In this document: piece after piece, positions 1-64,000 of the stretch
How the letters are laid out: each line of letters begins with the position of its first letter
How positions within the stretch are numbered: position 1 is the first letter of the stretch
Assembly: GCF_053078305.1 (NCBI RefSeq)
Contig: NZ_CP166879.1
DNA: 64,000 nucleotides
Reading direction: 5' to 3' (one strand)
Notes under the pieces: model-generated
The model's input: the letters and a program-made list of their open reading frames with translations, nothing else
What the model was told of the DNA's origin: nothing
Database searches by the model: none
Translations under genes and position numbers: made by a program

Positions 1-379
1 AACACCGGCTGTCGGTTTTGCGATGGGCCTCGAACGTCTTGTATTGTTAGTACAGGCCGTTAATCCGGAATTTAAAGCCGATCCTGTTGTCGATATATAC
101 CTGGTGGCTTCAGGTGCTGATACACAATCTGCGGCTATGGCATTAGCTGAGCGTCTGCGTGATGAATTACCGGGCGTGAAATTGATGACCAACCACGGCG
201 GCGGCAACTTTAAGAAACAGTTTGCCCGTGCTGATAAATGGGGTGCCCGCGTTGCTGTGGTGCTGGGTGAGTCTGAAGTGGCTAACGGCACAGCAGTAGT
301 GAAGGATTTGCGCTCTGGTGAGCAAACGGCAGTTGCGCAGGATAGCGTAGCCGCGCATTTGCGCACGTTACTGGGTTAA
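1..379 (+). CDS. hisS: histidine--tRNA ligase, C-terminal part (5' end outside window)
   Basis: Track ORF 23..379 in a frame open from position 2; encodes the HisRS anticodon-binding C-terminus (...[33 protein letters not shown]...); followed by yfgM-bamB-der as in E. coli. Confidence 0.9.
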
Positions 380-396
380 GGAAGGAGAAGGACAGC

Positions 397-1017
397 GTGG
401 AAATTTACGAGAACGAAAACGACCAGGTAGAAGCGGTTAAACGCTTTTTTGCTGAAAATGGCAAAGCACTGGCTGTTGGGGTGATTTTGGGCGTTGGCGC
501 ACTGATTGGCTGGCGCTACTGGAACAGCCATCAGGTTGATTCTGCACGCTCCGCTTCTCTTGCCTATCAAAATGCGGTTACCGCAGTGAGCGAAGGCAAA
601 CCGGATAGCATCCCGGCGGCGGAAAAATTTGCTGCTGAAAATAAAAATACTTATGGTGCGCTGGCTTCTTTGGAACTTGCGCAGCAATTTGTTGACAAAA
701 ATGAACTAGAGAAAGCTGCCGCCCAGTTACAACAGGGGCTGGCAGACACGAGCGATGAAAATCTCAAAGCCGTGATAAATCTGCGTCTTGCTCGCGTTCA
801 GGTACAGCTCAAGCAGGCTGATGCCGCGCTGAAAACCCTTGATACCATCAAAGGTGAAGGGTGGGCTGCCATTGTTGCCGACCTGCGTGGTGAAGCATTG
901 CTGAGCAAAGGTGATAAGCAAGGTGCGCGTAGTGCATGGGAAGCAGGCGTGAAAAGCGATGTTACTCCGGCACTGAGCGAAATGATGCAGATGAAAATTA
1001 ATAATTTGTCCATCTGA
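397..1017 (+). CDS. yfgM: YfgM, inner-membrane ancillary SecYEG translocon subunit (TPR-like)
   Basis: 206 aa ORF with GTG start at 397, N-terminal TM helix, sequence recognised as YfgM; GGAG RBS upstream. Confidence 0.92.
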   Translation: MEIYENENDQVEAVKRFFAENGKALAVGVILGVGALIGWRYWNSHQVDSARSASLAYQNAVTAVSEGKPDSIPAAEKFAAENKNTYGALASLELAQQFVDKNELEKAAAQLQQGLADTSDENLKAVINLRLARVQVQLKQADAALKTLDTIKGEGWAAIVADLRGEALLSKGDKQGARSAWEAGVKSDVTPALSEMMQMKINNLSI

Positions 1018-1027
1018 GAGGGACCCG

Positions 1028-2206
1028 ATGCAATTGCGTAAATTACTGCTGCCAGGACTGCTTTCCGTTACCCTTTTAAGCGGCTGTTCGCTGTTTAACA
1101 GCGAAGAAGATGTGGTAAAGATGTCCCCATTGCCAACCGTTGAAAACCAGTTTACGCCGACCACGGCGTGGAGCACTTCCGTTGGTAGCGGCATTGGCAA
1201 CTTCTATTCCAATCTTCATCCGGCACTGGCGGACAACGTTGTCTATGCAGCGGACCGCGCTGGTTTAGTAAAAGCGCTGAATGCGGATGATGGCAAAGAA
1301 ATCTGGTCTGTCAGCCTGGCCGAGAAAGATGGCTGGTTCTCTAAAGAGCCTGCATTACTTTCTGGCGGTGTGACCGTGTCTGGTGGGCATGTCTACATTG
1401 GCAGCGAAAAGGCGCAGGTTTACGCGCTGAATACCAGCGATGGTACTGTGGCATGGCAAACTAAAGTCGCGGGTGAAGCACTTTCGCGCCCGGTGGTCAG
1501 CGACGGTCTGGTGTTAATCCACACCAGTAACGGTCAGTTACAAGCGCTGAACGAAGCTGACGGCGCTGTCAAATGGACAGTTAACCTCGATATGCCTTCG
1601 CTCTCTTTGCGTGGCGAGTCTGCGCCGGCAACGGCTTTTGGTGCGGCCGTCGTGGGTGGCGATAATGGTCGCGTCAGCGCAGTGCTGATGGAACAGGGCC
1701 AGATGATTTGGCAGCAGCGTATTTCCCAGGCGACCGGTTCTACCGAAATTGACCGTCTGAGCGATGTTGACACGACTCCCGTCGTTGTTAACGGCGTTGT
1801 TTTCGCGCTGGCCTATAATGGTAACCTGACGGCGCTTGATCTGCGCAGTGGTCAGATTATGTGGAAACGCGAACTGGGTTCGGTGAATGATTTCATCGTC
1901 GACGGCAATCGCATCTATCTGGTCGATCAAAATGACCGGGTGATGGCGTTGACCATTGATGGCGGCGTTACGCTGTGGACACAAAGCGATCTGCTGCATC
2001 GCCTGCTGACTTCTCCGGTGCTGTATAATGGCAACCTGGTGGTCGGTGACAGTGAAGGTTATCTGCACTGGATTAACGTCGAAGATGGTCGTTTCGTTGC
2101 CCAGCAAAAAGTTGATAGTTCCGGTTTCCAGACTGAACCGGTTGCCGCTGACGGCAAACTGCTGATCCAGGCAAAAGACGGAACCGTGTACTCTATTACA
2201 CGTTAA
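1028..2206 (+). CDS. bamB: BamB, outer-membrane protein assembly lipoprotein (PQQ beta-propeller)
   Basis: 392 aa ORF, lipobox LLSGCSLF, sequence recognised as BamB/YfgL. Confidence 0.95.
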   Translation: MQLRKLLLPGLLSVTLLSGCSLFNSEEDVVKMSPLPTVENQFTPTTAWSTSVGSGIGNFYSNLHPALADNVVYAADRAGLVKALNADDGKEIWSVSLAEKDGWFSKEPALLSGGVTVSGGHVYIGSEKAQVYALNTSDGTVAWQTKVAGEALSRPVVSDGLVLIHTSNGQLQALNEADGAVKWTVNLDMPSLSLRGESAPATAFGAAVVGGDNGRVSAVLMEQGQMIWQQRISQATGSTEIDRLSDVDTTPVVVNGVVFALAYNGNLTALDLRSGQIMWKRELGSVNDFIVDGNRIYLVDQNDRVMALTIDGGVTLWTQSDLLHRLLTSPVLYNGNLVVGDSEGYLHWINVEDGRFVAQQKVDSSGFQTEPVAADGKLLIQAKDGTVYSITR

Positions 2207-2227
2207 TCGTCTCTGTCGTTCACTTTG

Positions 2228-2264
2228 AAAACGGCTCCTGGACAGGGGCCGTTTTCCTGTTTTT
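2228..2264 (+). terminator. hairpin plus T-run after bamB (possible partial terminator/attenuator before der)
   Basis: aaacggc...ggccgtttt stem followed by cctgttttt. Confidence 0.4.
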
Positions 2265-2323
2265 AACAACGACGCGAATATAGCGTGCGTTGTCTGATGA
2301 TTTATAAAAATGAGGCTTTAAAC

Positions 2324-3796
2324 ATGGTACCTGTGGTCGCGCTTGTCGGGCGCCCTAACGTAGGAAAATCCACGTTATTTAACCGTCTAACTCGCACCCG
2401 AGATGCGCTGGTTGCGGATTTCCCGGGTCTGACTCGTGACCGTAAGTACGGTCGTGCGGAAATTGAAGGCCGTGAGTTTATCTGTATTGATACCGGCGGG
2501 ATTGATGGCACAGAAGACGGTGTAGAAACCCGCATGGCGGAACAGTCGCTGCTGGCGATTGAAGAAGCGGACGTCGTACTGTTTATGGTGGATGCGCGCG
2601 CGGGCCTGATGCCGGCAGATGAAGCGATTGCCAAACATCTGCGCTCCCGTGAAAAACCGACCTTCCTGGTGGCAAACAAAACTGACGGTCTGGATCCCGA
2701 TCAGGCAGTGGTTGATTTCTACTCGCTTGGTTTAGGTGAAATCTACCCGATCGCCGCGTCTCACGGTCGTGGCGTATTAAGTCTGCTGGAGCATGTGCTA
2801 CTGCCGTGGATGGAAGATCTCGCACCGCAAGAGGAAGTCGACGAAGACGCTGAATACTGGGCGCAATTTGAAGCGGAAGAGAACGGCGAAGAAGAAGAGG
2901 AAGACGACTTCGACCCGCAAAGTCTGCCGATCAAACTGGCGATTGTGGGTCGTCCGAACGTAGGTAAGTCTACACTCACTAACCGTATTCTTGGTGAAGA
3001 GCGCGTTGTTGTTTATGACATGCCTGGTACGACGCGTGACAGTATCTACATTCCAATGGAACGCGATGGACGTGAGTATGTGCTCATTGACACCGCTGGC
3101 GTACGTAAACGCGGCAAAATCACCGATGCTGTAGAGAAATTCTCCGTAATCAAAACGTTGCAGGCCATTGAAGACGCCAACGTGGTGATGTTAGTGATTG
3201 ATGCGCGCGAAGGTATTTCCGATCAGGATCTCTCGCTGCTGGGCTTTATTCTCAATAGTGGGCGCTCACTTGTCATTGTGGTGAATAAGTGGGATGGCCT
3301 GAGTCAGGAAGTGAAAGAGCAGGTGAAAGAAACGCTGGACTTCCGTCTGGGCTTTATCGATTTTGCTCGTGTGCACTTTATCTCTGCCTTGCACGGCAGT
3401 GGTGTTGGTAACTTGTTTGAATCAGTACGTGAAGCGTATGACAGCTCCACCCGTCGTGTGGGGACCTCTATGCTGACGCGCATCATGACGATGGCTGTTG
3501 AAGATCACCAACCGCCGCTGGTACGCGGTCGTCGTGTGAAGCTGAAATATGCACACGCCGGTGGTTATAATCCGCCGATTGTGGTGATTCACGGTAATCA
3601 GGTGAAAGACCTGCCTGATTCCTACAAGCGTTACTTGATGAACTACTTCCGCAAATCGCTGGACGTAATGGGATCGCCGATTCGTATTCAGTTCAAAGAA
3701 GGGGAAAACCCGTATGCGAACAAGCGTAACACCCTGACGCCAACCCAGATGCGTAAACGTAAGCGTCTGATGAAGCACATCAAGAAAAATAAATAA
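2324..3796 (+). CDS. der: Der/EngA, ribosome-associated double GTPase
   Basis: Two P-loops (GRPNVGKS twice), KH-like C-terminus; true ATG at 2324 (track ORF begins at an upstream in-frame codon, 2285). Confidence 0.95.
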
Positions 3797-3864
3797 TTAT
3801 CCGTAAGTATTTTATCTGCCATTCCCTCTATGAATGTAGAGGGGTGGCTACCGGAGGAATTCAT

Positions 3865-5477
<1,613 letters not shown>

Positions 5478-5519
5478 TTATTCAGTCGATAGTAACCCGC
5501 CCTTCGGGGATAGCAAGCA

Positions 5520-5570
5520 TTTTTTGCAAAAAGGGGTAGATGCAATCGGTTACGCTCTGTATAATGCCGC
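5520..5570 (+). promoter_or_regulatory. guaBA promoter region with candidate PurR-box-like element
   Basis: TATAAT at 5560..5565 about 44 bp upstream of the guaB ATG; weak -35; atgcaatcggttacgc (5540..5555) matches the 16-bp pur-box palindrome at about 11/16. Confidence 0.45.
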
Positions 5571-5608
5571 GGCAATATTTATTAACCACTCTGGTCGAGA
5601 TATTGCCC

Positions 5609-7075
5609 ATGCTACGTATCGCTAAAGAAGCTCTGACGTTTGACGACGTTCTCCTCGTTCCTGCTCATTCTACTGTTCTGCCGAATACTGCTGACCTCAG
5701 CACCCAGCTGACGAAAACTATTCGTCTGAATATCCCTATGCTTTCCGCAGCAATGGATACCGTAACGGAAGCGCGCCTGGCTATTGCTCTGGCTCAGGAA
5801 GGCGGTATCGGCTTTATCCACAAAAACATGTCCATTGAACGCCAGGCAGAAGAAGTTCGCCGTGTGAAAAAACACGAATCTGGCGTGGTGACTGATCCGC
5901 AGACTGTTCTGCCAACCACGACGCTGCGCGAAGTGAAAGAACTGACCGAGCGTAACGGTTTTGCGGGCTATCCGGTCGTTACCGAAGAAAACGAACTGGT
6001 GGGTATTATCACCGGTCGTGACGTGCGTTTTGTTACCGACCTGAACCAGCCGGTTAGCGTTTACATGACGCCGAAAGAGCGTCTGGTCACCGTGCGTGAA
6101 GGTGAAGCCCGTGAAGTGGTGCTGGCAAAAATGCACGAAAAACGCGTTGAAAAAGCGCTGGTGGTTGATGACGAATTCCACCTGATCGGCATGATCACCG
6201 TGAAAGATTTCCAGAAAGCGGAACGTAAACCGAACGCCTGTAAAGACGAGCAAGGCCGTCTGCGTGTTGGTGCTGCAGTTGGCGCAGGTGCGGGTAACGA
6301 AGAGCGTGTTGACGCGCTGGTTGCCGCTGGCGTTGACGTTCTGCTGATCGACTCCTCCCACGGTCACTCAGAAGGCGTTTTGCAGCGTATCCGTGAAACC
6401 CGTGCTAAATATCCGGATCTGCAAATCATCGGCGGCAACGTGGCAACAGCTGCAGGTGCACGCGCTCTGGCAGAAGCTGGTTGCAGCGCGGTTAAAGTCG
6501 GTATCGGCCCTGGTTCTATCTGTACGACTCGTATCGTTACTGGCGTAGGTGTTCCGCAGATCACTGCCGTTGCTGACGCAGTTGAAGCCCTGGAAGGCAC
6601 CGGTATTCCGGTTATCGCAGATGGTGGTATTCGCTTCTCCGGCGACATCGCCAAAGCTATCGCCGCTGGCGCAAGCGCGGTGATGGTAGGTTCCATGCTG
6701 GCGGGTACTGAAGAATCTCCGGGTGAAATCGAACTCTACCAGGGCCGTTCTTACAAATCTTACCGTGGTATGGGTTCCCTGGGCGCGATGTCCAAAGGTT
6801 CCTCTGACCGTTATTTCCAGAGCGATAACGCTGCCGACAAACTGGTGCCGGAAGGTATCGAAGGTCGCGTAGCTTATAAAGGTCGCCTGAAAGAGATCAT
6901 TCACCAGCAGATGGGCGGCCTGCGCTCCTGTATGGGTTTGACCGGCTGTGGTACTATCGACGAACTGCGTACTAAAGCGGAGTTTGTACGTATCAGCGGT
7001 GCGGGCATTCAGGAAAGCCACGTTCACGACGTGACCATTACTAAAGAGTCCCCGAACTACCGTCTGGGCTCCTGA
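5609..7075 (+). CDS. guaB: IMP dehydrogenase
   Basis: 488 aa from ATG 5609 ([21 protein letters not shown]...), CBS and catalytic GSICTT motif; track ORF is N-extended to 5540. Confidence 0.96.
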
Positions 7076-7082
7076 TTCTCTT

Positions 7083-7103
7083 CGCCCGACTTCATGTCGG
7101 GCG
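7083..7103 (+). other. GC hairpin in guaB-guaA spacer
   Basis: cgcccgac ttcat gtcgggcg inverted repeat followed by atttatatt; possible intra-operon attenuator or RNA processing site. Confidence 0.3.
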
Positions 7104-7143
7104 ATTTATATTATCTGTTTCACTTGCCTCGGAATAAGCGTCA

Positions 7144-8721
7144 ATGACGGAAAACATTCATAAGCATCGCATCCTCATTCTGGACTTCGGTTCTCAGTAC
7201 ACTCAACTGGTTGCGCGCCGCGTGCGTGAGCTGGGTGTTTACTGCGAACTGTGGGCGTGGGATGTGACAGAAGCACAAATTCGTGACTTCAATCCAAGCG
7301 GCATTATTCTTTCCGGCGGCCCGGAAAGTACTACTGAAGAAAACAGTCCGCGTGCGCCGCAGTATGTCTTTGAAGCAGGCGTACCGGTATTCGGCGTTTG
7401 CTATGGCATGCAGACCATGGCAATGCAGTTGGGCGGTCACGTTGAAGCCTCTAACGAACGTGAATTTGGCTACGCGCAGGTTGAAGTCGTAAACGACAGC
7501 GCACTGGTTCGCGGTATCGAAGATGCGCTGACCGCAGACGGTAAACCGCTGCTCGATGTCTGGATGAGCCACGGCGATAAAGTTACCGCTATCCCGTCCG
7601 ACTTCGTCACCGTAGCCAGCACCGAAAGCTGCCCGTTTGCCATTATGGCTAACGAAGAAAAACGCTTCTATGGCGTACAGTTCCACCCGGAAGTGACTCA
7701 CACCCGCCAGGGTATGCGCATGCTGGAGCGTTTTGTGCGTGATATCTGCCAGTGTGAAGCCCTGTGGACGCCAGCGAAAATTATCGACGATGCTGTAGCT
7801 CGCATCCGCGAGCAGGTAGGCGACGATAAAGTCATCCTCGGCCTCTCTGGTGGTGTGGATTCCTCCGTAACCGCAATGCTGCTGCACCGCGCTATCGGTA
7901 AAAACCTGACTTGCGTATTCGTCGACAACGGCCTGCTGCGTCTCAACGAAGCAGAGCAGGTTCTGGATATGTTTGGCGATCACTTTGGTCTTAACATTGT
8001 TCACGTACCGGCAGAAGATCGCTTCCTGTCAGCGCTGGCTGGCGAAAACGATCCGGAAGCAAAACGTAAAATCATCGGTCGCGTTTTCGTTGAAGTATTC
8101 GATGAAGAAGCGCTGAAACTGGAAGACGTGAAGTGGCTGGCACAGGGCACCATCTACCCTGACGTTATCGAATCTGCGGCGTCTGCAACCGGTAAAGCAC
8201 ACGTCATCAAATCTCACCACAACGTGGGCGGCCTGCCGAAAGAGATGAAGATGGGCCTGGTTGAACCGCTGAAAGAGCTGTTCAAAGACGAAGTGCGTAA
8301 GATTGGTCTGGAGCTGGGTCTACCGTACGACATGCTGTACCGTCACCCGTTCCCGGGACCAGGCCTTGGCGTTCGTGTTCTGGGTGAAGTGAAGAAAGAG
8401 TACTGTGACCTGCTGCGCCGTGCTGACGCCATCTTCATTGAAGAACTGCGTAAAGCGGATCTGTACGACAAAGTCAGCCAGGCGTTCACCGTCTTCCTGC
8501 CAGTACGTTCCGTTGGCGTAATGGGCGATGGTCGTAAGTATGACTGGGTTGTCTCTCTGCGTGCTGTCGAAACCATCGACTTTATGACCGCACACTGGGC
8601 GCATCTGCCGTACGATTTCCTCGGTCGCGTTTCCAACCGCATTATCAATGAAGTGAACGGTATTTCCCGCGTGGTGTATGACATCAGCGGCAAGCCGCCA
8701 GCTACCATTGAGTGGGAGTGA
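7144..8721 (+). CDS. guaA: GMP synthase (glutamine-hydrolysing)
   Basis: 525 aa, class-I GATase N-terminus, [10 protein letters not shown]-loop. Confidence 0.96.
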
Positions 8722-8761
8722 GGCTATTATTTAAACTATTGTTTTATTTGATTTAGTGAGT

Positions 8762-8800
8762 GCCATTGATGATATTGACTGCATTATCAATGGCATTTTT
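8762..8800 (+). terminator. AT-rich hairpin plus T-run downstream of guaA
   Basis: gccattgat (8762..8770) pairs with atcaatggc (8786..8794), followed by attttt. Confidence 0.4.
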
Positions 8801-9105
8801 CATGGTATAAGGCCGACGCTGAATCGAAGATATAGCAAATACCATGTGACTGTATCAGCAAATGCCATGGTATCGACAACCGGGGGCATTGCAGCGCTGT
8901 GCTGATGCCATCGATGCCCGCTTTTAGTCAGAACACTCTCTCGACCCAAGCCTCCAGATCCTTAAATATGCGCCAGAGGAGCACCTCGTGATCGAAATTA
9001 TGAACAAGACAGCCGCCGCTCGGAATCGAAGTCTCCATATGGGTGAATAAGGTTTGCGGAAAACACGCTGAGAAAATAGAAAAGCGTCAATGAAGGGACA
9101 TAGCA

Positions 9106-10386
9106 ATGGCGATTAACGGAGTGGACGGTGTTAGCGCAGTCACCGTGGATGAACTACTCAAGCAAGGCCTTCGGATACCGAACTATCAACGCCCATACAG
9201 TTGGGAAGTATCGACCGCTCTACAACTGGTGGATGATCTCAGCGAAGCTCTTCGAGATACCGAAAGAAAAGATATTCCCTATGTTTTGGGTGCAATCATT
9301 CTTCACGATGATGGTGAGTATCTCAATGTAGTCGACGGACAGCAACGTCTGCTGACTTTGCGAATGATTCTTGCGGCCTTAGATCCGATAAATCACCAAA
9401 TTTCGGTGTCTGGTAACAGAGAAACCTCTGTCTCCCTGGTTTGGATAGAGCTTCAAAGGCGCCTGTCGCAGTTGGAAGATAAAAAAGAATTTTTGGATTT
9501 TATCTGTCACAAATGTCAGTTGGTGCGTATTGTGACGGACGATATTGATGAGGCATTCCGTGTCTTTGATTCCCAGAACTATCGCGGCAAACCGCTTGCC
9601 CCTCATGACTTGCTCAAAGCACACCACCTGCGCGAAATGCACGATGAGTCCGCTGCTATGAAAGTGGCTGTCGTTGAGGCTTGGGAAGCCGTAAATGATG
9701 AGGATCTGGACAGGCTTTTTTCTACTTTTTTATACCGGATATCCAAGTGGTCACGAGGAGAAAGCTCGCTCGAATTTGCTATTCGGGACATCGGTATGTT
9801 CAAGGGAATTTCATCACGATCCCACAGATCATTTTCGCCAAATCTGCGATATCACCTTGCAGCACAAGCCGCTATGCCACTTCTAAGTGCATGGGCGGTG
9901 TCCTCGACACATGATGCTCGAAATGCCGGGCGCAGCCGCTTTCAGCTTGATGCCCCGATAATCGCTGGGCGCTCATTTTTCGAGATGGTGGCATTCATGC
10001 TTGACGAATTGAAGATACTGGAAAAAGAGGTTATCGACAAAGGTTTCAAAAACTTTGGCCCATCTCAAAGTCGCTACCGCTACGTGTACGAATTGTTCAT
10101 TGCCGCTCTGCTTTGCTATACAAACAAGTTTGGCGATGAAGATGTGGATGAAGTGCGAAATAGGTTATTCGCATGGGCATATGCCTTGCGGGTCGAGTTA
10201 CTTCGTGTGCAATTTGTATCTGCTGACAACCGAGCTCGAGGTAAAAACGATGCAAATAAATCGCCTTTTGTTTTGCTACGCAACGCGATGACTGGAAGTG
10301 TTGTCCGCAAACTTCCAATAGCAAGTCAGCCATACAACGATAACCACGAAAAGGAACTCATTGCTTTTATCAAGGGGCTGCAATGA
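9106..10386 (+). CDS. DUF262 (ParB/Srx-like NTPase, GmrS-like) protein; accessory gene A
   Basis: 426 aa; IPNYQRPYSW motif and DGQQR (nt 9334..9348); later FRVFDSQNYRGKPL motif; no HNH/His-Me motif seen in the C-terminal ~270 aa; ATG 9106 with GGGA RBS; stop overlaps the next start (ATGA at 10383..10386). Confidence 0.8.
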   Translation: MAINGVDGVSAVTVDELLKQGLRIPNYQRPYSWEVSTALQLVDDLSEALRDTERKDIPYVLGAIILHDDGEYLNVVDGQQRLLTLRMILAALDPINHQISVSGNRETSVSLVWIELQRRLSQLEDKKEFLDFICHKCQLVRIVTDDIDEAFRVFDSQNYRGKPLAPHDLLKAHHLREMHDESAAMKVAVVEAWEAVNDEDLDRLFSTFLYRISKWSRGESSLEFAIRDIGMFKGISSRSHRSFSPNLRYHLAAQAAMPLLSAWAVSSTHDARNAGRSRFQLDAPIIAGRSFFEMVAFMLDELKILEKEVIDKGFKNFGPSQSRYRYVYELFIAALLCYTNKFGDEDVDEVRNRLFAWAYALRVELLRVQFVSADNRARGKNDANKSPFVLLRNAMTGSVVRKLPIASQPYNDNHEKELIAFIKGLQ

Positions 10387-12335
10387 GCAAGAAGGAGTTG
10401 AAACCCGAACTGCTAACAGTAGGCAAGCTATTCACGGACAATTATCTGATTCCTATTTATCAACGGAACTATGCTTGGCGGGCCGAACAGATTGAGCAAC
10501 TTATCAGCGATATTCAAGACTCGGTTGTTGGGGGCCAGGACGACTATTTTCTTGGAAACCTTGTTGTAATCAAGCGGGGTAGAGAGGACGAGTTCGAGGT
10601 CATAGATGGACAACAACGACTTACAACCCTCTATCTGCTTCTGACCTTCCTGGAGCAAGACGGTGAGGGTGGGAAGCCGTCGATTGGCCATGCAGGCCAC
10701 TTGCAATATGAGTCGCGTGCACGGGCAACGGAAGCCCTGCGGCGAGTAGCACAGGAGGCGGCTAAGGGGCACGTCCGACCGCAGGGCTCCACGAGTAATG
10801 CAGATGCTGGCATCCATGAAGGCTACAGCATCATCAATCAGTTCTTCAAACAAAATGAAACCCTTAATTGCTCACGCGAAAAATTCTCCGATTTCTTGCT
10901 AACGAAGGTTACTGTCGTCCGTGCCTCGCTGCCACCCAATACAGATCTCAATCGCTACTTCGAGATCATGAACACTCGTGGGCAGCAACTCAAGCAGGTT
11001 GATATTGTTAAGGCTCGCCTGATGAGCAAGCTGCCCAATCAATATGAACGCGAATGCTTCGCCTGGGTTTGGGATGCCTGTGCTGAGATGGATTCTTATG
11101 TCCAGATGTCTCTGACCCGTGGTGACACCAGTTTGCGAAACAAAGTATTTGGCGATGAATGGTCCTGGCTGGAGGTGACCAGCTTCGCGTCGTTAATGGA
11201 AAGTCGTCCGCAATCCGGCATCAATTCTTCAAGGCAATCCTCCGAAGGGGTATCGTTGTCCTTGGATGAGGCGTTGTCAAAATACGCTAAAGAGATCGAG
11301 TCAAATTCCACTGAAGACGAGGGCAACGAGCGGTTTCGTTCGACTATTGAGTTTCCGGCCTTTCTGCTACACGTTCTAAGAATTATGAAAGGCGATGAGG
11401 TCGAAGACGAAGGCCAGCTTGACGACAAACGCCTCATCAAGTCATTTGACGACGCTGTAAATAATGTACCCGATGCTAAAGCCGATTGGGTGCGTAACTT
11501 TACATTCATGCTCCTCAAGTGCCGCAACCTCTTCGATGGCTTCATTTTGAAGCGTCAATTCACGGCGAACATCGGTGACGATGGCGATTGGTCTCTCCAG
11601 CGATTGAAGAAAGGCGGCGCGGACAAGAAGCCAACCCCGACGTATATCCATGTTTTCTCGGCCAGCAATGGAAACTTAGAGGAGGACGGCGGTGCTGACC
11701 CACATACCCGAGATGTATTGCTGCTTCAGTCCATGCTTCGGATAACCTACACTTCTCCGCGAACGATGCACTGGATTACCAAAGTTCTTCGCTGGCTATC
11801 CGTCAAAGCCCCTCAAGACGCGAAACATGCGGATCTTGCCGATTTGTTGAAGGGGTATGCCCGCAGCAAGGTCAAAGAGACATTCCCCTTTGAGGAAGAT
11901 CAGCAACCACAAGGGTTTGGTATCAGCCGCATCGTCTTTTCGTATCTCGACTATCTTCTGTTGAGCGATTCCTCAAAACGAGATTTCAAATTTCAGTTCA
12001 GAACTTCCATTGAGCACTTTTATCCACAGCATCCGGACAAAGAACAGTCGGGCGCGGTTGTTTCAGGTTCTAGCCTTAACCTGCTTGGCAACCTTGCGCT
12101 CGTAAGCGTCAGCGCGAACTCAAAATTCAGCAATAGCCTTCCCAGAGCGAAGGCCGAAAACTTCAAGGATACGATTGAACTTCAAAGTCCCAAGCTCAAG
12201 AGAATGGCGGAAATCACTCGAAATACAAGCTGGGACGATCAGCAGATAACAGCTCATCATGAAGAGATGGTGACATTGCTTCGTGATGATGTAAGTCTGG
12301 TGGAGGCAAGCGGAAGATCCTACCCGGGGCGTTGA
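10383..12335 (+). CDS. DUF262-DUF1524 protein (GmrSD/SspE/BrxU-family type IV restriction endonuclease-like); accessory gene B
   Basis: 650 aa; N-terminal IPIYQRNYAW plus DGQQR (10605..10619) plus FEIMNTRGQQL; C-terminal His-Me finger motifs SIEHFYPQHP (12009..12038) and NLLGNLALVSVSANSKFSN (about 12072..12128). Confidence 0.85.
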   Translation: MSKKELKPELLTVGKLFTDNYLIPIYQRNYAWRAEQIEQLISDIQDSVVGGQDDYFLGNLVVIKRGREDEFEVIDGQQRLTTLYLLLTFLEQDGEGGKPSIGHAGHLQYESRARATEALRRVAQEAAKGHVRPQGSTSNADAGIHEGYSIINQFFKQNETLNCSREKFSDFLLTKVTVVRASLPPNTDLNRYFEIMNTRGQQLKQVDIVKARLMSKLPNQYERECFAWVWDACAEMDSYVQMSLTRGDTSLRNKVFGDEWSWLEVTSFASLMESRPQSGINSSRQSSEGVSLSLDEALSKYAKEIESNSTEDEGNERFRSTIEFPAFLLHVLRIMKGDEVEDEGQLDDKRLIKSFDDAVNNVPDAKADWVRNFTFMLLKCRNLFDGFILKRQFTANIGDDGDWSLQRLKKGGADKKPTPTYIHVFSASNGNLEEDGGADPHTRDVLLLQSMLRITYTSPRTMHWITKVLRWLSVKAPQDAKHADLADLLKGYARSKVKETFPFEEDQQPQGFGISRIVFSYLDYLLLSDSSKRDFKFQFRTSIEHFYPQHPDKEQSGAVVSGSSLNLLGNLALVSVSANSKFSNSLPRAKAENFKDTIELQSPKLKRMAEITRNTSWDDQQITAHHEEMVTLLRDDVSLVEASGRSYPGR

Positions 12336-12553
12336 CTTCTTTGAATAACCGCTTTTGGACGAATGTCCCTTGTGGAGTGCAAGTTGTCAGTTTAAAAGTG
12401 TTTTGCGTCGGGCGACACGATCAGTACAGCTCCCAGGTTTTTTTACCATGGTATTTTGTGTGGTATCGACATGCAAAGATAATGCTATTTTGTTGATTTT
12501 ATAGTGTTTTAAGGCGGCATTGATCATCGAGTGGGAATAAACCCTGTACATAT

Positions 12554-12594
12554 TGCTGAAGTTTTCTTTTCGGATAAAACTTCAGCAGATTTTC
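12554..12594 (+). terminator. perfect 12-bp-stem hairpin downstream of the accessory operon
   Basis: tgctgaagtttt (12554..12565) is the exact reverse complement of aaaacttcagca (12576..12587), 10-nt loop, then GATTTTC; a T8 run follows at 12622..12629. Confidence 0.45.
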
Positions 12595-12686
12595 ACAGCA
12601 AACCCCTCTTATCTCTGGAGGTTTTTTTTACGCAAATTAAAAACCCATAACTCTCACGAATCATGGGCTTTGTGGTAGAAAGACGA

Positions 12687-13226
12687 TTAATTAAACCAAC
12701 CGTCCGATTTATTCTCTTCTGCTTTACCCACGCTTTTCATCAAATCGCGACCGCCTTCTGTCACATTTCTGTTAGCGTCAGCTTCAGATTGCACGACATC
12801 AGTTTGCGCGGCTTTGTGCTTCAGCTCCTGGTCGATAAACTCGTTCTCTCGCTTAACGCGGGCTTCTTCTTTCGCCAGCGCCAGCTTTTGTTTCTGAATC
12901 TCTAAGCTGCGCAGCTCATCTTCATAACTTTGATCGCGTTTTTTATCCGCGGTGGCTTCGGCGTCCAGTTTATCCTGACGAGCTTTCTTATCCGCTGCTG
13001 CTGCCGCCGCTCTTTTGTTAGCGGCGGCCTGGGCATTTGCGCGACGTTGCTTCTCTTGCTGGATTTCCCTGTTGCGCTCCGCGACCCATTCGTCATGCTG
13101 CCTTTGCTCTTCATTTTTACCTTGCTGTTCCGCTTCTGCGACAGCAGAGAGTTGATCCTGCAATGATGAGGCGATAGCCGGATAGCTTAAGGAGACCAAG
13201 ATGGCGCAAAGAAAAACTTTCTTCAT
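12687..13226 (-). CDS. yfgI: YfgI, secreted coiled-coil protein
   Basis: 179 aa, signal peptide, K/E/Q-rich; recognised as YfgI. Confidence 0.9.
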   Translation of the reverse strand: MKKVFLCAILVSLSYPAIASSLQDQLSAVAEAEQQGKNEEQRQHDEWVAERNREIQQEKQRRANAQAAANKRAAAAAADKKARQDKLDAEATADKKRDQSYEDELRSLEIQKQKLALAKEEARVKRENEFIDQELKHKAAQTDVVQSEADANRNVTEGGRDLMKSVGKAEENKSDGWFN

Positions 13227-13241
13227 GACTCCTCCTGATTA

Positions 13242-13760
13242 TTAGCTCTTTTCAGGACATTTGGTATTTGGCTGAATACGCGTTTCGTTATACGTCGTGG
13301 TAATAACAACGGCTAAACCTGTCGTAAACTGGCACTCTTTACCCACCTGAGTAGAGGTATACACTTTGGTGCCTTCCTTATACGTTAAAGAAACACCTTC
13401 CACTAAGGTTTTATCATTCACCATAGAACCCGCTGCCGCGCCTACAGCTCCGCCGCCAACTGCACCTGCCGTCGTTCCGGAATTGCTGCCAGACCCGACG
13501 TTGTGGCCGATAACACCGCCAGCGACTGCGCCAATAAGCGCGCCGAAGGCTTGTGCGTTCCGTTTATTTTGGGAGTTGTCTACGGCAACTTTTGCGGGAA
13601 GAATGGAAATAATATTAACGGTTTTAGTTTCTTGTTTGGTATTCAGTTGATCGGTTTGATAAACATCGGCGGCATGATCGTCAGCATTTGACTGGCATCC
13701 TGCCAGAGTGAATGACGCTAACATTGCCACAGGCAGAAGACATTTTTTAAATTTCATCAC
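13242..13760 (-). CDS. yfgH: YfgH, glycine-zipper outer-membrane lipoprotein
   Basis: Lipobox LAGCQ, Gly-rich GALIGAVAGGVIGHNVGSG segment; start may be the ATG at 13757 rather than the GTG at 13760. Confidence 0.9.
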   Translation of the reverse strand: MMKFKKCLLPVAMLASFTLAGCQSNADDHAADVYQTDQLNTKQETKTVNIISILPAKVAVDNSQNKRNAQAFGALIGAVAGGVIGHNVGSGSNSGTTAGAVGGGAVGAAAGSMVNDKTLVEGVSLTYKEGTKVYTSTQVGKECQFTTGLAVVITTTYNETRIQPNTKCPEKS

Positions 13761-14059
13761 TATTCCTTGTTATACACATTACGAAAAATAAGACATTTAA
13801 GATCATCAAAAGAGGAAAGTAAATGTATTGCGTATAAAGGGATAGATTAAATTTATTAAAATTCACGTGGGGAATAATTTATGAAAACACATCATTACAA
13901 CATATATATTAATTTTGCAGCCAAACAGGATAAACATCAGTCAGGACAAAGACGTAAAATTTAAGATGAAAGAATATCTGCCGCTTTGATAATTCCAAAG
14001 AGCAAAAGCATCCGACAGCGAAGCGCCGTTATGTTCTGTGAAAGTGGAGAAGGTAACCG

Positions 14060-14251
14060 CTAACGTTGTACCGGTGATTCGACGGAGAGTGTGGATTGCT
14101 GAGCTTCTTTTTTGCTCTGATGGTGCTGCCAGGCACCGACGGACGAGTAGATAAAACGGCCAAAGAAGAAGATAAAGCTGATGAGCAGTACGATACGGGT
14201 CATGCGACTGTTAAATCGGTGTCGTTTTCGCATACTGGTTGCCTGACTCAC
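14060..14251 (-). CDS. yfgG: YfgG, small membrane protein
   Basis: 63 aa from GTG (57 aa from the internal ATG at 14233), one hydrophobic helix; recognised as YfgG. Confidence 0.7.
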   Translation of the reverse strand: MSQATSMRKRHRFNSRMTRIVLLISFIFFFGRFIYSSVGAWQHHQSKKEAQQSTLSVESPVQR

Positions 14252-14461
14252 AAAAGGTTCCTTGAAGTATGTCCCACGCTGTGGACGGTACTTACATTAA
14301 GGCACAACAGGACAAAATGGTCAATTCTTCGTTATGTAAAAAAGCGTCAGTGGATACATATTTTAATGTTATGGAAGTTAATTTAATTATTTACAATGAT
14401 GATGTAATAATGATGAATTAACATGATAAACGTAATAATTCATTAATCAGGGTTATTTTGT

Positions 14462-14475
14462 TTGATATATATCAA
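14462..14475 (+). promoter_or_regulatory. consensus FNR/CRP-family box upstream of pdeF
   Basis: TTGATATATATCAA is a perfect TTGAT-N4-ATCAA palindrome; TAGAAT -10-like hexamer at 14497..14502. Confidence 0.55.
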
Positions 14476-14602
14476 TTGGAACTTTCATATGACACTTAGA
14501 ATCAATGCTCTCTATAGTGATGAATAATCATCATTCGAAGTCAGGTGGGATGCCTGTCTGAATACACCTCCTTCAGGATGTGGGGGATTCTGCTGAGCAT
14601 CT

Positions 14603-16846
14603 ATGAAACTGAATGCAACTTATATAAAAATACGTGATAAATGGTGGGGGCTTCCGCTGTTCCTGCCTTCTTTAATCTTGCCCATTTTCGCCCACATTAA
14701 TACTTTCGCGCATATTTCTTCCGGTGAGGTTTTTCTCTTTTATCTGCCTTTGGCACTGATGATCAGCATGATGATGTTTTTCAGCTGGGCGGCATTGCCA
14801 GGGATCGCCTTAGGGATTTTTGTCCGCAAATATGCAGAGCTTGGTTTTTACGAAACGCTCTCATTAACGGCTAATTTTATTATCATTATCATTCTCTGTT
14901 GGGGCGGTTACAGGGTCTTTACTCCCCGCCGTAACAACGTTTCACATGGTGATACCCGTTTAATTTCCCAGCGTATATTCTGGCAGATTGTGTTTCCTGC
15001 AACGCTGTTTCTGATACTTTTCCAGTTTGCTGCGTTTGTAGGATTACTGGCGAGCAGAGAAAATCTGGTCGGCGTCATGCCTTTTAACCTCGGGACCTTA
15101 ATCAATTATCAGGCCTTACTGGTGGGTAATCTGATCGGTGTCCCGCTGTGCTACTTCATCATTCGGGTAGTGCGAAATCCATTTTATTTACGTAGCTATT
15201 ATTCGCAATTAAAACAGCAGGTTGATGTCAAAGTCACCAAAAAAGAGTTCGCACTCTGGCTACTGGCATTAGGTGCTTTACTGTTGCTGTTATGCATGCC
15301 GTTAAATGAAAAAAGCACAATTTTTAGCACCAATTATACCTTGTCATTATTGCTGCCCCTGATGATGTGGGGAGCGATGCGCTATGGTTATAAGCTGATT
15401 TCGCTGCTCTGGGCGGTCGTGTTGATGATCAGCATCCACAGCTATCAAAATTACATTCCCATTTATCCTGGCTATACCACGCAGCTGACCATAACCTCCT
15501 CCAGTTATCTGGTATTCTCTTTTATTGTCAATTATATGGCTGTACTGGCAACCCGTCAGAGAACGGTAGTCAGACGCATTCAGCGGCTTGCGTATGTGGA
15601 CCCGGTGGTTCATCTGCCAAATGTTCGCGCCCTGAATCGCGCGTTGCGTGATGCCCCCTGGTCTGCGCTTTGTTATTTACGCATCCCTGGCATGGAAATG
15701 CTGGTTAAGAACTATGGCATCATGCTGCGGATTCAATACAAGCAAAAACTTTCTCACTGGCTGTCACCCTTGCTGGAACCGGGTGAAGATGTTTATCAGC
15801 TTTCGGGTAACGATCTCGCGCTGCGACTGAATACAGAATCGCACCAGGAGCGCATTGCCGCACTGGATAGCCATCTCAAGCAATTTCGTTTCTTTTGGGA
15901 TGGCATGCCGATGCAACCGCAGATTGGCGTCAGTTACTGCTATGTGCGCTCGCCAGTGAATCATATCTACCTGCTGCTGGGAGAGCTAAATACGGTCGCC
16001 GAACTTTCCATCGTGACCAACGCCCCGGAAAATATGCAGCGTCGCGGGGCAATGTATTTGCAACGCGAATTGAAAGATAAAGTCGCGATGATGAATCGAC
16101 TACAGCAGGCGCTGGAACACAACCATTTTTTCCTGATGGCCCAGCCGATTACCGGTATGCGTGGTGATGTTTACCATGAAATTCTTCTGCGCATGAAAGG
16201 TGAGAATGATGAACTGATCGGCCCCGATAGCTTCTTGCCGGTCGCGCACGAATTTGGTTTATCGTCGAGTATCGACATGTGGGTCATTGAGCATACGCTG
16301 CAATTTATGGCTGAAAACAGAGCGAAGATGCCCGCTCACCGTTTTGCTATTAATCTGTCTCCAACCTCGGTATGTCAGGCTCGTTTTCCTGTTGAAGTCA
16401 GTCAGTTGCTGGATAAATATCAGATTGAAGCGTGGCAACTTATTTTTGAAGTCACCGAAAGTAATGCTCTGACCAATGTTAAGCAGGCGCAAATCACCTT
16501 GCAGCATCTTCAGGAATTAGGCTGCCAGATTGCGATTGATGATTTCGGCACCGGCTACGCCAGCTATGCGCGGCTTAAAAATGTGAATGCCGATCTGCTT
16601 AAAATTGACGGCAGTTTTATCCGCAATATTGTGTCAAATAGTCTGGATTATCAGATAGTGGCATCGATTTGCCACCTGGCGCGAATGAAGAAAATGCGGG
16701 TAGTGGCAGAGTACGTTGAAAACGAAGAGATCCGCGAGGCGGTGCTCTCTTTGGGGATCGATTATATGCAGGGTTATCTTATTGGTAAGCCGCAGCCGTT
16801 AATTGATACGTTGAATGAAATCGAACCCATTCGCGAAAGTGCCTGA
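14603..16846 (+). CDS. pdeF: c-di-GMP phosphodiesterase PdeF (MASE1 - degenerate GGDEF - EAL)
   Basis: 747 aa, multi-TM N-terminus, C-terminal EAL domain; recognised as YfgF/PdeF. Confidence 0.93.
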   Translation: MKLNATYIKIRDKWWGLPLFLPSLILPIFAHINTFAHISSGEVFLFYLPLALMISMMMFFSWAALPGIALGIFVRKYAELGFYETLSLTANFIIIIILCWGGYRVFTPRRNNVSHGDTRLISQRIFWQIVFPATLFLILFQFAAFVGLLASRENLVGVMPFNLGTLINYQALLVGNLIGVPLCYFIIRVVRNPFYLRSYYSQLKQQVDVKVTKKEFALWLLALGALLLLLCMPLNEKSTIFSTNYTLSLLLPLMMWGAMRYGYKLISLLWAVVLMISIHSYQNYIPIYPGYTTQLTITSSSYLVFSFIVNYMAVLATRQRTVVRRIQRLAYVDPVVHLPNVRALNRALRDAPWSALCYLRIPGMEMLVKNYGIMLRIQYKQKLSHWLSPLLEPGEDVYQLSGNDLALRLNTESHQERIAALDSHLKQFRFFWDGMPMQPQIGVSYCYVRSPVNHIYLLLGELNTVAELSIVTNAPENMQRRGAMYLQRELKDKVAMMNRLQQALEHNHFFLMAQPITGMRGDVYHEILLRMKGENDELIGPDSFLPVAHEFGLSSSIDMWVIEHTLQFMAENRAKMPAHRFAINLSPTSVCQARFPVEVSQLLDKYQIEAWQLIFEVTESNALTNVKQAQITLQHLQELGCQIAIDDFGTGYASYARLKNVNADLLKIDGSFIRNIVSNSLDYQIVASICHLARMKKMRVVAEYVENEEIREAVLSLGIDYMQGYLIGKPQPLIDTLNEIEPIRESA

Positions 16847-16851
16847 ATAAT

Positions 16852-16878
16852 GCGGGCCGACATTTCTCGTCGGCCCGC
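16852..16878. terminator. bidirectional hairpin between convergent pdeF and ppx
   Basis: gcgggccgac (16852..16861) / gtcggcccgc (16869..16878) perfect 10-bp stem, 7-nt loop. Confidence 0.55.
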
Positions 16879-16884
16879 AAAGCA

Positions 16885-20497
<3,613 letters not shown>

Positions 20498-20625
20498 TAC
20501 CACTTTTACTCCGTTTTATTCACGGGACACTGCCTGGATATTATGGCGAGCAATATTGGCAGATGTCCAACTATGCCAGAAAAGGGGGAAAAAAACTGCT
20601 GGAGCTTGCGATTTACAGGTGAATT

Positions 20626-20656
20626 GAAAAACGCCAGCGGCAGAGCTGGCGCTTTA
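20626..20656 (-). terminator. rho-independent terminator after purN
   Basis: Minus strand reads AAAGCGCCAGCUCUGCCGCUGGCGUUUUU. Confidence 0.6.
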
Positions 20657-20667
20657 ACTACGGGGCA

Positions 20668-21305
20668 TTACTCGTCGGCAGCGTAGCCCTGCGGCGGCAG
20701 ACGTTGACCATCCAGCCACGCGGCGTTTTCGTGCATTTTCAGACGACCATCGGCAAACCAGCTAATCACCAGTGGATAAATGGCGTGTTCCTGGGTTTGC
20801 ACGCGGGCGGTGACGTCATCTTCCGTATCACCAGCAAATACCGGGACTTTCGCCTGTAAAATAACCGGGCCACCGTCCAGTTCATCGGTGACGAAATGCA
20901 CCGATGTACCGTGCTCTTCATCACCATTTTCCAGCGCCTGACGATGGGTGTGTAATCCGGGATATTTCGGCAGCAGAGAAGGGTGAATGTTCAGCAAACG
21001 CCCGGCATAGTGGGAGACAAACGCCGGGCTGAGAATGCGCATAAAACCAGCCAGCACGACCACATCGGGTGCGTACATGTCGATTTCATGAATCAACTCC
21101 CGGTCATAGGCTTCACGACTGTCAAACGCGCTGGCGATGAGCGTATGCGTTGCAATACCCGCCTGGCGGGCGCGTTCAAGGCCGAACGCGTCGGCCTTAT
21201 TGCTGAAAACTGCCCGTACGGTGCCTTTAATTTTGTTGGTTTTACAGGCGTCAATAATTGCCTGCAAATTACTTCCGTTGCCGGAAATAAGCACCACAAT
21301 ATTCA

Positions 21306-21306
<1 letters not shown>
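20668..21306 (-). CDS. purN: phosphoribosylglycinamide formyltransferase 1
   Basis: 212 aa, recognised as PurN; overlaps the purM stop. Confidence 0.95.
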
Positions 21307-22361
<1,055 letters not shown>

Positions 22362-22406
22362 TTACTTGCGGTAGAAAAATAAAATTCGGCGCAATTCTAA
22401 CAGGGA

Positions 22407-22422
22407 AAGCAAACGTTTGCGA
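22407..22422 (-). promoter_or_regulatory. PurR operator (pur box) of purMN
   Basis: Minus strand reads TCGCAAACGTTTGCTT, near-perfect ACGCAAACGTTTTCNT-type palindrome, about 70 bp upstream of the purM start. Confidence 0.75.
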
Positions 22423-22597
22423 GACTGCTTTACACAACCTTTTTGCACGTCTTTTCCCCAGGCGCGCGGCGAAAGAAGATTTGTGCCAGGGCAAAGGTTA
22501 GTTTTCGGATGGAATAATCTTCTTTCATAACCATTTGAATATAAAATAACTTTATCTCAAACCGTTATCATTTTGACTAAAGTCAACGAAAATAATA

Positions 22598-22640
22598 TTG
22601 CCGCCTTGAAGAAAGGAGGTATAATCCGTCGATTTTTTTT
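22598..22640 (+). promoter_or_regulatory. upp promoter and T-tract initially-transcribed region
   Basis: -35 TTGCCG (22598..22603), 16-bp spacer, -10 TATAAT (22620..22625), then CCGTCGATTTTTTTTG with T8 at 22633..22640; ATG at 22668. Confidence 0.7.
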
Positions 22641-22667
22641 GTGGCTGCCCCTCAAAGGAGAAAGAGT

Positions 22668-23294
22668 ATGAAGATCGTGGAAGTCAAACACCCACTCGTC
22701 AAACACAAGCTGGGACTGATGCGTGAGCAAGATATCAGCACCAAGCGCTTTCGCGAACTCGCTTCCGAAGTGGGTAGCCTGCTGACTTACGAAGCGACCG
22801 CCGACCTCGAAACGGAAAAAGTAACTATCGAAGGCTGGAACGGCCCGGTAGAAATCGACCAGATCAAAGGTAAGAAAATTACCGTTGTGCCAATTCTGCG
22901 TGCGGGTCTGGGGATGATGGACGGTGTGCTGGAAAACGTTCCGAGCGCGCGCATCAGCGTTGTCGGTATGTACCGTAATGAAGAAACGCTGGAGCCGGTA
23001 CCGTACTTCCAGAAACTGGTTTCTAACATCGATGAGCGTATGGCGCTGATCGTTGACCCAATGCTGGCAACCGGTGGTTCCGTTATCGCGACCATCGACC
23101 TGCTGAAAAAAGCGGGCTGCAGCAGCATCAAAGTTCTGGTGCTGGTAGCTGCACCAGAAGGTATCGCTGCGCTGGAAAAAGCGCATCCGGACGTCGAACT
23201 GTATACCGCATCGATTGACCAGGGACTGAACGAGCACGGATACATTATTCCGGGCCTCGGCGATGCCGGTGACAAAATCTTTGGTACGAAATAA
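22668..23294 (+). CDS. upp: uracil phosphoribosyltransferase
   Basis: 208 aa from ATG 22668 ([21 protein letters not shown]...). Confidence 0.96.
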
Positions 23295-23311
23295 AGAATA
23301 AAAATAATTAA

Positions 23312-23339
23312 AGCCGACTTTAAGAGTCGGCTTTTTTTT
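23312..23339 (+). terminator. rho-independent terminator/attenuator between upp and uraA
   Basis: agccgact ttaag agtcggc followed by T8. Confidence 0.7.
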
Positions 23340-23379
23340 GAGTAAAGCGCCTATAACACATAATACAGAGGATAATACT

Positions 23380-24669
23380 ATGACGCGCCGTGCTATCGGG
23401 GTGAGTGAAAGACCGCCACTTTTACAGACAATCCCGCTTAGTTTGCAACATTTGTTCGCCATGTTTGGTGCAACCGTCCTGGTGCCCGTCTTATTTCATA
23501 TTAACCCGGCGACTGTACTGTTATTTAACGGTATTGGAACGCTGCTGTATCTCTTCATCTGTAAAGGGAAAATTCCGGCTTATCTTGGTTCCAGCTTTGC
23601 CTTTATTTCACCGGTATTGCTGCTGTTGCCGTTGGGGTATGAAGTCGCGCTGGGCGGCTTTATTATGTGCGGCGTGCTGTTTTGCCTGGTTTCTTTTATC
23701 GTGAAGAAAGCGGGGACCGGCTGGCTGGACGTGCTGTTTCCACCTGCGGCAATGGGCGCAATCGTTGCCGTCATCGGTCTGGAGCTGGCGGGCGTAGCTG
23801 CCGGTATGGCGGGTTTACTCCCGGCTGAAGGGCAAACGCCAGACTCCAAAACCATCATCATCTCTATTACCACCCTGGCGGTCACGGTTTTAGGTTCCGT
23901 GCTGTTCCGTGGTTTCCTGGCAATTATCCCGATTTTAATTGGCGTGCTGGTGGGGTACGCGCTCTCTTTCGCAATGGGAATTGTCGATACCACGCCGATT
24001 ATTAATGCTCACTGGTTTGCGCTGCCAACCCTCTATACGCCGCGCTTCGAGTGGTTTGCCATTCTGACTATTCTGCCAGCGGCGTTAGTGGTTATTGCCG
24101 AACACGTAGGGCACCTGGTAGTAACGGCTAATATCGTCAAAAAAGATCTGCTGCGCGATCCAGGTCTGCACCGTTCGATGTTTGCTAACGGCTTGTCGAC
24201 CGTGATTTCCGGCTTCTTTGGCTCCACGCCAAACACCACCTACGGGGAAAACATTGGCGTGATGGCGATCACCCGTGTTTACAGTACCTGGGTTATCGGC
24301 GGGGCGGCGATTTTCGCTATCCTGCTTTCCTGCGTCGGTAAACTGGCTGCCGCTATCCAGATGATCCCATTGCCGGTGATGGGCGGCGTTTCGCTGCTGC
24401 TTTATGGTGTCATCGGTGCTTCCGGTATTCGTGTTTTGATCGAATCGAAAGTGGATTACAACAAAGCACAGAACCTGATCCTGACTTCCGTGATTTTGAT
24501 CATCGGCGTCAGTGGCGCGAAGGTAAACATCGGCGCGGCGGAGTTGAAAGGTATGGCGCTGGCGACCATCGTCGGTATCGGCTTAAGTTTGATTTTCAAA
24601 CTGATCAGTGTGCTGCGCCCTGAAGAAGTGGTGCTGGACGCAGAAGACGCGGATATAACAGACAAATAA
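23380..24669 (+). CDS. uraA: uracil:H+ symporter
   Basis: 429 aa from ATG 23380 ([24 protein letters not shown]...), polytopic NCS2-family sequence. Confidence 0.95.
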
Positions 24670-24676
24670 TGTACCG

Positions 24677-24699
24677 ACCGGGCAGTGTTGCTGCCCGGT
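24677..24699 (+). other. perfect 9-bp-stem hairpin after uraA (no U-tract)
   Basis: accgggcag tgttg ctgcccggt. Confidence 0.35.
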
Positions 24700-24763
24700 T
24701 CAAACATCATGGCATTCTGTGGTAAACTTCTCGCGATTTTGTGAAATCCTGGTTGAGGTATCT

Positions 24764-25465
24764 CTGAACACACCGGCACAGCTCTCTTTGCCACTTTATC
24801 TTCCTGACGACGAAACCTTTGCAAGTTTCTGGCCGGGGGATAACTCCTCTTTACTGGCCGCGCTGCAAAACGTGCTGCGTCAGGAACATAGCGGTTACAT
24901 CTATCTCTGGGCACGCGAAGGCGCGGGGCGCAGCCATCTGCTGCACGCGGCTTGCGCGGAATTGTCGCAGCGTGGCGATGCGGTGGGCTATGTCCCGCTG
25001 GATAAACGCACCTGGTTTGTTCCGGAAGTGCTCGACGGTATGGAGCATTTGTCGCTGGTCTGTATCGACAACATTGAGTGTATTGCAGGCGATGAGTTGT
25101 GGGAGATGGCGATTTTCGATCTCTACAATCGAATTCTGGAATCGGGCAAAACACGGTTGTTGATCACCGGCGATCGTCCACCGCGGCAGTTGAATCTGGG
25201 ATTACCGGATCTCGCGTCGCGACTCGACTGGGGGCAGATCTACAAATTGCAGCCACTTTCTGATGAAGATAAGTTGCAGGCGCTACAGTTACGCGCGCGT
25301 TTGCGTGGTTTTGAACTGCCGGAAGATGTGGGGCGTTTCTTGCTGAAGCGGCTCGACAGAGAAATGCGCACGCTATTTATGACGTTGGATCAGTTGGATC
25401 GTGCGTCGATTACCGCGCAACGTAAATTGACCATTCCGTTTGTGAAAGAAATTCTGAAGTTGTAG
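24764..25465 (+). CDS. hda: Hda, DnaA-inactivating AAA+ protein (RIDA), CUG start
   Basis: Product begins at [21 protein letters not shown]... with no in-frame ATG; the codon before NTPAQ is CTG (24764..24766); Walker A GAGRSHLL. Confidence 0.85.
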
Positions 25466-25478
25466 ATAAGGTGTGTAT

Positions 25479-25576
25479 TGTCGGATGCGGCGCGAACGCC
25501 TTATCCGAACTACGCGAAGTTAATCCATAGTATTCGTAGGCCGGATAAGACGTGGCAAGCGTCGCATCCGGCAATG
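25479..25576. repeat. REP/BIME element (two inverted REP units)
   Basis: tgtcggatgcggcgcgaacgccttatccgaactac and gtaggccggataagacgtggcaagcgtcgcatccggcaatg. Confidence 0.75.
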
Positions 25577-25602
25577 TGCTTCAACTAGCGATGGAGCACA
25601 TC

Positions 25603-25962
25603 TTAACCCACGATTTCCAGTACCTGCTCCGGTGGACGACCAATCCGCGCTTTGCCATTCGCGACCACAATCGGGCGCTCCATCAGCTTCGGATTATCCA
25701 CCATTGCCTGAATTAGCGCCTCTTCGCTAAGCGAACTGTCAGCCAGGTTCAGTTCTTTATAAAGATCCTCTTTCTGGCGCATCAATTCACGGGCGCTATT
25801 CATCCCCAGCATTTTCAGCAAATCGCGCAGCGTTGCCGCATCGGCGGGTGTCTCAAGGTAGAGCACCACTTCTGGCTCCACGCCGTTTTCTTTCAGCAGG
25901 TTCAGCGTTTCCCGGCTCTTTGAACAGCGTGGGTTATGGTAGATTTTTACCTGTTTGGTCAT
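25603..25962 (-). CDS. yfgD: ArsC-family (arsenate reductase-like) protein
   Basis: 119 aa, N-terminal CSKS redox motif. Confidence 0.9.
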   Translation of the reverse strand: MTKQVKIYHNPRCSKSRETLNLLKENGVEPEVVLYLETPADAATLRDLLKMLGMNSARELMRQKEDLYKELNLADSSLSEEALIQAMVDNPKLMERPIVVANGKARIGRPPEQVLEIVG

Positions 25963-25982
25963 TGTTCTTCCTTTAATGCGAA

Positions 25983-27446
25983 TTACATCTTGGTATAAGG
26001 CTTAAAGCGTTCCTGCAGCTGGCGCAACTGGTCGATGCGCGCATCGTAACGCGCTTGTTGCAGGCTGCCTAATTTCACCTGCGAACTGGCGCTACTCAAC
26101 AGCGAAATAGCCTGATCGAGTCGCCCGGCGAGCGCATAACCTTCTGCTCGCGCAGCCAGTTCCTGATCGCGGTTATTTAGCGCGGCTTCCGCCTGTGCCA
26201 GTAAATCCCAGCCGTTACTGTCATCTTTATTATTAAAGGTGTAGCGATTAAGAATATTGGCCGCTTCTTGTGGTTGACCGCCTTGTAGATAAGCGTTCGC
26301 CAGGTTGAGCTGCAACACAGGATTGGTGCGCAAATCGCGGGCATTTTTCAGACGATTGATCGCCTCATTGGCTTTGTTTTGCCCAAGATCGATATCAGTA
26401 GCCAGATCGAGATACCATGCGTTGCCAGGTTCTGCCGCCAGTAACGGTTGCAGCGTTTTACGCGCCTCGTCGTATTTATTGGCTTCCATCGCCTGTAAAG
26501 CACGACCATATTGTGCTGCTCGTTGCTGACGAACGTTTCCTTTCGCCCATTCATCCAGCAAATCACTGGTGAGCTGGTTACGTCCGGAATTATACATCCC
26601 CAGTGTGCGCGCTTTCGCCAGATAGAAATCTTCCGACGACTGCACCACCATCGGGCGCATCTGATTAGCACGGTTGCGGGCATCTGCCAGACGACTTTCC
26701 GGCAACGGGTGAGTCAATAAAATTTCCGGCGGACGCGAGGAGTAACGCGCCTGATCGAGTAATTTTTCGAGGAAGGTCGGCATCGCCTGCGGATCGAATC
26801 CTGAGCGTTGCAGCACCTGAATACCAATGCGGTCCGCTTCCTGTTCATTTTGCTGGGTGAAACTGATCATCCCCTGACGCGTTCCCGCCAGTGTACCGGT
26901 CAGCGCCGCCATCCCCGCCTGCGGACTGGCCATCGCCAGTAAAATAGAACCTAACGCGCCGACCCAGGTCAGCGGCGCGCTGCGCTGCTGATCTTCCATC
27001 GCTCGCGCCAGGTGACGTTGGGTGACGTGGGAGATTTCGTGCGCCATAACTGAAGCCAGTTGACTTTCGTTATCGGAATAACGGAACAGGGCAGAGTGCA
27101 GCACCACGTTGCCGCCAAAGAAAGCAAAGGCGTTAATTTCGTCGTTGTTGATCAGAAAGAAATGAAACGGTGTCTTAACCGAATTGGCATGCGAAACCAG
27201 ACGCATCCCCAGCGAATTAATATATTGCGTTAACAGCGGGTCATTAATTAACGGCGCGCTGCCGCGTAGCTGGCGGACATAATAGTCGCCCATCTGCATT
27301 TCCTGACCAATGGAAAGCGTGCTTCCTGCGGAGGTTCCCATATCCGGCAAGGTGTCTGCGCTGTCGGCAAACGCCGGGGCTACCTGACCAATGGTCATAG
27401 CAGCAATGAGGGTTGCAACCAGGTTTTTTTTCAACTGCCTGAACAT
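25983..27446 (-). CDS. bepA: BepA, periplasmic beta-barrel assembly-enhancing M48 metalloprotease with TPR domain
   Basis: 487 aa, signal peptide, HEISH zinc motif; recognised as YfgC/BepA. Confidence 0.94.
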
Positions 27447-27658
27447 AACCTCTATCCTGTATTTCTGAAGATAGTCATTTGACCGATACTGTGAAATATC
27501 GTTCCCACCGCGCCGCCTTTGAGTGTAACGGCGAAGATTAGCCCACTCAAATGACTTTTCAGTTTCCTGAATCCGTCATAAAAAGCGAAGTCTTTTTTGT
27601 GACATTTCGATACAATTGCGGATCGCAATCCCGCTCTTGAGGTTCAGGGAAGGTCTTT

Positions 27659-28720
27659 ATGCTCGAAATGTTGATGCAATGGTATCGCCGCCGTTTTAGC
27701 GACCCGGAAGCGATTGCCTTGCTGGTTATTTTAGTTGCCGGATTTGGCATTATCTTTTTCTTTAGTGGCCTGCTTGCTCCGTTGCTGGTGGCTATTGTGC
27801 TGGCCTATTTGCTGGAATGGCCAACCGTGCGCCTGCAATCTATTGGCTGCTCCCGCCGCTGGGCGACGTCGATTGTATTGGTGGTTTTCGTCGGTATATT
27901 GCTACTGATGGCGTTCGTGGTACTGCCTATCGCCTGGCAACAGGGCATCTACTTAATCCGCGATATGCCGGGGATGCTCAATAAGCTTTCTGACTTTGCC
28001 GCCACGTTGCCGCGCCGCTATCCGGCGTTAATGGACGCGGGCATTATTGATGCAATGGCCGAAAATATGCGCAGTCGGATGCTGACCATGGGCGATTCGG
28101 TGGTGAAAATTTCCCTCGCCTCGCTGGTCGGTTTGCTGACCATTGCCGTCTATCTGGTGCTGGTGCCATTGATGGTCTTCTTCCTGCTGAAAGACAAAGA
28201 GCAGATGCTGAATGCCGTTCGCCGGGTGCTGCCGCGTAACCGTGGGCTGGCAGGACAGGTGTGGAAGGAGATGAATCAACAAATCACCAACTATATCCGC
28301 GGCAAAGTGCTGGAGATGATCGTGGTGGGGATCGCCACCTGGCTGGGGTTCTTGCTCTTTGGGCTGAACTATTCGCTGCTGCTGGCGGTGCTGGTCGGCT
28401 TCTCGGTACTTATTCCGTACATTGGCGCATTTGTGGTGACCATTCCTGTGGTTGGCGTGGCGCTATTCCAGTTTGGTGCAGGCACGGAATTCTGGAGCTG
28501 CTTCGCAGTGTATCTGATTATTCAGGCGCTGGACGGTAATCTGTTAGTACCGGTGTTGTTCTCCGAAGCGGTTAACCTGCATCCGCTGGTGATTATTTTA
28601 TCGGTGGTGATCTTCGGTGGTTTGTGGGGATTCTGGGGCGTATTCTTCGCCATTCCATTGGCGACGCTGATCAAAGCCGTGATCCACGCCTGGCCCGATG
28701 GTCAAATAGCGCAAGAATAA
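27659..28720 (+). CDS. perM: AI-2E family transporter / permease PerM
   Basis: 353 aa polytopic membrane protein recognised as YfgO/PerM. Confidence 0.9.
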   Translation: MLEMLMQWYRRRFSDPEAIALLVILVAGFGIIFFFSGLLAPLLVAIVLAYLLEWPTVRLQSIGCSRRWATSIVLVVFVGILLLMAFVVLPIAWQQGIYLIRDMPGMLNKLSDFAATLPRRYPALMDAGIIDAMAENMRSRMLTMGDSVVKISLASLVGLLTIAVYLVLVPLMVFFLLKDKEQMLNAVRRVLPRNRGLAGQVWKEMNQQITNYIRGKVLEMIVVGIATWLGFLLFGLNYSLLLAVLVGFSVLIPYIGAFVVTIPVVGVALFQFGAGTEFWSCFAVYLIIQALDGNLLVPVLFSEAVNLHPLVIILSVVIFGGLWGFWGVFFAIPLATLIKAVIHAWPDGQIAQE

Positions 28721-28724
28721 TCTT

Positions 28725-28757
28725 CAGCCCGACGAACTGTTTCGCCGGGCTGATTTT
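28725..28757. terminator. bidirectional terminator between convergent perM and focB
   Basis: cagcccg...cgggctg stem followed by attttt on the plus strand. Confidence 0.55.
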
Positions 28758-29606
28758 TCAGGATTCCTGACGTAAATAAATAGCCCGATAACAAATACTC
28801 ACCAGCACTGCACCGCCGATAATATTACCCAGCATCACCGGGAGCAGATTGGCGGTAATAAAATGGCTGACCGTCAGTGCAGGAAAATTGTCTGCGCTAC
28901 TGTGCGCCAGTTGCCAGAAGGGGCGTGGGGCAAAATGGCGAATGGCAATGGCGAACGGAATCACAAACAAATTGGCGATACAGTGCTCAAAGCCACTGGC
29001 GACAAACAGGGTGATGGGCAAAATCATGGCGACGATTTTGTCGCATAACGAACGCCCGCAATAACTCATCCACAGCGCCAGGCAAACCATCAGATTGCAC
29101 ATAATGCCGAGGCTGACAGATTCAGTAAATGTATGATGCATTTTGCCCTCGGCGCAGTGTAAAACCGCGACTCCCCACATCGCGTTTTCACTCATCACCA
29201 GCCCGGAAAACCAGATTAACAAACTGAAACAGGCAATACCTGCCAGATTACCGCAGGCCACCAGAAGTGCGTTAATCAGCCAAGTTCGCCAACTAATAAC
29301 GCCCCGACTTTTTGCCATCACCGTCATTACCGACGAGGTGAACAGGCTGGTGCCACAAACCGCCAGCAAAATAAAGCCGAGTGTAAAGCAAAGGCCGCCC
29401 ACCAGATGGGTTAATGCCTGTGAAGACGGGGCATCGGCGATAACGGAAAGGTAAAAAGTAAATCCAATCGCCATAAACACGCCAGCGGACATCGCCATTA
29501 AAAAGACCGATACATTGCTGCGGGCAATTTTATGGGCAGCAATCCGTTCAGCGATTGCCGCTTTTCTGGCGCTCAACTGCAAGTCGAAAGAGAGTTTATT
29601 TCTCAT
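28758..29606 (-). CDS. focB: formate channel FocB (FNT family)
   Basis: 282 aa polytopic FNT-family sequence; last gene of the hyf cluster. Confidence 0.92.
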   Translation of the reverse strand: MRNKLSFDLQLSARKAAIAERIAAHKIARSNVSVFLMAMSAGVFMAIGFTFYLSVIADAPSSQALTHLVGGLCFTLGFILLAVCGTSLFTSSVMTVMAKSRGVISWRTWLINALLVACGNLAGIACFSLLIWFSGLVMSENAMWGVAVLHCAEGKMHHTFTESVSLGIMCNLMVCLALWMSYCGRSLCDKIVAMILPITLFVASGFEHCIANLFVIPFAIAIRHFAPRPFWQLAHSSADNFPALTVSHFITANLLPVMLGNIIGGAVLVSICYRAIYLRQES

Positions 29607-29627
29607 GCATACTCCTGCAAAAACAGA

Positions 29628-31640
29628 TTACAACACCTCGCGAACCGAGATCCCCAGACGCTGCATTCGTGACAGCAGCGTGGTGCGCTTCATCCCTAAT
29701 CGTGTCGCCGCGCCACGGGGCCCGGCAACAATGCCATTGGTTTCTCGCAATACCTGAACAATGCGCTGACGTTCTTCTTCGTCATTCTCTGGCGTCGTCG
29801 GGTGCAGCAACTGCGCCATTGAACTGCGAAGCGCTGAATCTTCATTTAGCGTCGGCAGTAAACGGCTTTGTCGGACATTAAGATGTAAATTCAGACTGTT
29901 ACCGCGAGTCAGCAGTACCGCTCGCTCAATCACGTTTTCCAGCTCGCGCACGTTGCCCGGCCAGTCCCACGACATCAACTGGCGTAGCGCCTCGGTTGGG
30001 ATGGCGTCAATTGCGCGATTCATATGGCGCGCCATTTTTTGCGTGAAATGTTTTGCTAAAAGAGGGATATCTTCCGGACGGTCGCGTAGCGGCGGCAATT
30101 CCAGTGGGAAGACATTCAGGCGATAAAAGAGATCGCTGCGAAACTGGCGATCTTCAACCATTTGCCACAAATCACGGTTGGTGGCGGCAATGACTCTGAC
30201 ATTCACCGGGATCGTTCTACTCCCGCCGAGACGCTCAATCTCCCGCTCCTGCAATACGCGCAGCAATTTAGGCTGAAGTTCTAACGGCAGATCGCCAATT
30301 TCATCGAGAAACAACGTGCCGCCATCGGCAATTTCAAAACGACCACGATGGGTATTAATCGCACCAGTAAACGCCCCTTTGTCATGACCGAATAACTCAC
30401 TTTCCAGAAGACTGGCGGGGATGGCAGCGCAGTTGATTTTGACCAGCGGTTTGTCGCGTCGCGGGCTAAGTTGATGGATCGCTCTGGCGATCACCTCTTT
30501 GCCGGTTCCGGTTTCACCGCAAATCAACACCGTACTGTCGCTCTTCGCCACAATATCTACCTGCTGGAGCAGGTCTTCCATTGCCTGGCTTTGATAGATA
30601 ATGTCACCGACGCCCAGATTCGAAAGGAGCTGCTCGCTAAGCTGGTGGTTTTCTTGCTGCAAACTTTCCTGCAAATCGGTCATGCTACGCCAGGCATCGG
30701 CATTGCCAACGGCAATAGCGATGCGATCGGCTATGTGTTGTAGTAGCTGGCAGTTTTCCTCACTAAAGAGAGTGGAAGAGGTATGCGCCAGCAACAATGC
30801 ACCCGGTGTATGGTTGCCAAAGGTAAGCGGTATCAGGAGCGCAGATTCGCAGCCGTTAGATGCAAGTAAGTGTAATAATGGGTCGCGTTGCCAGAGAAAC
30901 AGATCGTCTGCACGGTGCGTCAAGGTCGGTTGTCGGGTTTGTAGCGTTTGTGTCAGCAATACACTGTCGCCAGGCATATTGCGTGGCAGACACGCACAAT
31001 GTGAGGCAGAAAGATCGCTGCACCACAGGCTGAACTTCTCGTTCTTTCGATGATCGCCCAGTACCATACTGACTGAAGCCAGACCGAAAAAATGATGGAT
31101 CTCACGGGCGACGTCAGCGATCAGATCGTCGAGATCAAGATGTGACAGCACTGCATTAGTGATATCCACCAGTACCCGATGATGATCGCGATCTTTCTCC
31201 AGCAAACGCAGCGCCACCTGTTGTTCTTCATCATTGAGCCATGATTGCAGAACCGGGGTGATAATGCGTGCCAGCCAGTTAAACAGTGTGCAATCCTGGG
31301 GAGTAAAACGGCTGCCGTGGGTACGAATAAAGCGTAGCTCCGCCATTCCACTACTGCCGAGAAGGACGGCGTGACGCGAATAATCGACCATCTCGCCCTG
31401 ATACTCTACTGTTGCCGTCACATCGCTGCCATCATCATGGTAGCGGTAATAGAAGTTGCTTTTGAGAACATGCAGTTCAATAAGTTGTACCGGGCTGAAC
31501 GGCGGCGGCAGCGGGATGAAGGCGCGTAATAAAGACGCCTTGCCGTGTTTCTGCGCTAACCGCTCCGCGAGCATTCCGTTTACCGCTTCAATTGTTATTC
31601 CTTGCGGCGGGGCAAACATCGCCTCGTCTGACATAGCCAT
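29628..31640 (-). CDS. hyfR: HyfR, sigma54-dependent transcriptional activator (FhlA-like)
   Basis: GAF N-terminus, AAA+ sigma54-interaction domain ([14 protein letters not shown]), C-terminal HTH; ATG at 31640 chosen (track ORF begins at TTG 31643; another ATG at 31634). Confidence 0.9.
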
Positions 31641-31669
31641 CAACAGTCCTTATTAATGAGAAATCCTTC

Positions 31670-32083
31670 TCACGCAATTTTTCTGGCCATCAGATAGATG
31701 GCCGGTTCCAGCACAATTTCATCCAACAGATGAATGAATTGAATGCTACGCGCCTGCCACGCCGACGTCGCGTCATCTGCCAGTGGCGCGAATGCCCGGG
31801 TCAACAGGGCGGTGTGGCTGGCGTCAATAACAATCTCACCAAAGGTCATCACCCCCAGCATCTTACGTCGGGCTTGCTTCTCTTCGACCTGTGCAAGCCA
31901 ATCTTCGTATTCCGTCTGTGGGCAGCGGAAGGCGACATTCAGACAATCAATCACGCCAACGTGATGACCGATAGCCAACGAGTAATACATTACCTGGGAG
32001 CTGTGTTCCGGCATCTCGTCGCTACTGGCGATAAATTTTTTTCGCAGCGTCCAGAAAACAATTTCCCCGCACTCTTCAGTCAT
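31670..32083 (-). CDS. hyfJ: HyfJ (HycH-like hydrogenase maturation/assembly protein)
   Basis: 137 aa from ATG 32083 ([13 protein letters not shown]...); overlaps the hyfI stop by 8 nt. Confidence 0.88.
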
Positions 32084-32834
32084 GTAACCCCCGGAGTACG
32101 CGAAAGAGTTGCTGAACGATACTATTGAGACGTGGATCGTCGGCATCGCGCAACCAGGTGTTAACCCGATTTCCTGTAGGATCGTCGCTTAAATGGCGCA
32201 GGAGCCGATCGCAAATTTCTCGCCCCTGACGATAGCCCGCCAGCCGCCGCGCTTCTCGCTCAATGGCGATACGCTGTGATGGCGGGATCTGCGGCCACAA
32301 CGGTTGCATAGTCACCCCGGTGGGATCGCGATAATCCACAGCGTGAATCTTCTGTTGCAGCAAACCGAGCGCCACGGCGAAACCGTGAATGGTGGCGGCC
32401 GGTGTTGGCGGGCAGCCGGGGATCCAAACATCAATGGGGACAATGGTGTCGCTGCCGCCCCAGACGCTGTAGAGATCGTGGAAAATACCGCCGCCGACAC
32501 CGCACGCGCCGTAGGAAACACAAATTTTATTATCGGGGGCAGACTCATACGCCCGAAGTGCAGGCATACGCATCGCCCGGGTGACTGCGCCAGTAAATAA
32601 CAAAATATCGGCGTGACGCGGTGATGAAACAACCTTAATGCCAAAACGTTCTGCGTCGAATACTGGTGTGATGGCGGCAAAAATTTCGATTTCACAGGCG
32701 TTGCAGCCGCCGCAATCGACGCGATAAACGTAGGCTGAGCGACGGATATCCTGTAGCAAATGCCGCTTCATCTTTTGCGTTTGCTCGTCCAGCGTGATGG
32801 GCTGGCTGACATGTTGTGTAAGCACTGGACTCAT
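32076..32834 (-). CDS. hyfI: hydrogenase-4 small subunit (HycG/NuoB-like)
   Basis: 252 aa with NuoB-type cysteine ligands (CGGCNAC ... CPGCPP). Confidence 0.93.
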
Positions 32835-33376
32835 AGCTGCTCCTTAGCCACCAGCGGTACATCTGTATCGTCGTTGATCAGCGTCGCGCGTTGTTTGCAC
32901 TCCGGGCAGACGCTCGCTTGCGCCCGCAACATTTCGCGGTTTTGTGGCGCATTTTGTTGCTGTGCCAACAATTCAGCAGCCAGTGCGACGGTTTTTTGCG
33001 GGGCAAACGGGCGTTCGCAACGGCTGCAACGTTGTAGATGGAACGTCGCGCGGGTATAGAGATCGGCTTTATTGGTGACGGTCAGTTCAAAGTTATTGGT
33101 AAGCTGAATGGCTCTGGTCGGGCACACTTCTTCACAACGTCCGCAGTAAATACAACGCCCCAGATAGAGCTGCCAGGTGCGCGAATTTTGCTGGTCGTCG
33201 GTCTGGATAGTCAGCGCATTTGCCGGACAAGCACAGGCGCAGGCACCACAGGCAATACATTGGCTGGGCATCAGGTCCGGTTTCCCGCGAAAGCCTGGGC
33301 TGACCTCCAGTGGCGCGAAGGGATATTTCACCGTCGCGGTTCCGGCGCGCATAATAGTTTTCAGTAACTTCAGCAT
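32831..33376 (-). CDS. hyfH: hydrogenase-4 Fe-S subunit (HycF/NuoI-like, 2x[4Fe-4S])
   Basis: 181 aa with CxxCxxCxxxCP ferredoxin motifs. Confidence 0.93.
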
Positions 33377-33385
33377 CTTCTGTCC

Positions 33386-35101
33386 TTACTTCAGCGGCGA
33401 ACGGTTACGATCAATGCCGTAGCGTTCGATCTCTTTATACGGCACGGTTTTTGACTGGCGCTTGCGCACATCAACCAGCGTCACACGGTCGGTACAGGAG
33501 TAGCAGGGATCAAGGCTACCGATAATCAGCGGTGCGTCAGAAACGGTATTGCCGCGTAGCATGTAACGCAGCACCGGCCAGTTGGCGTAGGTGGCGGCAC
33601 GACAGCGCCAGCGGAACAATTTTTGATTATCACCGAGCATGCTCCAGTGCACGTCTTCACCGCGTGGCGCTTCAACAAAGCCCAGCGCGAATGCGTGAGG
33701 TTTATAGCTAAAGCCTTCGGTCAGCAGTGGGGTATCCGGCATGTTGTCGAGAGCAAATTCCAGCATTGCCAGCGAATCAAACGTCTCTTTGACACGGACC
33801 ATCACGCGGGAGAAAACATCGCCGCCGGTGAAGGTAAACAGTGTTTTTGGAATATTGCCGTAGTCGGCATAGGGGTGATCAAAGCGCAAATCACGGGCAA
33901 AACCACTGCCGCGGATCAGCGGCCCTACATGGCTATATTCACGGGCGATTTGTCGGTCGAGAATGCCAATGCCCTGAGTGCGTTGTTCCATATTCGGCGT
34001 AGCAAGCAGCATCTCTACCAGCTCCGACACGTCGGCGCGCATCTCGCGCACCAGTTTCAGCGTTTGCAGACGTTGCTCTTTGAGAATATCGCGGCGAACA
34101 CCACCAATCAGATTCAGACCGTAGGTTTTACGCGACCCGGTCAGCAATTCCGCCATCGTCATCGACTTTTCCCGCACGCGGAAAAATTGCATAAAGCCGG
34201 TATCAAAACCAACAAAATGGCAGGAGAGGCCAAGATTGAGCAAATGACTGTGTAGCCGTTCGACTTCCAGCAGAATCGAGCGAATGGTATGCGCTCGTTG
34301 CGGCACCTCAATCCCCAGTGCATTTTCAACCGAGTTGGTATAGGCCACACTGTGGGCAAAACCGCAAATCCCACACACGCGGTCCGATAAGAAGGTCACT
34401 TCGTTGTAGCCCATCCGCGTTTCTGCCAGTTTCTCCATGCCGCGATGGACATAAAACAGACGGTAATCAGCATCGACAATTTGCTCGCCATCCACAAACA
34501 AGCGGAAGTGACCCGGTTCATCGGAGGTGATATGCAGCGGGCCGACAGGGATCACCCGCGCATCGCTGTTGCCCTCATTGATAAACGGATACGTTTCGGA
34601 ATCAGTCGTCGGTTCAGGGCGCAGTCGATAATCCATCGCATCTTTGCGCAGCGGATGCATATCTTCCGGCCAGTCATCGGGCAACACCAGGCGACGCTGA
34701 TCCGGCAGGCCAACCGGAATCAGCCCGTACATATCGCGAATTTCTCGCTCGCCCCAGACCGCGGCAGGGACGCGCGGTGTGACTGACGGAAACTCCCGAC
34801 TGTCGGCATCGACCAGCGCCTTCACCACAATCCAGCATTTTTCGGCCCCTTCCATTGAAAGGGCATAATAAACCGCGTAATGACCGTTAAGTGTCCGCTC
34901 GTCGTTGCCAAACAGGACCGGAAGCCAGCCATCATGTTGATAATAAAGATACTGTACAACGTCAGGCAGCAGATTGATTTTCACCGTAATGGTGACCTGT
35001 TCAGGCGTTTGTCGCTCTTCATCCAGCACCGCGCCGGGGAACTGCGTTTTCAGGGCGGCGAGAATCGCTTCGCCACGATTTGACGATGAATTAACGTTCA
35101 C
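33386..35101 (-). CDS. hyfG: hydrogenase-4 large [NiFe] subunit (HycE/NuoCD-like)
   Basis: [12 protein letters not shown]-terminal Ni-ligand motif and [10 protein letters not shown]-terminal motif; no in-frame ATG near the N-terminus, so GTG at 35101 proposed (overlaps the hyfF 3' end); exact start uncertain. Confidence 0.85.
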
Positions 35102-36671
35102 TGTGTTTCTCCGAAACAGATGCGGTGCCTGAAGGCAAAAAATCATGCCAGGTGCTACGTTGTGCAGGCAGATCGTGCGTCCCTGAGAGGACTATAGTGG
35201 AAGCGCCCGCCAGGATCCTGATGACAGGTTGTGGAATATGCGTTCCCATCGCCAGCATCATGACCAGCAGAATCACCATTGGCGAGGTGGTCAACCAGCC
35301 GAGATCACCCCGGTTAACGGCCTGCGGCGGTTTCGCCATTAACACCCGCGCAGCCATCCGTACCAGGCCCGCCAGCACCAGCGTTAACAGCAATAACAGC
35401 AGGACGATAATCAGCAGGTGATTACGTGCCAGTCCGGCGGTAACGGTCATAAATTCGCTAAGAAAAATGTTGAAGGGCGGCATCCCTGCCAGCGCCAGCG
35501 CACCGCCGCCAAACAGCACGGCGGTAAATGGCATGATTTTGAGCATCCCACAGACGACGTTGAGATCGCGCGTGCCGTACTTGAGCAGTACATTGCCGGA
35601 ACCGCAGAACAGCAGCGTTTTTGCCAGACTGTGGTTTAAGGTGTGCAGCAGCGCGGCAAAAATTCCCAGCGGCCCGCCAATGCCTAGCGCCACCGCGACC
35701 AGTCCCATGTTCTCCACGCTGGAGTACGCCAGCAGACGCTTAATGTCCCGCTGTACCAGAATGAAAAATGCCGCCACGGCAACCGACAACATGCCGAAGA
35801 TGAGCAACAACCGGTTGGGGAAATCGCTGCCGATGGCCTGGCAAATAATGATGTAATAGCGAATCAGCACCAACAGCGCGCAGTTCAGCAATACGGCGGA
35901 GAGTAGGGCGCTGACCGGACTCGGCGCTTCACTGTGAGCATCCGGCAGCCAGGCGTGCATGGGAAATAGCCCGGTTTTGGTACCAAAGCCAATTAGCACA
36001 AACACAAAGGCCAACAGCATTAATGTTGGATCAAGCAAGGACGATTGCTTAAGAACCTCGCTCCAGAATATCGCCATTTCTGCCTGCGGCATAAAGCTGG
36101 CGGCGTTGGCGTATACCAGCACGGTACCGAACAGACCAAAAGCGACACCAACAGTACAAATAATGATGTACTTCCATGCTGCTTCCAGCGATGAACGCTG
36201 ACCGTAAATGCCTACCAGAAACGCCGAGCTTAAGGTGGTGGCTTCGATCGCCGCCCACATCACAATCAGGTTATTGCTGGTAACAACCAGCAGCATGGTG
36301 AACAAAAACAGATGGAAGAAACCGTAGTAATCGCACAGCGTAACGGGTGAAAGCTCGCCGTGTGCCACTTCATGACGCATGTAGCCAATCGAGTAAACAC
36401 CGGTGAGAAAGCCAATCACACCAAGAATGGCGAGGAACAAACCGCCCAGACCATCAATATGAAGCCACAGTCCCGCAGCGAATATTTCTCCTGCATCAGC
36501 GGCAGTTTGGACCACCCAGAGTGCCAGAATCAGCAGCAGTGTGATCCCTAAGCTATGTAATACGGTCACCGTGCGAGTCGCAGAGAGCCTCCGTTTCCGG
36601 CAGGCAAAACAGAGCAGCGAAAAAAGCAGCGGCGTGAGCAGGAGTAAAGCGAACATCACAGAATAACTCAT
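35091..36671 (-). CDS. hyfF: hydrogenase-4 membrane subunit (NuoL/M/N antiporter-like)
   Basis: 526 aa polytopic, NuoM/N-like. Confidence 0.92.
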
Positions 36672-36675
36672 CTCA

Positions 36676-37326
36676 TTATCCCTTCAGCGCGGTCAAGTTG
36701 TTCACGTCCAGCGTGCCGTGGGTACGCCATATTTTTCTTGCCAGTAACACCATCACAATGACGGCGAAGATGGCGTCGGTAGCGATACCAATTTCCACCA
36801 GTTCCGGTGCACGCCAGGCTAGAAGCGCCAGCACCAGATGGGAGCCGTTTTCCATCAGGCAGTAACCAAAAATTTGCCGCAGGATATTGCGCTGGCTAAC
36901 AATGCACAGCAGGCCAAGCAGAAAATGACCTAACGCCACCGCCAGCGCAGGTTTCAGCCCGGTAGCCATCGGTAGCTTCACGGGCTGAACGACAAATGCG
37001 CAAAGCAGGACAATTAACGCCGCGAGCAGTGCCATCATTGCCGGACCGAATAACGCTTTTTCCGGGATGTTCTGGGGAATATTTCGTGCAGCGTAAGTCA
37101 TGATTAACGGTACCAGCAGCACTTTGGTGATAAAGGCGCTGGCGGACCAGATCAGCAGTTGCTCTGCGGCGAACAGGCACGAGAGGGTGGCGAAAATAGA
37201 CACCAGCACCAGTGACTGGCAGGCGTAAAATCCGCATGACAGGCGATAGCTTTTGACGCTAATCACAAACAGCGATGTCAGCATCATCAGTCCCGCCAGA
37301 TTATTTACGATCATAGAACCGGTCAT
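36676..37326 (-). CDS. hyfE: hydrogenase-4 membrane subunit HyfE
   Basis: 216 aa hydrophobic protein. Confidence 0.9.
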
Positions 37327-37337
37327 TCATCATCTCC

Positions 37338-38777
37338 TTACTGCAACCAGGTCGCGGCGATTACGCTGGAAATCAGCGACATCACAATCAGTACAATCAG
37401 CACCAGGCGCATTGACCCTGGCAGCGGTGCGGCATCGGCGACGGCCTCGCTCGGTTTGCCGGGGACGACGCGACCAAACCAGCGAATAAACCAGGCGAAA
37501 CTGGCGACCGATTCAATCATCAGCAGAATCATGGCGGGCAGCAGGATCCAGTACTCCACTGACAACGCAAAACCGGCAGCAAACAGCGGGAATTTACTGA
37601 AGAAGCCGTTGAACGGCGGTACGCCGGTAATCGCCAGCGCTGCCACGCAGAAACCCACGCCTGGCAACGGCAGGGTGTGCAATACGCCACGCAGACGCGG
37701 CAACAAGCGCGTGCCGCAGCTGTAACTCAGCGCACCTGCTACAAGGAAAAACAGGCTTTTAGCGAACGCGTGGTTGACGATGTAGGCGATGCTGCCCTCC
37801 AGCGCCAGCCGCGAGCCGAAGATGGAGAGCGACAAGCCGAAGAACATCCAGCCAAGTTGAGTGATGGTCGACCAGGCCAGCAACCGCTTCATATCCTGCT
37901 GTGGCAAATACATCAGAAATCCATAAAGAATGGTGACCAGCGCCATGACCATGCCAACGCCGCCAATCACATGCGGGATATTGCCGCCGTCGATAATGGC
38001 GCGGGCAAAAATGTAAACGCCCACTTTCACCATCGATGCGGCGTGGAGATAGGCGCTGATCGGTGTTGGCGCTTCCATTGCGTCCGGTAGCCACGCTTGC
38101 ATCGGTAGCTGGGCCGATTTCCCCCACGCGGCAAACAGGATGCCGCCATAAACCAGATAACGTGCGTCGCCGTGTAACTCGCTCATCGCGCTAAGCGCAA
38201 ACGTTCCGGTCTGCAAAAACAGCGTGGCGGCGGCAAGATACAACCCCAACGAACCGATATGGGTGATAAGCAACGCTTTTAGTGCTGAACGCTGCGCTTT
38301 ATCGCTCTGGTAATAACTGATCAACGCCCAGGAGCAGCCGCCCGTAATTTCAAAAAACAACAACTGACCGAGCAGCGTCGAGGAGAGTACCAGTCCCGCC
38401 ATCGCGCCGATAAACAACAGCAAAAATGCGTAATAACGATTCGTGCCGTTATGCGGGTGTTCGCGATTTTTATCCGTCAGATAACCCGTGGAGTAGATCG
38501 TGACCAGCAAACCGAGAAACACCACCACAAACAGAATCAGCGTACTCACGCGATCAATGAGCAGGCCAAACAACGCCACATCCCCCACGTTGACCAACGT
38601 CAACGTGACGGCAACTTTATCGGCCTGATAAAACGCGGAGATCAGTGACAACATGCACAGCGTGGTCAGCGCGGCGAACAAAACCCCCCATTCGGCGGCC
38701 CGACGTTGTGGCGAAAACGAAACGACCAGTGCGCCGATAAAAGGCAGCAATAACGTCGTCAGAGCAAGATTTTCCAT
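37338..38777 (-). CDS. hyfD: hydrogenase-4 membrane subunit (NuoM/N antiporter-like)
   Basis: 479 aa polytopic. Confidence 0.92.
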   Translation of the reverse strand: MENLALTTLLLPFIGALVVSFSPQRRAAEWGVLFAALTTLCMLSLISAFYQADKVAVTLTLVNVGDVALFGLLIDRVSTLILFVVVFLGLLVTIYSTGYLTDKNREHPHNGTNRYYAFLLLFIGAMAGLVLSSTLLGQLLFFEITGGCSWALISYYQSDKAQRSALKALLITHIGSLGLYLAAATLFLQTGTFALSAMSELHGDARYLVYGGILFAAWGKSAQLPMQAWLPDAMEAPTPISAYLHAASMVKVGVYIFARAIIDGGNIPHVIGGVGMVMALVTILYGFLMYLPQQDMKRLLAWSTITQLGWMFFGLSLSIFGSRLALEGSIAYIVNHAFAKSLFFLVAGALSYSCGTRLLPRLRGVLHTLPLPGVGFCVAALAITGVPPFNGFFSKFPLFAAGFALSVEYWILLPAMILLMIESVASFAWFIRWFGRVVPGKPSEAVADAAPLPGSMRLVLIVLIVMSLISSVIAATWLQ

Positions 38778-38793
38778 ATTCCGTCAGTGCTCC

Positions 38794-39741
38794 TTACAGA
38801 CCGGTTAACCAGAAGACCCATGCAAGCGCAGCAAGGCTGAAGCCAAGCCAGGTCACATGGTGAATGAGTAAAAAACGCCCGCGTGCCAGCGTGTTTTCTG
38901 CGATAGAGGCCAGAACAAAAATCAGCAAAACCTTGAGCAGCGTAACGACAAGTGAAGTCAGCAGGCAGGCGAGAGAAAGCTCTTGCGCGCGCCCAAAGGG
39001 CAGAAACAGGGCCACAAACAGTGCTGCCATCACGACCTGTTTCAGCCCCAGCCCCCATTTCGCCAGCGCCAGCCCGGCACCGGAATATTCGGTCAGCGGG
39101 CCTTCCTGTAATTCCTGTTCTGCTTCAGCAACATCAAAGGGAATTTTTCCCATCTCAATGAAGCAGGCAAAACCACAGGCCAGTAACGCCAGGACGGTGG
39201 TTAGCGGCGAGTTCCAGCCCGTTGCCAGCGTATTGCTGATCATCTCGATATGCGTGGAACCTGCTATCAGCGCCAATACCAGCAGTGAGAGAATGAGCAT
39301 GGGTTCGACCAGAATGCCGAGCGTCAACTCGCGACTGGCACCGACCCCCGCAAACGGGCTTCCGGTATCCAGCCCGGAAAGAGCAAAGAAAAAACGAAAC
39401 AGGGCAAGAAGATAGATAAGGGTGATCAGATCGCCGCCGCCCGCAAAAGGGGAAACGGTAATAAATAGTGGTAGGGCCATCGCCAGCACCAGCATGCTAC
39501 TGATTAATACCCACGGCATCAGGCGGAACATCAGACCTGAAGATGTCGGCGCAACTTCCTGCCGTTTAAACAGTTTGTGGATATCGCGATAATCCTGCCA
39601 GATCCCCGGTCCGCGGCGGGAGTGCATTCGCGCGCGTATCTGCCGGGAAATACCCGTAAAAAGTGGGGTTAGCATCAGCAGAATCACGGCCTGTGCTAAC
39701 GCAAAAATGACCAGATATCCGTCGCAAAGAGTTTGTCTCAT
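38794..39741 (-). CDS. hyfC: hydrogenase-4 membrane subunit (HycD/NuoH-like)
   Basis: 315 aa from ATG 39741 (MRQTLCDGYLVIF...) with AAGGAA RBS; track ORF is N-extended into hyfB. Confidence 0.9.
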   Translation of the reverse strand: MRQTLCDGYLVIFALAQAVILLMLTPLFTGISRQIRARMHSRRGPGIWQDYRDIHKLFKRQEVAPTSSGLMFRLMPWVLISSMLVLAMALPLFITVSPFAGGGDLITLIYLLALFRFFFALSGLDTGSPFAGVGASRELTLGILVEPMLILSLLVLALIAGSTHIEMISNTLATGWNSPLTTVLALLACGFACFIEMGKIPFDVAEAEQELQEGPLTEYSGAGLALAKWGLGLKQVVMAALFVALFLPFGRAQELSLACLLTSLVVTLLKVLLIFVLASIAENTLARGRFLLIHHVTWLGFSLAALAWVFWLTGL

Positions 39742-39751
39742 GGTGATTTCC

Positions 39752-41770
39752 TTAGACGGCAATAGCGATTAGCAGCACAACCAGTGCGGCGACCACATAC
39801 AGGCAATAGAGACGAAAGTCGCCGCTTTGCAGATGCTGTATTTCTTTGGCCAGCCGTTGGGTGGCGCTCACGATGGGGCGGATCACCCGCTCATCCCAGA
39901 AGGGTTCTGTGCTCTGAGCTCTGGCGGTGACGTGCGCAAGACCTTTATTTAGCCTCAGCGTAGGGTCGAGCTGTTGTCGTAGACGAAATAACGCAGAGAA
40001 GACCACACGCAGCGGCTGCATCACGCCATTGCCTGACGGAGCCATCGCGTTTTCCCAGCTGTAGCCGCATGCCCAGGCATCTCCTGTGCGACGAAACGCT
40101 GCGCGGCGCGAACGACACCACAGCCAGTAAAGGCCAGGCAGTAAAGGCATCGCCAGTAGTAACAGCAACAGTAATGAGGGAGTGACCCGTGTATGAAACG
40201 TGCCGGGTACAAGTGCTATTCCGCTGGCGACAGTGACGGGAGGGGTATTGGTAAAGGCATGGGCAATATGCATTATCTTCGGTGCCAGCCAACTGGCACT
40301 AAGCGCAATTAATACGCAGAGTGCCGCGAGCAGTAGCATGGCGACGATCATCGTATTTGGCACTTCCTGTGCCTCTTCAGCGTGTGTACTGCGCGGCGCA
40401 CCACAGAAAGTAATACCGTACATTTTGACGAAGCACATTACTGCCAGCCCACCAGTGACTGCCAGCATCACCATAGCAATAGGACCCGCAAGTTGTAGCG
40501 CTACGGCTTCCACACGACTTAGTGAGAACAGCGACTGCCAGGTGTACCATTCGCTGATAAAACCATTCAGCGGAGGAAGGGCTGATATCGCGAGGCAACC
40601 AATCAGGCATGCTGCGGCTGTCCACGGCATCCGTTTCGCCAGTGCCCCCATTTTTTCCATGTCGTGGGTATGCAAACGCGAAATAATCGCGCCCGCGCCG
40701 AGAAATAGCAGCCCTTTGAACAGCGCATGGTTGAGCAGATGAAACAGTGCGCCGAGCAGTCCAACCACGGTGAGCAGCGGGTCGTGCAGTGACAGACCGA
40801 CCATCGCCACACCGACTGCCAGCAAAATAATGCCGACGTTTTCGACGGTACTCCAGGCCAGCAGCCGTTTGATATCCTGTTCCGCCAGCGCATACAGCAC
40901 GCCCAGGAGCGCGGAGATTGCGCCGATCGCCATCACCAGAATGCCCCACCACAGAGGCAAACCCGTTTGCGCCAGCAGATCCATCGCTACTTTCAGGATG
41001 CCGAAAATACCGATTTTGACCATTACACCAGACATCAACGCCGAAGCGTGCGATGGTGCGGCAGGGTGAGCGCGCGGCAACCAGCTGTGCAACGGCATCA
41101 TCCCGGCTTTCGCGCCAAAACCGAAAAAGGCCAGCAGGAACACCGCCGACGCCAGCCCCGGAGAAAGTGAAAGCGTGCGGAAACTGGCAAAATCGAGGCT
41201 GCCGCTTTCGCGCCCCATCAGCAAGAAGGCGATCATTATCAGCACCGATCCGGCGTGGGCGATAAAAAAGTAGAGCATGCCAGCGTTGATCGACGTTTTA
41301 TCCTGCCTGGCAATGACCAGAAACCAGGAAGACAGCGACATCATTTCAAACAGCACGATGAACCAAAAAGCGTTGTCCATCACCAGCAGGGCAACCATCG
41401 ATGCGATGAAAATATTCATAAAGAAGCCCATCGCCGCCGCGCCTTTGCCCTCGTATTCGCGCATATAAGTCAATGAATAGAGCGAACAAACCACCACCAG
41501 CAAGGAGATAACCAGCACCATAAATGCCGAGAGGCTATCCATTCGCAGGGTTAAATCGGCAAAGTCAAAAGGGGTGGCAAAACGGGCGACTAAAGTTACG
41601 CCTGCATGTAATTGCGTAATTCCGCTGATGATGCCAATCACGCCGCCCACCAGCGATGTGATGCCGGAAAGCTTAATAGCCAGTCTGTCCAGACCGAGTA
41701 AAAACAGCGAAGCCAGACTGGCAAACAGATAGAGGATCAGCGACCAGGTTAATAATTGCAGGGCATCCAT
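39752..41770 (-). CDS. hyfB: hydrogenase-4 membrane subunit (NuoL-like)
   Basis: 672 aa polytopic; start ATG overlaps the hyfA stop (TAATG). Confidence 0.93.
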   Translation of the reverse strand: MDALQLLTWSLILYLFASLASLFLLGLDRLAIKLSGITSLVGGVIGIISGITQLHAGVTLVARFATPFDFADLTLRMDSLSAFMVLVISLLVVVCSLYSLTYMREYEGKGAAAMGFFMNIFIASMVALLVMDNAFWFIVLFEMMSLSSWFLVIARQDKTSINAGMLYFFIAHAGSVLIMIAFLLMGRESGSLDFASFRTLSLSPGLASAVFLLAFFGFGAKAGMMPLHSWLPRAHPAAPSHASALMSGVMVKIGIFGILKVAMDLLAQTGLPLWWGILVMAIGAISALLGVLYALAEQDIKRLLAWSTVENVGIILLAVGVAMVGLSLHDPLLTVVGLLGALFHLLNHALFKGLLFLGAGAIISRLHTHDMEKMGALAKRMPWTAAACLIGCLAISALPPLNGFISEWYTWQSLFSLSRVEAVALQLAGPIAMVMLAVTGGLAVMCFVKMYGITFCGAPRSTHAEEAQEVPNTMIVAMLLLAALCVLIALSASWLAPKIMHIAHAFTNTPPVTVASGIALVPGTFHTRVTPSLLLLLLLAMPLLPGLYWLWCRSRRAAFRRTGDAWACGYSWENAMAPSGNGVMQPLRVVFSALFRLRQQLDPTLRLNKGLAHVTARAQSTEPFWDERVIRPIVSATQRLAKEIQHLQSGDFRLYCLYVVAALVVLLIAIAV

Positions 41771-42387
41771 TAGCGTTGCTCCTGAGTGAGGGAAAGGGGA
41801 TCCTCCCCGCCATTGGCAAACCAGCTTGCGGCAAGGCGCTGTTTTTCTTTCATCTGACGTTGCAGGCTATCGCCGGTGATCAGCCGTAACGCCTGATTCG
41901 GGCAAGCGCGAACGCAGGCCGGACCTTCTGGCAAGAAATCACACAGGTCGCATTTCACCGCGACGGTCTGGACACCCGGTTCCCAGCGCAGCAAAGCATG
42001 TTGTGTTTGCGCGTTTTCTTCGCCGTCTTTGAGTGAGCCCTCAGCCTGAAAAACATATTGCGCAGGGGCATTCACCGGACGGCTTCCTGAAGCGCTGATT
42101 GCGCCAAATGGGCAGACCACGGCGCAAAGCTTGCAGCCAATACAGAGGCTTTCGTTGAGTTGGATCGCATCATCCCTCTGGGAGATGGCATTGACCGGGC
42201 AGACCTGCAGGCAAGGGGCTTCCTCACAGTGATGACACACGACAGGGGCAGTGAGTGTTGACGTCTTCGCCAGGGCCAGGCGCGGGTGTTGCTGTAAACC
42301 TTGCGTTTTATGCACGTCCGAACAGGCAGCGAGACAGGTATTACATCCTGTACACCACAGTGGTTCGGCCACCACAAAGCGGTTCAT
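41770..42387 (-). CDS. hyfA: hydrogenase-4 ferredoxin-type Fe-S subunit (HycB-like)
   Basis: 205 aa from ATG 42387 (MNRFVVAEPLWCTGCNTC...), four Cys clusters. Confidence 0.92.
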   Translation of the reverse strand: MNRFVVAEPLWCTGCNTCLAACSDVHKTQGLQQHPRLALAKTSTLTAPVVCHHCEEAPCLQVCPVNAISQRDDAIQLNESLCIGCKLCAVVCPFGAISASGSRPVNAPAQYVFQAEGSLKDGEENAQTQHALLRWEPGVQTVAVKCDLCDFLPEGPACVRACPNQALRLITGDSLQRQMKEKQRLAASWFANGGEDPLSLTQEQR

Positions 42388-42428
42388 GTCGGCTCCTTGA
42401 AAATGATATGAAACATTGCATTTCATAA

Positions 42429-42444
42429 TGCATAAAGGATGCCA
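42429..42444 (-). promoter_or_regulatory. sigma54 (-24/-12) promoter of the hyf operon
   Basis: Minus strand reads TGGCATCCTTTATGCA: GG and GC dinucleotides at canonical spacing (consensus TGGCAC-N5-TTGCA), about 40 bp upstream of the hyfA ATG; co-located with hyfR. Confidence 0.7.
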
Positions 42445-42539
42445 GTATGATTAATTTAATATATTCAATAAGTTATGAATTAACTGGATTCTGAGCGGTA
42501 CAAAAATGATGGTCATTAACGTTCAGCAAAAAATGGATT

Positions 42540-42553
42540 CGACACCCGTGTCG
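42540..42553. promoter_or_regulatory. inverted repeat about 100 bp upstream of the hyf sigma54 promoter (candidate enhancer/UAS)
   Basis: cgacac cc gtgtcg perfect 6-bp arms. Confidence 0.35.
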
Positions 42554-42639
42554 CAGGGGAAAGTGAGAATGTGATCTTGGTCACGAGAAGTGAGGTGTGC
42601 TGACCGCAAGCGCAGCCAGCACGGAATGGAGCAAAGTAA

Positions 42640-43110
42640 TCAGGCGTGTTCTTTCAACCAGTTCAGCACAACGTCGTGGTGATTGCTGGTTTTGAAATCG
42701 TCAAAGACATGTTCGATTTTGCCATCAGCGTCAATCAGGAAGCTGATGCGATGAATACCATCGTAGGTTTTGCCCATGAAGGACTTTTCCCCCCAGACGC
42801 CGAATTGCTCGCACACCTGGTGGTCCTCATCAGACAGGAGCGTAAAGTTAAGCAGCTCTTTTTCCGCAAAACGGGAGAGTTTTTCGGGTTTATCGGTGCT
42901 GATACCCAGCACATCAACGCCCGCTTTTTTCAACTCATCCATGTTATCGCGTAAGCCGCAGGCCTGTACGGTACAGCCGGGGGTCATGGCTTTCGGGTAG
43001 AAATAAACCAGAACACGCTGTCCCTGGAAGTCGGTCAAATTAACTTGTTCTCCGTCTTGATCCGGCAAGCTAAATTTCGGTGCGATATCACCGGCTTTCA
43101 GTGGATTCAT
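42640..43110 (-). CDS. bcp: thiol peroxidase Bcp (peroxiredoxin)
   Basis: 156 aa, peroxidatic Cys in PKAMTPGCT motif. Confidence 0.95.
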   Translation of the reverse strand: MNPLKAGDIAPKFSLPDQDGEQVNLTDFQGQRVLVYFYPKAMTPGCTVQACGLRDNMDELKKAGVDVLGISTDKPEKLSRFAEKELLNFTLLSDEDHQVCEQFGVWGEKSFMGKTYDGIHRISFLIDADGKIEHVFDDFKTSNHHDVVLNWLKEHA

Positions 43111-43682
43111 TACTTAACTCCATCCTGTTCATCATGTTGGGAATAATTGACGACGTTAATACTGCCTTGTGCATTGAGTTCTGTACATAGGGCTTTGAAC
43201 GCTTGCTCAATATTTGCTGCGTCCGCAGATGCGGGGCTGTGGGCAGTAATCTGAATATGCAACTGCGCAGCCCGTTCATTTTCAGCAGGTTGCGTGCGCG
43301 ACACCAGCTCCGCAATGTTCATATGATGCGCGTCGAAAAGTGCTGTGAAGCGTTCAATTAAATGCGGGGAGTCTGCCACATCGACCTGAACCCAGACAGA
43401 TGCTGGCATTGGCGGACGCGGACGCGCCGTCGTGCGCTTCATCACGATTAAAAGATCCAGTTCGGCACCTTTCAACGGTAACGTTGATTCAATCAGAGTA
43501 ATGGCATTCCATGAACCGGAAAGCAGCATGATAAACGTGAACTCTTCTCCCAGCATCGCCAGGCGACTGTCTTCAATATTACAGCCGCAACTACTGACAT
43601 GACGGGTGATGGTGTTCACAATTCCAGGGCGATCGGCACCCAACGCAGTGATCACCAGATAATGTTGCGATGACAGTGTCAA
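43110..43682 (-). CDS. gcvR: glycine cleavage system transcriptional repressor GcvR (ACT domains)
   Basis: 190 aa from TTG at 43682 (TLSSQHYLVITALGADRPGIV...), AGGA RBS 9 nt upstream; stop overlaps the bcp start (TAATG). Confidence 0.85.
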   Translation of the reverse strand: MTLSSQHYLVITALGADRPGIVNTITRHVSSCGCNIEDSRLAMLGEEFTFIMLLSGSWNAITLIESTLPLKGAELDLLIVMKRTTARPRPPMPASVWVQVDVADSPHLIERFTALFDAHHMNIAELVSRTQPAENERAAQLHIQITAHSPASADAANIEQAFKALCTELNAQGSINVVNYSQHDEQDGVK

Positions 43683-43827
43683 ACTGGTTATTCCTTTAAG
43701 GGGTGAGTTGTTCTTAAGGAAAGCATAAAAAAAACATGCATACAACAATCAGAACGGTTCTGTCTGCTTGCTTTTAATGCCATACCAAACGTACCATTGA
43801 GACACTTGTTTGCACAGAGGATGGCCC

Positions 43828-44706
43828 ATGTTCACGGGAAGTATTGTCGCGATTGTTACTCCGATGGATGAAAAAGGTAATGTCTGTCGGGCTAGCTTGA
43901 AAAAACTGATTGATTATCATGTCGCCAGCGGTACTTCGGCGATCGTTTCTGTTGGCACCACTGGCGAGTCCGCTACCTTAAATCATGACGAACATGCTGA
44001 TGTGGTGATGATGACGCTGGAGCTGGCTGACGGGCGCATTCCGGTGATTGCCGGGACCGGTGCTAACGCTACTGCGGAAGCCATTAGCCTGACGCAGCGC
44101 TTCAATGACAGTGGTATCGTCGGCTGCCTGACGGTAACCCCTTACTACAATCGTCCGTCGCAAGAAGGTTTGTATCAGCATTTCAAAGCCATCGCTGAGC
44201 ATACTGACCTGCCGCAAATTCTGTATAATGTGCCGTCCCGTACTGGCTGCGATCTGCTCCCGGAAACGGTGGGCCGTCTGGCGAAAGTAAAAAATATTAT
44301 CGGAATCAAAGAGGCAACAGGGAACTTAACGCGTGTAAACCAGATCAAAGAGCTGGTTTCAGATGATTTTGTTCTGCTGAGCGGCGATGATGCGAGCGCG
44401 CTGGACTTCATGCAATTAGGCGGTCATGGGGTTATTTCCGTTACGGCTAACGTCGCAGCGCGTGATATGGCCCAGATGTGCAAACTGGCAGCAGAAGGGC
44501 ATTTTGCCGAGGCACGCGTTATTAATCAGCGTCTGATGCCATTACACAACAAACTATTTGTCGAACCCAATCCAATCCCGGTGAAATGGGCATGTAAGGA
44601 ACTGGGTCTTGTGGCGACCGATACGCTGCGCCTGCCAATGACACCAATCACCGACAGTGGTCGTGAGACGGTCAGAGCGGCGCTTAAGCATGCCGGTTTG
44701 CTGTAA
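43828..44706 (+). CDS. dapA: 4-hydroxy-tetrahydrodipicolinate synthase
   Basis: 292 aa from ATG 43828 ([19 protein letters not shown]...). Confidence 0.96.
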
Positions 44707-44722
44707 AGTTTAGGGAGATTTG

Positions 44723-45757
44723 ATGGCTTACTCTGTTCAAAAGTCGCGCCTGGCAAAGGTTGCGGGTGTTTCGCTTGTTTTATTACTCGCTGCCTGTAGT
44801 TCTGACTCACGCTATAAGCGTCAGGTCAGTGGTGATGAAGCCTACCTGGAAGCGGCACCGCTTGCGGAGCTTCATGCCCCGGCTGGAATGATTTTGCCGG
44901 TGACCTCCGGTGATTATGCAATCCCGGTGACCAACGGTAGTGGTGCTGTCGGTAAGGCGCTGGACATTCGTCCACCAGCCCAGCCGCTGGCACTGGTTTC
45001 TGGCGCGCGTACCCAGTTCACGGGCGATACCGCTTCATTGCTGGTGGAAAATGGTCGTGGCAATACTCTGTGGCCGCAGGTGGTTAGCGTGCTGCAGGCG
45101 AAAAACTACACCATCACCCAACGTGATGATGCCGGTCAGACACTGACCACCGATTGGGTACAATGGAACCGTCTGGACGAAGACGAGCAGTATCGTGGTC
45201 GTTATCAAATCTCTGTTAAGCCGCAGGGTTATCAGCAGGCGGTTACGGTTAAACTGCTGAACCTGGAACAGGCGGGCAAACCGGTTGCAGACGCGGCTTC
45301 CATGCAGCGTTACAGCACGGAGATGATGAACGTTATTTCCGCTGGTCTGGATAAATCTGCCACTGACGCCGCGAACGCTGCGCAAAATCGTGCCTCCACC
45401 ACTATGGACGTACAAAGTGCAGCTGATGACACCGGTTTACCAATGCTGGTCGTACGCGGGCCGTTCAATGTGGTTTGGCAACGTCTGCCAGCGGCGCTGG
45501 AAAAAGTGGGCATGAAAGTGACCGACAGCACCCGTTCGCAGGGTAACATGGCCGTAACTTATAAGCCGCTGTCTGACAGCGACTGGCAGGAACTGGGCGC
45601 GAGCGATCCAGGCCTGGCATCCGGTGACTATAAACTGCAGGTTGGTGATTTAGATAACCGCAGCAGCCTACAGTTCATCGATCCGAAAGGTCATACTCTG
45701 ACTCAGAGTCAGAACGACGCGCTGGTAGCTGTCTTCCAGGCTGCGTTTAGCAAGTAA
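44723..45757 (+). CDS. bamC: BamC (NlpB), outer-membrane protein assembly lipoprotein
   Basis: 344 aa from ATG 44723, lipobox LLAACSS. Confidence 0.95.
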
Positions 45758-45762
45758 AAATA

Positions 45763-45790
45763 CAGGGCTGGAATCATCCGGCCCTTTTTT
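45763..45790 (+). terminator. rho-independent terminator after bamC
   Basis: cagggctgg aatcat ccggccct followed by T6. Confidence 0.65.
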
Positions 45791-45800
45791 CTGATATGAC

Positions 45801-45816
45801 ACGCAAACGTGTGCGT
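45801..45816 (+). promoter_or_regulatory. PurR operator (pur box) upstream of purC
   Basis: ACGCAAACGTGTGCGT, 14/16 palindromic match to the pur-box consensus. Confidence 0.7.
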
Positions 45817-45869
45817 CGGCAGGAAAACGCGATTTTAGCGGTAATTCGCACGAAATTTGTTTGTCGGAC

Positions 45870-45906
<37 letters not shown>

Positions 45907-45969
45907 ACATCCGGCACACCAGACAGCAAAAGATTTTAAAACGTTAATTCACACCCAGGAGTGATAAAG

Positions 45970-46683
45970 ATGCAAAAGCAAGCTGAGTTGTATCGTGGTA
46001 AAGCGAAAACCGTATACAGCACGGAAAACCCGGACCTGTTGGTGCTCGAATTCCGCAATGATACGTCAGCAGGGGATGGCGCGCGCATTGAGCAGTTTGA
46101 TCGCAAAGGTATGGTGAACAACAAGTTCAACTACTTCATTATGAGCAAACTGGCTGAAGCGGGTATCCCGACTCAAATGGAGCGTCTGCTCTCCGATACC
46201 GAATGTCTGGTGAAAAAGCTGGATATGGTACCGGTTGAGTGTGTCGTGCGTAACCGTGCTGCAGGCTCTCTGGTGAAACGTCTTGGAATCGAAGAAGGTA
46301 TTGAGCTGAACCCGCCGCTGTTCGATCTGTTTCTGAAAAACGACGCCATGCACGATCCGATGGTCAACGAATCTTACTGCGAAACCTTTGGCTGGGTAAG
46401 CAAAGAGAACCTGGCGCGTATGAAAGAGCTGACCTACAAAGCGAACGACGTGCTGAAAAAACTGTTCGATGATGCTGGTCTGATTCTGGTCGACTTCAAG
46501 CTGGAATTTGGTCTGTACAAAGGCGAAGTGGTACTGGGTGATGAGTTCTCCCCGGACGGTAGCCGCCTGTGGGACAAAGAAACGCTGGAGAAAATGGACA
46601 AAGACCGTTTCCGCCAGAGCCTCGGTGGCCTGATCGAAGCCTATGAAGCCGTCGCCCGCCGCCTGGGTGTACAGCTGGACTGA
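45970..46683 (+). CDS. purC: SAICAR synthetase
   Basis: 237 aa from ATG 45970 ([17 protein letters not shown]...). Confidence 0.96.
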
Positions 46684-46699
46684 TTTTTCTGTTCATCAT

Positions 46700-46724
46700 C
46701 TTGCCGTGCTGCTGGCACGGCAAG
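46700..46724. other. perfect 10-bp palindrome just downstream of purC
   Basis: cttgccgtgc tgctg gcacggcaag; no adjacent U-tract on either strand. Confidence 0.4.
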
Positions 46725-46850
46725 ACAACCATTCTCGTAAGATGTGCATTGAACGCTCATTCCTCCGCCATTTCATCCCGCTTTCCTGTGGTAATCTTCC
46801 TCTGAACCACCTACGATCATTTCTATAATGAATATATTGTTGAGGTATCT

Positions 46851-47714
46851 ATGCGTTGGCAAGGGCGACGTGAAAGTGACAATGTTGAAGACAGGCGCAA
46901 TAGCTCCGGTGGTCCGTCAATGGGCGGTCCCGGTTTCCGTCTGCCGAGCGGTAAAGGCGGGCTGATTTTACTGATAGTCGTGTTGGTTGCAGGCTACTAT
47001 GGCGTTGATTTAACCGGGTTGATGACCGGGCAGCCGGTTTCTCAACAGCAATCAACGCGGTCAATTAGCCCAAATGAAGACGAAGCCGCAAAATTCACCT
47101 CGGTGATTCTGGCAACCACGGAAGACACCTGGGGACAACAGTTCGAGAAGATGGGTAAGACCTATCAGCAACCGAAGCTGGTCATGTACCGTGGAATGAC
47201 GCGTACCGGATGCGGGGCGGGCCAGTCCATAATGGGGCCGTTCTATTGCCCGGCGGATGGCACGGTTTATATCGATCTCTCCTTCTATGATGACATGAAA
47301 GACAAACTTGGCGCGGATGGCGATTTTGCCCAGGGGTACGTTATCGCCCATGAAGTCGGTCATCATGTGCAGAAACTGTTAGGCATCGAGCCGAAAGTTC
47401 GTCAACTGCAACAAAACGCGACGCAGGCGGAAGTGAACCGCTTATCTGTGCGTATGGAACTCCAGGCCGACTGTTTTGCCGGTGTCTGGGGGCATAGTAT
47501 GCAGCAGCAAGGCGTTCTGGAAACCGGCGATCTGGAAGAGGCGCTGAACGCGGCGCAGGCCATCGGCGATGACCGTTTACAACAGCAAAGTCAGGGGCGA
47601 GTAGTACCAGACAGTTTCACTCATGGCACTTCTCAGCAACGCTACAGCTGGTTTAAACGTGGTTTCGACAGCGGCGATCCGGCACAATGCAATACTTTTG
47701 GTAAAAGCATTTAA
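46851..47714 (+). CDS. ypfJ: YpfJ, putative zinc metallopeptidase-family protein
   Basis: 287 aa, N-terminal TM segment, HEVGHH zinc motif. Confidence 0.9.
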
Positions 47715-47728
47715 CTTCCGGGGCAGGG

Positions 47729-49744
47729 ATGGCTGAACTGACTGCGCTTCACACATTAACAGCGCAAATGAAACGTGAAGGGATCCGCCGCTTGCTGGTG
47801 TTGAGCGGGGAAGAGTGTTGGTGTTTTGATCATGCGCTTAAGTTACGTGATGCCTTACCTGGCGACTGGCTGTGGATTTCGCCGCAGCCAGATGCTGAAA
47901 ACCACTGTTCTCCCTCGGCACTACAAACTTTACTTGGGCGCGAGTTCCGGCATGCGGTATTCGACGCCCGCCACGGCTTTGATGCCGCTGCCTTTGCCGC
48001 ACTTAGCGGAACGTTGAAAGCGGGAAGCTGGCTGGTTTTGTTACTCCCTGTATGGGAAGAGTGGGAAAACCAACCTGATGCCGACTCGCTGCGCTGGAGT
48101 GATTGCCCTGACCCTATTGCGACGCCGCATTTTGTCCAGCATTTCAAACGCGTACTTACGGCGGATAACGACGCTATCCTCTGGCGGCAAAACCAGCCAT
48201 TCTCGTTGGCGCATTTTACTCCCCGTACTGACTGGCACCCCGCGACCGGCGCACCACAACCAGAACAACAGCAACTCTTACAGCAGTTACTGACCATGCC
48301 GCCGGGCGTGGCAGCGGTAACGGCTGCGCGTGGGCGCGGTAAATCGGCGTTGGCAGGGCAACTCATTTCTCGTATTGCGGGCAGTGCGATTGTCACTGCG
48401 CCCGCAAAAGCGGCAACGGATGTACTGGCACAATTTGCGGGCGAGAAGTTTCGCTTTATTGCACCGGATGCCTTGTTAGCCAGCGATGAGCAAGCCGACT
48501 GGCTGGTGGTCGACGAAGCCGCAGCCATACCTGCGCCGTTGTTGCATCAACTGGTATCGCGTTTTCCTCGAACGTTGTTAACCACTACGGTGCAGGGCTA
48601 CGAAGGTACCGGACGTGGTTTTTTGCTGAAATTTTGCGCTCGCTTTCCGCATTTACACCGTTTTGAACTGCAACAGCCGATCCGCTGGGCACAGGGATGC
48701 CCGCTGGAAAAAATGGTTAGTGAGGCACTGGTTTTTAACGATGAAAACTTCACCCATACACCACAAGGCAATATCGTCATTTCCGCATTTGAACAAACGT
48801 TATGGCGAAGCGAGCCAGAAACGCCGTTAAAGGTTTATCAGTTATTGTCTGGTGCGCACTACCGGACTTCGCCGCTGGATTTACGCCGCATGATGGATGC
48901 ACCAGGGCAACATTTTTTACAGGCGGCTGGCGAAAACGAGATTGCCGGAGCGCTGTGGCTGGTGGATGAGGGTGGATTATCTCAACAACTCAGTCAGGCG
49001 GTATGGGCAGGTTTTCGTCGCCCGCGGGGTAATCTGGTGGCCCAGTCGCTGGCGGCGCACGGCAGCAATCCACTGGCGGCGACATTGCGTGGACGGCGGG
49101 TCAGCCGGATAGCAGTTCATCCGGCGCGTCAGCGCGAAGGCGTTGGGCAACAGCTCATTGCCAGCGCTTTGCAATATAGGCCTGGCCTCGACTATCTTTC
49201 GGTGAGTTTTGGTTACACCGGGGAGTTATGGCGTTTCTGGCAACGCTGCGGTTTTGTGCTGGTGCGAATGGGTAATCATCGTGAAGCCAGCAGCGGTTGC
49301 TATACGGCGATGGCGCTGTTACCGATGAGTGATGCGGGTAAACAGCTGGCTGAACGTGAGCATTACCGTTTACGTCGCGATGCGCAAGCTCTCGCGCAGT
49401 GGAATGGCGAAACACTCCCTGTTGATCCACTAAACAATGCCGTCCTTTCTGACGACGACTGGCTTGAACTGGCCGGTTTTGCTTTCGCTCATCGTCCGCT
49501 ATTAACATCGTTAGGTTGCTTATTGCGTCTGCTACAAACCAGTGAACTGGCATTACCGGCGCTGCGTGGGCGTTTACAGAAAAACGTCAGCGACGCGCAG
49601 TTATGTACCACACTTAAACTTTCAGGCCGCAAGATGTTACTGGTCCGTCAGCGGGAAGAGGCCGCACAGGCGCTGTTCGCACTTAATGATGTTCGCACTG
49701 AGCGTCTGCGCGATCGCATAACGCAATGGCAATTTTTTCACTGA
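47729..49744 (+). CDS. tmcA: tRNA(Met) cytidine acetyltransferase
   Basis: 671 aa with ATPase/helicase-like region and GNAT-like C-terminus; recognised as YpfI/TmcA. Confidence 0.93.
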   Translation: MAELTALHTLTAQMKREGIRRLLVLSGEECWCFDHALKLRDALPGDWLWISPQPDAENHCSPSALQTLLGREFRHAVFDARHGFDAAAFAALSGTLKAGSWLVLLLPVWEEWENQPDADSLRWSDCPDPIATPHFVQHFKRVLTADNDAILWRQNQPFSLAHFTPRTDWHPATGAPQPEQQQLLQQLLTMPPGVAAVTAARGRGKSALAGQLISRIAGSAIVTAPAKAATDVLAQFAGEKFRFIAPDALLASDEQADWLVVDEAAAIPAPLLHQLVSRFPRTLLTTTVQGYEGTGRGFLLKFCARFPHLHRFELQQPIRWAQGCPLEKMVSEALVFNDENFTHTPQGNIVISAFEQTLWRSEPETPLKVYQLLSGAHYRTSPLDLRRMMDAPGQHFLQAAGENEIAGALWLVDEGGLSQQLSQAVWAGFRRPRGNLVAQSLAAHGSNPLAATLRGRRVSRIAVHPARQREGVGQQLIASALQYRPGLDYLSVSFGYTGELWRFWQRCGFVLVRMGNHREASSGCYTAMALLPMSDAGKQLAEREHYRLRRDAQALAQWNGETLPVDPLNNAVLSDDDWLELAGFAFAHRPLLTSLGCLLRLLQTSELALPALRGRLQKNVSDAQLCTTLKLSGRKMLLVRQREEAAQALFALNDVRTERLRDRITQWQFFH

Positions 49745-49817
49745 CTCCTTCAATTTTCTCCCATGGTCATTGTGAGTCAGCGGCGTAAAATTAATGACAT
49801 CAGTTAAGGAGTTCGCC

Positions 49818-50516
49818 ATGAAACATGACCATTTTGTTGTTCAAAGCCCGGATAAACCTGCGCAACAGTTGTTACTGCTTTTCCACGGTGTCGGGGATAA
49901 CCCGGTGGCAATGGGGGAAATAGGCAGCTGGTTTGCGCCGCTATTTCCTGATGCGCTGGTGGTGAGTGTCGGTGGCGCGGAGCCGAGCGGTAATCCGGCG
50001 GGGCGTCAGTGGTTTTCGGTGCAGGGTATTACGGAAGATAATCGCCAGGCGCGTGTGGATGCGATCATGCCGACGTTTATTGAAACGGTACGCTACTGGC
50101 AGAAACAGAGCGGAGTAGGGGCTAACGCCACGGCGCTAATTGGTTTCTCACAAGGCGCGATTATGGCGCTGGAGAGCATTAAAGCCGAACCGGGCCTTGC
50201 CTCACGCGTCATTGCCTTTAACGGACGCTATGCGAGCCTGCCGGAAACCGCGTCTACAGCCACGACAATTCACCTGATTCATGGCGGTGAAGATCCGGTT
50301 ATCGATCTGGCGCATGCAGTTGCGGCGCAGGAAGCGTTAATCAGTGCCGGTGGTGACGTGACGCTGGATATCGTGGAGGATTTAGGCCATGCGATCGACA
50401 ATCGCAGTATGCAATTTGCCCTGGATCACTTGCGTTATACCATTCCGAAACATTATTTCGACGAAGCGCTAAGTGGCGGTAAGCCTGGCGATGATGATGT
50501 GATTGAAATGATGTAA
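49818..50516 (+). CDS. ypfH: YpfH esterase (alpha/beta hydrolase)
   Basis: 232 aa from ATG 49818 (MKHDHFVVQSPDKPAQQLLLLFHGVGDNP...), GFSQG nucleophile elbow. Confidence 0.92.
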   Translation: MKHDHFVVQSPDKPAQQLLLLFHGVGDNPVAMGEIGSWFAPLFPDALVVSVGGAEPSGNPAGRQWFSVQGITEDNRQARVDAIMPTFIETVRYWQKQSGVGANATALIGFSQGAIMALESIKAEPGLASRVIAFNGRYASLPETASTATTIHLIHGGEDPVIDLAHAVAAQEALISAGGDVTLDIVEDLGHAIDNRSMQFALDHLRYTIPKHYFDEALSGGKPGDDDVIEMM

Positions 50517-50521
50517 TAATA

Positions 50522-50590
50522 GCCGGGTAGGCCTGATAAGACCGTATCAGGCATCATGGCCGGATGCGGCGTTAACGCCTTATCCGGCCA
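50522..50590. repeat. REP/BIME element
   Basis: gccgggtaggcctgataagaccgtatcaggcatcatggccggatgcggcgttaacgccttatccggcc. Confidence 0.75.
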
Positions 50591-50596
50591 CTTAGC

Positions 50597-50797
50597 TTAC
50601 TTCTTCGGTTGATCCTTTTTCGGCCAGTCGTCGTCATCGTCCCACTTATCGTTGAAATCACGATGCGGGGGAAGCTCCGGCTTGTTGGCGAGAAATTTCT
50701 TATGGTCGACGCGCTTGAGATCTTTAATCACGTTCAGCAGGACGCCTACCAAAAAGACAATCACCAGAATCCACCAATATTTAGCCAGCCAGTCCAT
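50597..50797 (-). CDS. ypfN: YpfN, small membrane protein (UPF0370)
   Basis: 66 aa from ATG 50797 ([23 protein letters not shown]...). Confidence 0.85.
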
Positions 50798-50824
50798 GCT
50801 TATTTCCTCTTGCAGAACCACTCA

Positions 50825-51952
50825 TCACGCGACGAGCTGTTCCATGATACGTTGATACATACGGGCAAGTAGCTGCAGGTCGGCAGCGTTCACACATTCA
50901 TTAATTTTATGAATAGTGGCATTGACCGGCCCGAGTTCCACCACCTGCGCCCCCATGCGAGCAATAAAGCGCCCGTCGGACGTTCCGCCTGTGGTCAGTA
51001 GCTGCGGTTTAATTTCATTATAGTGCTCAACCGCGTTAACGACCGCATCCACCAGTTTACCGCGCGCGGTCAAAAATGGCTGCCCGGAAAGCCACCAATC
51101 CACCGTATAGCGCAGTTGATGTTTTTCAAGCAGGGCAAGCACCTGCGCTTTGATCGTCTCATCAGTCAGTTCGGTGCTGAAGCGGAAGTTAAACTGCACA
51201 AACAGTTCACCCGGAATAACGTTGTTACTGCCCGTTCCCGCCTGAATATTGGCAATCTGCATACTGGTCGCCGGGAAGAATTCATTGCCCTGATCCCACT
51301 CAATAGCCACTAATTCATTAAGGAAAGGTGCTGCGCGATGTACCGGATTGTCAGCCAGATGTGGGTAGGCAACATGCCCCTGAACGCCATGAATGGTTAG
51401 GTTGCAGGTTAACGATCCGCGACGACCATTTTTCACCACATCACCTACCACTTCGATACTCGACGGTTCGCCGACCAGGCAGTAATCGAGACGCTCATTA
51501 CGTGCCATTAACGCTTCGACGACTTTTACCGTACCATTGTGTGCACTGGCTTCTTCATCAGAGGTGATCAGAAATGCCAGTCGCCCCGTATGGTTGGGAT
51601 GTTGTGCGACAAAACGTTCTGCAGCTACCACCATTGCCGCCAGTGAGCCTTTCATATCTGACGCACCGCGCCCGAATAACATGCCGTCACGAATGGTCGG
51701 TTCAAACGGCGGATTGATCCAACGGTCGGCGTCGCCAGGCGGCACCACGTCGGTATGCCCGGCAAAGGCCAATGTTTCACCTTGCCCACGCCATGCCCAA
51801 AAATTCTGCGTATCGGCAAAGTCCATGCGTTCAACGGTAAAACCGATCGCCTGCAAACGTTCAATCAACAAAGCCTGGCATCCTGCGTCATCAGGACTCA
51901 GGGAAGGGCGGCGAATAAGCTGTTGTGTCAGCTCAATAACCGGGCACGACAT
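50825..51952 (-). CDS. dapE: succinyl-diaminopimelate desuccinylase
   Basis: 375 aa M20-family peptidase recognised as DapE. Confidence 0.96.
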
Positions 51953-51955
51953 AGA

Positions 51956-52330
<375 letters not shown>

Positions 52331-52692
52331 TTATGAGAATAAATACTCATTTAAGAGTGAAAACATTTTGCCTGCAAATGATTATCAGGAAATATAACAT
52401 TATCGAAGTATTCAAATTAACAACTATTAAATAATATTAAACATTTTTAACGTAAACATTAAGAATATTCATCTTGTTATCTGTCTGTATTTTAACCAGA
52501 ATTAAATCAGTATTAGATGCCGTATGAATATCTCGAAATGTTGCTGTGTATCACATACAAATCATCACCGCAGGACCATAGTATTTACATAAGGTTTGTC
52601 CCCCGGAGGTAGTCTTCGCAGCAATCGAGTAAATTAGCTTCACCACGGTATATTGTTTCCGTAGAATACCCATAATTATAAGAGAGGTTGTT

Positions 52693-52752
52693 ATGATTGA
52701 ACGTGAACTGGGGAACTGGAAAGACTTTATCGAAGTTATGCTTCGTAAGTAA
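52693..52752 (+). CDS. ypfM: YpfM, 19-aa small protein
   Basis: ATG 52693 preceded by AGAGAGG RBS; encodes MIERELGNWKDFIEVMLRK; too short for the ORF track; recalled as the K-12 ypfM small protein at this position. Confidence 0.6.
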   Translation: MIERELGNWKDFIEVMLRK

Positions 52753-52812
52753 TTCCTGAGACAAAGTACAAACAGCAAGAACCCGCTGAGCAGGTTCTTA
52801 ATCGGAAAGTTG

Positions 52813-52846
52813 AAAAAGGCGACACATTAGCATGTCGCCTTTTTTA
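52813..52846. terminator. bidirectional terminator between ypfM and acrD
   Basis: aaaaggcgacac attagc atgtcgcctttttt. Confidence 0.6.
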
Positions 52847-52850
52847 TTGC

Positions 52851-55800
52851 TTATTCCGGGCGCGGCTTCAGCGGGAAGCGGCGGCGCACCAGCACAAAGA
52901 ACAGCGGCACGAAGTAAATAGCCAGAATAGTGGCTGAAATCATCCCGCCCATTACGCCAGTACCCACCGCATGCTGACCACCGGAACCGGCACCCGTGCT
53001 GGTTGCCATTGGCAATACGCCGAAGATAAATGCCAGCGAGGTCATTAGAATCGGGCGTAAACGCTGACGGCAGGCGTGGAGCGTCGCTTCAAACAGGTCG
53101 TGGCCTTTTTGGTTCATCTCGTTAGCAAACTCGACGATTAGGATGGCGTTTTTCGCCGATAAACCTATGACCGTTAACAGGCCCACCTGGAAGTAAACGT
53201 CGTTTTCCAGCCCGCGCATCCAGGTTGCTAGCAGCGCGCCGATAACCCCCAGCGGCACGACCAGCATTACCGAGAACGGTACCGACCAGCTTTCATACAA
53301 CGCCGCCAGACACAGGAATACCACCAGCAAGGAAATAGCGTACAGCGCCGGAGCCTGCGCGCCGGAAAGCCGCTCCTGATACGACATCGCCGTCCACTCC
53401 AGACCAAAGCCGTTTGGCAACTGCTTCACTAACGATTCCATAATATCCATCGCCGTACCGGTACTGACCCCCGGTGCGGCTTCCCCAACAATCTCAACCG
53501 CAGAATAACCGTTATAGCGTTCCAGACGCGGCGAGCCTGTCTCCCAGCGTGAGGTCGCGAAAGCAGAGAAGGGCACCATGCCGCCATCTTTATTTCGGAC
53601 ATACCAGAGATTAATGTCATCTGGCAGCATGCGATACGGCGCAGCTGCCTGCACATAGACTTTCTTCACGCGACCGCGATCCATAAAGTCATTCACATAG
53701 CTCGAACCCCAGGCGGTTTGCAGTGTGTCGTTAATATCGTCGATAGCAACGCCCAGCGCCTGAGCTTTACGCTGGTCGATATCAATCTGCAACTGCGGAC
53801 TGTCGTCGAGGCCGTTATGGCGCACACGGGTTAGCTCCGGGTTTTCCGCCGCCAGCGCCAGCAACTGGTTACGTGCTGCCATCAGCGCATCGTGACCTGC
53901 TCCAGCGTGGTCCTGCAACTCCATATCAAAACCCGCAGAACTACCAAGACCGCTAATTGCTGGCGGGCTGCTGGCGATAACGCGAGCTTCTTTAATCTTG
54001 TTAAACGCCTTCGTTGCACGCTCGATAATGGCAAATGAGGTGCCGGTCTTACTGTCGCGTTCGCTCCAGTCTTTCAGGCGGATAAACATTCGCGCCACGT
54101 TTTGCCCGTTACCCCCAGGGCCAGAGCCAACAGTGGCAAACACCGACATGATGTTGTCTTTTTCATGGGTGAAGTAATATTTCTCGATTTGCTCAACGAC
54201 TTTCAGGGTCTGTTGTTGGGTTGAACCGCTGGGCAATTGTACCGAGGTAGTAAACATGCCCCGGTCTTCCAGCGGTAAGAACGACGTCGGCAAACGCAGG
54301 AACAGGAACACCATGCCGCCAAGCAGCAGGACATAAATCACAATCCAGCGCAGGCTACGGTGGAGAATTTTCGCCACCCCTTTTTCGTAGCGTTCGGCGT
54401 TGCGGTTAAACATCTGGTTAAACCAGGCAAAAAAGCCTTTTTGCCCGTGATGCTCACCTTTTTTCAGTGGCTTAAGTAGCGTGGCACACAGAGCCGGAGT
54501 GAGGATCATCGCTACCAGTACTGACAGCACCATCGCCGCAACAATGGTAATAGAGAACTGGCGATAGATGGCACCGGTGGTGCCGCCGAAGAAGGCCATT
54601 GGTACAAATACCGCCGAAAGCACCATCGCAATCCCGACCAGTGCCCCCTGGATCTGCCCCATCGATTTACGTGTGGCTTCGCGAGGAGTGAGTCCTTCCT
54701 CACTCATAATACGTTCGACGTTTTCCACCACCACGATGGCGTCATCCACCAGCAGACCGATCGCCAGCACCATCGCGAACATGGTTAAGGTGTTGACGCT
54801 GTAACCGAAGGCGTAAAGTACGGAGAAGGTTCCCATCAACACCACCGGCACGGCGATAGTGGGTATCAGCGTGGCGCGGAAGTTTTGCAGGAACAGATAC
54901 ATAACGAGGAAAACCAGGGCGATAGCTTCCAGCAGCGTTTTCACCACGTCTTCAATGGAGGCTTTAACAAACGAGGTGGTTTCATACGCCACCTTGTATT
55001 CCAGTCCGTGCGGGAAGTACTGCGCCAGCTCGTCGAGACGATTGAGCACCAGCTCCGCTGTCGCCATTTCGTTTGCGCCGGAGGCCAGTTTTACCCCCAG
55101 CCCCGAGGCTGGCTTACCATTGAAGCGGCTAAGATAATCGTATTTCTCCGCCCCCATTTCGACGGTGGCGACATCGCCCAGCCTTACCTCTGAGCCGTCC
55201 TGATTCACCCGCAAGGTGATATCGCGGAACTGTTCTGGTGTTTGCAGCAGTGACTGGGCGTTAATGGTGGCGTTGAGCGCCTGCTTATCGACGGAAGGTG
55301 TACCCCCAAGTTGCCCAACCGCAATCTGCGCGTTCTGTGACTCAATGGCATCAGTGACATCTTTAGCCGTCATCTGGAAACTGTTGAGTTTCGCCGGGTC
55401 CAGCCAGATACGCATGGAATATTGCGAACCATAGGCATCGATATCCCCGACGCCATTCACGCGGCTTAACGGGTCCTGAATATTACTGGCAACATAATCA
55501 GCAATATCCTGTTTATCCATCGAACCATCGGTAGAGACGAAGGCAATGGTCAGAATGTTGGTATCGCCGGTTTTACGCACCGTCACGCCCTGATTTTGCA
55601 CCGCCTGCGGTAACTTTCGCATGGCTGATTGCAGCTGGTTTTGTACTTGCTGCACGGCTTCGTCCGGATCGGTGCCTGCTTTAAAACTTAAAGTGACAGA
55701 TGCCTGACCGGTGCCACTGCTCTGAGATGACATATACATGAGATTATCGAGGCCGGTCATATTTTGCTCGATAACCTGGGTCACGGTGTTTTCCAGCGTC

Positions 55801-55964
55801 TGGGCCGATGCGCCGGGATAGTTAGCGGTCACTCGCACATTCGGTGGCGCGAGATCGGGGTATTGTTCAACGGGCAATGAAAAAATCGCCAGGGTACCTG
55901 TCAGACACAACAGGATTGCCAGCACCCAGGCAAAAATGGGGCGATCAATAAAGAAATTCGCCAT
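52851..55964 (-). CDS. acrD: RND multidrug/aminoglycoside efflux pump AcrD
   Basis: 1037 aa, 12-TM RND transporter recognised as AcrD. Confidence 0.95.
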
Positions 55965-56035
55965 TAAAAGAGGACCTCGTGTTTCTGCGTATCGTTGTAG
56001 GCTTGACTTGCTTCACTGTAGCGGCAAGGTACGAG

Positions 56036-56054
56036 CCAATCGTGGAGAAAAAAA
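56036..56054 (-). promoter_or_regulatory. BaeR box upstream of acrD
   Basis: Minus strand reads TTTTTTCTCCACGATTGGC, matching the BaeR consensus TTTTTCTCCATDATTGGC at all but the central dinucleotide; about 75-90 bp upstream of the acrD ATG. Confidence 0.65.
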
Positions 56055-56127
56055 GGAGTTAATGTAAATTATCATGCCCTTTTATACTGAATCTTAAGTG
56101 CAAGTATTCTTTGGTCAGTAGGAGGCA

Positions 56128-57828
56128 TTACATCAACTGACTTTCCTCACCCTCCGCAGAGCGAAAGCTAATACTCACTAACGTGCCGCCGCCGGAAGGT
56201 TGTGAAAAAGTCAGCGTCCCACCTAGCCGTTCCGCGCGTTCGCGCATGATATTCAGACCATAATGACCTTCGGGTTCTTTCGGTTCACCGATACCAATCC
56301 CGTTATCACGGATATAAACCGTGTGATTGCCGTCCGGCGCGGTGACGCAACTGACGGCGATTTCGCTGGCGTTGGCGTGCTTCATCGCATTCAGCACCGC
56401 TTCGCGAATAATTTGCAACAAATGCACCTGCATTTGCGCATCCAGTGCCAGGGTTGGCAGACGGCAGTCGAGGGTCAGTTTGGCGCTGGTTTGATTTTGT
56501 AACGTATCCAGCATTTCCCTCAACGCGGAGGGGAGATCCGCCTGCTGCAGCGTCAGGCGGAAAGTAGTCAACAGCTCGCGTAACTGCCGATAAGCATCAT
56601 TCAACGCCTGGGAAAAATCGGCCATGATACTTTGTGCGGTGGCGTTATCTTCCGGTATCGAACGCTTCAGTAACGTCAACTGGATACGTAAGTAAGAAAG
56701 TACCTGAGCCAGCGAGTCGTGCAATTCGCGGGCGATGGTTGCACGTTCTTCCATCAACAATAACTGCTGAAAATGCTTCTGCGCCTGATTAAAGTACAAA
56801 CCGCGTCCCAGCATCGACGAAACGCTGTTAAGCAGCGGTTCTGATGATGAAACGTGACTATTTTGCCAGTGCAGTTCGCCGTAAACCGTCTCTTGCATTG
56901 TCACCGGTAAAATCTGCATCGGCAATTCCGGGTTTGGTTGCCCTTCGCTAATCCGCCAGTTTTCACCGACATTTAACTCCAGATATTCAGCCGCTTCATT
57001 GTCGCGAACAATCTGCAAAATATGGCGGAAACAATGCACATCAATCTGGCTGGTGTTCAGCGCCTGCGAACATTGATACAACACCTCCAGACGACGCTTG
57101 GCCTCGTGGAGATCGCGGGTCTTTTCTTCTACTGACGCCTCCAGCGAACGGTACAATTTATGTAGCTCGCTCGACATCTGGTTAAAGGTTTTTGCAAGCA
57201 GGCCAAGCTCATTCGGCAGGCTGGTATCCAGCGGTGGCGAGTCGAACTGTCCGTGTTCAATACGCTGACTGGCGGTAACCAGCTGATTCAGCGGGGCAAC
57301 CACCTGATGGCGTATGCGGCGCAAAGTAAAAAAGACCAGCGTGAAAATACCGATGCCGCCAGCCAGGGAAATCGCCACCACCAGCAGCATTTTGCGTTCA
57401 GCGTAGTGCTGTAAAGCCAGCACGAACAGGTCTATCTGATTAACATAATTATTAATATTGGCCTGATACCACGGCAAATCGCCCTTGCTGAGCCGATTAT
57501 TCATCTCCAGCCAGTTGGCATTCAGATGCGCATAGCGAGTTTTTACTGCTTCTGGCACATACCAGACGTTGAGATTGGTTAATACCGGTGAATGCAGTGC
57601 CTGCTGAAATAACTGGCGATGTGCATTGAGTTGTGGACTGCCACTTTGCAAGTCGTAGCCCAGGCGGTAACTCTGCATACGCAGCGATCCGGCAATATTG
57701 ATAGCCTCAGCGTCGCGCAAACTGCTCGCCAGAGTTAGCAGAGCGATACCCGTGGAAAGAATCGACAGCAGCACAATGTAAAAAAAGGCCCGGGCCAGAC
57801 TGGCCGAGACGGGTCGTTTAACAATCAC
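56128..57828 (-). CDS. narQ: nitrate/nitrite sensor histidine kinase NarQ
   Basis: 566 aa from GTG at 57828 (VIVKRPVSASLARAFFYIV...); P-box, HAMP and HisKA_3 histidine; track ORF begins at an upstream GTG (57843). Confidence 0.92.
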   Translation of the reverse strand: MIVKRPVSASLARAFFYIVLLSILSTGIALLTLASSLRDAEAINIAGSLRMQSYRLGYDLQSGSPQLNAHRQLFQQALHSPVLTNLNVWYVPEAVKTRYAHLNANWLEMNNRLSKGDLPWYQANINNYVNQIDLFVLALQHYAERKMLLVVAISLAGGIGIFTLVFFTLRRIRHQVVAPLNQLVTASQRIEHGQFDSPPLDTSLPNELGLLAKTFNQMSSELHKLYRSLEASVEEKTRDLHEAKRRLEVLYQCSQALNTSQIDVHCFRHILQIVRDNEAAEYLELNVGENWRISEGQPNPELPMQILPVTMQETVYGELHWQNSHVSSSEPLLNSVSSMLGRGLYFNQAQKHFQQLLLMEERATIARELHDSLAQVLSYLRIQLTLLKRSIPEDNATAQSIMADFSQALNDAYRQLRELLTTFRLTLQQADLPSALREMLDTLQNQTSAKLTLDCRLPTLALDAQMQVHLLQIIREAVLNAMKHANASEIAVSCVTAPDGNHTVYIRDNGIGIGEPKEPEGHYGLNIMRERAERLGGTLTFSQPSGGGTLVSISFRSAEGEESQLM

Positions 57829-58033
57829 ACGCGTCTTCTCCACAAAAAATCATTAATGTTCCAGTTCGCTGAAACGCAATTTAGTCAGTGATGGGATTAT
57901 TTGATCTGCCACAGTTTATAGCGAAATAGTTACTTATTCTGGGCACATGAACATTGCCGATTCCCCTGTAAGTCGGGTAATAACAACACTCATATAAAGA
58001 ATAAGGTTTTTACAACCAAAAAAGAAGGTCGTT

Positions 58034-60013
58034 ATGAATCGTTTTATTATGGCCAACAGTCAGCAATGTCTGGGTTGTCATGCTTGTGAAATCGCTTGTG
58101 TCATGGCTCACAATGATGAGCAACATGTCCTGAGCCAACATCATTTTCATCCCCGAATTACGGTTATCAAACATCAGCAGCAACGTAGTGCAGTGACCTG
58201 TCACCATTGTGAAGATGCGCCCTGCGCCCGTAGCTGCCCTAATGGCGCAATCAGCCACGTTGATGACAGCATTCAGGTCAATCAGCAAAAGTGTATTGGC
58301 TGTAAATCCTGCGTGGTGGCCTGTCCGTTTGGTACGATGCAAATCGTCCTGACACCCGTCGCAGCGGGCAAAGTTAAAGCCACGGCGCATAAATGCGACC
58401 TTTGTGCAGGGCGCGAAAATGGTCCTGCCTGTGTCGAGAATTGCCCGGCGGACGCGCTGCAACTGGTCACTGATGCCGCACTCTCCGGCATGGCGAAATC
58501 CCGCCGCTTGCGCACCGCACGTCAGGAACATCAACCGTGGCATGCCAGTACCGCTGCACAAGAAATGCCGGTAATGAGTAAAGTCGAACAAATGCAGGCA
58601 ACGCCCGCGCGTGGCGAGCCGGATAAACTGGCGATTGAAGCGCGAAAAACCGGTTTTGATGAAATTTATCTGCCATTCCGTGCCGATCAGGCACAACGGG
58701 AAGCCTCGCGCTGCCTTAAGTGCGGCGAGCATAGCGTTTGTGAATGGACCTGCCCGCTGCATAACCATATTCCGCAGTGGATTGAACTGGTGAAAGCCGG
58801 AGATATCGACGCCGCCGTCGAGCTTTCTCACCAGACCAACACCCTGCCTGAAATTACCGGGCGCGTTTGCCCGCAAGACCGGCTGTGCGAAGGTGCCTGC
58901 ACCATTCGCGATGAGCACGGCGCGGTAACTATCGGCAACATTGAACGCTACATTTCGGATCAGGCGCTGGCGAAAGGTTGGCGCCCTGACTTAAGCCATG
59001 TCACCAAAGTGGACAAGCGGGTGGCGATTATCGGTGCAGGTCCGGCAGGGCTGGCCTGTGCGGATGTTCTGACCCGCAATGGCGTGGCGGTGACGGTGTA
59101 CGATCGCCATCCAGAAATCGGTGGCTTGCTCACTTTCGGCATTCCTTCTTTCAAACTGGATAAATCCCTGCTGGCACGCCGTCGGGAAATCTTCAGCGCG
59201 ATGGGGATTCACTTCGAACTCAATTGTGAAGTGGGTAAAGATGTCTCTTTGGATTCGCTTTTGGAACAATACGACGCGGTCTTCGTTGGCGTAGGCACTT
59301 ACCGTTCCATGAAAGCGGGTTTACCCAATGAAGATGCGCCGGGCGTTTATGACGCGCTGCCGTTCCTCATCGCCAACACTAAACAGGTGATGGGGCTCGA
59401 AGAGCTACCGGAAGAGCCGTTTATCAATACCGCCGGACTTAACGTCGTGGTACTGGGCGGCGGCGACACCGCGATGGACTGTGTGCGTACTGCGCTGCGC
59501 CACGGCGCGAGTAACGTCACCTGCGCTTATCGTCGTGATGAAGCTAACATGCCAGGCTCGAAGAAAGAGGTGAAGAACGCCCGCGAAGAGGGGGCCAACT
59601 TCGAATTTAACGTCCAGCCGGTGGCGCTTGAGCTGAATGAACAAGGTCACGTCTGCGGGATTCGTTTCCTGCGCACGCGTCTTGGCGAGCCGGATGCCCA
59701 GGGGCGTAGGCGTCCAGTGCCGGTGGAAGGCAGTGAATTTGTCATGCCAGCCGACGCGGTGATTATGGCGTTTGGCTTCAATCCGCACGGGATGCCGTGG
59801 CTGGAGTCGCACGGTGTAACGGTAGACAAATGGGGCCGCATCATCGCGGATGTGGAAAGCCAGTACCGTTACCAGACCACCAATCCGAAAATCTTCGCCG
59901 GTGGCGACGCCGTGCGTGGTGCGGATCTGGTGGTTACCGCAATGGCAGAAGGACGTCATGCGGCACAGGGGATTATTGACTGGCTGGGGGTAAAATCAGT
60001 CAAATCTCACTGA
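58034..60013 (+). CDS. aegA: AegA, Fe-S/FAD oxidoreductase (ferredoxin domains plus GltD-like domain)
   Basis: 659 aa, N-terminal 4Fe-4S cysteine clusters, C-terminal GxGxxG FAD/NAD folds. Confidence 0.93.
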   Translation: MNRFIMANSQQCLGCHACEIACVMAHNDEQHVLSQHHFHPRITVIKHQQQRSAVTCHHCEDAPCARSCPNGAISHVDDSIQVNQQKCIGCKSCVVACPFGTMQIVLTPVAAGKVKATAHKCDLCAGRENGPACVENCPADALQLVTDAALSGMAKSRRLRTARQEHQPWHASTAAQEMPVMSKVEQMQATPARGEPDKLAIEARKTGFDEIYLPFRADQAQREASRCLKCGEHSVCEWTCPLHNHIPQWIELVKAGDIDAAVELSHQTNTLPEITGRVCPQDRLCEGACTIRDEHGAVTIGNIERYISDQALAKGWRPDLSHVTKVDKRVAIIGAGPAGLACADVLTRNGVAVTVYDRHPEIGGLLTFGIPSFKLDKSLLARRREIFSAMGIHFELNCEVGKDVSLDSLLEQYDAVFVGVGTYRSMKAGLPNEDAPGVYDALPFLIANTKQVMGLEELPEEPFINTAGLNVVVLGGGDTAMDCVRTALRHGASNVTCAYRRDEANMPGSKKEVKNAREEGANFEFNVQPVALELNEQGHVCGIRFLRTRLGEPDAQGRRRPVPVEGSEFVMPADAVIMAFGFNPHGMPWLESHGVTVDKWGRIIADVESQYRYQTTNPKIFAGGDAVRGADLVVTAMAEGRHAAQGIIDWLGVKSVKSH

Positions 60014-60080
60014 TAGCCTGCGCAGACAAACCCGACTTCACAGCGTAAGATAATTGTTCATTTCGCGCTGTGGAGTCGGT

Positions 60081-60656
60081 ATGACGCAACAAATCACCCT
60101 CATTAAAGACAAAATTCTCTCCGATAACTATTTCACCCTGCACAACATTACTTACGATCTCACGCGCAAAGATGGCGAAGTTATCCGCCATAAACGTGAA
60201 GTTTACGATCGCGGTAATGGTGCGACGATCCTCCTGTACAACGCGAAGAAAAAGACCGTGGTTCTGATTCGTCAGTTCCGTGTCGCTACCTGGGTTAATG
60301 GCAATGAAAGCGGGCAGCTGATTGAAACCTGCGCCGGGCTGCTGGATAACGACGAACCGGAAGTGTGCATTCGCAAAGAAGCGATTGAAGAGACGGGCTA
60401 TGAAGTGGGTGAAGTGCGAAAATTATTTGAACTGTATATGTCGCCAGGCGGTGTGACTGAGCTAATCCACTTTTTTATCGCCGAATACAGTGACAATCAG
60501 CGCGCTAACGCCGGTGGCGGTGTCGAAGATGAAGATATTGAAGTGCTCGAGCTGCCGTTCAGCCAGGCGCTGGAGATGATCAAAACCGGCGAGATACGTG
60601 ACGGTAAGACGGTGTTATTGCTTAACTATTTGCAAACGTCACATTTAATGGACTGA
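60081..60656 (+). CDS. nudK: GDP-mannose pyrophosphatase NudK (Nudix)
   Basis: 191 aa from ATG 60081, Nudix box (...[24 protein letters not shown]...). Confidence 0.92.
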
Positions 60657-60781
60657 AAAATAACAATAATATTTCGTTGTTTATTGTTGGCTCAATCCGA
60701 CAAATCCGATTGAGCCGCGCTACCTGCGCAACGAAGATACGACTTGTGCTGTTTGTTTGAACTTCTGGGGTCGTACCGTCC

Positions 60782-61825
60782 ATGCGCTATCGCATTTTCC
60801 TTCTCTTTTTTTTCGCTTTGTTGCCGACGTCTTTGGTGTGGGCGGCACCAGCGCAACGGGCGTTTTCCGACTGGCAGGTCACCTGTAATAACCAAAACTT
60901 CTGCGTGGCGCGTAATACGGGCGATCATAATGGACTGGTGATGACCCTGAGCCGCAGCGCCGGGGCGCATACCGATGCCGTTTTACGTATTGAGCGCGGC
61001 GGGTTGAAGTCGCCGGATGCGTCTGAAGGGGAGATAGCGCCACGGCTGCTGTTAGATGGTGAGCCGTTGGCGTTAAGTGGTGACAAGTGGCGGATTTCAC
61101 CATGGTTATTAGTAACCGATGATACGGCAACCATCACCGAGTTTTTGCAGATGATTCAGGAAGGGAAGGCGATCACCTTACGCGACGGCAATCAGACCAT
61201 TTCTCTGAGTGGCTTAAAAGCGGCGTTGTTGTTTATTGATGCTCAGCAAAAGCGCGTTGGCAGTGAAACCGCGTGGATCAAGAAAGGGGACGAACCGCCG
61301 CTCAGCGTACCGCCCGCGCCTGCGCTGAAAGAGGTCGTGGTGGTTAACCCAACGCCGACGCCACTCTCACTCGAAGAACGCAACGATTTGCTGGATTATG
61401 GAAACTGGCGGATGAATGGTCTGCGCTGCTCGCTTGATCCATTGCGTCGTGAGGTGAATGTCACTGCGCTGACTGATGATAAAGCGCTGATGATGATTAG
61501 CTGTGAGGCAGGGGCCTATAACACCATTGATTTGGCATGGATTGTGTCGCGTAAAAAGCCACTAGCCTCGCGTCCGGTTCGGTTGCGTTTGCCGTTCAAC
61601 AACGGGCAGGAGACAAATGAACTGGAACTGATGAACGCAACATTTGATGAGAAATCGCGTGAACTGGTGACCTTAGCGAAAGGGCGCGGATTAAGCGATT
61701 GTGGCATTCAGGCGCGCTGGCGCTTTGACGGTCAGCGTTTTCGCCTGGTGCGTTACGCCGCAGAACCCACCTGCGATAACTGGCATGGGCCAGACGCCTG
61801 GCCCACGTTGTGGATCACCCGTTAA
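60782..61825 (+). CDS. ypfG: YpfG, periplasmic DUF1176-family protein
   Basis: 347 aa with signal peptide, recognised as YpfG. Confidence 0.88.
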   Translation: MRYRIFLLFFFALLPTSLVWAAPAQRAFSDWQVTCNNQNFCVARNTGDHNGLVMTLSRSAGAHTDAVLRIERGGLKSPDASEGEIAPRLLLDGEPLALSGDKWRISPWLLVTDDTATITEFLQMIQEGKAITLRDGNQTISLSGLKAALLFIDAQQKRVGSETAWIKKGDEPPLSVPPAPALKEVVVVNPTPTPLSLEERNDLLDYGNWRMNGLRCSLDPLRREVNVTALTDDKALMMISCEAGAYNTIDLAWIVSRKKPLASRPVRLRLPFNNGQETNELELMNATFDEKSRELVTLAKGRGLSDCGIQARWRFDGQRFRLVRYAAEPTCDNWHGPDAWPTLWITR

Positions 61826-61842
61826 ACAAAATGGCGGGACAT

Positions 61843-61915
61843 GTAGGCCGGATAAGACGCTGTAGGCCGGATAAGACGCGTCAGCGTCGCATCCGGCAAT
61901 CAGCATCCGGCGATC
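61843..61915. repeat. REP cluster (tandem gtaggccggataagacgc units plus inverted REP)
   Basis: gtaggccggataagacgc at 61843..61860 and 61862..61879, then gtcagcgtcgcatccggcaatcagcatccggcg. Confidence 0.75.
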
Positions 61916-61919
61916 ACCA

Positions 61920-63923
61920 TCAGGCACCTTTTACTCCCAGCACCTTATGCGCTTTTGCCACAATATTCTCGGCGGTAAAGCCAAAGAACGGGAACAGCTT
62001 ATCCGCCGGAGCAGATTCCCCGTAACCCGTCATCCCGACAATTGCCCCTTTCAGACCAACATACTTGTACCAGTAATCGGCAATACCTGCTTCCACCGCC
62101 ACGCGAGCCGCAACGTTAGAAGGCAACACCGACTCCCGATATTCCTCATCCTGGGCGTCGAAAATATCGGTCGAGGGCAGGGAAACTACGCGAACATTGC
62201 GACCTTCTCCCGCTAATTTCTCTGCCGCTTGCAGGGTGATTTCCATCTCTGAACCGGTGGCAATCAAAATAATATCTGGCTTACCGCCGCTGTCTTTCAG
62301 CACATAACCGCCACGAGCAATCTCTTTAACCTGATCCGGCGTACGTTCCACCTGGGCCAGATTCTGCCTGGAGAGAATCAGTGCCGTCGGTCCGTTGTGG
62401 CGCTCAACCGCCAGCTTCCAGCCCACCGCCGCTTCCACCTGATCGCACGGTCGCCAGGTGCTGAAATTTGGCGTTAAGCGCAGGCTGGCCAGTTGCTCAA
62501 CAGCCTGGTGCGTCGGACCATCTTCGCCCAGACCAATTGAGTCGTGGGTATAAACCATAATCTGCCGCGCTTTCATCAGTGCCGCCATCCGCGCGGCGTT
62601 ACGGGCGTATTCAACAAACATCAGGAACGTTGCGGTATACGGCACAAAGCCGCCGTGGTGCGCAATGCCGTTGGCGATAGCGGTCATGCCAAATTCACGC
62701 ACCCCGTAGTGAATGTAGTTGCCCGCCGGATCTTCCTTCAGCGAAACAGAACCTTTCCAGATGGTCAGGTTGCTGGGAGCCAGATCCGCTGAACCGCCGA
62801 GCAGCTCCGGTAGCATCGGCCCGTAAGCGTTAAGCGTATTTTGCGAAGCCTTACGGGTAGCGATTTTCGCCGGATTTGCCTGTAACTCATTGATATATTT
62901 CTGAGTCGTTTTCTCCCAGTCCTTCGGTAAACCACCGCTCATCCGACGGATAAACTCTTCTGCCAGTTGCGGATGAGCCTTTTTATAGGCGGCAAACTTC
63001 TCATTCCAGCTCTGCTGCGCTTTTTCGCCTTTTTCGCGGGCATCCCAGGCGTGATAAATCTCTTTAGGGATCTCAAATGGCGGATGGTGCCAGCCCAGTT
63101 TTTGCCGTGCCAGCGCCACTTCTTCTTCCCCCAGCGGTGCGCCGTGCGCCTCTTCCTTACCTGCTTTATTCGGCGATCCAAAGCCAATCACCGTACGGCA
63201 GATAATCAGCGACGGCTTATCTTTCACGCTTTGCGCTTCAAGGATCGCTTCCTTCACCGCCTGCGGATCGTGACCGTCGATTTCATGGATCACATGCCAG
63301 TGATAGGCTTCAAAACGTTTTGCCGTATCGTCGGTAAACCAGCCTTCGGTTTCTCCATCAATCGAAATACCGTTGTGATCGTAAAAACCAATCAGCTTGC
63401 CCAGTCCCAGCGTGCCCGCCAGCGAACAGACTTCATGGGAAATACCTTCCATCAGGCAGCCGTCGCCCATAAACACATAGGTGAAGTGATCGACGATCTC
63501 ATGGTCTGGCTGGTTAAACTGTGCAGCCAGCGTACGTTCCGCTATCGCCAGCCCGACGGCGTTCGCCAAACCTTGTCCAAGAGGACCGGTGGTGGTTTCA
63601 ACTCCGGGCGTATAGCCGATTTCCGGGTGGCCAGGGGTTTTCGAATGCAGTTGACGAAAGTTCTTCAGCTCTTCCAGCGGCAGGTCGTAACCGGTCAGAT
63701 GCAGCAAACTGTAGAGCAGCATCGACGCGTGACCGTTGGAAAGAATAAAGCGGTCGCGATCATACCAGGTTGGGTCGGTAGGGTTATGTTTAAGAAAATC
63801 GTTCCACAGCACTTCGGCAATATCAGCCATGCCCATCGGCGCGCCGGGATGACCAGAATTGGCTTTTTGTACCGCATCCATACTGAGTGCGCGAATCGCA
63901 TTGGCAAGGTCTTTTCGGGACAT
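61920..63923 (-). CDS. tktB: transketolase 2
   Basis: 667 aa from ATG 63923 ([21 protein letters not shown]...); track ORF is N-extended. Confidence 0.96.
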
Positions 63924-63942
63924 ATAACACTCCGTGGCTGGT

Positions 63943-64000
63943 TTATAGTTTGGCGGCAAGAAGATCTTCCAGTTTGCGTTGATCAACGGCGAACAGACGA
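63943..64000 (-). CDS. talA: transaldolase A, C-terminal end (gene continues beyond window)
   Basis: Minus-strand frame reads ...[18 protein letters not shown]-stop with the stop 19 nt upstream of the tktB start, as in the talA-tktB operon; only 18 codons visible. Confidence 0.6.

Follow-up and report, generated by a model that had tools for sequence, protein, structure and literature searches.

The window, a 64,000 nt stretch of DNA, harbours an accessory block between guaA and yfgI. This interval was found to hold only two ORFs, both of the GmrSD type, and, as originally predicted, no integrase, transposase or tRNA gene. The deduced product of the first gene contains a GmrSD_N domain (Pfam, E = 1e-27) and DUF7834, while that of the second combines GmrSD_N (E = 2e-33) with the nuclease domain GmrSD_C (E = 1e-13) and resembles type IV restriction enzymes. 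The cargo matches PADLOC HEC-06 at E = 1e-28 to 2e-37; NCBIfam contains no family for either cargo protein, nor for YfgI. As the pair encompasses both a DUF262 NTPase-like and a DUF1524 nuclease domain, the cargo was shown, on the basis of predicted domain content, to represent a GmrSD-like defence system composed of two genes and akin to type IV restriction. With the GmrSD/DUF262-DUF1524 type IV enzymes (PADLOC HEC-06, Orf5 and SspE-like) it has in common a GmrSD_N domain in either protein, with GmrSD_C added in the second, but the pair in the window consists of two genes, with DUF7834 replacing the nuclease domain in the first product. The features of the locus are listed in Table 1.

Table 1. 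Features of the guaA-yfgI region, given as positions in the window
Feature	Position	Strand	Remarks
guaA	7144..8721	+	Last codons ATT GAG TGG GAG TGA contain the left att core
guaA 3' end segment	8692..8721	+	Imperfect repeat at 12511-12540
Left att core GAGTGGGA (attL; attLR type GAGTGGGAGTGA)	8710..8717	+	True left junction; core as published (PMC9376610)
Left arm of the unit, non-coding	8722..9105	+	92-100% identity across all module contexts
13-nt inverted repeat followed by T run	8761..8795	+	Overlaps sites at 8760 (-) and 8790 (+)
Site pair ATGGCAT-N5-ATGGTAT	8790..8808	+	Family-array offsets 0 and +12; includes CATGGTAT at 8801
Inverted site ATACCAT(G)	8839..8845	-	Family-array offset +49
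Site ATGGTAT	8867..8873	+	Family-array offset +77; overlaps upstream 11-mer 8868-8878
Cargo gene 1, 426 aa	9106..10386	+	GmrSD_N (DUF262) plus DUF7834
Cargo gene 2, 650 aa	10383..12335	+	GmrSD_N plus GmrSD_C (DUF1524-type nuclease)
Right arm of the unit, non-coding	12336..12528	+	Common to all contexts
Site pair ATGGTAT-N5-GTGGTAT	12448..12466	+	-81/-69 from core; second site overlaps downstream 11-mer 12461-12471
Right att core GAGTGGGA (attR)	12529..12536	+	True right junction
Divergent allele of native guaA-yfgI spacer	12541..12686	+	Backbone, outside the unit
yfgI	12687..13226	-	Right-hand backbone gene

Short direct repeats near the ends of this block had been reported in the original prediction; the repeats themselves were confirmed, while the interpretation attached to them was partly supported. 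The 11-mer TGGTATCGACA is present on the forward strand at the two positions claimed, 8868-8878 and 12461-12471, and a search of the 64-kb window identified a third copy at 23982-23992 (-). The chance expectation for this sequence is 0.01 per window, and three or more copies were obtained in 0 of 100 shuffles. The third copy is located antisense within the long uraA ORF (23338-24669) and was treated as a chance occurrence. The related motif CATGGTAT was found at all three positions previously given (8801, 8866 and 12447, forward strand), as well as at 8839 (-), which had been missed, and at 26412 (-). A better-defined signal than either of these motifs is the degenerate pair RTGGYAT-N5-RTGGYAT, expected at 1.2e-7 per position (~0.016 per window), which occurs exactly twice, at 8790 and 12448, when both strands of the window (128 kb) are searched.

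The boundaries of the insertion were established by comparison with other genomes. In empty-site Escherichia coli genomes the guaA-yfgI spacing is 92-94 bp (n=3, read directly), and the same compact layout is seen in most of 5,426 genomes. The empty-site spacer contains one GAGTGGGA, a single core at the same place in guaA, and no copy of TGGTATCGACA or CATGGTAT; it had been proposed that an empty-site comparison of both flanks might reveal a single-copy motif, but neither motif is single-copy there, both being absent. The two-gene GmrSD-like block was observed in four contexts, namely alone at guaA, downstream of either of two integrase-bearing elements (EcPF16 and MB15), and in Klebsiella plasmids. 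Junctions were resolved by multi-context alignments, as MAFFT alignment of the window flanks against empty sites alone was hard to interpret. Homology across the four contexts opens where GAGTGGGAGTGA meets GGCTATT and closes at ATCATCGAGTGGG, and all four share the stretch between the two GAGTGGGA copies, which are 3819 bp apart (core to core). Downstream of the right core, the intact native spacer follows directly in EcPF16 and MB15, and in 468 plasmid records homology stops within the core. The unit was thus shown to be bounded by the GIsul2/PIME-family core GAGTGGGA in two directly repeated copies.

Both 11-mers are therefore internal to the unit, at ~146-150 nt (left) and 57 nt (right) from the cores. 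The finding of a perfect 11-mer in direct orientation close to each end of the accessory block, well in excess of chance expectation, would be reminiscent of a target-site duplication made by a transposase upon insertion of the cassette. However, these repeats do not abut the insert but lie ~146 nt and 57 nt inside DNA common to all four contexts, and they are not single-copy in the empty site, where they are missing altogether. Furthermore, no transposase is encoded, no terminal inverted repeats were found besides the motif itself, and in EcPF16 and MB15 the native spacer restarts exactly after GAGTGGGA. An origin as a target-site duplication, as entertained originally, can hence be set aside with near certainty. 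The same internal position, together with an empty site devoid of either motif, contradicts the suggestion that the repeats represent backbone sequence split by the insertion. A third suggestion, that they are remnants of a recombination core, holds in part: the actual core is GAGTGGGA and not the 11-mer, although the latter is recombination-related in that it overlaps positionally conserved, arm-type-like sites.

The insertion leaves guaA intact, since the right core copy belongs to a pseudo-guaA 3' end that was shown to be carried by the element itself (73% identity over 26 nt between 8692-8717 and 12511-12536). The final codon of guaA, GAG, differs synonymously from the native GAA, a change seen at every copy of the module's left junction. 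The hairpin at 8761-8795 may serve as a replacement terminator for guaA; it was not called by a stricter, simple terminator scan. On the right-hand side, a terminator-like sequence (12605-12621) with a T run is located within the divergent spacer allele. In strain A30, the left arm is 100% identical to that of the window, yet the native spacer is present instead of the divergent one.

The core GAGTGGGA is that of GIsul2, for which a set of three att sites, namely attL, attLR and attR, has been described, and the integrase-less CR2-sul2 unit of which was shown to undergo Int-dependent, RecA-independent excision and integration (PMC9376610). PIMEs integrated at the guaA attB, including PIME1EcPF16, have been reported to carry defence systems, and a 'previously characterized' system from PIMEs to be active against T2, T4 and T6 (bioRxiv 10.64898/2026.01.12.698999). 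For a GmrSD-type system such as the present pair, restriction of phage DNA carrying hmC or glucosyl-hmC would be expected. In EcPF16 and MB15, a tyrosine integrase gene follows guaA and the order is int, core, module, core. The EcPF16 integrase (WP_049590375.1) is 87% identical to that of the canonical GIsul2 of plasmid R485, and PIME core genes are present in EcPF16, MB15 and R485. The acquisition mechanism, originally described as not obvious, has thereby found an answer, as other E. coli genomes encode a cognate tyrosine integrase beside guaA, with the same module located downstream of it. The segment 8710-12536 is likely to represent a 3.8-kb integrase-less unit that was inserted site-specifically by a tyrosine recombinase at an attB overlapping the last codons of guaA. 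This accounts for an acquisition route at guaA-yfgI in a block seemingly without mobility genes, and provides exact junctions (8710-8717 and 12529-12536) that can be used in annotating the guaA hotspot.

The module shares attB, core and arm-site geometry with the GIsul2/PIME family and is physically located within such islands in EcPF16 and MB15. By the definition of the PIME preprint itself it is not a PIME, as no int, alpA, repA/C, traJ or trbJKL was found in 8722-12528. Its features are instead those of a CR2-sul2-like unit: the attB is at the guaA 3' end, direct GAGTGGGA copies flank it with homology ending there, and it lacks its own integrase, an internal attLR-like site connecting it with an element that carries one. 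Both units are bounded by two GAGTGGGA cores with the same left 12-mer GAGTGGGAGTGA, lie beyond an integrase-bearing element located at the 3' end of guaA, and carry an RTGGYAT pair at -80/-68 in the right arm. They differ in cargo (ISCR2 plus sul2 versus the GmrSD-like defence pair) and in the left arm, where the module has kept four integrase-proximal RTGGYAT sites and is devoid of the CR2 sequence CACTGGCTGGCA. The module is, unlike CR2-sul2, mostly found solo at guaA (52 genomes), and the mobility of CR2-sul2 is experimental, that of the module putative. CIMEs are cis-mobilisable, att-flanked, integrase-less relatives of ICEs and IMEs in Streptococcus. Like these, the module is att-flanked and devoid of recombination genes, occurs either by itself or in tandem with an element bearing an integrase, and is positioned at the 3' end of a housekeeping gene; it is associated with another integrase family and another host phylum, and the term is not used for guaA elements in the GIsul2 and PIME papers.

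The 11-mers were shown to overlap 7-mer RTGGYAT sites, which in either arm keep a fixed distance from the core, an arrangement that extends across the integrase family. The pair RTGGYAT-N5-RTGGYAT is located at -80/-81 and -68/-69 in seven independent right arms of only 28-48% identity; in an eighth (VREC0864) the -68 site is kept and the -80 site is degenerate (AGGGTAT). GIsul2 attLR and attR are among the arms compared. On the opposite side, the core precedes int by 316-326 nt at 76 of the 80 loci from alpha-, beta- and gammaproteobacteria, and RTGGYAT sites form conserved islands in 67 distinct left arms (63% mean identity). The left array of the window (0/+12/-49/+77) agrees with the family offsets (0/+12/-49,50/+77,78), and an HMM of family left arms identified a single locus in the window (8779-8877, forward, E = 2.8e-6), with a weaker reverse-strand echo at the same locus (8883-8835, E = 0.0012) that is due to the palindromic arrangement of the sites. 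The CTGGCA repeats of family left arms are absent from that of the module. The left-arm sites of the family are degenerate, given that the strict pair regex was matched by only 35 of 68 left arms, and they are not strictly required, as the mobile CR2-sul2 unit has no RTGGYAT sites in its left arm.

The presence of a third 11-mer in uraA by chance, and the finding that its CGACA extension is not conserved in the arms of other elements, could be taken to mean that the identity of the two 11-mers is a meaningless coincidence. Against this, the 7-mer part falls on sites whose position has been maintained in eight right arms and in dozens of left arms, and the 128 kb searched contain no paired motif outside the two arms, rendering such a coincidence highly improbable; for the 7-mer core, it was rejected on account of the family-wide positional conservation. 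The CGACA extension, which turns two 7-mers into one identical 11-mer, appears to be specific to this module and is probably in part an extended site consensus (ATGGTATYGA) and in part chance.

A non-core motif repeated in both arms, at distances conserved across diverged elements, has the properties of arm-type integrase sites, and the EcPF16 integrase was found to contain an arm-type DNA-binding domain (PF13356, Arm-DNA-bind_3, E = 3.2e-19) in addition to Phage_integrase. In view of these fixed positions and of this domain in the cognate integrase, the RTGGYAT repeats are probably arm-type sites. Mixed direct and inverted sites on both sides of the core constitute the classical attP architecture of lambda- and P4-type integrases. 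The family resembles these systems in its short non-core motif, which recurs on either arm at fixed distances, direct as well as inverted, and in the N-terminal arm-binding domain of the integrase; the RTGGYAT sequence and layout are peculiar to the GIsul2/PIME family, and the sites described here are putative. Arm sites are not mentioned in the experimental papers on these elements (PMC9376610; bioRxiv 10.64898/2026.01.12.698999).

Alternatively, RTGGYAT could bind another factor, such as the AlpA excisionase or a regulator of int or cargo, or could be structural, as part of a terminator hairpin. The left array of integrase-bearing elements immediately precedes int and could act as an operator there, the 8760 and 8790 sites form a hairpin followed by a T run, and CR2-sul2 is mobile without left-arm sites. 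Conversely, the motif is found in both arms at a fixed core distance, even 10-16 kb from int, the integrase has a domain dedicated to arm binding, and the mixed direct and inverted sites flanking the core correspond to the classical attP layout. A role other than that of integrase arm sites is thus considered improbable. Under the arm-site reading, candidate sites can now be named for an integrase family that spreads sul2, other resistance units and defence systems in Pseudomonadota; if confirmed, they would help to predict which integrase-less guaA islands remain mobilisable.

We infer that the RTGGYAT sites would be bound by the N-terminal arm-binding domain of the family integrase, and that this integrase would be supplied in trans by a GIsul2/PIME-type element, as for the experimentally moved CR2-sul2, probably together with AlpA. 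Excision is predicted to join 12528 to 8718 (ATCATC-GAGTGGGA-GTGAGGCTATT), and the resulting circle would rebuild an attP mimicking that of the integrase-bearing element.

The module might instead be a static remnant of a decayed element, its arm sites being fossils and its spread depending only on homologous recombination at guaA-yfgI or on hitch-hiking in larger elements and plasmids. Retention of the integrase-proximal sites in the left arm fits a deletion derivative, and in 11 genomes the module is accompanied by the divergent spacer. Moreover, the EcPF16-type element is always accompanied by the module, with no full-length match to this element joined directly to the native spacer, although the final ~115-130 nt of its right arm do occur at the native-spacer junction in other genomes. 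The tandem structures could also have arisen when incoming elements integrated upstream of a module that was itself resident and static, or through attL-attLR recombination. In contrast, precise junctions at the core connect the module with guaA as well as with at least three upstream arms that are unrelated (EcPF16, MB15 and a plasmid remnant), and the module has two right-hand partners, native spacer and plasmid DNA, the latter meeting it at GAGTGGG/T. Both cores and all sites have also remained intact in alleles of the module with a left arm of only ~94% identity to that of the window, and the analogous CR2-sul2 unit is experimentally mobile (PMC9376610). A static remnant is therefore regarded as unlikely. 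Spread among E. coli could nevertheless proceed by homologous recombination through guaA and yfgI, and the divergent right spacer of the window hints at such an import.

On the reading of a unit mobilised in trans, the GmrSD-like defence pair constitutes a separable, att-bounded unit, except with regard to its separability from the EcPF16-type element itself. More tentatively, and with somewhat more doubt than confidence, we propose that the RTGGYAT arrays are hitherto undescribed arm-type sites of the very widespread GIsul2/PIME integrases and, at the same time, that small integrase-less defence cassettes with a complete attP mimic (core and both arms) may act as exchangeable satellites, moving between unoccupied guaA sites, attR copies of various resident elements, and plasmids. 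If so, the result would be a system in which immune genes are exchanged as cassettes, driven by an integrase acting in trans. The unit was detected in ~80 complete E. coli genomes (left arm matched in 81 and right arm in 79), while 464 of the 468 plasmid records that contain it were derived from Klebsiella.

A search of both strands of the window located the 11-mer TGGTATCGACA at 8868–8878 and 12461–12471 (both + strand) and the related 8-mer CATGGTAT at 8801, 8866 and 12447, as originally noted, along with additional copies of TGGTATCGACA at 23982–23992 (– strand) and of CATGGTAT at 8839 and 26412 (both – strand). By chance, the window would hold approximately 0.01 copies of TGGTATCGACA, and three or more copies arose in none of 100 shuffles. 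The third copy is antisense within the uraA ORF (23338–24669) and was treated as a chance occurrence. The interval between guaA and yfgI contains two ORFs only, in agreement with the original remark that the block carries no integrase, transposase or tRNA.

Backbone genes and ORFs of the guaA-yfgI region (window coordinates)
Feature	Position	Strand	Remark
guaA	7144–8721		left-hand backbone gene
ORF1	9106–10386		between guaA and yfgI
ORF2	10383–12335		between guaA and yfgI
yfgI	12687–13226	–	right-hand backbone gene

Among 5,426 complete E. coli genomes compared with window 8400–13000, 78 were shown to contain most of this region, and in nearly all remaining genomes guaA and yfgI lay within ~720 bp of query-matching sequence. 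Three empty-site genomes have 92–94 bp between the guaA stop and the yfgI stop. Their guaA-yfgI spacer contains neither TGGTATCGACA nor CATGGTAT, and a single copy of GAGTGGGA, the 8-mer recombination core of GIsul2/PIME-family integrases, is present in the final guaA codons. The motifs, which the proposed alignment might have found to be single-copy at the empty site, are thus zero-copy there, which rules out a target-site duplication as well as backbone sequence divided by the insertion.

The two-gene block was observed in at least four contexts: alone, immediately 3' of guaA (52 genomes); after a 15-kb island that opens with a tyrosine integrase beside guaA (strain EcPF16 and relatives); after another island, which has a relaxase and an integrase of a different lineage (~75% DNA identity; strain MB15); and on Klebsiella-type plasmids, flanked by IS1 and phd/umuDC (468 plasmid records, including 464 from Klebsiella). 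Edge alignments and a scan of all cores placed the left edge of common homology at GAGTGGGAGTGA/GGCTATT (window 8710–8721/8722; the slash marks the junction) and the right edge at ...ATCATCGAGTGGG(A) (12529–12536), with the same edges in every context examined and a core-to-core length of 3,819 bp. In EcPF16 and MB15, the intact native spacer directly follows the right core (GAGTGGGAATGA/TTTGACCCTGCAC...). The right core sits in a sequence that imperfectly repeats the guaA 3' end (8692–8717 versus 12511–12536, 73% over 26 nt); a gene's 3' end is typically copied in this way by elements that insert there and leave the gene active. Both 11-mers are internal to the unit: the first is ~146 nt in from the left end, and 57 nt separate the second from the right core. 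The suggestion that they are remnants of a recombination core or a target duplication found partial support, in that they are linked to recombination but represent neither a target duplication nor a core.

GAGTGGGA has been published as the att core of GIsul2, whose three 19-bp att sites, named attL, attLR and attR, have this core in common (Zhang et al., PMC9376610). In recA-deficient E. coli, the GIsul2 integrase excises and integrates the whole island at attB downstream of guaA, and does the same with CR2-sul2, an integrase-less unit bounded by attLR and attR (PMC9376610). GIsul2 attLR contains the same 12-mer as the left core of the module, GAGTGGGAGTGA, so that the window holds an integrase-less unit in the structural position of CR2-sul2, but alone at guaA. 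The EcPF16 integrase exhibits 87% protein identity to that of canonical GIsul2 on plasmid R485, and encompasses Arm-DNA-bind_3 (E = 3e-19), central and catalytic domains. The EcPF16 island corresponds to PIME1EcPF16, and guaA-integrating mobilisable elements are described as carrying defence systems (2026 preprint, bioRxiv 10.64898/2026.01.12.698999). The window feature is an integrase-less unit with att boundaries that belongs to the GIsul2/PIME integrase family; its anatomy and exact core reuse are shown across several contexts, and we infer that it was put at guaA by an integrase of the family working in trans. Its cargo (ORF1, GmrSD_N and DUF7834; ORF2, GmrSD_N and GmrSD_C; top PADLOC matches to HEC-06, Orf5 and SspE-type models) is a GmrSD-like defence pair, probably of the type IV restriction kind. 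Its description as a separable defence module is a modest addition.

The 7-mer RTGGYAT, located inside both repeats, was shown to be conserved in position across the GIsul2/PIME family. Eight independent right arms were compared (window module, EcPF16 and MB15 islands, VCSW5, VREC0864, a plasmid remnant, and GIsul2 attLR and attR); the six non-GIsul2 arms exhibited 28–48% mutual identity in fixed register. RTGGYAT-N5-RTGGYAT was found at –80/–81 and –68/–69 from the core in seven of the eight; in VREC0864, the –68 site is accompanied by AGGGTAT, a degenerate form, at –80. In the window, the second site of the pair (12460–12466) is overlapped by the downstream 11-mer. On both strands of the window, the pair occurs only at 8790 and 12448 (~0.016 expected).

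For the left arms, an integrase search of genome contigs yielded 80 alpha-, beta- and gammaproteobacterial loci, with the core located 316–326 nt upstream of the int start codon in 76. Alignment of 67 distinct arms (63% mean pairwise identity) revealed conserved islands at the core, a terminator, CTGGCA repeats and RTGGYAT sites, the last at common offsets of 0, +12, –31, –49/50, +77/78 and +147/148 from the first site; the window module has 0, +12, –49 and +77 (8790, 8802, 8839 and 8867). A profile HMM made solely from these integrase-proximal arms matched the window at a single locus, 8779–8877 (forward, E = 2.8e-6), ending within the upstream 11-mer, with a weaker reverse-strand match (8883–8835, E = 0.0012) because the sites are arranged palindromically. 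CTGGCA constitutes a second conserved repeat family, ~10–40 and 85–115 nt after the core in integrase-proximal arms (L010–L089) and just after GIsul2 attLR (CGGGCACTGGCTGGCA; L094:12901–12916), and may represent AlpA/excisionase or host-factor sites.

Given motif placement and the integrase's arm-binding domain, the most economical reading of RTGGYAT is that of putative arm-type integrase sites; recombination between the two cores would then give a circle in which an attP-like site, with such sites flanking the core, is rebuilt. AlpA or a regulator, in place of Int, could instead bind the sites. RTGGYAT sites are absent from the left arm of CR2-sul2, which is mobile nonetheless. The CTGGCA repeats seen in left arms of the family are missing from the window's module. 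Under the arm-site reading, the conserved RTGGYAT architecture is a modest novelty, described in neither of two experimental papers on GIsul2/PIME elements. The CGACA extension, through which two of the sites become identical across 11 nt, shows no conservation in other elements; it agrees in part with an extended consensus, ATGGTATYGA, and we regard the remainder as probable chance.

Any present-day mobility of the module is putative. Tandem arrangements could reflect integration of islands upstream of a module already in place; a search for an EcPF16-type island without the module found none. Spread within E. coli may also owe much to homologous recombination; the module is linked to a divergent spacer allele (12541–12686, right core to yfgI) found in only 11 of the 5,426 genomes (the window and 10 others), always together with the module. 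This strongly diverged form of the native 92-bp guaA-yfgI spacer has TAA instead of TGA after the core and two extra segments, one a perfect 12-nt hairpin (12554–12565/12576–12587); together these traits suggest import from a divergent lineage through homologous recombination. Active mobility and the arm-site assignment are less certain in view of these caveats; the junction assignment is unaffected.

The window left arm (8722–9105) is 100% identical to that of strain A30, and the right arm plus spacer (12336–12686) to those of Res13-Sevr-PER07-33 and TB06052; the source genome may be a mosaic or lie outside the collection searched. Plasmid copies (L006:3780–4388 and L007:6500–7106) have the right-arm remnant of another element upstream, with ATGGCAT-N5-ATGGCAT at –80/–68, and their right junction beside phd/umuDC, GAGTGGG/TAACA, resembles secondary-site integration. 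The native spacer is broken by IS66 (EcPF16, L008:34096–36500) or IS200C in some genomes, and MB15 has an ISSen4 copy within the left arm of the module (L090:16864–17984). In E. coli E2348/69 (L009:20323–40322), a prophage with its own tyrosine integrase directly follows the guaA stop codon, so that integrating elements of at least two kinds use the guaA 3' end; located upstream, near der, are a further integrase and a Hailong defence system. Window 1–4002, with a large adhesion-domain protein gene upstream of xseA, is the same variable region that carries sinH/sinI-type genes in E2348/69. Just 3' of guaA, an inverted repeat of 13 nt with a T run after it (8761–8795) overlaps two RTGGYAT-type sites and may stand in for the native guaA terminator, displaced to the far side of the unit.

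Follow-up and report, generated by a model that had tools for sequence, protein, structure and literature searches.

The window analysed here, a stretch of 64,000 nucleotides of contig NZ_CP166879.1 (RefSeq assembly GCF_053078305.1), contains a cassette of two genes between guaA and yfgI. In Escherichia coli K-12, guaA and yfgI are separated by a spacer of 92 bp, which is replaced in the window by a segment of 3,962 bp carrying both genes. Homology to K-12 ends at position 8721, the last base of the guaA stop codon, and restarts at position 12684, three bases ahead of the stop codon of yfgI. Outside the insertion, the window and K-12 are collinear, with an identity of 98.5-99%, and only a 48-bp indel in hyfG interrupts the match. 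The cassette is present in 81 of 5,426 complete E. coli genomes, and the empty K-12-type junction is found in 4,568 of them. With a GC content of around 0.44-0.52, compared to 0.52-0.58 for guaBA, the cassette is slightly richer in AT. An earlier note on this DNA, made from the sequence alone, had claimed the collinearity with K-12, the adjacency of guaA and yfgI in that strain, the accessory status of the genes and their slight AT-richness, and all four claims are confirmed by these comparisons, which support the view that the two-gene operon is accessory and was acquired horizontally. The cassette, whose neighbours are guaA and yfgI, lies outside any type I RM locus and no hsd genes are found at it; an Rfam scan of the entire window yielded no matches. 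The features of the segment are listed in Table 1.

Table 1. Features of the guaA-yfgI segment, with positions counted from the first nucleotide of the window.
Feature	Position	Strand	Description
attL-like left junction	8707..8721	+	final 15 bp of guaA, ATTGAGTGGGAGTGA; GAGTGGGA core at 8710..8717
Module leader	8722..9105	+	384 bp; hairpin and T-run, upstream stretch of gene A
Gene A	9106..10386	+	TgvA/GmrS1-type partner; 426 aa; DUF262 and DUF7834
Gene B	10383..12335	+	TgvB/GmrSD2-type nuclease subunit; 650 aa; DUF262, helical linker and DUF1524
attR-like right junction	12526..12540	+	imperfect repeat of the guaA 3' end, ATCGAGTGGGAATAA, 12/15 matches; second GAGTGGGA core at 12529..12536
Native, diverged guaA-yfgI spacer	12541..12686		hairpin resembling a terminator at 12605..12621, then a T-run

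Pfam searches revealed that the product of gene A consists of an N-terminal GmrSD_N/DUF262 domain (residues 19-175, E = 1.3e-27), which has a ParB/Srx-like NTPase fold, and a DUF7834 domain (residues 186-414, E = 5.6e-55). The QR, DGQQR and FxxxN motifs of the DUF262 domain are intact: YQR starts at residue 27, DGQQR is located at residues 77-81 (nucleotides 9334..9348) and FDSQN at residues 154-158, and Q28, R29, D77, G78, R81, F154, N158, R160 and G161 are invariant in 69 A-type sequences. No nuclease domain was found in the protein by Pfam, and its AlphaFold model (pLDDT 92.8) lacks a beta-beta-alpha finger in the C-terminal domain (residues 183-425), which is helical according to DSSP, save for two isolated bridge residues. 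Gene A is homologous over its full length to GmrS1 of E. coli ECOR17 (30.7% identity over 424 aligned positions, E = 6e-56) and to TgvA of Vibrio cholerae (25% identity, E = 1e-27), and 420 of its 426 residues (98.6%) are identical to WP_001625659, a member of cluster CLS_017. TgvA (VC1767) also possesses a DUF7834 domain (Pfam, E = 7e-38). A literature search for "DUF7834" found no paper, and a tblastn search with gene A against 50,697 phage records gave no match. The idea that DUF7834 is simply the linker domain of gene B was dropped, at least at the sequence level, because the DUF262 domain is all that aligns when the profiles of the A and B families are compared with each other.

Gene B encodes a protein with a GmrSD_N domain at residues 14-214 (E = 2.2e-33) and a GmrSD_C/DUF1524 domain of the His-Me finger type at residues 521-631 (E = 1.1e-13). 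Its DUF262 motifs are YQR at residue 26, DGQQR at residues 75-79 (nucleotides 10605..10619) and FEIMN at residue 193. The His-Me motif comprises IEHFYPQ with E544 and H545 (from nucleotide 12009 onward) as well as N570, N579 and N584; these five residues are invariant across 13 B-type sequences, and E544 and H545 align with E582 and H583 of ECOR17 GmrSD2, whose role has been validated by mutation. The identity between gene B and GmrSD2 amounts to 32.9% over 674 aligned positions (E = 1e-87), and that between gene B and TgvB to 29% (E = 7e-36), the latter over the first 399 residues of TgvB only. The protein is identical to WP_001625657 of cluster CLS_016 at 649 of 650 positions (99.8%).

Genes A and B overlap by the stop/start sequence ATGA at positions 10383..10386 and are translationally coupled via this overlap, and their products very probably work together. 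The order of partner first and nuclease second is repeated in eight other contexts. The pair was found in Pseudoduganella, Bordetella avium and Kluyvera, in a Tn7-like transposon and on Klebsiella plasmids, and A and B occur together and in unchanged order from Enterobacterales to Betaproteobacteria. Matches across the two types, that is, of gene A with the nuclease type and of gene B with the partner type, are restricted to around 70-95 N-terminal residues. The two reading frames and their overlap, the positions of both DGQQR motifs and of IEHFYPQ, and the combination of a DUF262-only gene with a DUF262-DUF1524 gene, the last according to Pfam, are thus as the earlier note had described them.

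That note had found no named defence system to which the pair could be assigned. NCBIfam has no family for either protein and the 2023 release of PADLOC has no dedicated model; PADLOC returned partial matches to HEC-06, Orf5 and SspE only, all of them via the DUF262 region. The HEC-06 profiles match gene B in two to three fragments, depending on the profile, of which the best stretch covers residues 6-90. Filing the pair under HEC-06, Orf5 or SspE was rejected. In the literature, however, the claim of an undescribed system does not hold, as two systems of this architecture already bear names and have been tested, TgvAB and GmrS1/GmrSD2 of ECOR17, which at the family level essentially amounts to a match with a characterised, named system. 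The description of the cassette was right, yet the finding is not new, because both genes belong to the published TgvAB family, also referred to as the GmrS/GmrSD doublet.

TgvAB is encoded by VC1767/VC1766 of V. cholerae (Vizzarro et al. 2024; Gomez and Waters 2024; PMC11411939; bioRxiv 10.1101/2024.04.05.588314). The name originates from the embedding of the operon in a type I RM system, which is not a requirement: 1,341 tgvAB-like operons have been counted, as opposed to 79 embedded in type I RM systems (PMC11411939). Near-identical orthologues of the cassette are among the former: Table S5 of Vizzarro et al. lists such pairs from Shimwellia, Klebsiella plasmids and Pectobacterium as TgvAB homologs (PMC11411939). 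The ECOR17 doublet GmrS1/GmrSD2 corresponds to clusters CLS_003/CLS_004 of Silas et al. (Nat Commun 2025, PMC12373910), whose Supplementary Data 6 places WP_001625659 in CLS_017 and WP_001625657 in CLS_016; that study synthesised and tested three two-gene GmrSD systems from enterobacteria, of which CLS_016/017 is one. We therefore conclude with considerable confidence that the cassette encodes a modification-dependent (type IV) restriction system of the GmrSD family, of the two-protein TgvAB type, and belongs to the orthologue group CLS_017/CLS_016. Weighing against this are the low identity to the tested systems, the location of the cassette outside any type I RM locus, the negative promoter scan, the lack of dedicated database models and the possible inactivity of CLS_016/017 in the published assay, taken up below.

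Restriction of T-even phages by TgvAB and by the ECOR17 doublet requires both proteins together (PMC11411939; PMC12373910). For TgvAB, it has been shown that both genes, the DGQQR motif of each protein and H571 and N602 of TgvB are needed, that phages escaping the system lose the glucosylation of hydroxymethylcytosine (hmC), and that the protection is direct, with no obvious abortive infection at low MOI (PMC11411939). The ECOR17 doublet depends on both genes and on E582/H583; it restricts T2, T6 and a T4 phage without ip2 and ip3, Ip3 blocks it, and its induction or overexpression is grossly toxic (PMC12373910). By analogy to these two systems, neither protein of the cassette would be functional alone, and gene B is expected to be inactive without its partner, as are TgvB and GmrSD2. 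The two proteins would probably form a hetero-oligomer, in which detection of modified DNA entering the cell and licensing of the gene B nuclease would both depend on the nucleotide-binding motifs of the two DUF262 domains; the nuclease would then cut the phage genome directly rather than act by abortive infection. The substrate is most likely the sugar-modified hmC DNA of T-even phages, as judged from tested systems to which the cassette is just 25-33% identical.

At this level of identity to systems specific for glucosyl-hmC, it is possible, if somewhat doubtful, that the CLS_016/017 branch targets another modification, such as plain hmC, arabinosyl-hmC, methylated bases or deazaguanine derivatives, and acts on phages other than T-even phages or on plasmids. 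Specificity does vary among the relatives of GmrSD: hypomodified T4 is among the substrates of BrxU but is cut neither by CT596 GmrSD nor by the ECOR17 doublet, and SspE and DndI sense phosphorothioate. In Silas et al., a representative of every group was synthesised, and only five of the 12 other, previously uncharacterised enterobacterial groups were active on T-even phages (PMC12373910). CLS_011 and CLS_018/019 are the only new systems named in the supplementary legend on the testing of further injected proteins; therefore, CLS_016/017 may have been inactive against T2, T4 and T6 in that assay. Ip1-10 did not reproducibly inhibit the groups newly found to be active (PMC12373910). In addition, the module that carries the cassette, described below, is very common on conjugative plasmids of Klebsiella (468 plasmid records, mostly from this genus), which encounters a phage population unlike that of E. 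coli. On the other hand, both tested two-protein members attack glucosylated T-even DNA, and no sequence feature of the cassette suggests another modification.

The cassette is carried by a module of 3.8 kb (8722..12540) that has no integrase and is flanked by two GIsul2 att cores, GAGTGGGA. The GAGTGGGA core and its role as the attB site in guaA have been described (PMC9376610). The 3' end of guaA is known to receive mobilisable islands with defence genes. On the left side, homology to the Klebsiella plasmids begins at 8707 and homology to K-12 ends at 8721. The right boundary was placed at 12538 by comparison with E. coli TUM13936, at 12535 with the Klebsiella plasmids and at 12543 with Kluyvera, these comparisons being independent of each other. 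Both cores coincide exactly with the homology breakpoints, and the sequence 3' of the right junction (ACCCTGTACATAT) resembles the K-12 sequence that follows the guaA stop codon (ACCCTGCACTAT). At 8758..8800, the leader contains a strong hairpin with a T-run behind it (folding energy -19.1 kcal/mol, z = -4.15), which is likely to serve as a substitute terminator for guaA. Around 185 bp upstream of gene A (approximately 8920..9105) accompany the genes in every context, and in the Tn7-like transposon and other contigs, the shared sequence starts between positions 8920 and 8956 of the window. This stretch presumably holds the promoter; a scan upstream of gene A revealed no consensus sigma-70 site on the + strand.

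Inspection of the open reading frames of the module revealed no integrase gene. The guaA junction of the module is also present in Kluyvera and Providencia, and the module is found on the above-mentioned plasmid records, of which 394 are predicted to be conjugative and in which it adjoins partition, Phd/YefM and umuDC genes. The module may be mobilised in trans by an integrase of the GIsul2 or PIME type; if true, excision and insertion in trans would explain its spread to guaA of Escherichia, Kluyvera and Providencia and to hundreds of conjugative Klebsiella plasmids. The text of the PIME preprint (bioRxiv 10.64898/2026.01.12.698999) mentions neither GmrSD nor TgvAB; therefore, the module was not tied to a specific PIME. 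Tentatively, the module might be regarded as an autonomous defence cassette for tyrosine integrases of the GIsul2/PIME type, with a specificity that is possibly other than glucosyl-hmC.

The plasmid neighbourhood, the occurrence of the pair as cargo of both a Tn7-like transposon and the att-flanked guaA module, and the gross toxicity of the induced ECOR17 homolog could also suggest that the pair mainly serves its carrier element, either in the competition between plasmids or islands, by cutting incoming rival plasmids, or as a toxic, stabilising addiction module, and not in phage defence. This is unlikely, since the tested homologs protect directly against phages with no obvious abortive infection at low MOI, the pair lacks an antitoxin-like third gene, and ordinary defence systems typically ride on mobile elements, so that a separate explanation is not needed.

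A phosphorothioate-sensing effector similar to SspE or DndI, which would depend on phosphorothioate-modification genes elsewhere in the genome, is a still less probable reading. It is prompted by a Foldseek search of the PDB, in which the model of gene A best matches DndI (9jfl, E = 2e-5) and SspE (7drr, E = 3e-5), followed by a weak match to BrxU, and by the SspE profiles of PADLOC, which match the DUF262 domain. However, the fold matches cover the shared DUF262/ParB-like region alone, with low TM-scores of 0.2-0.3, DUF7834 has no separate fold match, and sequence matches to PDB entries extend over only around 60-90 N-terminal residues. Moreover, no ssp or dnd genes are present in the window or beside the pair in the contexts examined, and the homology that extends over the full length is to TgvAB and the ECOR17 doublet. 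Least probable of all is a cassette in decay that has lost its function and is left over from a larger island integrated at guaA, as could be surmised from the missing integrase and from one Kluyvera genome in which gene A is disrupted by the insertion of an IS element and a beta-lactamase gene, because both reading frames are intact with all catalytic motifs conserved, gene B is identical at 649 of 650 positions to the protein of the closest E. coli genome and at 626 of 650 to a Klebsiella plasmid copy, and hundreds of plasmids and numerous taxa retain the pair intact.

As a TgvAB-type restriction system, the cassette contributes little that is new, since its family, in which it is already catalogued, includes two representatives tested by experiment. 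Its branch, however, is widespread on conjugative plasmids of Klebsiella and sporadic in E. coli, and its phage range and any phage inhibitors of it would therefore bear on phage therapy against both. The packaging of the cassette illustrates how small defence operons may exploit the guaA site without a recombinase of their own. In this respect, the module, which is bounded by two GAGTGGGA att cores at the 3' end of guaA, resembles the CR2-sul2 unit (PMC9376610), which also has no integrase of its own. It further shares defence-system cargo with the PIME elements at guaA (bioRxiv 10.64898/2026.01.12.698999). The cargo of CR2-sul2/GIsul2, in contrast, is sul2, whereas that of the module is a restriction system.

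Among the restriction systems, the single-chain GmrSD enzymes (Eco CT596 GmrSD, Eco94GmrSD, BrxU/HEC-05 and HEC-06) share with gene B the DUF262-linker-DUF1524 layout and the motifs and exert modification-dependent restriction on T-even DNA. They act, however, as one polypeptide, BrxU in the form of homodimers, whereas gene B is always paired with a DUF262-DUF7834 partner, which is required in its tested relatives. The likeness of gene B to CT596 GmrSD is, moreover, not full-length but restricted to 95 aligned N-terminal positions (36% identity, E = 3.5e-9). TgvAB, which is located on VPI-2 of V. cholerae, has the architecture of the cassette: TgvA consists of DUF262 and DUF7834 and TgvB of DUF262 and DUF1524, and the QR, DGQQR and FxxxN motifs as well as the H...N nuclease motif are shared. 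It differs in sequence (25% identity for A and 29% for B, the latter over the first 399 residues of TgvB only), in host and mobile element, and in its location within a type I RM operon, whereas the cassette stands alone. The ECOR17 doublet GmrS1/GmrSD2 falls into a separate sequence cluster with around 31-33% identity, is longer (483 and 680 aa compared to 426 and 650 aa) and may occupy a genomic site other than guaA. It nevertheless shares with the cassette its occurrence in E. coli, the order of a DUF262-only partner followed by a DUF262-linker-His-Me nuclease, homology over the full length and the aligned catalytic E-H pair (E544/H545 in the cassette, E582/H583 in ECOR17), and the paper describing it lists the orthologues of the cassette as the sister two-gene group CLS_016/017.

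Between guaA and yfgI, the window carries a cassette of two genes, A and B, whose products were assigned by Pfam to the DUF262 proteins. Protein A contains a GmrSD_N/DUF262 domain (E 1.3e-27), which is followed by DUF7834 (E 5.6e-55), and protein B combines GmrSD_N (E 2.2e-33) with the His-Me nuclease domain GmrSD_C/DUF1524 (E 1.1e-13). In an alignment with E. coli K-12 MG1655, homology stops at the guaA stop codon (8721) and restarts at 12684; in place of the 92-bp spacer of K-12, the window thus has 3,962 bp. The cassette segment, whose GC content is somewhat below that of guaBA, is present in 81 of 5,426 complete E. coli genomes (megablast), and 4,568 have a K-12-type empty guaA-yfgI junction. 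Outside this segment, the 64-kb window and K-12 are collinear and share 98.5-99% identity. The sole other break in collinearity is a 48-bp segment of hyfG, flanked by 8-bp direct repeats TCACGGGC, which reflects either a slippage deletion in K-12 or an insertion in the window. An earlier note, made from the sequence alone, had described an accessory, comparatively AT-rich pair of ORFs with an ATGA overlap in otherwise K-12-collinear surroundings, with DUF262 in both products and DUF1524 in the second; this observation was confirmed in full, and all motifs quoted were found where they had been placed.

Features of the guaA-yfgI region and of hyfG (window coordinates)
Feature	Position	Strand	Description
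Gene A	9106..10386	+	426-aa ORF
Gene B	10383..12335	+	650-aa ORF; overlaps A as ATGA
Last 15 bp of guaA	8707..8721		left module end
att core, left	8710..8717		GAGTGGGA
Imperfect repeat of last 15 bp of guaA	12526..12540		right module end
att core, right	12529..12536		GAGTGGGA
Hairpin (16-bp) with T-run	8758..8800		just past guaA stop, within inserted module
Copy of native guaA/yfgI terminator	12605..12621		diverged
Small ORF	8924..9106	-	60 aa, TTG start; antisense to A leader
Part shared with Tn7-like transposon and other contigs	~8920..12375		two genes and ~185 bp upstream
48-bp segment of hyfG	~33899..33946		16 codons, in frame; absent from K-12 MG1655

Generic profile libraries leave the pair unnamed, but the literature names it. 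An NCBIfam search of A and B returned no family, and in PADLOC 2.0 the profiles of HEC-06, 'Orf5' and SspE matched in fragments, for the most part within the first ~90 residues. Two papers of 2024 described TgvAB, which resides on the Vibrio cholerae island VPI-2 (PMC11411939; bioRxiv 10.1101/2024.04.05.588314); as published, TgvA (VC1767) consists of DUF262 only and TgvB (VC1766) of DUF262 and DUF1524 (PMC11411939). The same arrangement was found in GmrS1/GmrSD2 of E. coli ECOR17 (PMC12373910, 2025). For comparison, the first 399 residues each of VC1766 and VC1767 were taken from Table S5 of Vizzarro et al., and the ECOR17 and CT596 sequences were rebuilt from alignments in Silas et al. Protein A is 30.7% identical to ECOR17 GmrS1 (424 aligned positions, E 6e-56) and 25% identical to the TgvA fragment (377 positions, E 1e-27); the corresponding values for B are 32.9% with GmrSD2 (674 positions, E 1e-87) and 29% with the TgvB fragment (420 positions, E 7e-36). 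Cross matches between A-type and B-type proteins span just ~70-95 N-terminal residues, and similarity to the single-chain GmrSD of CT596 is likewise restricted to this part. Since VC1767 itself matches DUF7834 (Pfam, E 7e-38), DUF7834 is the C-terminal domain of TgvA-type partners. Taken together, the pair very probably belongs to the TgvAB / GmrS-GmrSD doublet family.

The motifs of A and B are intact. TgvAB requires DGQQR in both proteins as well as H571 and N602 of TgvB (PMC11411939; bioRxiv 10.1101/2024.04.05.588314), and the E582A/H583A exchange abolishes defence by the ECOR17 doublet (PMC12373910). In an alignment of 13 B-type proteins including GmrSD2, E544 and H545 of B align with the validated E582 and H583, and E544, H545, N570, N579 and N584 are invariant. 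The QR, DG..R and F..QN.RG positions are invariant across 69 diverse A-type proteins, which fits the known need for the DGQQR motif of TgvA. Structure prediction for A with AlphaFold, from 69 diverse homologues, gave a confident model (pLDDT 92.8) in which an alpha/beta DUF262 domain precedes a helical domain (residues 183-425). The model contains no beta-beta-alpha metal finger, so A has no nuclease domain. Its best PDB matches are DndI, SspE and BrxU, all DUF262 proteins and all with low TM-scores, and when profiles of the A and B families are compared with each other, the DUF262 region alone aligns.

The cassette lies in a carrier segment of ~3.8 kb, the module, whose DNA was found with ~95.6% identity on 468 plasmid records, 464 of them from Klebsiella and 394 predicted to be conjugative (e.g., comparison locus L004). 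Homology to these plasmids extends from 8707 to 12535, so that the final 15 bp of guaA fall within it. Both 15-bp repeats contain GAGTGGGA, known as the att core of GIsul2, an island that targets guaA (PMC9376610), and the breakpoints of independent homology comparisons coincide with these cores (K-12, 8721; E. coli TUM13936, 12538; Klebsiella plasmids, 12535; Kluyvera, 12543). Directly past the right core, the sequence is similar to that directly past guaA in K-12. In Kluyvera sichuanensis (L017/L023) and Providencia rettgeri (L024), the same module stands right behind the species' own guaA, with the same left junction, and the genes downstream of the Kluyvera module differ from those of E. 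coli. The module has no integrase. The guaA site is an attachment site of integrative mobilisable elements with defence systems (bioRxiv 10.64898/2026.01.12.698999). On the simplest reading, the cassette would be an att-flanked unit, or a derivative of one, on which a GIsul2/PIME-type integrase acts in trans, as with the CR2-sul2 unit; the module looks like either such a trans-mobilised unit or what is left of an island once integrated at guaA. In E. coli XPFI_3_2 (L015, NZ_CM146018.1), the guaA-yfgI junction is filled by a prophage encoding a T7 gp14-like core protein, holins and an endolysin interrupted by IS3, and both the K-12-type empty site and the cassette are missing from ~14% of complete E. 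coli genomes, which marks the guaA 3' end as a general hotspot for integration. Just inside the module, the hairpin (RNA fold -19.1 kcal/mol, z = -4.15) probably takes the place of the native bidirectional guaA/yfgI terminator, of which a diverged copy persists.

The A-type family comprises 413 clusters at 50% identity (E <= 1e-30), all 120 best relatives of A combine DUF262 with DUF7834, and B-type relatives extend to Actinobacteria (57-60% identity). B directly follows A in every context examined, namely E. coli, a Klebsiella IncFIB/IncFII plasmid, Kluyvera, Pseudoduganella, Bordetella avium, a Tn7-like transposon and other metagenomic contigs; this pairing over large evolutionary distances supports a joint function of A and B. 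In the metagenome contigs L019/L020 (locus 3104..13220), a copy of the pair with 89-91% identity is cargo of the Tn7-like transposon, which encodes a TnsA-like protein, an rve transposase, TniB and TniQ. This transposon and the other contigs lack the att cores, and what they have in common with the window, only the two genes and ~185 bp upstream, delimits the minimal functional unit. The antisense ORF overlapping its upstream region is probably spurious; antisense small ORFs of the ECOR17 doublet overlap the 3' part of GmrS1, not the leader (Silas et al., PMC12373910). In one Kluyvera copy of the module (L016, GCA_046532915.1, locus 5341..10001), gene A is disrupted by a DDE transposase gene and a gene for a 291-aa class A beta-lactamase, with homology restarting at window position 9239 past this insert; it looks as if a transposition unit with a resistance gene had jumped into the defence cassette.

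By analogy with the tested homologues, A and B would act together, probably as a hetero-oligomer, in which both DUF262 nucleotide-binding sites would be needed to recognise incoming modified DNA and to license the His-Me nuclease of B. Neither TgvA nor TgvB alone protects (PMC11411939; bioRxiv 10.1101/2024.04.05.588314), and both ECOR17 genes are required (PMC12373910). Anti-phage type IV restriction is the likely function, and the earlier note was correct in this respect. The most likely substrate would be the glucosylated hydroxymethylcytosine (hmC) DNA of T-even phages, a target that we propose tentatively: T2 and T4 escape TgvAB via loss of hmC glucosylation (PMC11411939; bioRxiv 10.1101/2024.04.05.588314), and the ECOR17 doublet restricts T2, T6 and T4 without ip2 and ip3, T4 Ip3 being its inhibitor (PMC12373910). 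A different DNA modification might be recognised instead. A role in plasmid competition or addiction is an unlikely rival explanation, to be seen beside the many conjugative carriers and the toxicity of overexpressed ECOR17 GmrS1/GmrSD2 (PMC12373910), and phosphorothioate sensing and decay of the cassette are less likely still. What is established here is the domain content, the intact motifs, the translational coupling and the conserved pairing.

Published listings already contain the orthologue group. In the closest E. coli genome (99.2% nucleotide identity), the genes are annotated as WP_001625659 (420 of 426 residues identical to A) and WP_001625657 (649 of 650 identical to B), which belong to the GmrSD protein clusters CLS_017 and CLS_016, respectively (Supplementary Data 6, Silas et al., PMC12373910). 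Among enterobacteria, the 20 GmrSD clusters met with most often make up 12 single-gene and three two-gene systems, the latter including CLS_003/004 (ECOR17 type) and CLS_018/019 (Silas et al., PMC12373910); judged by elimination and from the accession lists, CLS_016/017 is the third. Representatives of all 15 groups were synthesised and tested, and activity on T-even phages was recorded for a further five groups (PMC12373910). Near-identical pairs from Shimwellia, a Klebsiella plasmid and Pectobacterium are listed as TgvAB homologues (Table S5, Vizzarro et al., PMC11411939). Thus, the cassette is not an undescribed system, as the earlier note had proposed, but an already known one, a catalogued TgvAB / GmrS-GmrSD doublet.

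Follow-up and report, generated by a model that had tools for sequence, protein, structure and literature searches.

Probable TgvAB-family restriction pair beside guaA in Escherichia coli, in which a nuclease-less DUF262 paralogue accompanies a GmrSD enzyme

Introduction

The closest described relatives of the gene pair reported here are two-gene systems in which a nuclease-less DUF262 protein is encoded next to a DUF262 protein carrying a DUF1524 nuclease. In TgvAB of Vibrio cholerae VPI-2 (VC1767/VC1766; PMC11411939, bioRxiv 10.1101/2024.04.05.588314), neither gene protects alone, even when overexpressed, and defence requires the DGQQR motif of TgvA and that of TgvB, together with the catalytic His and Asn of TgvB. 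T-even phages with glucosyl-hmC DNA are restricted by this system and escape upon loss of hmC glucosylation (PMC11411939).

The GmrS1/GmrSD2 doublet of E. coli ECOR17 shows the same dependence, in that neither of its genes protects alone, even when overexpressed (PMC12373910). This doublet restricts T-even phages and did not restrict hypo-modified T4; it is inactivated by the E582A/H583A substitutions in the EH nuclease motif of GmrSD2, is toxic when GmrS1 and GmrSD2 are induced together, and is inhibited by T4 Ip3, with T4 injecting three Ip inhibitors that are each specific for one GmrSD type (PMC12373910). In that paper, a representative of each of 15 GmrSD groups was synthesised and tested on T-even phages, giving five further active systems.

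A further system, GrwAB of WASA-lineage V. cholerae, is described (PMC12137116, as summarised in PMC12409362) as consisting of one DUF262+DUF1524 protein and one nuclease-less DUF262 protein, both of which are required; its naming is reversed, GrwA being the nuclease-bearing protein, and in the same summary its target appears to be 7-deazaguanine-modified DNA. Single-chain members of the family (Eco94 and EcoCT GmrSD, BrxU, SspE, DndI and HEC-06) are also known, and whereas single-chain GmrSD enzymes act as one polypeptide, with BrxU and SspE forming homodimers, TgvAB-type homologues need a nuclease-less paralogue. Here, we compare with these systems a gene pair located beside guaA on an E. 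coli chromosome.

Results

A two-gene segment between guaA and yfgI

The window analysed here is the whole 64,000-nucleotide stretch taken from contig NZ_CP166879.1 (NCBI RefSeq assembly GCF_053078305.1). It is a piece of Escherichia coli chromosome with the gene order xseA, guaB, guaA (7144-8721), A, B, yfgI, yfgH, yfgG and pdeF. The guaA-yfgI spacer, which measures 92 bp in K-12, extends over 3962 bp in the window (8722-12683) and carries the co-oriented genes A and B, as follows:

9106..10386, plus strand: gene A, TgvA/GmrS1-type, 426 aa, with GmrSD_N and DUF7834 and no nuclease (open reading frame, Pfam, homology)
10383..12335, plus strand: gene B, TgvB/GmrSD2-type enzyme, 650 aa (Pfam, homology)
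10383..10386, plus strand: ATGA, in which the stop codon of A overlaps the start codon of B (translational coupling; from the sequence)
12687-13226, minus strand: yfgI

Among 5426 complete E. coli genomes searched, 81 carry the A-B segment, and RefSeq names both of its products there 'DUF262 domain-containing protein'. Protein A differs from RefSeq WP_001625659 at 6 of its 426 residues and protein B from WP_001625657 at 1 of 650. In the literature searched, these accessions occur in a supplement only and in no main text, and they are catalogued as CLS_017 and CLS_016, respectively, in the clustering of PMC12373910. We read CLS_016/017 as one of the three 'two-gene systems' of that paper, the doublets being CLS_003/004, CLS_016/017 and CLS_018/019, and the representatives tested there should include the CLS_016/017 doublet. 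A sigma-70 promoter scan 5' of A returned no plus-strand candidate, an Rfam search of the whole window returned no match, and no NCBIfam model matched A or B.

Gene A combines a DUF262 NTPase domain with a helical second domain

Exactly two domains were detected in A by Pfam:

9160..9630, plus strand: DUF262/GmrSD_N NTPase domain of A, residues 19-175, with QR28, DGQQR77 and FDSQN154 (Pfam E 1.3e-27, motifs)
9661..10347, plus strand: DUF7834 domain of A, residues 186-414, all-helical, with no catalytic signature (Pfam E 5.6e-55)

The QR motif at residue 28, DGQQR at residue 77 and FDSQN (FxxxN) at residue 154 bear out the DUF262 NTPase assignment made in an earlier sequence-only reading of this DNA, which had also singled out the peptide FRVFDSQNYRGKPL; the peptide is indeed there, although at nucleotides 9556-9597, 3 nt away from the position of about 9559-9600 given at the time. 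The same reading had described A as 'DUF262-only', a description that has to be abandoned because Pfam places the second conserved domain, DUF7834 (PF25202), at residues 186-414. All 68 diverse members of the A family carry GmrSD_N and DUF7834 only, with a nuclease domain in none of them (Pfam), and within the NTPase domain of these sequences Q28, R29, D77, G78, Q80, R81, F154, D155, Q157, N158, R160 and G161 are invariant, with Q79 nearly so. A search of 1.84 billion cluster representatives yielded 413 clusters at E < 1e-30 to A, mostly proteins of 430-480 aa that aligned to A along most of its length.

Other resources recognised the N-terminal part of the protein. PADLOC, in a 2023 library version without a TgvAB model, gave partial N-terminal matches only, to the HEC-06, Orf5 and SspE models; these involved residues ~11-106 and 121-211 of A, against models of ~530-790 positions, and a full-length match failed. 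Likewise, a PDB sequence search gave matches to the DUF262 N-terminus only (DndI 9jfl, SspE) and no TgvAB-family structure, and a search of literature main texts gave no mention of DUF7834 or PF25202.

Structure prediction of the C-terminal region, which the sequence-only reading had proposed as a check, was performed with AlphaFold2 on whole A (pLDDT 93.6, pTM 0.78) and on the C-terminal half alone (pLDDT 90.5, pTM 0.90). In both models, residues 183-426 form helices throughout, with no beta-hairpin or sheet. A His-Me finger requires a beta-hairpin and a helix, and a PD-(D/E)xK nuclease requires a mixed sheet; since the predicted C-terminal half has neither hairpin nor sheet, both folds appear to be absent from A. 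When the C-terminal domain alone was compared with known structures, it matched DndI, BrxU, SspE and a C-terminal fragment of SspE over 148-165 residues, and in these model-based comparisons the nearest folds to the C-terminal ~240 residues are the helical regions of DndI, BrxU and SspE.

Residue conservation was examined in two alignments. Both show strict invariance of G234, G288, F291 and F292 within the C-terminal half, while W193, L209, W215, K233, W357 and R362 are strictly invariant in one alignment and almost so in the second. Neither alignment contains a conserved Asp or His in this half; E194 is nearly invariant, only in the C-terminal alignment, in which no acidic residue is strictly invariant. 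A motif scan of the whole of A found no H..P, no [DE]H..P and no N..L....N.

These observations bear on the idea that A harbours a cryptic nuclease, either as a divergent HNH or PD-(D/E)xK C-terminus or within the ParB-like fold of DUF262. The label 'ParB-like nucleases' has in the past been given to some ParB/Srx-fold proteins, and DUF7834 is without an assigned function, both of which could be taken in favour of this idea; nevertheless, within the limits of prediction, A contains no cryptic nuclease, and we regard the idea as highly improbable. Set against the single-chain GmrSD enzymes (BrxU, SspE and Eco94GmrSD), A lacks their C-terminal DUF1524 nuclease, and in its predicted structure it looks like a GmrSD paralogue from which the nuclease is missing. 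A is an ancient paralogue with an intact DUF262 NTPase site, and its DUF7834 domain resembles the helical regions of GmrSD-family enzymes.

Gene B has the architecture of a complete GmrSD enzyme

Protein B consists of GmrSD_N (residues 14-214), a helical middle region and GmrSD_C (residues 521-631; Pfam), the last of which contains the nuclease core:

12012..12026, plus strand: His-Me finger core EHFYP of B (residues 544-548), with G569-N570-L571 and N579 downstream (motif scan)

Residues E544, H545, P548, G569, N570, L571 and N579 are invariant across 35 B-family sequences, and both GmrSD_N and GmrSD_C were found in every one of 35 B-type partner proteins (Pfam). The QR, DGQQR and FxxxN NTPase motifs are intact in B, as they are in A, and the same motifs mark the DUF262 NTPase of the single-chain systems (Eco94/EcoCT GmrSD, BrxU, SspE, DndI and HEC-06). 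Judged by its sequence, B is a complete GmrSD enzyme made up of a DUF262 NTPase, a helical middle and a DUF1524 His-Me nuclease. It thus has the full architecture of a single-chain GmrSD, whereas in A it is the helical domain that resembles the helical regions of these enzymes.

The motif scan, Pfam and the 68 relatives of A agree with the earlier statement that a nuclease motif is missing from A and that a His-Me motif is present in B (EHFYP, 544-548). The accompanying analogy with a split GmrS/GmrD proved to be a poor one: later work (Machnicka 2015, as summarised in a preprint) showed that EcoCT GmrSD is one fused polypeptide, and B already has both domains. The right comparators are TgvAB and GmrS1/GmrSD2.

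A and B correspond to the two proteins of TgvAB and GmrS1/GmrSD2

TgvAB is like A-B in its gene order and ORF overlap, in its domains (GmrSD_N and DUF7834 in TgvA, GmrSD_N and DUF1524 in TgvB) and in having DGQQR in both proteins. For sequence comparison, we used the first ~400 residues of TgvA (VC1767) and TgvB (VC1766) as given in Table S5 of PMC11411939 (TgvA 399 aa). A aligned colinearly with TgvA at 25% identity over 377 aa (blastp, E 1e-27), and hhalign gave a probability of 99.94 over 334 columns spanning both domains; TgvA was found to have the same two domains as A, with DUF7834 at E 7e-38 (Pfam). B aligned with the N-terminal 400 residues of TgvB at 29% identity over 420 aa (blastp, E 8e-37), the C-terminus of TgvB lying outside this alignment. 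In the cross pairs (A with TgvB, B with TgvA), matches were limited to ~70 N-terminal residues.

There are also differences from TgvAB, in that identity is only 25-29% and that TgvAB sits in a type I RM operon, a setting from which it takes its name but which does not define such systems, whereas A-B stands alone between guaA and yfgI. Stand-alone TgvAB pairs are, according to the TgvAB authors, 17 times commoner, and near-identical A-B orthologues, from the Shimwellia blattae chromosome and from Klebsiella plasmids, are included in their MacSyFinder hit table (PMC11411939).

The ECOR17 doublet is, like A-B, an E. coli two-gene system, and its GmrS1 has the same domains as A. The GmrS1 sequence, which we rebuilt from the supplementary alignment of PMC12373910, is 31% identical to A (E 8e-57) and carries GmrSD_N and DUF7834 (E 1.4e-76). 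The ECOR17 doublet belongs to a different cluster from A-B, with its nuclease motif at E582/H583 instead of E544/H545 as in B; of these two pairs, only ECOR17 has been shown to be inhibited by Ip3 and to restrict T-even phages.

When compared with TgvAB and GmrS1/GmrSD2 feature by feature, the locus in the window has adjacent, co-oriented genes in which DUF262 without a nuclease is followed by DUF262 with DUF1524, homology of A over both of its domains, homology of B together with the His-Me H...N...N arrangement, and the NTPase motifs. We consider it likely, with a probability of roughly 0.8, that the pair encodes a modification-dependent (type IV) restriction enzyme made up of two proteins and belonging to the TgvAB family (GmrS1/GmrSD2-type), in which A is the nuclease-less paralogue and B the complete GmrSD.

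A and B are maintained as a pair

A genome scan provided 80 related loci from Proteobacteria, Bacteroidota, Firmicutes, Spirochaetes, Actinobacteria, Verrucomicrobia and one archaeon (Methanobrevibacter). In 71 of these, an intact A is followed directly downstream, on the same strand, by an intact B in which all three regions of B are present, and the A/B junctions overlap mostly by 8, 4, 11 or 1 nt; the exceptions are contig ends or frameshifted copies. Stand-alone A-B pairs were seen in unrelated neighbourhoods in Bordetella avium, Pseudoduganella and one metagenome contig. Pairwise identities of A and of B across loci are correlated (Pearson 0.89, Spearman 0.40). Estimates of dN/dS were 0.15-0.17 for A and 0.10-0.12 for B, and 0.13-0.18 for the two A domains taken separately (against the Klebsiella and Shewanella copies); A and B are both under purifying selection.

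Six loci carry a frameshifted or truncated A-B pair, with the damage mostly in B and in one case in A. The occurrence of such copies in several genomes indicates occasional decay of the system.

Since both proteins belong to the GmrSD family, whose members often act as single chains, A and B might in principle be independent defence genes that share a hotspot. This seems very improbable, however, in view of the A-then-B order with overlapping codons in 71 of 80 loci from many phyla, the correlated identities, the travel of A and B together as one cassette (see below) and the genetic interdependence of the homologous pairs. The sequence-only reading had suggested that A is the partner of its nuclease-bearing paralogue and might serve it as a sensor, regulator or specificity subunit; the ATGA coupling, the conserved linkage and the two homologous systems in which neither gene is protective alone all uphold A as a dedicated partner of B.

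The tight operon with overlapping ORFs also recalls a toxin-antitoxin layout, and GmrSD enzymes can be toxic (PMC12373910), as would fit a role for A as a negative, antitoxin-like regulator that restrains a toxic nuclease B until infection. In the homologues, however, the B-type protein could be overexpressed alone, was non-protective and was not reported to be toxic, with toxicity appearing only on joint induction, and the DGQQR of TgvA is required for defence, which argues for a positive role of A. Because B alone is, in the homologues, inactive and not reported to be toxic, an antitoxin-like role of A is unlikely.

Another possibility, raised by Vizzarro et al., is that A acts as a decoy or guard against phage anti-restriction proteins (IPI*-like inhibitors), in which case B would be the true stand-alone enzyme. 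The three T4 Ip inhibitors, each directed at one GmrSD type, fit this idea, yet the ECOR17 doublet is itself inhibited by Ip3, and the invariant NTPase site of A and the near-universal A-then-B linkage are what would be expected of a core subunit rather than a decoy, making the decoy role decidedly unlikely. The invariant NTPase site, the translational coupling and the experiments on homologues instead support, as the best reading by analogy, that A would be an NTPase subunit, indispensable and catalytically active, in a heteromeric enzyme that has its sole nuclease in B.

The pair lies in an integrase-less cassette with GIsul2-type ends

A and B are contained in a 3.8 kb cassette (~8707-12536) with direct GAGTGGGA repeats at both ends:

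8710..8717, plus strand: left GAGTGGGA repeat, in the last codons of guaA (attL-like core)
12529..12536, plus strand: right GAGTGGGA repeat (attR-like core)
12605..12629, plus strand: terminator-like hairpin (12605-12621) followed by a T-run, in the guaA-yfgI spacer 3' of the cassette (consensus scan only)

Homology to the Klebsiella plasmid copy begins at window position 8707, and the left junction gives guaA a new stop codon (GAGTGGGAGTGA). The K-12 guaA gene ends in GAGTGGGAATGA, and the right copy in the window, ATCGAGTGGGAATAA, looks like the displaced original end of guaA. For the GIsul2 integrase, the published core att site is GAGTGGGA at the 3' end of guaA, and this enzyme is also able to mobilise att-flanked sub-elements that have no integrase of their own (PMC9376610).

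Compared with GIsul2-type elements, the cassette has the GAGTGGGA att ends at the guaA 3' end and is without a tyrosine integrase of its own. Between the repeats of near-identical loci, RefSeq annotates A and B only, and no integrase; the other window ORFs of at least 60 aa in this interval are short ones overlapping A or B, together with a 60-aa ORF immediately 5' of A. The annotation of strain TUM13936 likewise lists no integrase within 20 kb.

A cassette with identical limits and ~96% nucleotide identity is present on 468 plasmids, 464 from Klebsiella and 394 predicted to be conjugative. In locus L088 (Klebsiella pneumoniae IncFIB/IncFII plasmid NZ_CP023947.1), it occupies positions 5604-9430 and is flanked by an IS3 transposase and umuDC, with GAGTGGGA at its left end and GAGTGGGT at its right. 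A further copy, ~95-96% identical, lies at the guaA 3' end in Shewanella indica KJW27 scaffold40 (locus L007, positions 4046-9440), and finding the cassette at this site in a distantly related genus as well favours site-specific insertion over homologous recombination. The possibility that the Shewanella copy represents a contaminating Escherichia contig was considered and rejected, since guaA there is an estimated ~77%, and the adjacent guaB ~73%, identical to the E. coli genes.

The flanks of the cassette show features of their own. To its right, the guaA-yfgI spacer (12537-12683), which we also compared with that of E. coli TUM13936, diverges from the K-12 spacer allele and has a hairpin of its own. 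In other cassette-bearing strains, the match ends at about window position 12538 and the right-hand spacer differs, a pattern suggestive of multiple insertions or of subsequent recombination. Near the left end and within the cassette, window positions 8761-8800 contain a perfect 10-bp inverted repeat, TGCCATTGAT ... ATCAATGGCA, with a 15-nt loop and then TTTTT; the K-12 terminator of the 92-bp spacer is absent here, and this inverted repeat is a possible replacement terminator for guaA.

Discussion

The family, the two-gene requirement and the A-B protein cluster are all in the literature already. The same applies to the question of why a full GmrSD enzyme should depend on an NTPase paralogue that has no nuclease, which is explicit in the literature and which the window makes no more testable than the published systems do. 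Added here are the identification of Pfam DUF7834 as the C-terminal domain of TgvA and GmrS1, predicted to be all-helical and with no catalytic signature, and the A-then-B arrangement in 71 of 80 loci across bacterial phyla and one archaeon. There is also a gain for annotation, in that the 'DUF262 domain-containing' pairs beside guaA (81 of 5426 E. coli genomes) and on the 468 plasmids can be assigned to the TgvAB family of type IV restriction systems. The GIsul2-type ends of the cassette are a small new lead on the spread of such defence pairs.

As to mechanism, A and B would form a hetero-oligomer, an asymmetric counterpart of the intertwined BrxU and SspE homodimers, in which NTP binding or hydrolysis by both DUF262 domains may gate the single nuclease of B. 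Through its DUF7834 domain, A may help to recognise modified DNA or to license B, and the target of the window allele is presumably sugar-modified hydroxymethylcytosine DNA. Identity of A to the experimentally tested homologues is no more than 25-31%, so the pair could target another modification, as the case of GrwAB illustrates. There, according to the summary in PMC12409362, the nuclease-less GrwB has a longer C-terminus that is different from that of A; the different partner and apparently different target of GrwAB would be compatible with the partner influencing specificity, and prove nothing in this respect.

Two linked readings can be taken jointly, and in combination we hold them as tentative. 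First, the TgvAB family would consist of asymmetric, heteromeric, BrxU/SspE-like enzymes with one nuclease per complex, in which DUF7834 reads the modification or sets specificity. Second, the A-B unit would be an integrase-less cassette mobilised in trans by GIsul2-type integrases via its GAGTGGGA ends, like the CR2-sul2 unit. If true, an asymmetric heteromer would account for the inactivity of a 'complete' GmrSD protein on its own, and mobilisation in trans by GIsul2-type integrases would explain how the same cassette comes to be found on hundreds of Klebsiella plasmids as well as next to guaA in both E. coli and Shewanella.

What the first reader, a model, noticed from the sequence alone, without database searches (positions are those of the whole stretch)
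10620..10958. GC-rich, Gly/Ala/Arg-rich segment inserted between the DGQQR and FEIMNTRG motifs of gene B
Between the two core DUF262 motifs gene B carries about 113 codons versus about 70 in gene A. The stretch around 10631..10813 (encoding ...GEGGKPSIGHAGHLQYESRARATEALRRVAQEAAKGHVRPQGSTSNADAGIHEGYS...) is visibly more GC-rich than the rest of the cassette. This may be a lineage-specific insertion or variable region, a common place for specificity determinants in GmrSD-like enzymes.
Basis: seen in the sequence. Interest (0 to 1): 0.35.

Follow-up and report, generated by a model that had tools for sequence, protein, structure and literature searches.

The report
Ordinary GC-rich loop region in TgvB-like enzyme
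The GC-rich stretch is real, but it is a normal, family-wide part of a known phage-defence nuclease (the TgvB-like subunit of a TgvAB type IV restriction system), and its GC excess comes mostly from Gly/Ala/Arg-rich surface loops rather than from an inserted foreign segment.

Summary
Observation confirmed. Window 10620-10958 encodes exactly the 113 residues (L80-Y192) between DGQQR and FEIMNTRG of gene B; gene A has 72. The core 10631-10813 is 61.7% GC against 48.7% for the rest of gene B.

Interpretation mostly not supported.
- The GC excess sits at codon positions 1 and 2. GC3 is not different, and the peptide alone predicts 57.5% GC.
- The block is not lineage-specific. All full-length homologues have it (spacer median 103 aa).
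- Validated V. cholerae TgvB has a 124-aa spacer and TgvA 68, so long-in-B and short-in-A is family-wide.
- The block has two fast-evolving, indel-prone, low-confidence loops (aa 92-106 and 129-141). They flank a conserved strand-helix (aa 107-128) whose Arg112 is invariant in every aligned homologue, TgvB included.
- Profile-profile alignment shows that this strand-helix is what A subunits lack.
- Close E. coli and Klebsiella alleles show no indels and no excess of substitutions there.

The cassette (genes A and B) is a TgvAB-type two-protein type IV restriction system that replaces the guaA-yfgI intergenic region. Its Klebsiella plasmid allele is already listed as a TgvAB homologue in the literature. 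This is an ordinary feature of low interest. The function of the Arg112 element is untested.

The parts
8722..12683 (.). 3962-bp segment carrying the two-gene cassette; it replaces the 92-bp guaA-yfgI intergenic region of E. coli K-12
   Evidence: Similarity to K-12 stops at the guaA stop codon (8721) and resumes at 12684. The segment is present in 81 of 5426 complete E. coli genomes. Gene B matches 456 plasmid records at about 96% identity, mostly Klebsiella, with both genes annotated there.
9106..10386 (+). Gene A: TgvA-like subunit (DUF262/GmrSD_N followed by DUF7834), 426 aa; short 72-aa spacer between DGQQR and FxxxN
   Evidence: Pfam GmrSD_N 3.1e-28 and DUF7834 3.8e-55. 25% identity, E = 1e-27, collinear with V. 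cholerae TgvA residues 1-399. Homologue spacers are 69-77 aa. AF2 model pLDDT 86.
10383..12335 (+). Gene B: TgvB-like subunit (DUF262/GmrSD_N, helical linker, DUF1524/GmrSD_C His-Me nuclease), 650 aa; overlaps gene A by 4 nt (ATGA)
   Evidence: Pfam GmrSD_N 1.4e-33 and GmrSD_C 3.4e-14. 29% identity, E = 8e-37 to V. cholerae TgvB residues 1-399. AF2 pLDDT 88.6, pTM 0.83. Fold matches to DndI 9jfl, SspE and BrxU.
10605..10619 (+). DGQQR motif of gene B (aa 75-79), the NTP-binding/hydrolysis motif of DUF262
   Evidence: Invariant in 104 sequences. The motif's function is taken from the literature (PMC4619093, PMC11411939).
10620..10958 (+). The finding: aa 80-192, the DUF262 insert region between the DGQQR motif and the FxxxN motif
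10656..10700 (+). Variable loop 1 (aa 92-106, EQDGEGGKPSIGHAG region)
   Evidence: The 15-residue window aa 91-105 has conservation 0.10, and about 60% of family members have gaps at aa 95-100. pLDDT about 65 with no secondary structure. 0-33% identity in homologues that are 57-68% identical overall.
10701..10766 (+). Conserved strand (107-109) plus helix (113-128), L-x-[FY]-E-x-R; the element that A subunits lack
   Evidence: Conservation 0.52 for aa 106-120. 50-82% identity where the whole protein is 57-68%. pLDDT 84-91. hhalign of the A family against the B family leaves B residues about 107-125 unmatched.
10716..10718 (+). Codon CGT = Arg112, invariant
   Evidence: Invariant in 133 sequences, in 104 sequences and in 9 published TgvAB-list members including V. 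cholerae TgvB.
10767..10805 (+). Variable loop 2 (aa 129-141, GHVRPQGSTSNAD)
   Evidence: The 15-residue window aa 121-135 has conservation 0.14, with 50-80% gaps at aa 129-135. pLDDT about 61. 8-46% identity in mid-distance homologues.
10806..10931 (+). Helices 142-175 and strand 176-183 that lead back into the ParB-like core
   Evidence: These align to gene A helices 108-136 and strand 137-144.
10959..10982 (+). FEIMNTRG (aa 193-200), the FxxxN motif of DUF262
   Evidence: F193, E194, N197, R199 and G200 are invariant.
12012..12017 (+). E544-H545 of the His-Me (HNH-type) nuclease motif in DUF1524
   Evidence: E544, H545, N570, N579 and N584 are invariant. The equivalent E/H residues are essential in HEC-06, and the catalytic His and an Asn are essential in TgvB.
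10631..10813 (-). 60-codon antisense ORF with the same coordinates as the GC-rich core; judged spurious
   Evidence: Listed only mechanically. The sense frame is the conserved one. A stop-free antisense frame is expected in GC-rich sequence (inference).

Best explanation
The segment is the normal insert region of the DUF262 (ParB-like NTPase/sensor) domain of gene B. Gene B is the TgvB-like, nuclease-bearing subunit of a two-gene TgvAB-type type IV (modification-dependent) restriction cassette.

The GC-rich core encodes three things: a fast-evolving, probably flexible surface loop (aa 92-106); a conserved beta-strand plus helix (aa 107-128) carrying a family-invariant arginine (R112); and a second fast-evolving loop (aa 129-141). 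It is GC-rich mainly because these pieces are rich in Gly, Ala, Arg and Pro, whose codons are GC-rich at positions 1 and 2. It was not acquired separately.

The extra length relative to gene A is an ancient, family-wide difference between B-type and A-type subunits. B subunits carry the strand-helix with R112; A subunits lack it.

Shown here: anatomy, conservation pattern, compositional cause and family assignment.

Inferred: the insert protrudes from the ParB-like core next to the clustered QR/DGQQR/FxxxN nucleotide pocket. R112 may contact nucleotide phosphate or DNA backbone, or couple NTP hydrolysis to the nuclease. The loops are tolerant surface spacers.
For: - GC figures: 0.617 against 0.487. 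GC1/GC2 are 0.74/0.50 against 0.56/0.38 for the whole gene. GC3 is 0.607 against 0.553 (Fisher p = 0.50). GC expected from the peptide with cassette codon usage is 0.575 +/- 0.022. Along the gene, observed GC and amino-acid-expected GC correlate at r = 0.90 and peak at the same codon.
- Elevated GC1+2 in the block recurs in homologues whose genes are 35%, 56% and 61% GC, while GC3 stays close to the gene's own level in two of the three and falls below it in the 61% GC gene.
- The block is present in all full-length homologues. The spacer is 108-113 aa (5th-95th percentile) in 120 close hits and has a median of 103 (5th-95th percentile 93-119) in 140 representatives at 36-60% identity.
- R112 is invariant. 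The loops are the least conserved windows of the protein.
- AF2 model: pLDDT 88.6, with loops of low confidence and the strand-helix of high confidence.
- hhalign of the A family against the B family (probability 99.8%) leaves B residues about 107-125 unmatched.
- Spacers are TgvB 124 and TgvA 68, against gene B 113 and gene A 72.
- Gene B and gene A are collinear with TgvB and TgvA (E = 8e-37 and 1e-27).
- The Klebsiella plasmid allele and Nocardioides QBR91857 (P0063) are in the published MacSyFinder TgvAB hit table (PMC11411939 Table S5).
- The A+B gene pair is conserved in 4 of 4 distant loci examined.
- Five E. coli/Klebsiella alleles (95.6-99.3% nt identity) have no indels, and block substitutions are near expectation, for example 9 against 7.6.
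Against: - A residual GC excess of about 0.04 over the peptide-based expectation remains (P = 0.036).
- No atomic coordinates were accessible. The position of R112 and of the loops relative to the nucleotide pocket, the nuclease domain or the A subunit is therefore unverified.
- The block cannot be aligned by sequence to the solved relatives DndI and SspE, so no experimental structure informs its role.
- The high variability of the loops is also what a specificity or anti-inhibitor surface would show.
Confidence: 0.8

Rival explanations
1. Lineage-specific insertion or horizontally acquired mosaic piece: a GC-rich fragment was inserted into gene B in the enterobacterial lineage.
For: There is a local GC peak with z = 3.4. 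Gene B is 41 residues longer than gene A here. A small residual GC excess remains over the peptide expectation.
Against: The block is present and collinear in all homologues down to V. cholerae TgvB at 29% identity. GC3 is not different from the rest of the gene. Elevated GC1+2 is seen in every GC background tested. Substitutions among alleles are evenly spread and there are no indels. There are no flanking repeats and no second copy in the window.
Confidence: 0.03
2. Specificity or counter-defence surface: the two hypervariable loops (92-106 and 129-141) determine which DNA modification is recognised or help evade phage inhibitors (as IPI* acts on GmrSD), and they evolve under diversifying selection.
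For: The loops are the most variable and most indel-prone windows of the protein at family scale. They flank an invariant Arg. In BrxU an extended loop from the DUF262 domain reaches the nuclease domain (PMC8565348). DUF262 is regarded as the modification sensor.
Against: Within the E. coli/Klebsiella alleles the loops carry no excess of substitutions: 4 of 24 non-synonymous and 6 of 55 synonymous changes fall in aa 84-144. Other low-confidence linkers are about as variable (aa 271-285 scores 0.15). In SspE the sensor maps to the YQR patch. Low pLDDT with G/S/P/A-rich composition fits relaxed constraint just as well.
Confidence: 0.15
3. A nucleic-acid-level feature hidden in the coding sequence: a structured RNA element, an antisense gene (the 60-codon ORF at 10631-10813 on the minus strand), or a diversity-generating variable repeat.
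For: An antisense ORF coincides exactly with the GC-rich core.
Against: The RNA fold z-score is -0.93, and 30 of 200 shuffles fold at least as well. No template-like repeat of the block exists anywhere in the 64-kb window. Conservation follows the sense frame.
Confidence: 0.02

Closest known systems
TgvAB (VC1767/VC1766) of Vibrio cholerae VPI-2, a two-protein GmrSD-like type IV restriction system (PMC11411939; PMC11014532)
   Same: Two co-oriented, overlapping genes. A carries DUF262 only plus a helical C-terminal part; B carries DUF262 and a DUF1524 His-Me nuclease. QR, DGQQR and FxxxN motifs are present in both. The DGQQR-FxxxN spacer is long in B and short in A (124/68 against 113/72). The L-x-[FY]-x-x-R element is in B. 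Similarity is collinear. The near-identical Klebsiella plasmid allele is in the authors' TgvAB hit table.
   Different: Identity to the V. cholerae proteins is only 25-29%. Here the cassette is not embedded in a type I R-M operon; it sits between guaA and yfgI. The phage range and the modification targeted are untested for this clade.
Single-chain GmrSD enzymes (Eco94GmrSD, EcoCT GmrSD) and BrxU (PDB 7P9K)
   Same: DUF262, helical linker and DUF1524 architecture, with DGQQR and His-Me motifs. A poorly conserved insert after the DGQQR helix was already noted for GmrS: conserved regions are 8-98 and 181-278, and residues 97-134 were modelled as a 'long insertion' (PMC4619093).
   Different: These enzymes act alone, without an A-type partner. 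BrxU is only a weak fold match (E = 8e-4). The insert sequences cannot be aligned.
SspE (PDB 6JIV/7DRS) and DndI (PDB 9JFL), phosphorothioate-sensing DUF262-DUF1524 nucleases
   Same: These are the best fold and sequence matches among solved structures. The NTPase sensor is coupled to the nuclease.
   Different: They sense phosphorothioate on self DNA. Their DGQQR-FxxxN spacers are much longer, roughly 135 aa in DndI and 225 aa in SspE, read off the alignment positions. The block cannot be aligned to them.
HEC-06 (PADLOC), an Hma-embedded GmrSD-like defence protein
   Same: These are the top PADLOC profile hits for both genes (1e-28 and 2.2e-37). DGQQR and E-H nuclease residues are essential in HEC-06.
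   Different: HEC-06 works as a single protein of about 560 aa. The matches here cover mainly the N-terminal ~90 residues.

Membership tests
TgvAB two-protein type IV restriction system | Adjacent, co-oriented, overlapping gene pair: A with DUF262 only, B with DUF262 + DUF1524 | tested here: met
   Genes at 9106-10386 and 10383-12335 overlap by 4 nt. Pfam domains are as expected. The same pair occurs in L006, L009, L010 and L011.
TgvAB two-protein type IV restriction system | Sequence homology of both subunits to V. cholerae TgvA and TgvB | tested here: met
   Gene B against TgvB(1-399): 29% identity, E = 8e-37. Gene A against TgvA(1-399): 25% identity, E = 1e-27. Only the first 399 residues of each reference were available from Table S5. 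The 96%-identical Klebsiella allele is a MacSyFinder TgvAB hit in that table.
TgvAB two-protein type IV restriction system | QR, DGQQR and FxxxN motifs in both subunits; H...N...N His-Me motif in B | tested here: met
   B: Y26-Q27-R28, D75-R79, F193...N197, E544-H545, N570, N579, N584, all invariant. A: Y27-Q28-R29, D77-R81, F154...N158, invariant.
TgvAB two-protein type IV restriction system | Both proteins required for defence against phages with glucosylated 5hmC DNA | not testable with these tools
   This needs plaque assays; it is known only for the V. cholerae system.
TgvAB two-protein type IV restriction system | Embedded in a type I R-M operon (origin of the name, but not required: stand-alone tgvAB pairs were 17 times more common) | tested here: not met
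   Here the cassette lies between guaA and yfgI. A homologue in L006 does sit next to hsdR. The authors report 1744 stand-alone pairs against 102 embedded ones.
GmrSD family (Pfam GmrSD_N/DUF262 + GmrSD_C/DUF1524) | Both Pfam domains above their gathering thresholds in one polypeptide, with a ParB-like N domain and a His-Me C domain | tested here: met
   117.1 bits (cut-off 33.2) and 53.4 bits (cut-off 23). Fold hits to SspE, DndI and BrxU, and weaker ones to ParB and Noc.
   Present in all homologues. GC3 is not different.

The most novel reading that the evidence does not exclude
The B-subunit-specific strand-helix with invariant Arg112, framed by two hypervariable loops, may be the functional asymmetry of TgvAB. 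It could act, for example, as an arginine that completes the nucleotide or DNA-modification site, possibly across the A-B interface. The loops could then tune phage range or inhibitor evasion. This would help explain why TgvB needs TgvA, a question the TgvAB papers leave open.
Probability: 0.15. Interest if true: 0.45.

Novelty: already known. Interest (0 to 1): 0.12.

Why it matters
It matters little for discovery. The cassette belongs to a published defence family, and the GC-rich block is a compositional by-product of its loops.

Two modest uses remain. First, it is a worked example that a local GC peak inside a gene can be explained by amino-acid composition (GC1+2 against GC3) and need not signal foreign DNA. 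Second, it points experimenters on TgvAB to a concrete B-only element (L-x-[FY]-E-x-R, R112 here) and to two indel-tolerant loops. These are candidates for mutagenesis aimed at understanding why two DUF262 subunits are needed.

Tried and rejected
- Foreign-origin or mosaic insertion: rejected. GC3 is not different, GC1+2 is elevated in all GC backgrounds, substitutions are evenly distributed, and alleles have no indels.
- Lineage-specific insertion: rejected from homologue alignments and spacer statistics.
- RNA structure in the GC-rich block: z = -0.93.
- DGR-like variable region or repeat: a blastn search of the block against the whole window (word size 7) found only the block itself plus chance matches.
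- Antisense ORF at 10631-10813: mechanical listing only, with no support.
- Mapping the block onto solved structures by sequence: the family profile aligns to DndI and SspE only outside positions about 100-153, so no experimental structural inference was possible.
- Reading 3D contacts of R112 from the AF2 model: the tools return only pLDDT and secondary structure, not coordinates, so this could not be done.
- Which helix of B is 'extra' relative to A: BLAST put the gap at B 81-118. I prefer the more reliable profile-profile alignment, which puts the main gap at B residues about 107-125.
Full report
**Context.** The window is E. coli chromosome. guaB (5540-7075) and guaA (7144-8721) are followed by two overlapping plus-strand genes, gene A (9106-10386, 426 aa) and gene B (10383-12335, 650 aa). 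After them come yfgI-, yfgH-, yfgG- and pdeF-like genes. Compared with K-12, similarity stops exactly at the guaA stop codon (8721) and resumes at 12684. A 3962-bp segment therefore replaces the 92-bp guaA-yfgI intergenic region of K-12. The segment occurs in 81 of 5426 complete E. coli genomes. Gene B also matches 456 plasmid records at about 96% identity, mostly conjugative Klebsiella plasmids, with both genes annotated there.

**Checking the observation.**
- Window 10620-10958 is exactly codons 80-192 of gene B. These are the 113 residues between DGQQR (aa 75-79) and FEIMNTRG (aa 193-200). Gene A has 72 residues between its DGQQR and its FxxxN motif.
- The core 10631-10813 is 61.7% GC. The rest of gene B is 48.7% and the whole window 51.9%.
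- The core holds the GC maximum of the cassette (z = 3.4; top 1.1% of 183-nt windows).
- Residues 84-144 are 13% Gly and 15% Ala, against 5% each elsewhere. Arg is only slightly enriched at 8.2% against 6.3%.

**Why the block is GC-rich.**
- The excess lies at codon positions 1 and 2: 0.74 and 0.50, against 0.56 and 0.38 for the gene.
- GC3 is 0.607 against 0.553, which is not significant (Fisher p = 0.50).
- Re-encoding the same peptide with the cassette's own codon usage gives 0.575 +/- 0.022. About two thirds of the excess is therefore dictated by the amino-acid sequence. A small residual remains (P = 0.036).
- Along the gene, amino-acid-expected GC and observed GC correlate at r = 0.90 and peak at the same codon.
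- Homologous blocks in genes of 35%, 56% and 61% GC also show raised GC1+2. Their GC3 stays close to the gene's own level in two cases and is lower than the gene's in the 61% GC gene.
- This is a protein-composition effect, not a sign of separate origin.

**Is it an insertion or a variable region?**
- A search of 5.8 billion proteins gave 5480 hits. The best 120 are nearly all 630-660 aa long, at 57-100% identity, from Kluyvera, Klebsiella, Janthinobacterium, Acidovorax, Nocardioides and others. All of those aligned contain the block.
- An exhaustive HMMER scan of 1.84 billion cluster representatives found 976 at E <= 1e-30.
- In 140 representatives with both motifs, the spacer has a median of 103 aa and a 5th-95th percentile range of 93-119. 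Gene B's 113 is ordinary.
- Conservation along the protein shows a mosaic:
  - aa 91-105 score 0.10, and aa 95-100 are gapped in about 60% of members;
  - aa 121-135 score 0.14, and aa 129-135 are gapped in 50-80% of members;
  - these two are the least conserved 15-residue windows of the whole protein;
  - aa 106-120 (HLQYESRARATEALR) score 0.52, above the protein mean of 0.44;
  - L107 and L119 are each conserved at 84%, and R112 is invariant in 133 and in 104 sequences.
- In homologues that are 57-68% identical overall, the loops retain 0-46% identity. The strand-helix at 107-128 retains 50-82%.
- Five E. coli/Klebsiella alleles (95.6-99.3% nt identity) have no indels. They show no excess of changes in the block, for example 9 observed against 7.6 expected, with 4 of 24 non-synonymous and 6 of 55 synonymous changes in aa 84-144. 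The block stays at 60-62% GC in all of them.

**Structure.**
- The AlphaFold2 model of gene B was built from a 104-sequence alignment and is confident (pLDDT 88.6, pTM 0.83).
- Its elements in this region are:
  - helix 77-91, which follows DGQQR;
  - loop 92-106 (pLDDT about 65);
  - strand 107-109;
  - helix 113-128 (pLDDT 84-91);
  - loop 129-141 (pLDDT about 61);
  - helices 142-175;
  - strand 176-183;
  - helix 189-198, which carries FEIMN.
- Foldseek finds DndI (9jfl), SspE and BrxU, and more weakly ParB and Noc.
- From my own knowledge of ParB Box II and Box III, strand 176-183 plus the FEIMN helix look like the element that directly follows the GERR helix in ParB. If so, aa 92-175 are an insert relative to the minimal ParB/Srx fold. 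This is inference.
- Machnicka et al. already described such a poorly conserved 'long insertion' after the DGQQR helix in GmrS (PMC4619093).
- The gene A model (pLDDT 86) has only a loop and two helices between the corresponding core elements.
- Profile-profile alignment of the A and B families (probability 99.8%) pairs A helix 108-121 with B helix 142-157. It leaves B residues about 107-125, plus parts of both loops, without a counterpart.
- The extra length of B is therefore real, and it is the conserved strand-helix with R112.

**What the cassette is.**
- Pfam gives GmrSD_N + DUF7834 for gene A and GmrSD_N + GmrSD_C for gene B. PADLOC's best profiles are HEC-06, Orf5 and SspE.
- The architecture matches TgvAB of V. 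cholerae VPI-2. That is a two-protein GmrSD-like type IV restriction system in which both proteins are needed for defence against T-even phages with glucosylated 5hmC (PMC11014532, PMC11411939).
- Table S5 of PMC11411939 holds the authors' MacSyFinder hits. It contains 56 entries starting with the Klebsiella plasmid allele of gene B, and also Nocardioides QBR91857, which is my P0063 at 60% identity.
- Using the first 399 residues of TgvB and TgvA printed there, gene B aligns collinearly at 29% identity (E = 8e-37) and gene A at 25% (E = 1e-27).
- The spacers are 124 aa in TgvB and 68 in TgvA. Gene A homologues have 69-77.
- In an alignment of nine members of the published list, the only invariant residue inside the insert is the arginine equivalent to R112. 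In V. cholerae TgvB it sits in RLQFSIREQ.
- The pairing of an A gene (GmrSD_N + DUF7834) immediately upstream of a B gene holds in all four distant loci examined, at 68%, 60%, 42% and 36% identity. One of them lies next to hsdR.

**How it most likely works.**
- By homology with GmrSD, BrxU, SspE and TgvAB, the DUF262 domain binds and hydrolyses NTP through the clustered QR, DGQQR and FxxxN motifs. It couples detection of modified DNA to the C-terminal His-Me nuclease.
- The block studied here is the insert that loops out between two of those motifs.
- I infer that the conserved strand-helix with R112 is a functional element of the B subunit. It might contact phosphate or DNA, or couple to the nuclease or to the partner subunit.
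- I infer that the two Gly/Ala/Ser/Pro-rich loops are flexible, tolerant surface segments.
- In SspE, the only relative in which the sensor was mapped, the sensing residues are Y30 and Q31 of the YQR motif and not the insert. This argues against the 'specificity determinant' reading but does not exclude it.

**Rivals rejected.** These were a lineage-specific or foreign insertion, an RNA structure (z = -0.93), a DGR-like repeat, and the antisense ORF that coincides with the core.

**Verdict.** The feature is an ordinary, family-wide part of an already described defence system. The one point worth passing on is the B-only L-x-[FY]-E-x-R element with its invariant arginine.

Noticed in passing
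window 8722-12683: The cassette does not simply insert into the guaA-yfgI spacer. It replaces the entire 92-bp K-12 intergenic region, from the guaA stop codon to 3 nt before the yfgI stop. It brings its own terminator-like hairpins, such as TGCCATTGATGAT...ATTATCAATGGCATTTTT at about 8763-8800 and CCCCTCTTATCTCTGGAGGTTTTTTTT at about 12603-12629.
   Followed up: partly
window 8722-12686 vs E. coli genomes: There are three allele groups at about 99%, 97.7% and 95.7% identity. Many genomes match only query positions 1-3817 (window 8722-12538), so the last ~150 bp before yfgI differ between lineages, giving an alternative right junction. Three genomes (H23-H25) carry an IS3-family ISSen4 insertion inside the segment.
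   Followed up: no
L004 (Klebsiella quasivariicola plasmid pKPN1705-1), 4724-7953: The same two genes sit on IncFIB conjugative plasmids, between IS1/IS3 elements and umuDC and near parB. Gene B matches 456 plasmid records in all, 452 of them Klebsiella. The cassette is therefore spread mainly by plasmids and is only occasionally chromosomal in E. coli.
   Followed up: partly
L007 1929-4577; L010 2607-3994: Decay of the A subunit occurs in some relatives. In L007 the A gene is split by a Transposase_mut insertion. In L010 it is called as two ORFs (388 + 89 aa). The B gene is intact in both.
   Followed up: no
It is most likely a stop-free by-product of the GC-rich sense codons.
   Followed up: partly
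gene A, window 9106-10386 (aa 186-414): The C-terminal two thirds of the A subunit match Pfam DUF7834 (3.8e-55) and are predicted to be all-helical. No paper in the searched library mentions DUF7834. The TgvAB papers describe TgvA as 'DUF262 only'.
   Followed up: partly
P0118 (730 aa homologue of gene B): One homologue carries an N-terminal SAP domain (PF02037) fused in front of the TgvB-like protein, an extra putative DNA-binding module.
   Followed up: no

Follow-up and report, generated by a model that had tools for sequence, protein, structure and literature searches.

The stretch of DNA analysed here (64 000 nucleotides of contig NZ_CP166879.1, assembly GCF_053078305.1; hereafter the window) carries the guaB–guaA genes of E. 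coli, a 3.8 kb insert and then yfgI on the opposite strand (Table 1). Between the insert and yfgI lies the 77 bp feature considered in this work (12554–12630). A sequence-only reading had described in this convergent zone a perfect 12 bp stem with a 10-nucleotide loop at 12554–12587 (here termed hairpin A), the heptamer GATTTTC behind it and a T8 run at 12622–12629, and all of these coordinates and sequences are exact. The T8 run belongs to a smaller structure (hairpin B), and a further hairpin, on the minus strand, lies next to yfgI.

Table 1. Features of the guaA–yfgI region, with positions numbered along the window.
Feature	Position	Strand	Basis and remarks
guaA	7144–8721	+	Open reading frame; annotated as guaA in identical loci; alignment to the K-12 empty site
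attL core GAGTGGGA, GIsul2 family, at the 3' end of guaA	8710–8717	+	Direct repeat; published core
Module hairpin, 13 bp arms followed by T5	8761–8800	+	Just past the rebuilt guaA stop codon; inverted repeat, fold
Module gene 1, GmrSD_N (DUF262) + DUF7834, 426 amino acids	9106–10386	+	Pfam; PADLOC matches to HEC-06, Orf5 and SspE-type N-terminal domains
Module gene 2, GmrSD_N + GmrSD_C (DUF262 + DUF1524-type nuclease), 650 amino acids	10383–12335	+	Pfam, PADLOC
attR core GAGTGGGA, right end of the module	12529–12536	+	Direct repeat; limits of homology in plasmids and EcPF16
Divergent tract, recombined from a non-coli Escherichia lineage	12537 to ~13005		Identity profile against K-12; table of variable sites; holds hairpin A, T8 and the yfgI terminator
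29-nucleotide stretch, 5' arm and loop of hairpin A	12550–12578		Absent from the otherwise homologous L007-type empty site (alignment)
Hairpin A, perfect 12 bp stem	12554–12587	+	One copy per genome; in 11 of 5426 genomes
Hairpin B, weak stem CCTCT/GGAGG with T8	12605–12629	+	Terminator scan; −5.8/−4.8 kcal/mol; d-score +3.5; homology to the K-12 and L007 terminators
Predicted intrinsic terminator of yfgI	12635–12671	−	14 bp stem at 12640–12671; U-rich tail UUUUUAAUUU down to 12635
yfgI (DUF5384), mosaic	12687–13226	−	3' part (12687 to ~13005) like Escherichia sp. E1V33, the rest like K-12

The insert is a module flanked by two direct copies of the octamer GAGTGGGA; 5'-GAGTGGGA-3' at the 3' end of guaA has been described as the GIsul2 core (PMC9376610). 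At its left end the module supplies the last codons of guaA from the core onwards, including a new last codon and stop codon (GAGTGA), and the vestigial guaA stop codon, a TAA at 12538–12540, is found after the right-hand core. The arms of the hairpin that stands just past the rebuilt stop codon (8761–8795) fold at −15.3 kcal/mol, with a borderline d-score of −2.5; this score is the classical stem-and-tail formula with a threshold of 0, after d'Aubenton-Carafa et al. (1990), run with modern energy parameters. This hairpin probably serves as a substitute terminator for guaA, since that of the host now lies past the far end of the module. Judging from their domains, the two module genes encode a GmrSD-like type IV restriction pair, and no integrase gene was found within the 3.8 kb.

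The module resembles elements of the GIsul2 family in its 8 bp core and in its target at the 3' end of guaA, and it resembles the sub-units of that family, such as the CR2-sul2 unit, in lying between two cores without an integrase of its own; it differs from the CR2-sul2 unit in its cargo, which consists of GmrSD-like restriction genes and not of rcr2 and sul2 (PMC9376610). In this family, the integrase of the island moves a sub-unit that is flanked by an internal att site (attLR) on one side and by attR on the other (PMC9376610). The E. coli strain EcPF16 carries the module, 95.6% identical over 8707–12538, as the distal unit of a 19 kb GIsul2-like island with integrase, repA and trbJ/trbL genes, from which the 3.8 kb unit is separated by an internal core, and in one Klebsiella plasmid that was examined the whole unit lies between two copies of GAGTGGG with unrelated DNA beyond. 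The occurrence of the module alone at guaA, in the EcPF16 island and on some 450 Klebsiella plasmids suggests mobilization in trans by an integrase of the GIsul2 type. Motifs resembling CCATGGTATCGACA are present near both inner ends of the module (an exact copy at 8865–8878, and ACCATGGTAT and GTGGTATCGACA at 12446–12471), where they overlap an imperfect inverted repeat of 28 nucleotides (8860–8887 with 12429–12456). With one exact copy and one copy with three mismatches in the module, CCATGGTATCGACA may mark arm-type integrase sites, which is too little for a claim.

The right-hand limit of the module is defined by several independent sets of copies. In 455 plasmid records, of which 451 are from Klebsiella, homology to the right end reaches no further than 12535, and in the EcPF16 island it stops at 12538. 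The break in the plasmid copies, as in copies within a tandem array, falls precisely at the GAGTGGGA core (12529–12536). In the 68 other E. coli genomes that have the right end of the module, homology to the flank of the window ceases just before hairpin A; two of these that were aligned, A30 and EcPF16, continue after the core with an ordinary E. coli flank and a K-12-type terminator. The positions of the cores, together with the plasmid and EcPF16 breakpoints, place the end of the element at 12536. Since hairpin A starts 17 nucleotides later, it is not an element end, as the sequence-only reading had proposed among other possibilities, and it lies outside the element, in which respect the locus differs from a GIsul2-family element. 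The GAGTGGGA core that a GIsul2-family att site of ~19 bp would contain was not found within 12554–12630.

In hairpin A itself, TGCTGAAGTTTT (12554–12565) is perfectly complementary to AAAACTTCAGCA (12576–12587) across a spacer of 10 nucleotides, with GATTTTC following at 12588–12594. Folding of the hairpin alone gave −14.8 kcal/mol compared with −4.6 ± 2.1 kcal/mol in shuffled sequences (z −4.8). Within the 64 kb window, inverted repeats with perfect arms of 12 bp or more and a loop of 3–20 nucleotides occur at two places, against 0.03 expected from first-order Markov simulations, and hairpin A is therefore unlikely to be due to chance. The only other such repeat, at 52813–52844 (AAAAAGGCGACACATTAGCATGTCGCCTTTTT), resembles a classic bidirectional terminator.

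As a terminator, hairpin A scores poorly. Its stem is AU-rich, with G–C pairs at four of 12 positions, and closes a 10-nucleotide loop, unlike the G+C-rich, short-looped stem of a typical terminator; the tail GAUUUUCACAGC offers only four U residues, beyond a 2-nucleotide gap, rather than a U-tract directly after the stem. The resulting tail score is 1.1–1.9, compared with 4–5 at accepted sites, and the d-score lies between −57 and −43. A terminator scan did not pick up hairpin A, which falls outside the scan criteria, and a promoter scan of 12336–12553 found none. The suggested RNA structure may exist but received no support: a search of 8600–13300 with the Rfam 15 covariance models at a permissive threshold returned only two chance-level matches (E ~6–7), both away from hairpin A, and no sequence variation exists within hairpin A among its 11 carriers.

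Nor does hairpin A behave as a many-copy repeat of the REP or MITE kind, being single in the window and occupying just one site in the genome of each of the 11 carriers. Its arms, with any loop of 4–16 nucleotides, were found in public collections at three metagenome loci and one viral locus, all with other loops and unrelated flanks, and these matches are attributed to chance; the phage collection held no match. Chance also accounts for a 14-nucleotide inverted match at 12122–12135, about one such match being expected per 4 kb by our own estimate, and the small open reading frames over hairpin A (12553–12678 on the plus strand and 12387–12551 on the minus strand) straddle the boundary between element and backbone and are unsupported. 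Hairpin A is thus not an element end, a typical terminator, a member of a repeat family or a known RNA.

The T8 run at 12622–12629 is not free-standing, but adjoins the 5 bp stem CCTCT/GGAGG (12605–12621). This small stem with its T8 is the sole plus-strand site with the properties of a terminator, having a stem followed by a U-tract on the same strand as the cassette and the vestigial guaA stop codon and downstream of both, although its d-score of +3.5 is marginal. The proposal that a cassette terminator lies here consequently holds for the zone, through the stem and T8 at 12605–12629, but not for the AU-rich 12 bp hairpin with its strongly negative score. At the empty site of K-12 the order is ATTGAGTGGGAATGA, a further 24 nucleotides, the bidirectional terminator AAAACCCTCTGTTACTACAGAGGGTTTTTT, which begins 35 nucleotides past the core, and yfgI. 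The diverged copy in the window, AAACCCCTCTTATCTCTGGAGGTTTTTTTT, aligns to the terminator of the cassette-free L007 genome (AAAACCCTCTGATCTCTGGAGGGTTTTTTT) and, by position, to that of K-12, and alignments with K-12, ATCC 25922 and L007 agree in placing the T8 site at the position of the guaA/yfgI terminator. Because AAACCCCTCTTATCTCTGGAGGTTTTTTTT aligns with the L007 and K-12 terminators, T8 is the U-tract of the displaced guaA terminator, and on these alignments the site is a decayed homologue of the bidirectional intrinsic guaA/yfgI terminator of the backbone.

The two versions share their position relative to the guaA stop codon and att core and to yfgI, and both are flanked by a run of A at one end and a run of T at the opposite end. 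They differ in strength, the K-12 guaA-sense terminator AAAACCCTCTGTTACTACAGAGGGTTTTTT reaching −17.8 kcal/mol and a d-score of +32 compared with −5.8 kcal/mol and +3.5 for hairpin B, in the stem, which in the window is reduced to five pairs including one G–U, and in the additional 12 bp hairpin that precedes it in the window. Of 5426 complete E. coli genomes, 5405 have a terminator segment of the K-12 type. General support for terminators shared between convergent E. coli genes is offered by part of the bidirectional-terminator literature (bioRxiv 10.1101/2022.10.23.513370).

On the minus strand, the hairpin in the yfgI sense had been described as the weaker one; it is in fact the strongest of the three structures, with a 14 bp stem, a folding energy of −18.2 kcal/mol (z −7.0) and a U5 run behind the stem, and it attains a d-score of +13.1 with its tail UUUUUAAUUU. 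Across four lineages (the window, L007, E1V33 and E. whittamii) both sides have changed at four of the 14 pairs, and 98% of cells are paired, compared with 34–55% when the partners are slid. The yfgI-sense hairpin thus joins a stable stem and a U-tract to compensatory changes, and the earlier suggestion that it may terminate yfgI is well supported by this covariation. The usual E. coli allele is without the 3' arm of this hairpin and depends on the shared bidirectional terminator, and in this it differs from the window, which has a separate yfgI terminator 3' of its T8 site.

The DNA in which these structures lie is not that of an ordinary E. coli. Identity to K-12, per 100 alignment columns, is 43–62% in the spacer, 91–94% up to ~13020 and mostly 98–100% thereafter, and yfgI is correspondingly mosaic, its 3' part having the variants of Escherichia sp. 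E1V33 and its 5' part those of K-12; an exact-protein look-up found this mosaic YfgI only beside the module. The segment 12539–12660 is present in only 11 of the 5426 complete E. coli genomes, as one copy in each and 100% identical in all, and every one of the 11 carries one and the same cassette allele. These carriers are not clonal: four that were examined (L001, L031, L032 and L033) show 141–166 alignment differences from the window in 12 kb (~1%). Comparison of the window with L001, L031 and L032 showed that the right-hand breakpoints also vary among carriers (~13005, ~12825 and ~12690), a sign that the margin of the imported block has recombined more than once. As a separate observation, the guaA–yfgI spacer is an insertion hotspot: depending on the Escherichia lineage, some of them non-coli, the site holds genes for an acyltransferase, an IS accompanied by a Fic gene, or genes for phage lysis (L008/L029 (E1V33), L009, L038 and L047).

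The origin of hairpin A is illuminated by a cassette-free lineage of the L007 type. Its empty site, which does not vary among four assemblies, reads GAGTGGGAATAATCCCGATAC joined directly to ACTTCAGTAGATTTTGACAGC, with its terminator behind. The counterpart in the window consists of GAGTGGGAATAAACCCTGTAC, ATATTGCTGAAGTTTTCTTTTCGGATAAA and ACTTCAGCAGATTTTCACAGC in succession, likewise followed by the terminator, and the middle segment corresponds to 12550–12578. These 29 nucleotides are the sole difference between the two, both flanks and nine nucleotides of the 3' arm being common to them, and the presence of those parts at the L007-type empty site means that they are backbone. No microhomology pointing to insertion or deletion of the 29 nucleotides was seen, and a search for their source in ~0.5 Mb of collected loci and the rest of the window gave matches only to the 3' arm and flank in genomes of the L007 type.

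Whether the hairpin occurs in genomes that lack the cassette had been put forward as a refuting test, in that its presence there would make it simply backbone. The answer is divided: the flanking sequence and nine nucleotides of the 3' arm do occur in a cassette-free Escherichia lineage, but the complete hairpin was found neither among the YfgI loci of species-representative genomes, nor in a search for exact matches to four protein variants of YfgI or YfgH, nor in the 5426 E. coli genomes by sensitive blastn with an 11-base word. On the strength of its flanks and of the module boundary, hairpin A is most likely to be donor backbone, and to represent a palindromic indel of 29 nucleotides, specific to this lineage, in the backbone spacer.

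A different palindrome, ATATTGCTGAC-TAAA-GTTAGCAATAT, is found between the guaA and yfgI terminators in another empty-site allele of non-coli Escherichia (L037, 5075–5206; also L042, L043, L045, L046 and L049), and E. whittamii has TATATTGCAATATA at the same position; L009 (~6560–6600) was part of this comparison. The L037-type palindrome and hairpin A lie on opposite sides of the terminator and share the 10-mer ATATTGCTGA, which may reflect related unstable palindromes or chance.

Taken together, these results are probably best explained by reading the 77 bp feature as a zone of convergent terminators in the guaA–yfgI spacer, that is, chromosomal backbone beside a module inserted at the end of guaA, with a flank brought in by recombination and a plus-strand end that is likely to be the U8 site. 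Other readings of hairpin A have to be set against this account. An unlikely one is that hairpin A and its GAUUUUC form the working terminator of the cassette operon and offset the decayed stem of the U8 terminator downstream. Past the cassette stop codon at 12335, hairpin A is the first stable structure, 12336–12553 being without a terminator-like site; it folds at −14.8 kcal/mol, the next structure, hairpin B, is weak (−5.8 compared with −17.8 kcal/mol in K-12), and hairpin A and the weakened terminator co-occur in this allele only. Set against these points are the very properties of the hairpin, namely its few G–C pairs and 10-nucleotide loop, the four U residues after a 2-nucleotide spacer, a d-score far below the threshold of 0 and the failure of the consensus scan to find it. 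Less probable again is the idea that hairpin A is one of a set of functionless spacer palindromes, kin to ATATTGCTGAC-TAAA-GTTAGCAATAT, that grow and shrink through template switching during replication. It would account for the 10-mer ATATTGCTGA held in common with the L037-type palindrome, for TATATTGCAATATA at the L037 position in E. whittamii and for the presence, within the 29 extra nucleotides, of the exact reverse complement of the adjoining backbone ACTTCAGCA, but two spacers of ~150 nucleotides would share a 10-mer by chance in a few percent of cases, which is not negligible, the L037 and window palindromes occupy non-homologous positions and no intermediate alleles were found.

A functional role was also considered, in which hairpin A would be no passive backbone indel but a selected cis-element of this module allele, either a processing or stability determinant or a small RNA derived from the 3' untranslated region, that sets expression of the GmrSD-like genes; alternatively, it would belong to a self-extending, spacer-specific family of palindromes. 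This reading is somewhat more doubtful than that of the functionless palindromes. Two observations do count against the terminator-zone account: hairpin A is strictly confined to a single cassette allele (11 of 11), which a functional link with the cassette would equally explain, and 100% identity of a perfect 12 bp palindrome in backgrounds that diverge by ~1% could reflect selection rather than recent spread. The cis-element reading would be consistent with that linkage and with an identity that persists across differing recombination breakpoints. Least probable of all, and largely refuted, is membership of the imported element, whether as an outer part of attR, as a site bound by the integrase or by some accessory protein, or as the scar of another small element. 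Hairpin A is seen solely in genomes with this cassette allele, it is close to the attR core (17 nucleotides) and it is a perfect palindrome, as is common among protein-binding sites. Nevertheless, the module is without it in the 68 other E. coli genomes and the 455 plasmid records, where homology ends at the core, the att sites of the GIsul2 family are described as 19 bp (PMC9376610), both flanks of the 29-nucleotide difference are backbone in a cassette-free genome, a second GAGTGGGA core is absent and the hairpin is single-copy with no related copy elsewhere.

In the terminator-zone account, which is favoured here, the 77 bp feature is backbone rather than part of the inserted element. Insertion at the 3' end of guaA left the original guaA terminator distal to the module, where module transcripts would now run into it. 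In this strain and ten others, the spacer and the 3' end of yfgI were acquired from a non-coli Escherichia lineage through homologous recombination, and the module most likely arrived with them. Termination on the plus strand would most likely occur at the U8 site, and hairpin A would be transcribed within the 3' untranslated region of the module, where it would have no more than an accessory role as a barrier in front of the weakened terminator, such as pausing the polymerase or shielding the transcript from 3' exonucleases.

Stable stem-loops in 3' untranslated regions, such as the REP-type stabilizers, protect bacterial mRNAs from 3'-to-5' exonucleases. Hairpin A is similar to these in its stability and in its place ahead of the terminator, within the 3' untranslated part of an operon, but differs from them in being single-copy, outside any repeat family and AU-rich.

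The direct significance of the feature is small, as it is a terminator zone and not the end of a mobile element. Its analysis does, on the other hand, fix the exact limits of a 3.8 kb att-bounded restriction module that is common to the guaA site of E. coli, GIsul2-like islands and Klebsiella plasmids. For annotation, elements inserted at the 3' end of guaA provide the gene with a new stop codon and a terminator-like hairpin, and the guaA terminator of the host passes to their last gene. The DNA that flanks an island can itself be foreign, through recombination with a sister species, and the absence of a sequence from empty-site E. coli genomes is therefore not equivalent to membership of the island.

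Follow-up and report, generated by a model that had tools for sequence, protein, structure and literature searches.

The window, i.e., the whole stretch of 64,000 nucleotides that was analysed, carries successively yfgI, yfgH, and yfgG, all on the minus strand, then pdeF (also named yfgF) on the plus strand, and then ppx. A Ni/Co tolerance phenotype has been reported for yfgG (Mutalik 2019, PMC6338753). The block considered here, from 13761 to 14602, is made of yfgG and its two flanking spacers, the limits of which correspond exactly to gene boundaries. The features recognized along this segment are collected in Table 1.

Table 1. Genes, spacers, and regulatory features between yfgI and pdeF, given in window coordinates.
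Feature	Coordinates	Strand	Basis or remark
yfgI	12687-13226	-	Annotation
yfgH	13242-13760	-	Annotation
Left AT-rich spacer, yfgG stop to yfgH start, fast-evolving	13761-14059		GC 0.328
Putative yfgH promoter: TTTACT (13823-13818), 17 nt, TTAAAT (13800-13795)	13795-13823	-	Read from sequence
Two weak, putative terminator-like hairpins past the yfgG stop codon	13977-14028	-	Scan and fold
yfgG, 63 aa, DUF2633, Ni/Co stress response protein	14060-14251	-	RefSeq; Pfam PF11119, E = 3.6e-28
Right AT-rich spacer, divergent yfgG/pdeF control region	14252-14602		GC 0.342
50-aa ORF, "hypothetical protein" WP_000017552.1	14269-14421	+	PGAP; overlaps the yfgG promoter
yfgG sigma-70 promoter: -35 TTGACC (14324-14319), 17 nt, extended -10 TGcCTTAAT (14304-14296)	14296-14324	-	
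Conserved elements upstream of the yfgG promoter: ATGTAAAAA..CGTCAG (14334-14350) and ACAT-N6-ATGTTAT (14356-14372)	14334-14372		Conservation profile
FNR box TTGATATATATCAA, perfect consensus half-sites TTGAT-N4-ATCAA	14462-14475	+	Read from sequence
Alternative predicted FNR-independent promoter ATGACA-18-TATAGT	14489-14518	+	Consensus scan, 10/12 matches
pdeF -10 hexamer TAGAAT	14497-14502	+	Named in PMC3718329
Leader hairpin A: CAGG-UGGGAUG-CCUG, loop GGA 14548-14550	14542-14556	+	Conserved; RNAalifold
Leader hairpin B: CCUCC-loop-GGGGG, loop GGA 14576-14578	14567-14586	+	Comparison of 20 leaders
Invariant translation-initiation block GAGCAUCU and AUG of pdeF	14595-14605	+	Conservation
pdeF (yfgF), MASE1-GGDEF-EAL c-di-GMP phosphodiesterase	14603-16846	+	Annotation

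The initial annotation described both spacers as markedly AT-rich, and the measured composition agrees with this description. Indeed, the GC content is 0.328 for the left spacer and 0.342 for the right one versus 0.519 for the window. The complete 842-bp block, including yfgG (0.495), has a GC content of 0.372 and ranks in the lowest 0.2-1% among sliding windows. Because coding DNA constitutes an unfair comparison, the intergenic regions of the window that measure 50 bp or more, 23 in number, were used as a baseline besides the whole-window value. Their mean GC content is 0.436, and the two spacers flanking yfgG are, together with 52313-52850 (0.340), the lowest of them. As both lie about 10 GC points under the intergenic mean, their AT-richness is real and exceeds the usual intergenic drop. 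The low GC content also extends into the 5' part of pdeF, where it amounts to 0.41-0.45 as far as ~15400. The A/T tracts mentioned in the initial annotation are confirmed only in a modified form. Homopolymer tracts of at least 4 nt are as numerous as in mononucleotide shuffles, both in the left spacer (7 versus 5.8 ± 2.0, P = 0.35) and in the right one (5 versus 5.4 ± 2.1, P = 0.65). What is distinctive is a TpA frequency of about twice the window average, with mixed A/T runs that are rich in TpA and reach 18 nt.

The window is E. coli chromosomal DNA, and its region 13200-14700 is matched in 5424 of the 5426 complete E. coli genomes. Aligned with K-12 MG1655, the right spacer differs by a single nucleotide, and thus, the data published for K-12 apply directly, at least to this spacer. 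Of 5422 E. coli genomes, 4635 carry it at an identity of 99% or more. The comparison was extended to loci with a PdeF orthologue from Escherichia species, Salmonella, several Citrobacter, Enterobacter, Phytobacter, Kluyvera, and other Enterobacteriaceae. In all 23 loci that extend far enough upstream, yfgG and pdeF are divergent neighbours. The right spacer, compared in 21 distinct loci, has a length of 341-366 bp (mostly 350 ± 3) and a GC content of 0.34-0.41, versus a whole-locus GC content of 0.44-0.57 in the first 14 loci. Its invariant blocks are the -35 and extended -10 of yfgG, the two elements upstream of them, the FNR half-sites, the -10 of pdeF, a block in the leader, and the sequence preceding the AUG.

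On the plus strand, these blocks outline the promoter of pdeF. In the account given by PMC3718329, which cites Lacey 2010, the promoter of yfgF belongs to the class II FNR promoters, the box being at -41.5 and the -10 element being TAGAAT, and it is conserved in Salmonella. According to the literature, expression of yfgF is anaerobic and FNR-activated. With the box centred at -41.5 and this -10 element, the transcription start of pdeF would be located near 14510. The FNR half-sites are retained in 25 of the 25 loci examined, which include at least six named genera, and a TA.AAT hexamer is found 21 nt past the box in the 15 loci tested. An FNR ChIP peak at 2627146 and a predicted FNR site are listed for yfgF/yfgG by Myers 2013 (Tables S5 and S6, PMC3688515), and this predicted site is exactly the FNR box of the window. 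The pdeF promoter thus combines the box and the -41.5/-10 geometry of class II FNR promoters with FNR binding and FNR dependence known from the literature. In wild type grown in glucose minimal medium, no FNR-dependent change of yfgF expression was recorded (Myers 2013, Table S9, PMC3688515). An alternative promoter, ATGACA-18-TATAGT, is predicted by the consensus scan and was also predicted for yfgF by Shimada 2014. Its TATAGT hexamer is poorly kept beyond Escherichia.

On the minus strand, TTGACC-17-CTTAAT was predicted as the promoter of yfgG by Shimada 2014, and the transcription start is predicted at ~14289. The -35 and the extended -10, as well as the pdeF -10, are invariant across the 21 aligned full spacers. 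A strong anaerobic sigma-70 ChIP-seq peak (height 11933) was found at U00096.2 position 2627279 (Myers 2013, PMC3688515), which corresponds to ~14284 in the window and falls on the yfgG promoter. This promoter therefore unites hexamers at a 17-nt spacing with an RNA polymerase occupancy taken from the literature, as expected for sigma-70. Expression of yfgG is 2.2-fold up anaerobically in wild type. The upstream element ACAT-N6-ATGTTAT resembles an ArcA box, a reading that was set aside, yfgF/yfgG being missing from the ArcA ChIP supplements of PMC3798270. The proposal that the spacers hold the promoters of yfgG and pdeF is consequently right for the right spacer, which holds both, and wrong for the left one. 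Indeed, the latter sits 3' of yfgG and upstream of yfgH, and therefore cannot hold either of them.

Besides the promoters, the right spacer includes the leader of pdeF, in which two short hairpins are conserved. Hairpin A, C(A/G)GG-loop-CCUG, is near-invariant across 20 leaders, with the loop GGA in 20 of 20. It corresponds to the consensus helix returned by RNAalifold, and its changes are exclusively one-sided with the pairing kept (A-U to G-U, U-G to U-A). Hairpin B is found with a (A)CCC/GGG(U) core and a loop GGA in 19 of the 20 leaders, the remaining loop bases being variable. It displays lineage-specific extensions (AUACCC/GGGUAU, AAACCC/GGGUUU, CCCAC/GUGGG, and CCCUC/GAGGG), and 86% of its cells are paired in register versus 44-57% when the partner is slid, a covariation that is modest. 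The two loop GGA motifs of the 5' UTR are spaced by 28 nt. This conserved pair of GGA-bearing leader hairpins is a previously unreported observation.

A leader with at least two GGA, at least one of them in a hairpin loop, and a distance of ~10-60 nt between them has the layout of CsrA sites, and the pdeF leader displays this layout. Classic CsrA-controlled leaders are those of glgC, pgaA, and the diguanylate cyclase genes ycdT/dgcT and ydeH/dgcZ. As these targets include c-di-GMP turnover genes, pdeF belongs to a fitting gene class. Within the leader, no GGA overlaps the weak Shine-Dalgarno or the start codon of pdeF. The GGA nearest to the AUG (in GGGGGA, 14584-14586) is located 17-19 nt upstream, and the block GAGCAUCUAUG is devoid of GGA. 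The folding energy of the leader is unremarkable (z = -0.36) and its stems are short. In the minimum free energy folds of most species, the pre-AUG GCAUCU pairs with the GGAUGC of hairpin A. The RBS-sequestering helix that would result finds no support, as its natural variants are non-compensatory (GCACCU in L085; GGAUAC in L086-L088, plus GCAUUU in L087/L088). Neither pdeF nor yfgF appears in the CsrA CLIP and transcriptomic supplements of Potts 2017 and of the 2019 Salmonella study (PMC6347204). Under the aerobic growth conditions of those studies, expression of the gene is poor, and its absence might simply be that of an anaerobic, H-NS-masked gene unexpressed in those data sets. It is thus only tentatively suggested, from the conservation of the hairpins, that the pdeF leader (~14510-14602) carries a conserved control element acting post-transcriptionally, through CsrA or otherwise. 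If Csr control takes place, it may consist of repression, or of activation by opening an RBS-sequestering helix.

The left spacer has a different history. Compared with K-12 MG1655, it shows eight substitutions and an 11-bp deletion (between 13916 and 13917). Its allele is found at an identity of at least 99% in just 9 of 5418 E. coli genomes, 5363 of them having a version that is 90-95% identical. In strain TA8571, it is interrupted by a pair of IS1 elements, and IS1 transposases are annotated over the same stretch in strain XD35. The sole part conserved across Escherichia, including E. fergusonii, is the ~90 bp adjoining yfgH. This part contains the putative yfgH promoter, which is weak, fell under the threshold of the promoter scan, and has no sigma-70 ChIP peak listed under anaerobic conditions in K-12; its predicted transcription start is ~13788. 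At the other end, past the yfgG stop codon, the terminator scan gives a first hairpin (14028-14013), and folding gives a second one (~14006-13977) followed by a U-rich stretch; the folding energy of this 3' region is not unusual (z = -0.66).

Beyond Escherichia, a yfgH gene on the upstream side of pdeF was found in one locus only (L013), ~1.5 kb past yfgG. In other genera, the interval between guaA and yfgG is occupied by an MscS channel, an HTH_46 protein, phage lysis genes, AbiEi, a Vgr/pyocin gene, or nothing. In the window, it includes two GmrSD/DUF262-type genes that K-12 does not have. This varied cargo, along with the IS1 insertions and the polymorphism, designates the left spacer as the edge of a variable-cargo hotspot. 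Its AT-richness most likely reflects weakly constrained DNA tolerated under H-NS rather than dense regulatory sites.

The suggestion that the block is H-NS-silenced regulatory DNA was checked by a look-up of published K-12 data. Positions in K-12 were mapped to the window by anchoring on the FNR box, with an offset of 1978 to NC_000913.3. The H-NS ChIP-chip regions of Myers et al. 2013 (Table S3, PMC3688515), 2626274-2628408 under anaerobic conditions and 2624400-2628963 under aerobic conditions, correspond to ~13155-15289 and ~12600-17163, respectively. They span both spacers, the left one included, as well as the genes yfgH and yfgG and the GC-poor 5' part of pdeF, and their extent agrees with the GC trough in the window profile. 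In addition, the yfgF/yfgG spacer binds H-NS and the RpoD holoenzyme in genomic SELEX (Shimada 2014).

Functional data point in the same direction. In a strain deleted for hns and stpA, the FNR ChIP signal at yfgF/yfgG rises significantly from 0.35 to 1.68 log2(IP/input), an increase among the largest of the corresponding table, and O2-dependent expression of yfgF is seen only in this strain (Myers 2013, PMC3688515). The H-NS reading is thus correct and already documented for K-12, with a silencing that is partial. Indeed, with sigma-70 peaking strongly at the yfgG promoter, the region is not uniformly silenced. Moreover, the nucleoid-protein overlap at the FNR site itself is given as "None" (Myers 2013, Table S6, PMC3688515), and therefore, H-NS may cover the box only in part or indirectly. 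These ChIP and expression data were all obtained with K-12 MG1655 in glucose minimal medium, and the left spacer of the window is a rare allele. The high-affinity H-NS motif (TCGATAAATT-like) is matched twice when up to 2 mismatches are allowed, each time in the left spacer (3.1 versus 1.2 per kb), a number too small to be interpreted.

These elements can be assembled into one explanation, which very probably holds as a whole: the block is a documented H-NS-coated segment of the E. coli core chromosome uniting two kinds of AT-rich DNA under H-NS, i.e., a constrained promoter spacer and a fluid hotspot edge. The right spacer would act as a constrained divergent control region. On its plus strand, the consensus FNR box at -41.5 and TAGAAT would form a class II FNR-activated pdeF promoter, and on its minus strand, TTGACC-17-TGcCTTAAT would drive yfgG. 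H-NS and StpA would bind the AT-rich stretch that runs from yfgH/yfgI to within the 5' part of pdeF, reduce the occupancy by FNR, and mask the anaerobic induction of pdeF, the yfgG promoter remaining strongly occupied by sigma-70. The left spacer would correspond to the 3' flank of yfgG and a probable yfgH promoter at the hotspot edge, evolving fast and accepting IS1. In this scheme, the published ChIP and expression data, the composition, the conservation, and the positions of the motifs are established, and we infer the exact transcription starts, the yfgH promoter, and the yfgG terminator.

AT-richness could also arise from an ordinary relaxation of non-coding DNA, or be a relic of horizontal acquisition, with no specific regulatory role. 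The generally lower GC content of E. coli intergenic DNA, illustrated here by its mean of 0.436, would fit such an origin, as would the A/T tracts that do not exceed the expectation from composition and the distal half of the left spacer, which is poorly conserved even within Escherichia, with indels and IS1. However, a deficit of ~10 GC points relative to the intergenic mean has still to be accounted for in both spacers. Furthermore, the right one is highly conserved in E. coli, keeps its length, AT-richness, and invariant motifs across the genera examined, and is the place where published ChIP locates FNR, sigma-70, and H-NS. Relaxation, which is unlikely, is thus already contradicted for the right spacer.

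It is quite unlikely, too, that another nucleoid-associated or AT-binding factor (Fis, IHF, PgrR, or FlhDC) organises the block instead of H-NS. The signals that evoke such a factor are the presence of yfgF/yfgG among the PgrR genomic SELEX targets, a weak FlhDC SELEX peak between yfgG and yfgH, and an IHF ChIP region within pdeF (~15051-15330). Nevertheless, these signals are in vitro or weak, as AT-rich DNA typically gives, and the IHF region lies in neither spacer, whereas the deletion of hns and stpA measurably alters FNR binding and yfgF expression.

The spacers had also been proposed to contain unannotated small RNAs, a proposal that found no support. An Rfam scan of 13000-15200 with E-values up to 10 returned only chance matches to eukaryotic or plastid families, a sequence scan of the spacers yielded no orphan promoter-terminator pair, and the folding energies of the pdeF leader and of the yfgG 3' region are ordinary. 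The 50-aa ORF is called by PGAP in the E. coli RefSeq records inspected and is intact in several Escherichia species; K-12 annotation is devoid of it, and no Pfam match was obtained. In comparisons within Escherichia, its synonymous/non-synonymous codon differences are 1/5, 1/10, 4/12, and 1/7, its start codon is gone in L007, and its stop codon is gone in L017. In other genera, its frame contains many stops, and the weak tblastn similarity found outside the genus overlaps the conserved DNA of the yfgG promoter. The mostly non-synonymous differences, the lost start and stop, the stops elsewhere, and the lack of a Pfam match rule out this ORF as a gene, and its annotation over the yfgG promoter is probably an artefact. 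That the spacers conceal a gene, either a small RNA or this protein, is therefore very unlikely, even if the length of the right spacer is oddly constant.

The two-part explanation, with H-NS cover over a constrained control region and over a hotspot edge, is thus retained. The main finding is already published for K-12: the block is explained by the H-NS cover, the FNR promoter of pdeF, and the promoter of yfgG, and there is no need to pursue it further as an anomaly. What the comparison of loci brings out is that the two spacers are alike in composition and opposite in evolution, one being a constrained control region and the other the fluid edge of a hotspot. If the leader hairpins do bind CsrA, a new link would be established between the Csr system and the anaerobic turnover of c-di-GMP, on top of the control by FNR and H-NS.

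In comparison with CsrA-controlled leaders, the pdeF leader has the two GGA, each in a short hairpin loop and 28 nt apart, but it differs from them by having no GGA on the Shine-Dalgarno, by its short stems, and by an ordinary folding energy. As for class II FNR promoters, the pdeF promoter shares with them TTGAT-N4-ATCAA, a -10 at 21 nt past the box, and an FNR ChIP peak. It differs in that no FNR-dependent expression change is seen when wild type grows in glucose minimal medium and in that an overlapping FNR-independent promoter is predicted.

The locus also figures among the divergent "type-A spacer" constitutive promoters of Shimada 2014, where it is listed as yfgF<HNS>yfgG, and both promoters predicted there are present in the window. 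The yfgF promoter of that list is different from the FNR-dependent one of Lacey 2010, and only the yfgG and FNR promoters are conserved across genera.

A close parallel is also provided by the extended H-NS regions that mask FNR sites in K-12, such as ydhY (Myers 2013). As in these regions, the DNA is AT-rich over more than 1 kb and enriched in H-NS, the locus is included in their tables, and the FNR peak goes up and O2-dependent expression appears only in the strain deleted for hns and stpA. A difference is that FNR is still detectably bound at pdeF in wild type. Finally, whereas H-NS-bound DNA has often been acquired recently, the yfgG-pdeF pair is ancestral, as is the right spacer, and both keep their synteny (ppk-ppx-pdeF-yfgG) throughout the Enterobacteriaceae.

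In a comparison of nine loci around PdeF orthologues (L082-L090), the interval on the downstream side of yfgG, between that gene and guaA (counterpart of window 8722-14059), is a hotspot whose cargo varies across Enterobacteriaceae. In Escherichia the cargo is yfgHI; outside this genus, an MscS channel, an HTH_46 protein, phage holin/lysozyme genes, AbiEi, a Vgr/pyocin-DNase gene or nothing at all is found. In the window, two neighbouring genes absent from K-12 stand between guaA (7144-8721) and yfgI. Their best PADLOC matches are HEC-06, Orf5 and SspE-like, and the pair looks like a type IV restriction or defence islet. In ECNB21-M121, a near-identical strain, the equivalent position is occupied by genes for an ATP-dependent nuclease and a UvrD-like helicase. 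An AT-rich junction on the yfgI side of the pair is probably an island boundary. The yfgG-yfgH spacer (window ~13761-14059) also receives insertions: that of E. coli TA8571 holds two IS1 copies around a gene fragment, and a search-table match indicates a TA8571-like IS1 pattern in XD35.

Coordinates of features in and around the AT-rich segments of the window
Feature	Position	Strand	Remarks
GmrSD-type gene pair	9106-12335	+	first, 426 aa: GmrSD_N + DUF7834; second, 650 aa: GmrSD_N + GmrSD_C
AT-rich junction	12437-12740		GC minimum 0.363; between GmrSD-like gene end and yfgI 3' end
WP_000017552.1, 'hypothetical protein', 50 aa	14269-14421	+	PGAP annotation, present in the inspected RefSeq records of E. 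coli
Conserved elements	14334-14372		30-80 bp upstream of yfgG -35; ATGTAAAAA..CGTCAG and palindromic ACAT-N6-ATGT(TAT)
pdeF leader hairpins (two, conserved)	14542-14556; 14567-14586		within 14510-14605
ArsC-family gene	51956-52312	-	flanks AT-rich spot 52132-52850
AcrB/AcrD-family transporter gene	52851-55964	-	flanks AT-rich spot 52132-52850

A second strongly AT-rich spot in the window (52132-52850), the spacer separating the AcrB/AcrD-family transporter gene from the ArsC-family gene, reaches a GC minimum of 0.267. Synteny between the window and K-12 suggests that it is a candidate for the acrD / yffB region, in which a ypfM<HNS>yffB spacer, a candidate counterpart, was marked as H-NS-binding (Shimada 2014).

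Upstream of yfgG, the spacer shared with pdeF is near-constant in length (341-366 bp, mostly 350 +/- 3, for window 14252-14602 and 20 other loci), despite much of its sequence being unalignable across the genera examined. The yfgG promoter within it is overlain by the open reading frame of WP_000017552.1, for which codon-level comparison revealed no protein-level constraint; this entry is probably a recurrent annotation artefact. Upstream of the promoter, the conserved elements include a palindrome whose Kluyvera version is perfect, AACATTAATTAATGTT. The ArcA ChIP data contain no entry for this locus.

At the pdeF end of the spacer, both leader hairpins present a GGA in the loop, with a separation of 28 nt, and are followed on the 3' side by an invariant GAGCAUCU-AUG block. 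No description of this two-hairpin GGA layout was found in the searchable literature. The arrangement of two loop GGAs in the pdeF leader resembles that of a CsrA site.
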